Positions 1-64,000 of a stretch of 64,000 nt of DNA are shown here, one piece after another. Source of the stretch: Pavona decussata (Eukaryota); assembly GCA_977016875.1 (NCBI GenBank), contig CDRNST010000326.1, positions 248,001 through 312,000 of the forward strand, written 5' to 3'. The translations under genes were made by a program, and so were the position numbers. The notes beneath the pieces are model-generated. The model did no database searches and was not told the origin of the DNA. It worked only from the letters and a program-made list of their open reading frames with translations. Numbering within the stretch: the stretch's first letter is position 1; each line of letters begins with the position of its first letter.

Positions 1-33
1 AATTTTACAGTATATAAACGATGCTTGATTAAA

Positions 34-76
34 ATCCCCTAAAGAGTGAGAGATCACGAAACAGGCTTGTCGGGAT
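34..76 (+). ncRNA. Type I hammerhead ribozyme motif (core G5>A variant), Penelope pLTR type
   Basis: Reads ATCCC-CTAAAGA-GTGA(GAGA)TCAC-GAAA-CA(GGCT)TG-TC-GGGAT. Stem I 34-38/72-76, core CUGANGA seen as CUAAAGA, stem II with GNRA loop, GAAA, short stem III, GUC cleavage triplet 69-71. Confidence 0.75.
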
Positions 77-177
77 GAAAGTGTTGTTTTTTTTCTATAT
101 TTTGTATATTCTAATATATGTACAGTTAAAAAAAGTCAAAGGACAGAAAACGTTTGGAAGCTAAAAAATAAAAGTAT

Positions 178-216
178 ATTTAGAAACGTTTCGGTCTTAG
201 ACCTTCATGAGTTTAC
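178..216 (-). ncRNA. Degenerate minimal hammerhead ribozyme motif downstream of the Penelope ORF
   Basis: Minus strand reads CTCATGA-A-GGTC(TAA)GACC-GAAACGTT, about 140 nt 3' of the GIY-YIG ORF. Stem I is poor and core G5 is C. Confidence 0.55.
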
Positions 217-348
217 AGCACATGGATAACAATTAGGTCTTAGACAAAAGCCTCAAATGAGGCCACTAAACAAACAAGTTCTAATAGCATCCTCATGAAG
301 CCCTTGAGTTCATTCCAAGTCTGCAGAAAAAGAACTAAACCAAATGAC

Positions 349-800
349 TCAAGCGGTCGGTTGATTGTGGGTTATTTTGTTCCTGGAGTGGAATTCTTGC
401 CTTTTGTTAAGGCTAAAACGTGCTAATGAGAAAAGTTGCGCATTCCAGTAAGCTTCCTTTGTGATCAAAAGTTTAACCAAATTCTCGTTGGAATCGGTAA
501 CAAACACCTGATCGAAACACTGGAAAGAAAAGTCGCTTAAGGCATGCAGACTATTATAAAAATGTACCGCGACTTCACAGGTTTTCTTGTTCGTTGCCAT
601 TGATGATTTATGGCTGCAAAATCTGACCTTGACTTGCATTGCCGTTGAACCAATGTATTGTAAGCGACATTTGTCACAGGAGGCAAGATAGATTACATTT
701 TTTGAATCACACGACAGTTTTGATTTGATGTAGTATTTTCTATTGGTTTGGAAACTCTGAAAAAAATTTGATTGTATAATATGAGTACAACGCTCGCTAA
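349..800 (-). pseudogene. Penelope-like element GIY-YIG endonuclease C-terminal fragment
   Basis: SCDSKNVIYLASCDKCRLQYIGST...RF..HKS...VAVHF...E.YW...L...LN matches the PLE GIY-YIG/CCHH pattern. 5' truncated, no RT. Confidence 0.85.
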
Positions 801-1286
801 AGACGGTCCGCCATGTTGCACTGCGAGGATCAAGTTCAGGGACCATCAACCTCAACAGGCCTATTGAATGCGGATAGATCCGATAGAACGGAAGATAAGC
901 AAGCAGCTCTTTGCTTTAATCTAAAATATTTACGGTAATCTGTATGCCATATTTTTATCGTGCATTAACATTCAATGTATGGTAGCGATACAAATAATTG
1001 CTTATTCTACGCGTGTATGAATATTTCAATTTTCATCACTTGAATTTTCAAGGAATGATAACTCAGTAACTGCTATAAACTGTTTGGCTTTGCCTAAAAA
1101 TATAGTTTCTCAATATATTTTTGTGGCTGTAGGCTTACTGGAAAAACATGTTCATGCACGGCTTAGATTTCTTGCTGTTTCTAGGATTTGACTTTGAGAC
1201 AGATTCTAAGACTAACGAGTAATTGAGCTTATGCTTTGTTTTGTTGCTTCTGTTTTGTGTGATTATCATCTACCAAAGGGTAGGCT

Positions 1287-1773
1287 TTGACTTATGTATT
1301 AGCCAAATTAGGCCCTATTAAATTCCAAAAATTGAAAGAATATTTTATTTTTGTCTTGTCAGAATTGTTGAACAAAGGGATCTTTGTGGAACCTTATTGT
1401 GAGAAAAATGCTTTGGATGTGGCAGCATTGCAATGTGAGGACCTCAAACCGCTAGAAAGGGAACAGTTAACTGTTGGTCTTGTTCTAGAACTATGGAAGA
1501 AAAAAGAATCTGTCAAACAAATGCAACGGTGGATTACTGCGTTGACTCCAGTGGAACTACAAAAATATCTTAGTGGTGCTACATCACAAAACCTAAACAA
1601 GGCATGCAACGATTTACTGAAAAAATCCCAAAAACTGGTTAAAAATAAAAAGAAAGAAGAGAAAGAATTACTGAAGCAAAGTTTGTTTCATCTGCCTGGT
1701 TCAAATGCATCAATGCCAAAAAAGCAATTAACAATAAGTTGCAATGACCTTTTAAGAATGATGACAATCATTT
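1287..1773 (+). other. Unidentified Lys/Leu-rich ORF fragment cut by the Sola1 insertion
   Basis: 171-aa ORF whose last 9 residues come from the TIR. No motif recognised. Confidence 0.3.
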
Positions 1774-1803
1774 GTGACCTCTCACGCGAAAACGTGCACT
1801 AAC

Positions 1804-2140
1804 GCTTATCCGTTAAATGGATGAAACCGTTTGTTATCCGTTTCCTATCCGTTTAAACGCCTCACGAAAACCGTTTTAAACATTAGCGAATCCGTTTAAC
1901 GTTAACCTAACCGTTTGTAAAATTTTTGCATCCGTTAAAACGGCAAGAACTATCCGTTAATAAAAATTGTAGCATCCGTTTAAACGGGAAGAGGTATCCG
2001 TTAAAAAAATCTTGGCATCTGTTCAAACGTCAAAGCTATCCGTTTAACAACATAGTATCCATTAAAAGGGCGAGAACAGTGTGTTAATAAACAACGTTTT
2101 GATTGCCACCGTTAAAATGGCAAGCACTCTCCGTTGGAGC
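1804..2140. repeat. Left subterminal array of (T/A)(T/A)CCGTTNNAAC motifs
   Basis: About 15 copies of ATCCGTT/ACCGTT, often semi-palindromic (CCGTTAAAACGG, CCGTTTAAACGG). Confidence 0.8.
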
Positions 2141-2944
2141 GAACAGCAGAGAAAAATCGAACGGAAGGTGCAAAGGAGGCGTTTGAGTGGCCACAGAAAT
2201 TATTTGTAATGATGGTCCGATGACTGAGGAGATGTAACAACTGATGAGCATTAAACAACAGCCAGCCAACCTATATTTTGATTAACACTATAAACATTTG
2301 GCTCGACCGGACCGACTGAAAAAAAATGAAATGAATTCGCTTCCTCGCCGTGTTTGTCGCGTTTTGTTTTGGTCTAGTTTGTTTTTAAAAATAATCTATA
2401 AGCCTCCCTAACTATTCCTTCGTTTAAGGGTTTTAATCGCATCGAGATCAAAGTGCATGGCTTTTTAATTTGCAGTGTCCAACTAAATGTAAACAAAACC
2501 GCATAAGAATTATTAATTACAAATATATTTGTCCCTGTTTGCGTGACATGAATTTAGGTCAACTCATATGCGTAATGTGCCCCTTTGTGTACATTATCTT
2601 TTGCACTGCCATCTAAAAGCAAACATACCTGAGTATTTTCCATGATCTGTCACCAGGCTTACATGTAATTCTTTACGTGGAATGCATTACGATAGCAACA
2701 ACAAGTACCGAAACCATTTCACATGTTTATCTGAATTGCACGTGACCAGTAACACGATACATAACTAGCATCAGAGAGAGCGAGATCTGGGTTCGAGATT
2801 ACACGATCCATTTACCTTTTTTGATCCCAATCGGTTCACGATTCGGTGGGAGAGCCCAACAATAAACGCGTTGTCTTGGTAACTACTTAGGTTTTACATT
2901 ATATGGATGTAATCTTCTAGCTCATAATTCGAAAATTCGACAAA

Positions 2945-4696
2945 ATGGAGGAATCAACACGCGAGGTAAATTGCGATCAGGCTGAAAGTCAGGAAGTTGT
3001 AGCAAGAGTTAAAAAGTTTCTTCAGGACGGATGCGGATGTTCCCGAGGCTGCAACGGTGGGCAGTGCTCTGACCAATTTTCCAAGGAATCCATACTTTCA
3101 AATTTATACAGCTGCCTTGAACTCTCACATACAGAGCTCGACTTGGTCATTCTGGCAATTATACAAGCATTTACGAGTATCAAACCATCTGGAGAAAAAA
3201 GGAAGCGAAGTCCAAGATGCAACTTCCTGTACCAGTCGTGAACAATCTGCAAGGATATGATTTTGAACCTGTACGGAATCAGCTACTCGCGGTTTCGAAG
3301 GTTAAAAGAGCATTATGAAAATCACGGCATTTCTCAAAGGACCCACGGCAATAGCAAGAGACTGCCTCACAACACTATACAACAAGCCGTGACTGAGGAT
3401 GTGAAGGCTTTCCTGAACAATTACGTCGAGGAAAACGCTGTCTTACTTCCTGGCAGGATCCCTGGGTATAAAAGCGATGACATTAAACTTTTGTCATCGA
3501 GTGAAACAAAAATGAGCGTGTGGCGCGCTTTCCAAAGAGCATGCAAAGAAACAGATAAACAAGCGGTATGCTACACCAAATTTATTGAGTTATGGCAGCA
3601 ATTTCACCCAAACGTTGTTGTTGCTAAACCAATGACTGACCTTTGTTTCACTTGTCAGCAAAACACTTCGAAGCTTCTCCGATCCACCAATCTGCCTGAC
3701 AGGGAAAAGTCCGATTGCGTTCAAGCTCAGCAAGAACATTTGAACTCTGTGCAAAAGGAAAGAGAACTGTATCGGAAGGTCTGCGAGGAAGCGAAAAGCA
3801 ACTTTGAAATGGTGGAGGACACAATTGAGCTGGATAAACGACATGAGACGTGCTCACTGGACACCACAATTCACTATTCTTTTGACTTTGCGCAACAGGT
3901 ACACATCCCGAGCAATCCAATGCAACCAGGACCAATATACTTTAAAACTCCACGCAAATGTGGTATTTTTGGAGTCATGTGTGAGGCGATACCTCGCCAA
4001 GTGAACTATCTCATCGATGAAGCAAGTGACGTTGGTAAAGGGGCTAATACTACCATTAGTTACGTACATCATTATTTTGAAAATCATGGACTAGGTGAAA
4101 CTTGTGTTCACCTGCAGGCCGACAACTGCTCAGGACAAAACAAAAACAATTATTTTATTTGGTATCTGGCATGGAGAACAATTAATCAGCTGCATCATTC
4201 TATTAACTACTCGTTTTTGATTGCTGGTCACACGAAGTTTGGTCCAGACCGCTGCTTCGGAATAATCAAACGATCTTACAAAGTGAACTTTATATCGTCG
4301 ATATATGAATTAGCGAGGATGGTGGACTCGTCGAGCACTATTGGAACCAACAAAGCTCATCTTGTGGGAACACACAACGGAAGAGTTATTGTCCGGGCAT
4401 ACAAGTGGGCATCATTTCTTGAACAGTACTTCAACAAGATACCAAACATTAAAAAGTACCAACACTTCCGATTCACTAAAGATGAGCCTGGCAAAGTGTA
4501 TTTCAAAGAGAGTAGCTCATCTCCTGAACAATCCCAGATGCTCCTGAAGAACCGTGCAATCCTGCCTCCTGCCACACTGCTTCCACCCGAACTTCATCCG
4601 GATGGACTGAGCCAAGAAAGAAGGCAGTATCTTTATCGCGAGATCAGACCATTCTGCAAGCCGGGAACGGAAGATCTTGTCGCTCCAACGCCATGA
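2945..4696 (+). pseudogene. Sola1 DDD transposase (~583 codons) with one in-frame stop
   Basis: ORFs 2945-3241 and 3257-4696 share a frame and are separated by TGA 3239-3241. Motifs SFDFAQ, IYFK, DNCSGQNKN, GHTKFGPDRCFG; Cys-rich N-terminus. Confidence 0.85.
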
Positions 4697-5147
4697 ACTG
4701 TAATTCAAGTTTTCATCGTATTTGTAATACATGTAAAATTTTCAATGAATTTGTGATCAACTTTGCGCAATTTCCAATTTTTCTTGTTTTCTTGTGATAA
4801 TTATGGGGCAAGTTGAGGTTCATTGTTACAATTTTCACTTGGGGCAAGTATAAAATACCACGTATAGTTTTACAGTTTTATTAATGTACATTTACTTAGG
4901 ATAATTAGTAAAAGTAAATAAAAAAACGATGGACCAAAGAAAAATTCCGTTTTTTTTTTTTTTTTCTTACTTCAAAAAGGGACGAGGAAGAAATAGTCTG
5001 TCGGTTTAAAAAATATATCTTTAGTTCTTTTTGGTGTAGTAATCGTCACAGTTTATTTTAGGCGCCGTAAACTTTTAATTATTTAGTTCTGCAAGGCAAA
5101 GTTCTTTCCGCAAACGCCAGCGAGTCCAGAATTAATAGAATGTACCT

Positions 5148-5698
5148 ATGAGCTTTGCCCCGCCAAAAGATGATTCTCTTGTCGTCGTTCAAGATCTGCC
5201 GCATGACCTGTCAACAATTGACGTGGAGGCTTTTGCAAGTCTGGGTACCGGTGTCGCTGCCAGTCCTTTACCTTTGGCCAACACCACCGGTCCATTGTCC
5301 ACACCAGACAGTCCCGCTACACCTGCACCATATGCTGTAAACACCGCCGATCCAGTGTCTACACCTGTCGGCGTAGACCTTATCCGAGGCTGTGTCACCC
5401 CACGGAAAGTGCAGGGCATCCAGAAAGCTTTGGAAAAGGAACAAGTGCGGCACAAGTGTGCACTCAAGCTACTTCCATTTTTTTCACGAAGAAAGAGCTA
5501 ACTAAAAGCAACACGGATGGATCTCACGGGAAAGAACGTTTAGATGCCAATAAACTAAATTCGCTTAAAGTGCTAATTTTCAGTAAGTTCCCCGTTGACT
5601 GTCCAGTTGAAAAGGAGAAACTGTGGCGAAATATTAAGGGCAGGATCAATTCAAAGTGTCGGGCTAAAAAGTTTGCTTACACGGGGAGGGAAGATTAA
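5148..5698 (+). pseudogene. BEN-domain protein carried inside the Sola1 element (frameshift ~5480)
   Basis: Pro/Thr-rich linker, then ALKLLPFF/FTKKELTKSNTDGSHGKERLDANKLNSLKVLIFSKFP..WRNIKGRINSKCR, the BEN pattern. Frameshift in a T-run. Confidence 0.75.
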
Positions 5699-6829
5699 AA
5701 AGAAGTGATGTAACGGAAATTATGTAACCATTGATGTTAATTCAAGGGCGTGCTAGTACTGTAGTTTTTAATCAACTGTTTGTAAATAAAGTAAGAAGAC
5801 TACTGAAAAATGACTCGTTTTCTGCGTAGGGTGCTGTTGTTGAGGTCTGGGTTACTGGATCAGATAAATTAATTTATATTCAGAGAGATCTTTATTTATC
5901 CAGTCCAATTACAGTTTCATGGCACGATATTTCTATCACTATTTGGGAAATCATATACAAAGTCTTAAGCGAGTCTCGGTACGGGTGTCAACGGCTCAAA
6001 ATTCCAAATAGACGTAATCGACATCAAAACAATCCATATGACAAAAAAGCATGTGCATAATTCTCTGTAAAGTATGTAAGCATCGGAGTATTATAACTTT
6101 CCTTCATGCTTCAGACAAGTGAATGCCGCTGGTTAAAATGAGAAGGAAAAGGAAACGCGACTAGGTTGATAAAACCAATTTTCATTAAAATGCTAGCGGC
6201 AGATGTCTGGGACTCGGGGACATGTAGTCCAAGAATCCCTAGAGGATTGCTAGTGTCAGGAAACACCGTAGAACTTCGGAATAGTGTTTCTTTTTAGATT
6301 CCTACTCTCTTGTAGATGCCACGGTGATACAAATACAACTTTTTACGCGCAGATTGGCTGTTTTTATAAAACTGATTGTCTTGCGTTACTTGTCACGTGT
6401 TTTGAAACTCGTATGCAAATTTTCGCAAGGTTGTTACGTGCAATATTCCACGCGATGATTTGCACTATCACTTGTTTCTCTTTCACCTGTAAATTCATTT
6501 TCTCACTAGTAAAATTAACAGTTTTAAACTTTGTGCGTTTCGCGTCTTGAAGTGTTCTTTGTTTATATCAACGAGTATCCATTGGAAACCTTCCGGGGTG
6601 ATGAATTATTTGATGCTGGGATGCCTGCGATCTTGCAGACATAATTATTCATTCATCCGATCGTGCTTTGTTTTTGTGTTACTGTTCCGGCCATGACAAA
6701 CTTTTCAACCGCAAGTAGTAACTTGTTTGCTGTAAGATGTTATGATAATACGTAGCTTTTGGCCAATTCGTTTTTCTAAGCCGATTAAAAGCGCTACCTC
6801 GTTGGAAGGTTTAGTAGATTTCGCTAAAC

Positions 6830-7172
6830 ATACCGTTCTATCTTGAGTAATATCCATTCGCCCATTTCGCGTTAAATAGTTCAATCTATCCGTTCAAACG
6901 TTTTCGCTAACCATTCAAACAGTTCAACGTATCCATTCGCAGATTTTCGCTAACAGTAAACGCTTCAATCTATCCGTTCGAAAATTTTCTCTAACCGTTT
7001 TGACGCTTCAATCTATCCGTTCAAAAATTTTCGCTGACCGTTCGAACGGTTTTTACAAGCCGTTTGCGGATATTCATTACCCGTTTAAACGTTCTGTGAA
7101 ACCGTTTTAACGCTTTCAAAAGGCGTTTTCTATCCGTTTACTATCCGTTCGTTTTCACCCATTTAACGGATA
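6830..7172. repeat. Right subterminal CCGTT motif array with ~40-bp tandem units
   Basis: Repeated TTCAATCTATCCGTTC..AATTTTCGCTAACCGTT units. Confidence 0.8.
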
Positions 7173-7359
7173 AGCGTTAGTGTACGTTTTTGCGTGAGAG
7201 GTCACATTTGCTAAATTTTTTGTAATAACAAGAGATGATACTGTTTGCTTTTAAAAGTGATCACCATGATTGAACATATTAGGTTAGTCATGATGGTTAG
7301 GCCAGAGTCCAGTGCAGCCTTAACTATTTCATTTGTACATTATAAGCCCCAGCATCAAT

Positions 7360-7652
7360 ATGGAATATTTGGCACAAATAGGATTTTTATGTTCCATGCC
7401 GATTCAAGTGTATTTTCTTAAGTTGTAAGCCACCTTTCATCTTATCTCTTATGTAACAATATCTTTGCCATTTGGAAATCATTTTTCCATCAATTAAATC
7501 TTAAGTTACAATTCCATATACATTTTATCTGGTATATTATCTCAGAGAGGCCCAGTCAGGCGCCAAGGATGGGCCACGTTATATTCCCATCTGGCTATCT
7601 TTCCACTGCCATTCTGACTTGACGTCTGACAAGTGCAGTTTTTTTTTGAAGG
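7360..7652 (+). repeat. Split direct repeat A1
   Basis: Near-identical to 16814-17106 (ATGGAATATTTGGCACAAATAGGA...GACAAGTGCAGTTT). Confidence 0.9.
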
Positions 7653-7719
7653 TTTTGCAGCAGTTTTCATTTCAGGTACGTTGTTTTGTTTTTCTAAATA
7701 TTCTACGTCGACTCGTGAA

Positions 7720-8300
7720 ATGGAGAGCATTCCCACAGTTCTCATTCTCGGTCATTCTTTTGTAAAACGCCTAAAAAATGATCTGGATAACAACTTTGAT
7801 GTTCGGGCCACAAGTACCTTTGGTCTTGTTGGCACTGCGGAGGTTCATTTATACGGGATTGGTGGACGTACGGTTGAAAAAATAAAATCTTATGATTTGC
7901 CAGTGGTTCGCCAACTCATGGCAGAAATCATCATTTTAGAAGTCGGCACAAATGATTTGACCTCAGTCGCTCCCGAAATTGTTGGTTCTTCTATCGAAGA
8001 TCTTGTTGTGACTTTGAAATGCATTTCTTTGGTTGCGGTGGTGTGTGTTTGCCATGTTATACCACGTGGCGAATCTACGCTTCGTTCCCTGTTTTTCCGG
8101 GACCGCGCTAGGGTTCTTCAGCAATACCTTGATGTTGTGCTGGACCCTTTAGAGTGTGTCTTCCCTTGGCGCCACAAGGCTTTTACAAGACCGGCCAAGA
8201 TTTTTATTTGAGGGATGGAGTCCACCTTAATGCCCGAGGCCAATACTTGTTGTACCGCAGTTATCGCGGTGCCATTTTAAAGGCCTTAAGCTACTTGTAA
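7720..8300 (+). pseudogene. SGNH/GDSL hydrolase of the Ngaro element (frameshift ~8205)
   Basis: Blocks ILGHSFV, GIGG and VGTND; after the frameshift GATGGAGTCCACCTTAAT encodes DGVHLN. Confidence 0.85.
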
Positions 8301-8627
8301 ATACTTAGTTCTGAAGGCAGATGACTAGTTCGATTTGTTCAACTTTGTTCATGCTGGCTTTTCCTATTGTCAGCTGGTTTTTGCGTTACATTGTTTGATG
8401 AGGGCGGTTTGGCCTTCAATTTCTGTAAGGACGTGTGGTTTGTTTTAACTTTCGTCCTCGTTCACGTTTCTGTGTCATAGGGACAGGCCGCGAATTGCGT
8501 CGACCATTTTGGTCTGACATGGCTTGGTCCCGTGGTTTACTTCTATTGATTTGCCGTCAACACTTTGCGTCCCCCCATCCCCCCCCCGTCACTTGTCTTC
8601 TGTTTCTTTATTTCTCTTAGGTTCATT

Positions 8628-9729
8628 ATGCCTCGCGTATCAGCTAGACTTCAAGGTAAACACTCTCAGAGTGAGGTGGTGAATAGAGCTGCACCCAAAC
8701 GGTGCCGGCAAAATGAGACACTGGGTCGACCACACAGCACTAATATTGCAATTAGCACCAGCGACCTTCCGTCAACGTCATTTACCGATGACATGATTTC
8801 ACGCTTGGCTGATGCCGTCACGCAACGCCTTCGACAAGAGCAGTCCCTGCCTTCGTCATCAACACCTATGTCGACTAATACCTTTGTCAGGGAGATACCT
8901 GCAGCATCTCCTTCCATTCCTCCATGTCCGCCAAGTACTTCCATTTCCAGTTTGGAGAGTGCCGTGCAATCTTCAGTTGTGGCCGCCCAACCAGCATTCT
9001 AACCAGGTGAGCCGTCTGATCCTTTCATCTCCTCGAGTCTGTCTATTGACGCTCGCGTCTCTGAAAGGTCCGTACCAAAATCTGGAACCACGAATATGTT
9101 GACTTTGGTTCCCTTCTCGTTAAGCCGGCTACGCAGAGTCGTTATCAAGTAACTGTTAGTAGCGCTGAATCGGGTCAGCCTCCTTCGCTTTGTTTGGAAC
9201 CGGCCAAGAAACCACGGAAGATTCTTCTATTGAATCCTGGTTGAGCGCTTTTCATGTATTTGTTGGGGTTTATACTATGAAATACCCCACTGAGTCTCAA
9301 GCTCTTGTGAAATATGGTTCCATTATTCATGACTTGGCAGCCAGGGATCACAATTGGCGCTTCTATAACGAGAATTTTCAGTTTATTCGTCAGTCCCATG
9401 TTTCTTCACTCCCGTGGGGCACGATTCATAGTGAGTTGTGGCTTCGATCGCATTCTAGCACCTCAGCCAGCAAATCACCCACATTCGGGATTACATCGGG
9501 TCTTAGAGGGAAGGCCGATCGTGGAATTCCCTTTGGTTTTTGCTTCAAATTTCATCGTGGTTTGGTTTGCTCCGGCAGCAATTTCAGACATACCTGCTTT
9601 AAGTGTAACGGTGATCACGTAGGCACAACTCGTAATTTTCGTGCCTCAGGGAGTACCTCAAGCCAGCCCGCCAACAAACAACCCCTGTCTGCCAAAGCAA
9701 AACCTACCAACCCAAGTTCGAGCCGATAG
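8628..9729 (+). pseudogene. DIRS/Ngaro Gag-like ORF1 (frameshifted)
   Basis: SIESWLSAFHVF...Y...I..LA....W..Y.E.FR; C-terminal CFKFHRG..C...FRHTCFKCNGDH zinc motif. Confidence 0.8.
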
Positions 9730-10501
9730 ATTCATTTTTCTTCTTGACGGGTATGACCATTCGACTGTCGTGTTCTTAAGGTTTGGTTTTACTGACGGGT
9801 TTCCAATTCATTTCAAGGGCGATTTTACTGCCATTGATTCTAAAAATTTGGCTTCGGCCATCCAACAGCCCTCTGTCGTTGAGGCAAAGCTTGTTAAAGA
9901 AATAGAGGCCGGCAGAATAGCAGGTCCTTTTTTAGCTCCTCCGTTTCCACAATTTCGCGTTTCCCCTCTCGGGGTTGTTCCAAAGAAAGTCCCCGGTGAA
10001 TTTAGATTAATTCACCATTTGTCCTACCCCAAGGGATTGTCCGTCAACGACGGCATTCCCAATGAATATACCTCAGTTTCCTACGCTAATATCGAGGATG
10101 CTATTCGATTCATTAAAAAAGCAGGTCCTGGTTGTTTTCTTGCAAAAACGGACGTACAAAGTGCTTTTCGCATAATACCGATTAACCCTAAAGATTACCA
10201 CCTACTCGGAATACGTTGGAATGGCCTTTATTTCTATGACCGTTGTATGCCTATAGGTTGTTCCAGTTCCTGTCGGACATTCGAAACCTTGAGCATGGCA
10301 GTTGAATGGATTGCCCGTACTAAGATGAATATAGACTTTATCCTGCATCTTTTAGACGATTTTCTTATCATAGCTCCCTCTTATGAGTCCTGTTCACAAC
10401 AACTGGACTTATTTCTGCGCCTGTGTTCTTATTTGGGCATCCCCATGGCACCGCAAAAAACAGTTGGTCCATCGACCACTTTATCTTTTGTAGGTATTGA
10501 A
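9641..10501 (+). pseudogene. DIRS/Ngaro reverse transcriptase, 5' part
   Basis: SPLGVVPKK, FRLIHHLS, KTDVQSAFRIIP, MPIGCSSSC, HLLDDFL. Interrupted at FVGIE. Confidence 0.92.
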
Positions 10502-11614
10502 TATTGAATTTGGGCATCATCAGAGTGAAAGAGAACATAATTCCTAACTGCACATCTAGTGGAAGCGAGGTGAAAGCTTGTCTTCACTTACGACACGCTT
10601 ACATTTAATTTCAATAAGGAAATACTTACTGTTTAACGACTGAATGACTCTCTGCCGCAGCTCAGTCCTTCCTTTAACACACTTACAAGCAAAAGAGGAA
10701 TGCCCACAACTGGATGTCTGCTTTTCTTTCAAACTTGATACGAGTGTTGCCACCTATTATACCAACCACAGCGAGATCCCTTCTGCCGGAAAAGGTTTTA
10801 AATGAACTAAAATGCTTGCAGTGAGAAAATCTCACATACGGAAGTTTTTTAATTATTACTTTCTTTTTTAGTTTTCGCCTGGTTTTTGTTTGGAAATGCC
10901 AAGCGAATTAAGCGTCAGGAAATTTTTGCTATGCCATGGCAATGCTTTCGATCATACAGAAAGAAAAGGTAGTAGAGGCACAGTACTAGCTGGTACTATG
11001 ATTGTGTTAAAATTGCTCAACTGCTTTAAGGATTTCATCGACACGGACATTAACAGAAGAGGCCCTAGTTGTGTTCGACCACTTGTGATTTCCGGCCAAA
11101 TCAAAATCTTTTCTTCAGTTAAATTTTGCAGATCTCCTAAGATATTGTGTTACTAAGCCGGTCTAAAACATGAAAAAAAAGTTTTTCTCTTCGGTTACTC
11201 ATTACCGAAGGTTATAGTCCGTCCACTGCGCTACGCGTAAAATATTGGAAATTACATAATTTTTTTGGAAGTTAGGGGAAAAAGATATCCTTATGGAATT
11301 ATCTTATACCTTCAATGAGATGTTTTTACGTATGTGTTACAACCAGGAGCTACGCAGTGACCAGCAACAAACGTCATCGTCAATTTAACCAAATCTCGGA
11401 ACGTATGGGAAGACAAATAAGGATAAAGAATGAAGAAAGACTAATAATTTCTCACTCAGTTAGACTGATGAGCCTACTTGTAAAATCTGCTTGGACTCAC
11501 AAGTAGGTCTGCAAAGAATCAGCGGTTGATTCACGGGTTCATGTCAATGCTGCACATTTGCTTCAACATGCGTTTGATAACGTCGTTCGACGTAACTACC
11601 GATTGGCCTCAATC

Positions 11615-12477
11615 CGCAAAAATTAGTTCCCGCAGAAAAAAACACCCGCAAAATAAAACGCCGCAAAAATTAACTCCCTTCAGTCAAATTTAAAACTCCG
11701 CTTTTAATAGACCTATGCCACTGAAGCGATATACATTGGACTTAAACAAGAACAATAACATGATTTTTCATTGGAAAAAGCAACTAGAGCTGTCAAGCGT
11801 AAAGCAATTCAGTACATTAGATTGTCACGAATGGGTCTAAAGGAACGGACAGACTTGAATTGTGCAGCAGACCAACCATGTTCTAGTGGCGCATCTGCGG
11901 CAGCCTGCACAGAAGTGTAGAAGTTCAACTGAACAAGAGTGTTATTATTATCGACTGAGTCTGTCTTATTGCGTTACAATAGGGCATAGGGGGCATAGTT
12001 AGCAGGCCGCTCCCAGTTAGGTCTCAAAGTTGTATACTAGCTGAAAGACCCTCTGTAGTGCCTAGAAAGGTTTCAGCAACGGTAATTCAAAAATTCATAC
12101 TGCTTTCTTATAAAATTTTATACGGTAATACCGGTTGTGGTAAACCATATTAACGAAACAGTGTTTGGTAGTGCATGGTAGGAGTAGGCTTTTTATGTTG
12201 TTGTTGTTCTTTCCCTTTACACACTAAGGTATTATGTGATATGTCTCCAATATGTAACTAGAACTGAGACTCAATTGGGCGTCCAATAAAAGTTGAAAAT
12301 ATTCAGGTTTCTTCCACTTAAATAATTATTCTGCTGCTTGAACCAGAGCATCGCAAAAATTAGTTTCCACTAAAAATTTCAGTCTTCTCGAAACGCCAAA
12401 ATTTGTTCCCGCAAAACACAAAAAATTGCCAATCCGCAAAATATAAAACTCTCGCAAAATTTTCGTGCTACACGGTA
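11615..12477. repeat. MITE remnant with CCGCAAAA motif clusters, ending ...CTACACGGTA
   Basis: Multiple (C)CGCAAAA(TT) motifs at 11615-11670 and 12352-12462. Left terminus not found. Confidence 0.4.
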
Positions 12478-60945: not shown

Positions 60946-62030
60946 ATGGCAAGCTTTAACTTCCACATGTGGTGTACGACTACAAAACTAACTGAAACAA
61001 GTGTGGATACCCTCAAGAAAGAGGATCTCCATACCGAGGAAGCACTGAAACTCCTCACTCCAACGGACTTGGAAAGCTGGGGCTGAGTATAGGGCCCCTC
61101 CGTGTTCTTGAACCAGCATTGAAAAAGCTGCGACAGGACGTCAACCCACAACCCTCGCATGGAGATGCTACTGATGCGCATGAAACAGTCACGACAAACT
61201 CCCTGGCGAGCGATGGAGGGCTAGAGGAAATTCTAAAGAAATTTGAAAGTGCCGGCTCACTGGATGAATCTCTTCTGGCCCTAGGATTGACCAATTTTTC
61301 TTCAGGAAAAACGCCAGCTGCATTAAACACATCAACTCTCCCCAGACTGGATACGGATCTCCACGTGTTTCTCGGCCAACTGCATAAGGGTGCGAGCGCT
61401 AAACAAAGTGAGAAACCTCTGTTAATTCCAGACTTTGTAAACCTGGGAACTTACAACTATCACGAAGAGCAAGAAGAGCAAGAAATTGGAAACAATTCCA
61501 GTGGGGAAAAAATCGTAATTCGCTTAGCAAGGGGAAAACCTAAATTAGAACAAATCACCCTTTCTGTGTGGCTTGCCGCAAACTCGCGAATTATGCACAA
61601 GCTTCTTCAAACACGAAAACCGTCTGCAACCACTACCGCCATTGCTGATTACTTGGCTTATACAATAAAATTTGCCGAGCTCCTCCAGTCTCATACACTC
61701 GCATCGGCTTTGGCGTATGATAACGAGTATCGTAAATTACAGTGCACATATGGCATTCGGTGGGGGAGCGACTCGCAGCACCTTCACACCAGATTTCTCG
61801 TTAAACGCCATCCTTCGCAGACCCCAGCTGCCACCTCACCCAACGCACAGAGACTTCCCCCACGCCCTAACCGCCAACCACAAACCTCACCCACAACTCC
61901 TATCTGCCGCCAATTTAATTCCCAAACCAGATGCCACTGGCCAAACTGCCGATTTCAGCATGTTTACTTGGTGCCAAATTGCAACCAGGGTCACCCACAG
62001 CACGAGCATCCAACAGCAACCACAGCGTGA
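60946..62030 (+). pseudogene. DIRS/Ngaro Gag with SAM-like N-terminus and CCCH-type finger
   Basis: MASFNFHMW...LKKEDLHTEEALKLLTPTDL, KPLLIPDFV, YDNEYRKLQ...RWG, CRQFN...CHWPNCRFQH. Confidence 0.75.
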
Positions 62031-63830
62031 CTTCCAGTAGACACACAATCACATCCCAACTTAACCGACAGGCCTGGATACGAAATCTAGAAACGGTTGT
62101 GACAGGGACTTTATTATTGACGGACTCACAAACGGCTTTCAGTGTTAGCGTTTTGAAAGAGGCGGAAACTAGCAACTACAAATCGGCGACCACAAGCGAT
62201 GTACGCAACAAAGTAGAAAAACAAATCCGTGAGGAAATTCGTAACGGCAATTACATAGTAACACATGTAAAGCAGCCTATTGTTAGTGCCCCTGGGGCTT
62301 TCCCTAAGCCAGACACTGATAAAATCCCGCTCATACACGATTGCAGCAGACCGCAGTTTTCTAATGTCAACTCCTATGCAACACCGCAAAACTTTTCTTA
62401 CGTAACAGTAGAAAAAGCTGTATCACAGATTAACCCTAACGCCTACCTCACCAAAATCGACCTAAAGAGTGCCTACCACCACGTCCCGATCCACCCTTCT
62501 AACTACCGTGTGACCATCCTCGTTTCCAGAGCCTACGATCTTCTGGTCAGCGGTTGGATCGTAGGCCCTGGTAACAGCCGTTAACGGATGTCATGAATTT
62601 CACGATATCCGGTAGCGCACGCTCAGTGTGATAAATTACCATTGCGCTTGCTCAGTATTATTGCTCAGTACTGCTCAGTATTAGGAAGTAAAGACAAATG
62701 CGCAGAAGCGTAGCATTTTTCACCTTATAGCGCATCAGGTTTTCGACAGCCAATGAAAAAAAAGATATTTTTGGATGGACCCAGAGCCACTCGTTCAACA
62801 ATTAAAATAAAAAACGTTGGGGCTCTGGCGACGAGAATGCCGCGCGACTGACCTAGCGTGGCAATTTCATGGTGATCACCAGATCACGTATTTGTACAAC
62901 AATAAACTACCCTTCGGAGCCTCGAAATCACCGGAGGTGTTTCACAGATTGACCCAAACTGTTATGCGCATGATGGCCCAAAGAGGATTTCGCACAATCC
63001 TTGCGTATCTCGATGATTTTATTATTGGCGATACCAAGCATGAGTGTGAATTGGCATATTACGAACTTGTTAAACTTCTAACCTAACTTGGTTTATGCAT
63101 CAACTGGGAGAAAGTGATTGCTCCTACACAGCGGTTAACTTTCTTACCAATTGAGATCGACACAGTGCTTAGGCAACTTTGTTTGCCCGACACCAAGTTA
63201 TGCGAACTTCGACAGTTACTAAGCGATACCTTACTCAAGCGATCAATCACAAAGCGCAAATTGCAGAGCCTCATCGGAAAATTGAACTTTGCGGCACAAG
63301 TGGTTTTTGGAGACGGACATTCCGGCGGCAACTTATAGATGTCACCAGTGCTTTATCATGACCACATCACCACGTGCGCATTGACACCCCCCTAAGAGCC
63401 GATTTATTATGGTGGGCGAGTTTTCTAAGCGTCTTTAATGGCAAAACTTTCTTTGTTGATTCTACCCCAATAGCTTTGGAAGAATTCTCTACAGATGCCT
63501 GTTCCATCGGAGGTGGAGGGTTCTTTCGGGGAGATTGGTTTTACACCAACTGGGCTATTGATCATCCCGACCTAGCGGGCGCACATATCAATACTTGCGG
63601 GACAAGTGGATTGTTGTCCACAGTGATAACCACATGACTATCAGCGCTTTAAACAAAGGCACAAGTCGCAACCCCCACGTTATGCAATGGTTACGTTCCA
63701 TATTCTGGCTTTCTGCCACCACTTTCGAATCACTGCACGTTACATCCCATCAAAGGCTAACACCGTCGCTGACGCCATCTCACGCCTCCATGACCCTGCC
63801 TACAGCGAACGCTACAGGAACATTTTACGA
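62030..63830 (+). pseudogene. DIRS/Ngaro RT and RNase H
   Basis: LIHDCS, KIDLKSAYHHVP, LPFGASKSP, YLDDF, LQSLIGKLNFA, TDAC..GGG, HSDN, NTVADAISR. Confidence 0.9.
62515..62839. mobile_element. 325-bp MITE with a 9-bp TSD
   Basis: CATCCTCGTTTCCAGAGCC...GGCTCTGGCGACGAGAATG; flanks CCGTGTGAC / CCGCGCGAC. Confidence 0.8.
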
Positions 63831-63894
63831 ACTCCTTATAGAATACGATAGCCAACAAGTTCAGATTTCACAGTTGGCCTTTTCTCCTCTTCCA

Positions 63895-64000
63895 CGGCAG
63901 GTTAAGTCCATGCTCAGGCACAGCTACTTCAGGAAGAACTGAGAACGTACCGCCACCATGCCTTTGCCAGCTCTACCGCAGCAAGTTATAAGTAGCAGTT
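63895..64000 (+). pseudogene. Start of the DIRS tyrosine recombinase ORF (runs off the window)
   Basis: LQEELRTYRHHAFASSTAASYK, the typical YR N-terminal A.ST..Y pattern after RNase H. Confidence 0.6.

What the first reader, a model, noticed from the sequence alone, without database searches (positions are those of the whole stretch)
1774..7205. Sola1 transposon carrying a BEN-domain cargo gene: candidate two-component mobile system
Seen: between TIRs with an ATTT TSD lie a Sola transposase and a downstream co-oriented BEN-domain ORF. Known: BEN domains are sequence-specific DNA-binding/chromatin modules also found in some viruses and TEs; Sola1 is usually described with the transposase alone. 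Inference: BEN may be an accessory end-binding or anti-silencing factor, analogous to Harbinger MADF proteins or MULE VANC proteins, possibly acting on the element's own CCGTT arrays.
Basis: partly seen in the sequence, partly recalled or inferred. Interest (0 to 1): 0.78.

Follow-up and report, generated by a model that had tools for sequence, protein, structure and literature searches.

The report
Two-gene coral transposon: transposase plus BEN
The window holds a dead, shortened copy of a coral jumping-gene lineage whose working members carry, beside the transposase, a second conserved and expressed gene for a BEN-type DNA-binding protein, so these elements probably use a helper protein that I found in no paper for this transposon group.

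Summary
Window 1774-7205 is a 5,432-bp cut-and-paste element. It has 56-nt terminal inverted repeats, an ATTT target duplication, CCGTT arrays at both ends, a DUF7869 transposase gene and a co-oriented downstream BEN ORF (Pfam BEN 25.0 bits, cut-off 23.2).

BEN is not one-off cargo and not a nested insertion.
- In this genome, 21 of 28 related transposase loci have a BEN homologue within 15 kb; chance predicts 0.06.
- Ten elements bounded by repeats and 4-bp AWWT-type duplications hold both genes. They come from this genome and unnamed ENA assemblies. A Porites evermanni copy (one end found) and subfamilies with only 47-50% transposase identity also pair the genes.
- BEN is under purifying selection (dN/dS 0.11-0.19 where dS is unsaturated).
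- In an intact four-copy family it is transcribed as a spliced four-exon mRNA encoding a coiled-coil plus BEN protein.

The window copy is dead. Its transposase has a TGA stop. Only the last BEN exon is present, and that exon is frameshifted in a T7 run.

Binding of the element's own ends by BEN, as in Harbinger's second protein, is inferred, not shown. First readers of this scan noted the same pairing at two other places in this genome. I found no paper linking BEN and Sola.

The parts
1770..1773 (.). left copy of the 4-bp target-site duplication, ATTT
   Evidence: Read directly. The same 4 bases follow the right end.
1774..1829 (+). left terminal inverted repeat, starting GTGACC
   Evidence: pair I1 (57 nt, 93%; its outermost base pair belongs to the duplication). 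The same terminus occurs at 20 or more other element ends.
1830..2140 (+). left subterminal array of ATCCGTT-type motifs, period about 43-44 bp
   Evidence: family D2; 14 CCGTT in the first 500 bp.
2945..4696 (+). transposase gene (DUF7869, Sola1-like), one exon, broken by a stop
   Evidence: Relatives have an uninterrupted 577-584-aa ORF.
3239..3241 (+). in-frame TGA stop inside the transposase
   Evidence: Relatives have Q/K/L/V/R at this codon.
4697..5138 (+). short spacer without the coiled-coil exons of the BEN gene
   Evidence: No match to exons 1-2 of relatives in any of the six frames. No DNA homologue elsewhere.
5139..5698 (+). homologue of the last exon of the BEN gene: TID motif, Pro/Thr/Ser-rich linker, BEN domain
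   Evidence: The start at 5139 is inferred from an AG at 5137-5138 and in-frame stops at 5133-5138.
5478..5484 (+). T7 run where the BEN reading frame shifts by one base
   Evidence: Not checked against reads.
5477..5668 (+). BEN domain match (PF10523)
   Evidence: residues 8-71 of the 5456-5695 ORF, profile positions 9-75 of 76.
6850..7149 (+). right subterminal array of (T)ATCCGTT / TAACCGTT motifs, spacing 21-43 bp, on the same strand as the left array
   Evidence: families D1 and D3; 11 CCGTT in the last 500 bp.
7150..7205 (-). right terminal inverted repeat
   Evidence: pair I1.
7206..7209 (.). right copy of the target-site duplication, ATTT

Best explanation
Window 1774-7205 is a decayed, internally shortened copy of a Sola1-like cut-and-paste transposon lineage of stony corals whose autonomous members carry two genes.

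Shown: intact members have GTGACC... inverted repeats and 4-bp AWWT-type target duplications. They have dense subterminal (T)ATCCGTTA arrays. They carry a one-exon 577-584-aa DUF7869 transposase and a separately transcribed, spliced gene. That gene encodes a protein of about 230-250 aa with an N-terminal coiled-coil-like pair of helices, a conserved acidic DLxTID motif, a disordered Pro/Thr/Ser linker and a C-terminal BEN domain. The BEN gene lies inside the mobile unit in every subfamily examined. It is under purifying selection and is expressed.

Inferred: the BEN protein oligomerises through its helices. It binds the element's own DNA sequence-specifically, either the repeated subterminal motifs or the inner part of the terminal repeat. 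It then serves the element as an accessory factor. Most likely it marks or bridges the ends for the transposase, as the Myb-like protein does for PIF/Harbinger. Alternatively it controls the element's transcription or chromatin.

The window copy cannot supply either protein. Its transposase has a stop, BEN exons 0-2 are missing, and the last exon is frameshifted.
For: Structure of the copy.

Co-location: 21 of 28 transposase loci have a BEN hit within 15 kb, against 0.06 expected by chance.

BEN inside bounded elements. In this genome: window, C49, C6, C194, C96, C78 and C382. In ENA assemblies: L060 and L061 with both genes, and L059 with BEN only. All have both ends and matching 4-bp duplications. 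The C2 and C250 copies are 98.9% alike over more than 10 kb including both genes. Porites evermanni (L058) has the transposase followed by BEN, with one end found.

Distant subfamilies: those with 47-50% transposase identity carry diverged BEN homologues downstream.

Selection: between subfamilies dN is 0.15-0.5 with dS saturated. The two unsaturated pairs give dN/dS of 0.19 and 0.11.

Descent: the BEN data do not reject the three supported transposase clades (AU p 0.23-0.34).

Expression: a 1,140-nt contig of run X14 lies on L034 in three blocks. The joints 2010>2234 and 2330>2467 read GT..AG on the gene's strand. The first joint is also seen in run X2. A further 842-nt intron lies upstream. 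A natural spliced relative also exists: P0008/L067.

Fold: in the AF2 model the BEN part has pLDDT above 90 and the N-terminus forms long helices. The best structural matches are DNA-bound BEN domains: BANP at rmsd 1.8 A, then BEND3, Insv and Elba1. The profile matches BANP at E 3.8e-8, and BANP's base-contacting Arg is kept (PMC10206803).

Conservation: the most conserved residues are Loop 1 and helix alpha5, the parts that touch DNA in solved BEN domains.

Motifs: subterminal motifs are 19-33 per kb at the ends against 0.8-2 per kb inside, and the core is shared by six subfamilies.
Against: No binding or transposition data exist.

The transposase has its own candidate DNA-binding parts: invariant N-terminal cysteines and weak helix-turn-helix matches.

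Insect Sola1 elements of 2.3-2.8 kb are described with a single 630-aa ORF (PMC3845634), so Sola1 chemistry as such does not need BEN.

The BEN tree is unresolved and the distance correlation with the transposase is weak (r 0.36, 483 of 10,000 permutations). Module exchange between subfamilies therefore cannot be excluded. The relative orientation of the two genes differs even between sister subfamilies.

Seven of 28 transposase loci have no BEN hit nearby.

The window copy and the P. evermanni copy lack the coiled-coil exons.

The Sola1 assignment was not tested against Repbase.
Confidence: 0.6

Rival explanations
1. BEN is an element-encoded regulator, not part of the transposition machinery. 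It would act as a repressor limiting transposase expression, or as an insulator or anti-silencing factor protecting the element's chromatin, as BEN-solo factors (Insv, Elba) do for host genes and as VANC does for VANDAL elements.
For: The fold and sequence are nearest to host BEN transcription or chromatin factors. The architecture, a coiled coil plus a single BEN domain, matches BEN-solo factors. The atlas's nearest clusters include BEND5-like proteins. The transposase has its own putative DNA-binding modules. A 2.3-kb BEN-only element exists (L059).
Against: Nothing separates this reading from the cofactor reading. The conserved DNA-contact surface and the conserved end motifs fit both.
Confidence: 0.3
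2. BEN is a passenger: a host gene fragment captured once, or several times, that does nothing for the element.
For: DNA transposons do capture host fragments. The window copy holds only one exon. The orientation of BEN relative to the transposase varies.
Against: BEN is present across subfamilies down to 47% transposase identity. Purifying selection is strong while synonymous sites are saturated. Intact ORFs sit beside intact transposases in young multi-copy families. The gene is spliced and expressed. The BEN data do not reject the transposase clades.
Confidence: 0.04
3. The BEN exon is spliced onto transposase exons to give a fusion or truncated transposase-BEN isoform, as in the P. evermanni gene model P0027. 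It would then not be a separate gene.
For: P0027 joins transposase residues to the BEN exon. In the window copy and in L058 the BEN exon lies only 420-450 bp after the transposase stop, on the same strand.
Against: In the C78 and C2/C250 families BEN lies on the opposite strand from the transposase. The observed mRNA starts from its own upstream exons. P0027 uses a non-canonical acceptor 10 codons inside the exon, and L058 has stops in the transposase.
Confidence: 0.05
4. BEN in the window belongs to an independent element nested inside the Sola element.
For: None beyond the unique DNA of 4700-6850.
Against: No inverted repeats or duplications of their own flank BEN. The same gene lies between the same kind of ends in nine other bounded elements.
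Confidence: 0.01

Closest known systems
PIF/Harbinger transposons (transposase plus a Myb/SANT-like DNA-binding protein)
   Same: A cut-and-paste element with two separately encoded proteins. The second is a small sequence-specific DNA-binding protein conserved across the lineage. Non-autonomous derivatives exist.
   Different: The transposase family differs (DUF7869, 4-bp AWWT duplications, against DDE_Tnp_4 with 3-bp duplications). The second protein is a coiled coil plus BEN, not Myb/SANT. Its requirement for transposition is not shown here.
Sola1 transposons (Bao et al. 2009, as cited in PMC3845634)
   Same: 4-bp duplications with an AWWT preference. Terminal repeats start G(T)GACC and contain a CCGTTTA-type motif, like the insect Sola1 terminus GGACCGTTTATTT. 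The transposase is about 580-630 aa. Element size is like the bivalve Sola1 mean of 5.4 kb (PMC10294476).
   Different: The described insect Sola1 elements have one ORF. This lineage adds a spliced BEN gene and long subterminal arrays. Transposase similarity to Repbase Sola1 was not tested.
BEN-solo DNA-binding factors (BANP BEN domain, Insv, Elba1/2, BEND5/6)
   Same: BEN fold: rmsd 1.8 A and 28% identity to BANP. Loop 1 and helix alpha5 are conserved and the base-contacting Arg is kept. There is a single BEN domain at the C-terminus behind a helical N-terminal region.
   Different: Encoded inside a mobile element in many copies. It has an acidic DLxTID motif and a Pro/Thr/Ser linker. The DNA target is unknown.
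Ac/Ds and En/Spm subterminal repeat systems
   Same: Many short motifs packed into the 200-400 bp inside each end. Ac uses AAACGG; here the motif is (T)ATCCGTTA/AACGG. In those systems an element protein binds the motifs.
   Different: In Ac the transposase itself binds the motifs. Here the binder is unknown, and the motifs lie on the same strand at both ends.
VANDAL (MULE) VANC anti-silencing proteins and KolobokP (transposase plus His-Me endonuclease)
   Same: DNA transposon lineages with a conserved extra gene.
   Different: There is no sequence or fold relation, and those functions were not tested here.

Membership tests
Sola1 DNA transposons | 4-bp target-site duplication with AWWT preference | tested here: met
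   Ten elements have matching 4-bp duplications: ATTT x4, ATAT, AAAT x2, AATT x2 and AACT. Nearly all single ends are also flanked by AWWT. The criterion is from PMC3845634, citing Bao et al. 2009.
Sola1 DNA transposons | terminal inverted repeats bounding the element | tested here: met
   57-nt pair at 93%; 47-nt or longer repeats in relatives.
Sola1 DNA transposons | DDD transposase significantly similar to reference Sola1 transposases | not testable with these tools
   No Repbase or Dfam peptides were on hand. Pfam gives DUF7869 (E 4.9e-21), a family with no paper. Across 17 homologues D308 and D387 are conserved in 90% or more and D429 is invariant, which is compatible with DDD but not proof. 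Related atlas clusters occur in molluscs, arthropods and rotifers.
BEN domain (PF10523) | HMM match above the gathering score | tested here: met
   Window piece 25.0 bits against 23.2. Spliced relative P0008 38.2 bits, E 1.7e-9. 52 of the 66 homologues carry a precomputed PF10523 hit.
BEN domain (PF10523) | BEN fold with a DNA-contacting Loop 1 and C-terminal helix | tested here: met
   AF2 model pLDDT above 90 over residues 142-248. Foldseek top hits are BANP, BEND3, Insv and Elba1 BEN-DNA complexes. The profile matches BANP at E 3.8e-8 with the Arg316 equivalent kept.
BEN domain (PF10523) | sequence-specific DNA binding | not testable with these tools
   Needs EMSA, SELEX or DAP-seq.
Two-component cut-and-paste transposons (Harbinger type) | second gene conserved inside the element across the lineage and under selection | tested here: met
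Two-component cut-and-paste transposons (Harbinger type) | second protein is a Myb/SANT/MADF-type protein | tested here: not met
   It is a coiled coil plus BEN. This is therefore an analogue, not a member.
Two-component cut-and-paste transposons (Harbinger type) | second protein binds the ends, interacts with the transposase and is needed for transposition | not testable with these tools
   Bench assays are needed.

The most novel reading that the evidence does not exclude
The coiled-coil BEN protein is the end-recognition or end-bridging subunit of a two-protein Sola transpososome, with its specificity read by helix alpha5. One weak lead points this way. The window and C2 subfamilies have Ser at the BANP Ser313 position, and their terminal repeat contains CTCTCACGCG, which resembles the BANP site CTCTCGCG. 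Other subfamilies have Ala or Asp there and ..CACGGG.. or other sequences in the repeat. Beyond that, transposon-borne BEN genes of this kind could be the source, or the vehicle, of the animal BEN-solo factors and the viral BEN proteins, as Harbinger, P and hAT elements were for other host DNA-binding factors.
Probability: 0.15. Interest if true: 0.85.

Novelty: new variant of a known kind. Interest (0 to 1): 0.62.

Why it matters
Two-protein DNA transposons are few, and each has taught something about how ends are recognised or how elements escape silencing. This is a well-defined natural system: intact, young, expressed copies lie beside dead ones, and a BEN domain is the accessory module. 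The BEN domain's evolutionary origin and its spread to viruses are unexplained. The element ends offer a ready candidate DNA target, so the function of a transposon-encoded BEN protein becomes directly testable. The result also has a practical use. In coral genomes these BEN ORFs are annotated as host "BEN domain-containing proteins", and at least one gene model fuses them to transposase fragments.

Tried and rejected
Smaller requests worked. The far end of the C2/C250 element was still not reached.
- The context of named coral transposase homologues (Oculina, Montipora, Acropora: P0102, P0115, P0145) could not be fetched. The named taxonomic scope of the pairing therefore rests on Porites evermanni plus unnamed ENA assemblies.
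- Bao et al. 2009 and Yuan & Wessler 2011 are not held. The Sola1 criteria come second-hand from PMC3845634.
- Tree congruence is underpowered. The BEN tree has only one supported clade. The Mantel r of 0.72 over all copies is inflated by near-identical copies. It falls to 0.36 on representatives.
- I searched the window element for the coiled-coil exons by tblastn and by a motif scan in six frames. None was found.
- I considered whether the window's short spacer is homologous to the equally short spacer of the P. evermanni copy. No similarity was found beyond the gene ends.
Exons were searched one by one by reference, and the natural spliced protein P0008 stood in for the joined form.
- The stop and the frameshift of the window copy were not checked against reads. 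Reads were laid on the intact family.
Full report
**1. What is in the window**

Reading 1500-7500 and the repeat scan show a 57-nt inverted pair, 93% complementary, at 1773-1829 and 7150-7206. Its outermost base pair belongs to the target duplication, so the repeats proper are 1774-1829 and 7150-7205. ATTT lies directly outside both ends, at 1770-1773 and 7206-7209.

Inside each end are arrays of ATCCGTT-type motifs (families D1-D3). CCGTT/AACGG occurs 30 times in the two terminal 500-bp stretches and 7 times in the 4.4-kb interior.

The transposase frame runs from 2945 to 4696. It is one frame, cut by TGA at 3239-3241. The larger piece matches Pfam DUF7869 at E 4.9e-21.

Downstream on the same strand, 5456-5695 matches Pfam BEN at 25.0 bits against a gathering score of 23.2. 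The ORF 5148-5498 in another frame is the N-terminal continuation of the same protein. Relatives read both parts as a single ORF. The alignment places the shift in the T7 run 5478-5484.

**2. This copy is dead and nearly alone**

No other full-length copy of the subfamily was found in the 602-Mb genome. The best match is 87% over 1.7 kb on C90, with fragments on C99. The DNA of 4700-6860 has no close relative.

Relatives have uninterrupted transposase ORFs of 577-584 aa, with Q/K/L/V/R where the window has TGA.

**3. BEN recurs beside the transposase**

A protein search of the genome with the 80-aa BEN piece gave 42 hits. Of 28 transposase loci (the 27 other loci plus the window copy), 21 have a BEN hit within 15 kb. 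Chance predicts 0.06.

Seven elements in this genome have both ends and matching 4-bp duplications and hold both genes:
- window copy: ATTT
- C49:3759810-3769767: ATAT
- C6:4512431-4522493: ATTT
- C194:1267434-1275931: AACT
- C96:179556-186538: AAAT
- C78:2967201-2976874: ATTT
- C382:2327193-2340845: AATT

The C78 element has three further copies at 94-99.9% identity. The C2 and C250 copies are 98.9% alike over more than 10 kb that include both genes.

Several elements have both genes intact: C96, C49 and the C78 family. BEN is therefore inside the mobile unit and not a nested element. No repeats of its own flank it.

**4. Beyond this genome**

The BEN protein of the C78 family finds 66 homologues, 52 of them with a precomputed BEN hit. 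One is named, from Porites evermanni. In that record the transposase (9544-11238) is followed by BEN (11660-12207) on the same strand. Only its right end (13562) was found.

An ENA contig (L060, 7022-19601, duplication AAAT) holds a transposase fragment and BEN.

The transposase finds 912 homologues. All 120 listed are DUF7869, and the named ones come from Oculina, Montipora and Acropora.

Two distant subfamilies also pair the genes:
- L061 (transposase 49% identical, element 6303-19853, duplication AATT) has a split BEN-like ORF downstream.
- L068-L070 are three copies with an identical 670-aa transposase, 47% identical to the query. They have a 270-aa ORF 2.8 kb downstream that is 28-33% identical to the BEN proteins at E about 1e-10. 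This ORF is below Pfam's threshold.

The partnership is thus older than the split of these subfamilies, and BEN diverges faster than the transposase.

**5. Selection and descent**

Over the 108 conserved codons, comparisons between subfamilies give dN of 0.15-0.5 with dS saturated. The two unsaturated pairs give:
- C194 against P. evermanni: dN/dS 0.19
- C49 against L059: dN/dS 0.11

The transposase tree has three supported clades. The 110-column BEN tree resolves only one clade, C194 with P. evermanni. The BEN data reject none of the three transposase clades (AU p 0.26, 0.23, 0.34). Co-descent is compatible with the data but not proven.

The relative orientation of the genes differs even between sisters. 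The window is tandem and C2 is convergent. C96 and C6 are tandem and C78 is divergent. Internal rearrangement or module exchange has therefore occurred.

**6. The BEN gene is spliced and expressed**

A database protein, P0008 (249 aa), comes from a 1,147-nt Logan contig. It carries an N-terminal extension absent from the genomic ORFs. Searched exon by exon, its N-terminal part matches two small upstream exons. These occur in the C78 family, C194, C6, C49, C96, C382, C2/C250, L059 and L060. They are absent from the window element and from L058.

Contigs of four public runs were laid on L034, the BEN side of the C78 element. A 1,140-nt contig of run X14 lies at 1560-2010, 2234-2330 and 2467-2741. 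The skipped parts read CT..AC on the plus strand, which is GT..AG on the gene's strand. The first joint is also present in run X2.

The contig's 5' part continues 842 bp further upstream, again across a GT..AG intron. The gene therefore has at least four exons and its own start region. It is transcribed in the host, coded "organism A". The runs are only guessed to be RNA, but a contig lacking three canonical introns can hardly be anything else.

I built and searched no joined model of my own.

**7. The protein**

The AF2 model of P0008 shows two long helices (residues 10-33 and 37-84), a short helix over the conserved DLxTID motif, a disordered linker (105-137) and a confident BEN domain (142-248, pLDDT above 90).

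Foldseek's best matches are DNA-bound BEN domains: BANP (rmsd 1.8 A, 28% identity), BEND3, Insv, Elba1, NACC1 and BEND6. The family profile matches BANP at E 3.8e-8.

In BANP, Loop 1 and helix alpha5 touch DNA, and Ser313 and Arg316 read bases (PMC10206803). In the transposon proteins these are the most conserved stretches: SNTDGxHxK, and W..IK.KIN.(R/K)CR. The Arg is kept. The Ser position varies among subfamilies.

**8. How it most likely works**

Shown: a lineage of cut-and-paste elements keeps, expresses and selects a coiled-coil BEN protein. The ends carry dense, conserved motif arrays (core (T)ATCCGTTA, spacing about 21 and 43 bp).

Inferred: the protein oligomerises and binds element DNA as an accessory factor, in the way the Myb-like protein serves Harbinger. 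A role as repressor, insulator or anti-silencing factor fits the same data.

Against a strict requirement: the transposase has its own invariant cysteine cluster and weak helix-turn-helix matches. Insect Sola1 elements are described with one ORF (PMC3845634).

**9. Classification and novelty**

The 4-bp AWWT duplications are called a hallmark of Sola1 in PMC3845634. The terminus resembles the insect Sola1 terminus given there. The size fits Sola1 in bivalves (PMC10294476). Similarity of the transposase to reference Sola1 proteins could not be tested.

DUF7869 has no literature. No held paper links BEN with Sola or with any DNA transposon's second gene.

First readers of this scan noted a Sola-type transposase with BEN genes at two other places in this genome. 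This agrees with the genome-wide count here but is not independent evidence.

I rate the finding a new variant of a known kind: a two-gene DNA transposon with a new type of partner.

Noticed in passing
L059:9246-11543 (ENA ERZ25067557): A 2.3-kb element with perfect Sola-type terminal repeats and an ATTT duplication. It holds only the BEN gene (exon 2 and an intact 185-aa last exon, P0023) and no transposase, so it is a BEN-only non-autonomous derivative.
   Followed up: partly
C78:2967201-2976874, C2:2456061 onward, compared with window 1774-7205: The relative orientation of transposase and BEN differs between sister subfamilies: tandem, convergent or divergent. This implies repeated internal inversions or module exchange.
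   Followed up: partly
window 1774-2273 and 6706-7205; the same in C49, C194, C96, C6 and C78: The CCGTT motifs lie mostly on the same strand at both ends (direct, not inverted), so the ends are asymmetric. In C78 the motif strand follows the BEN gene, not the transposase.
   Followed up: partly
L058:10001-12219 (Porites evermanni, protein P0027): The public gene model joins an internal piece of the transposase ORF to the BEN exon through a non-canonical acceptor. This is probably an annotation artefact on a decayed copy.
   Followed up: partly
G000 C45:1191011, C157:895266, C241:752463, C273:3169889: Four BEN hits with identical scores (40% identity, 266-aa open frames) look like another repeated family that carries a BEN gene.
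   Followed up: no
window 1287-1802: The element sits 6 bases before the stop codon of a 160-odd-aa ORF with no Pfam match. Without the insertion that ORF would end at TAA right after the ATTT site.
   Followed up: partly
terminal repeats of all subfamilies, positions 7-15: The repeat has constant flanks (GTGACC ... AAAACG) around a variable 9-mer. The window/C2 clade has TCTCACGCG, which resembles the BANP site, together with Ser at the BANP Ser313 position of BEN. Possible co-variation, but with too few independent points.
   Followed up: no
L061:16206-18704 and L060:11205-19600: Long members of the lineage (12-13.6 kb) contain further ORFs (DUF8422, HTH_animal, DUF6589, helicase pieces). 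These are probably nested insertions.
   Followed up: no
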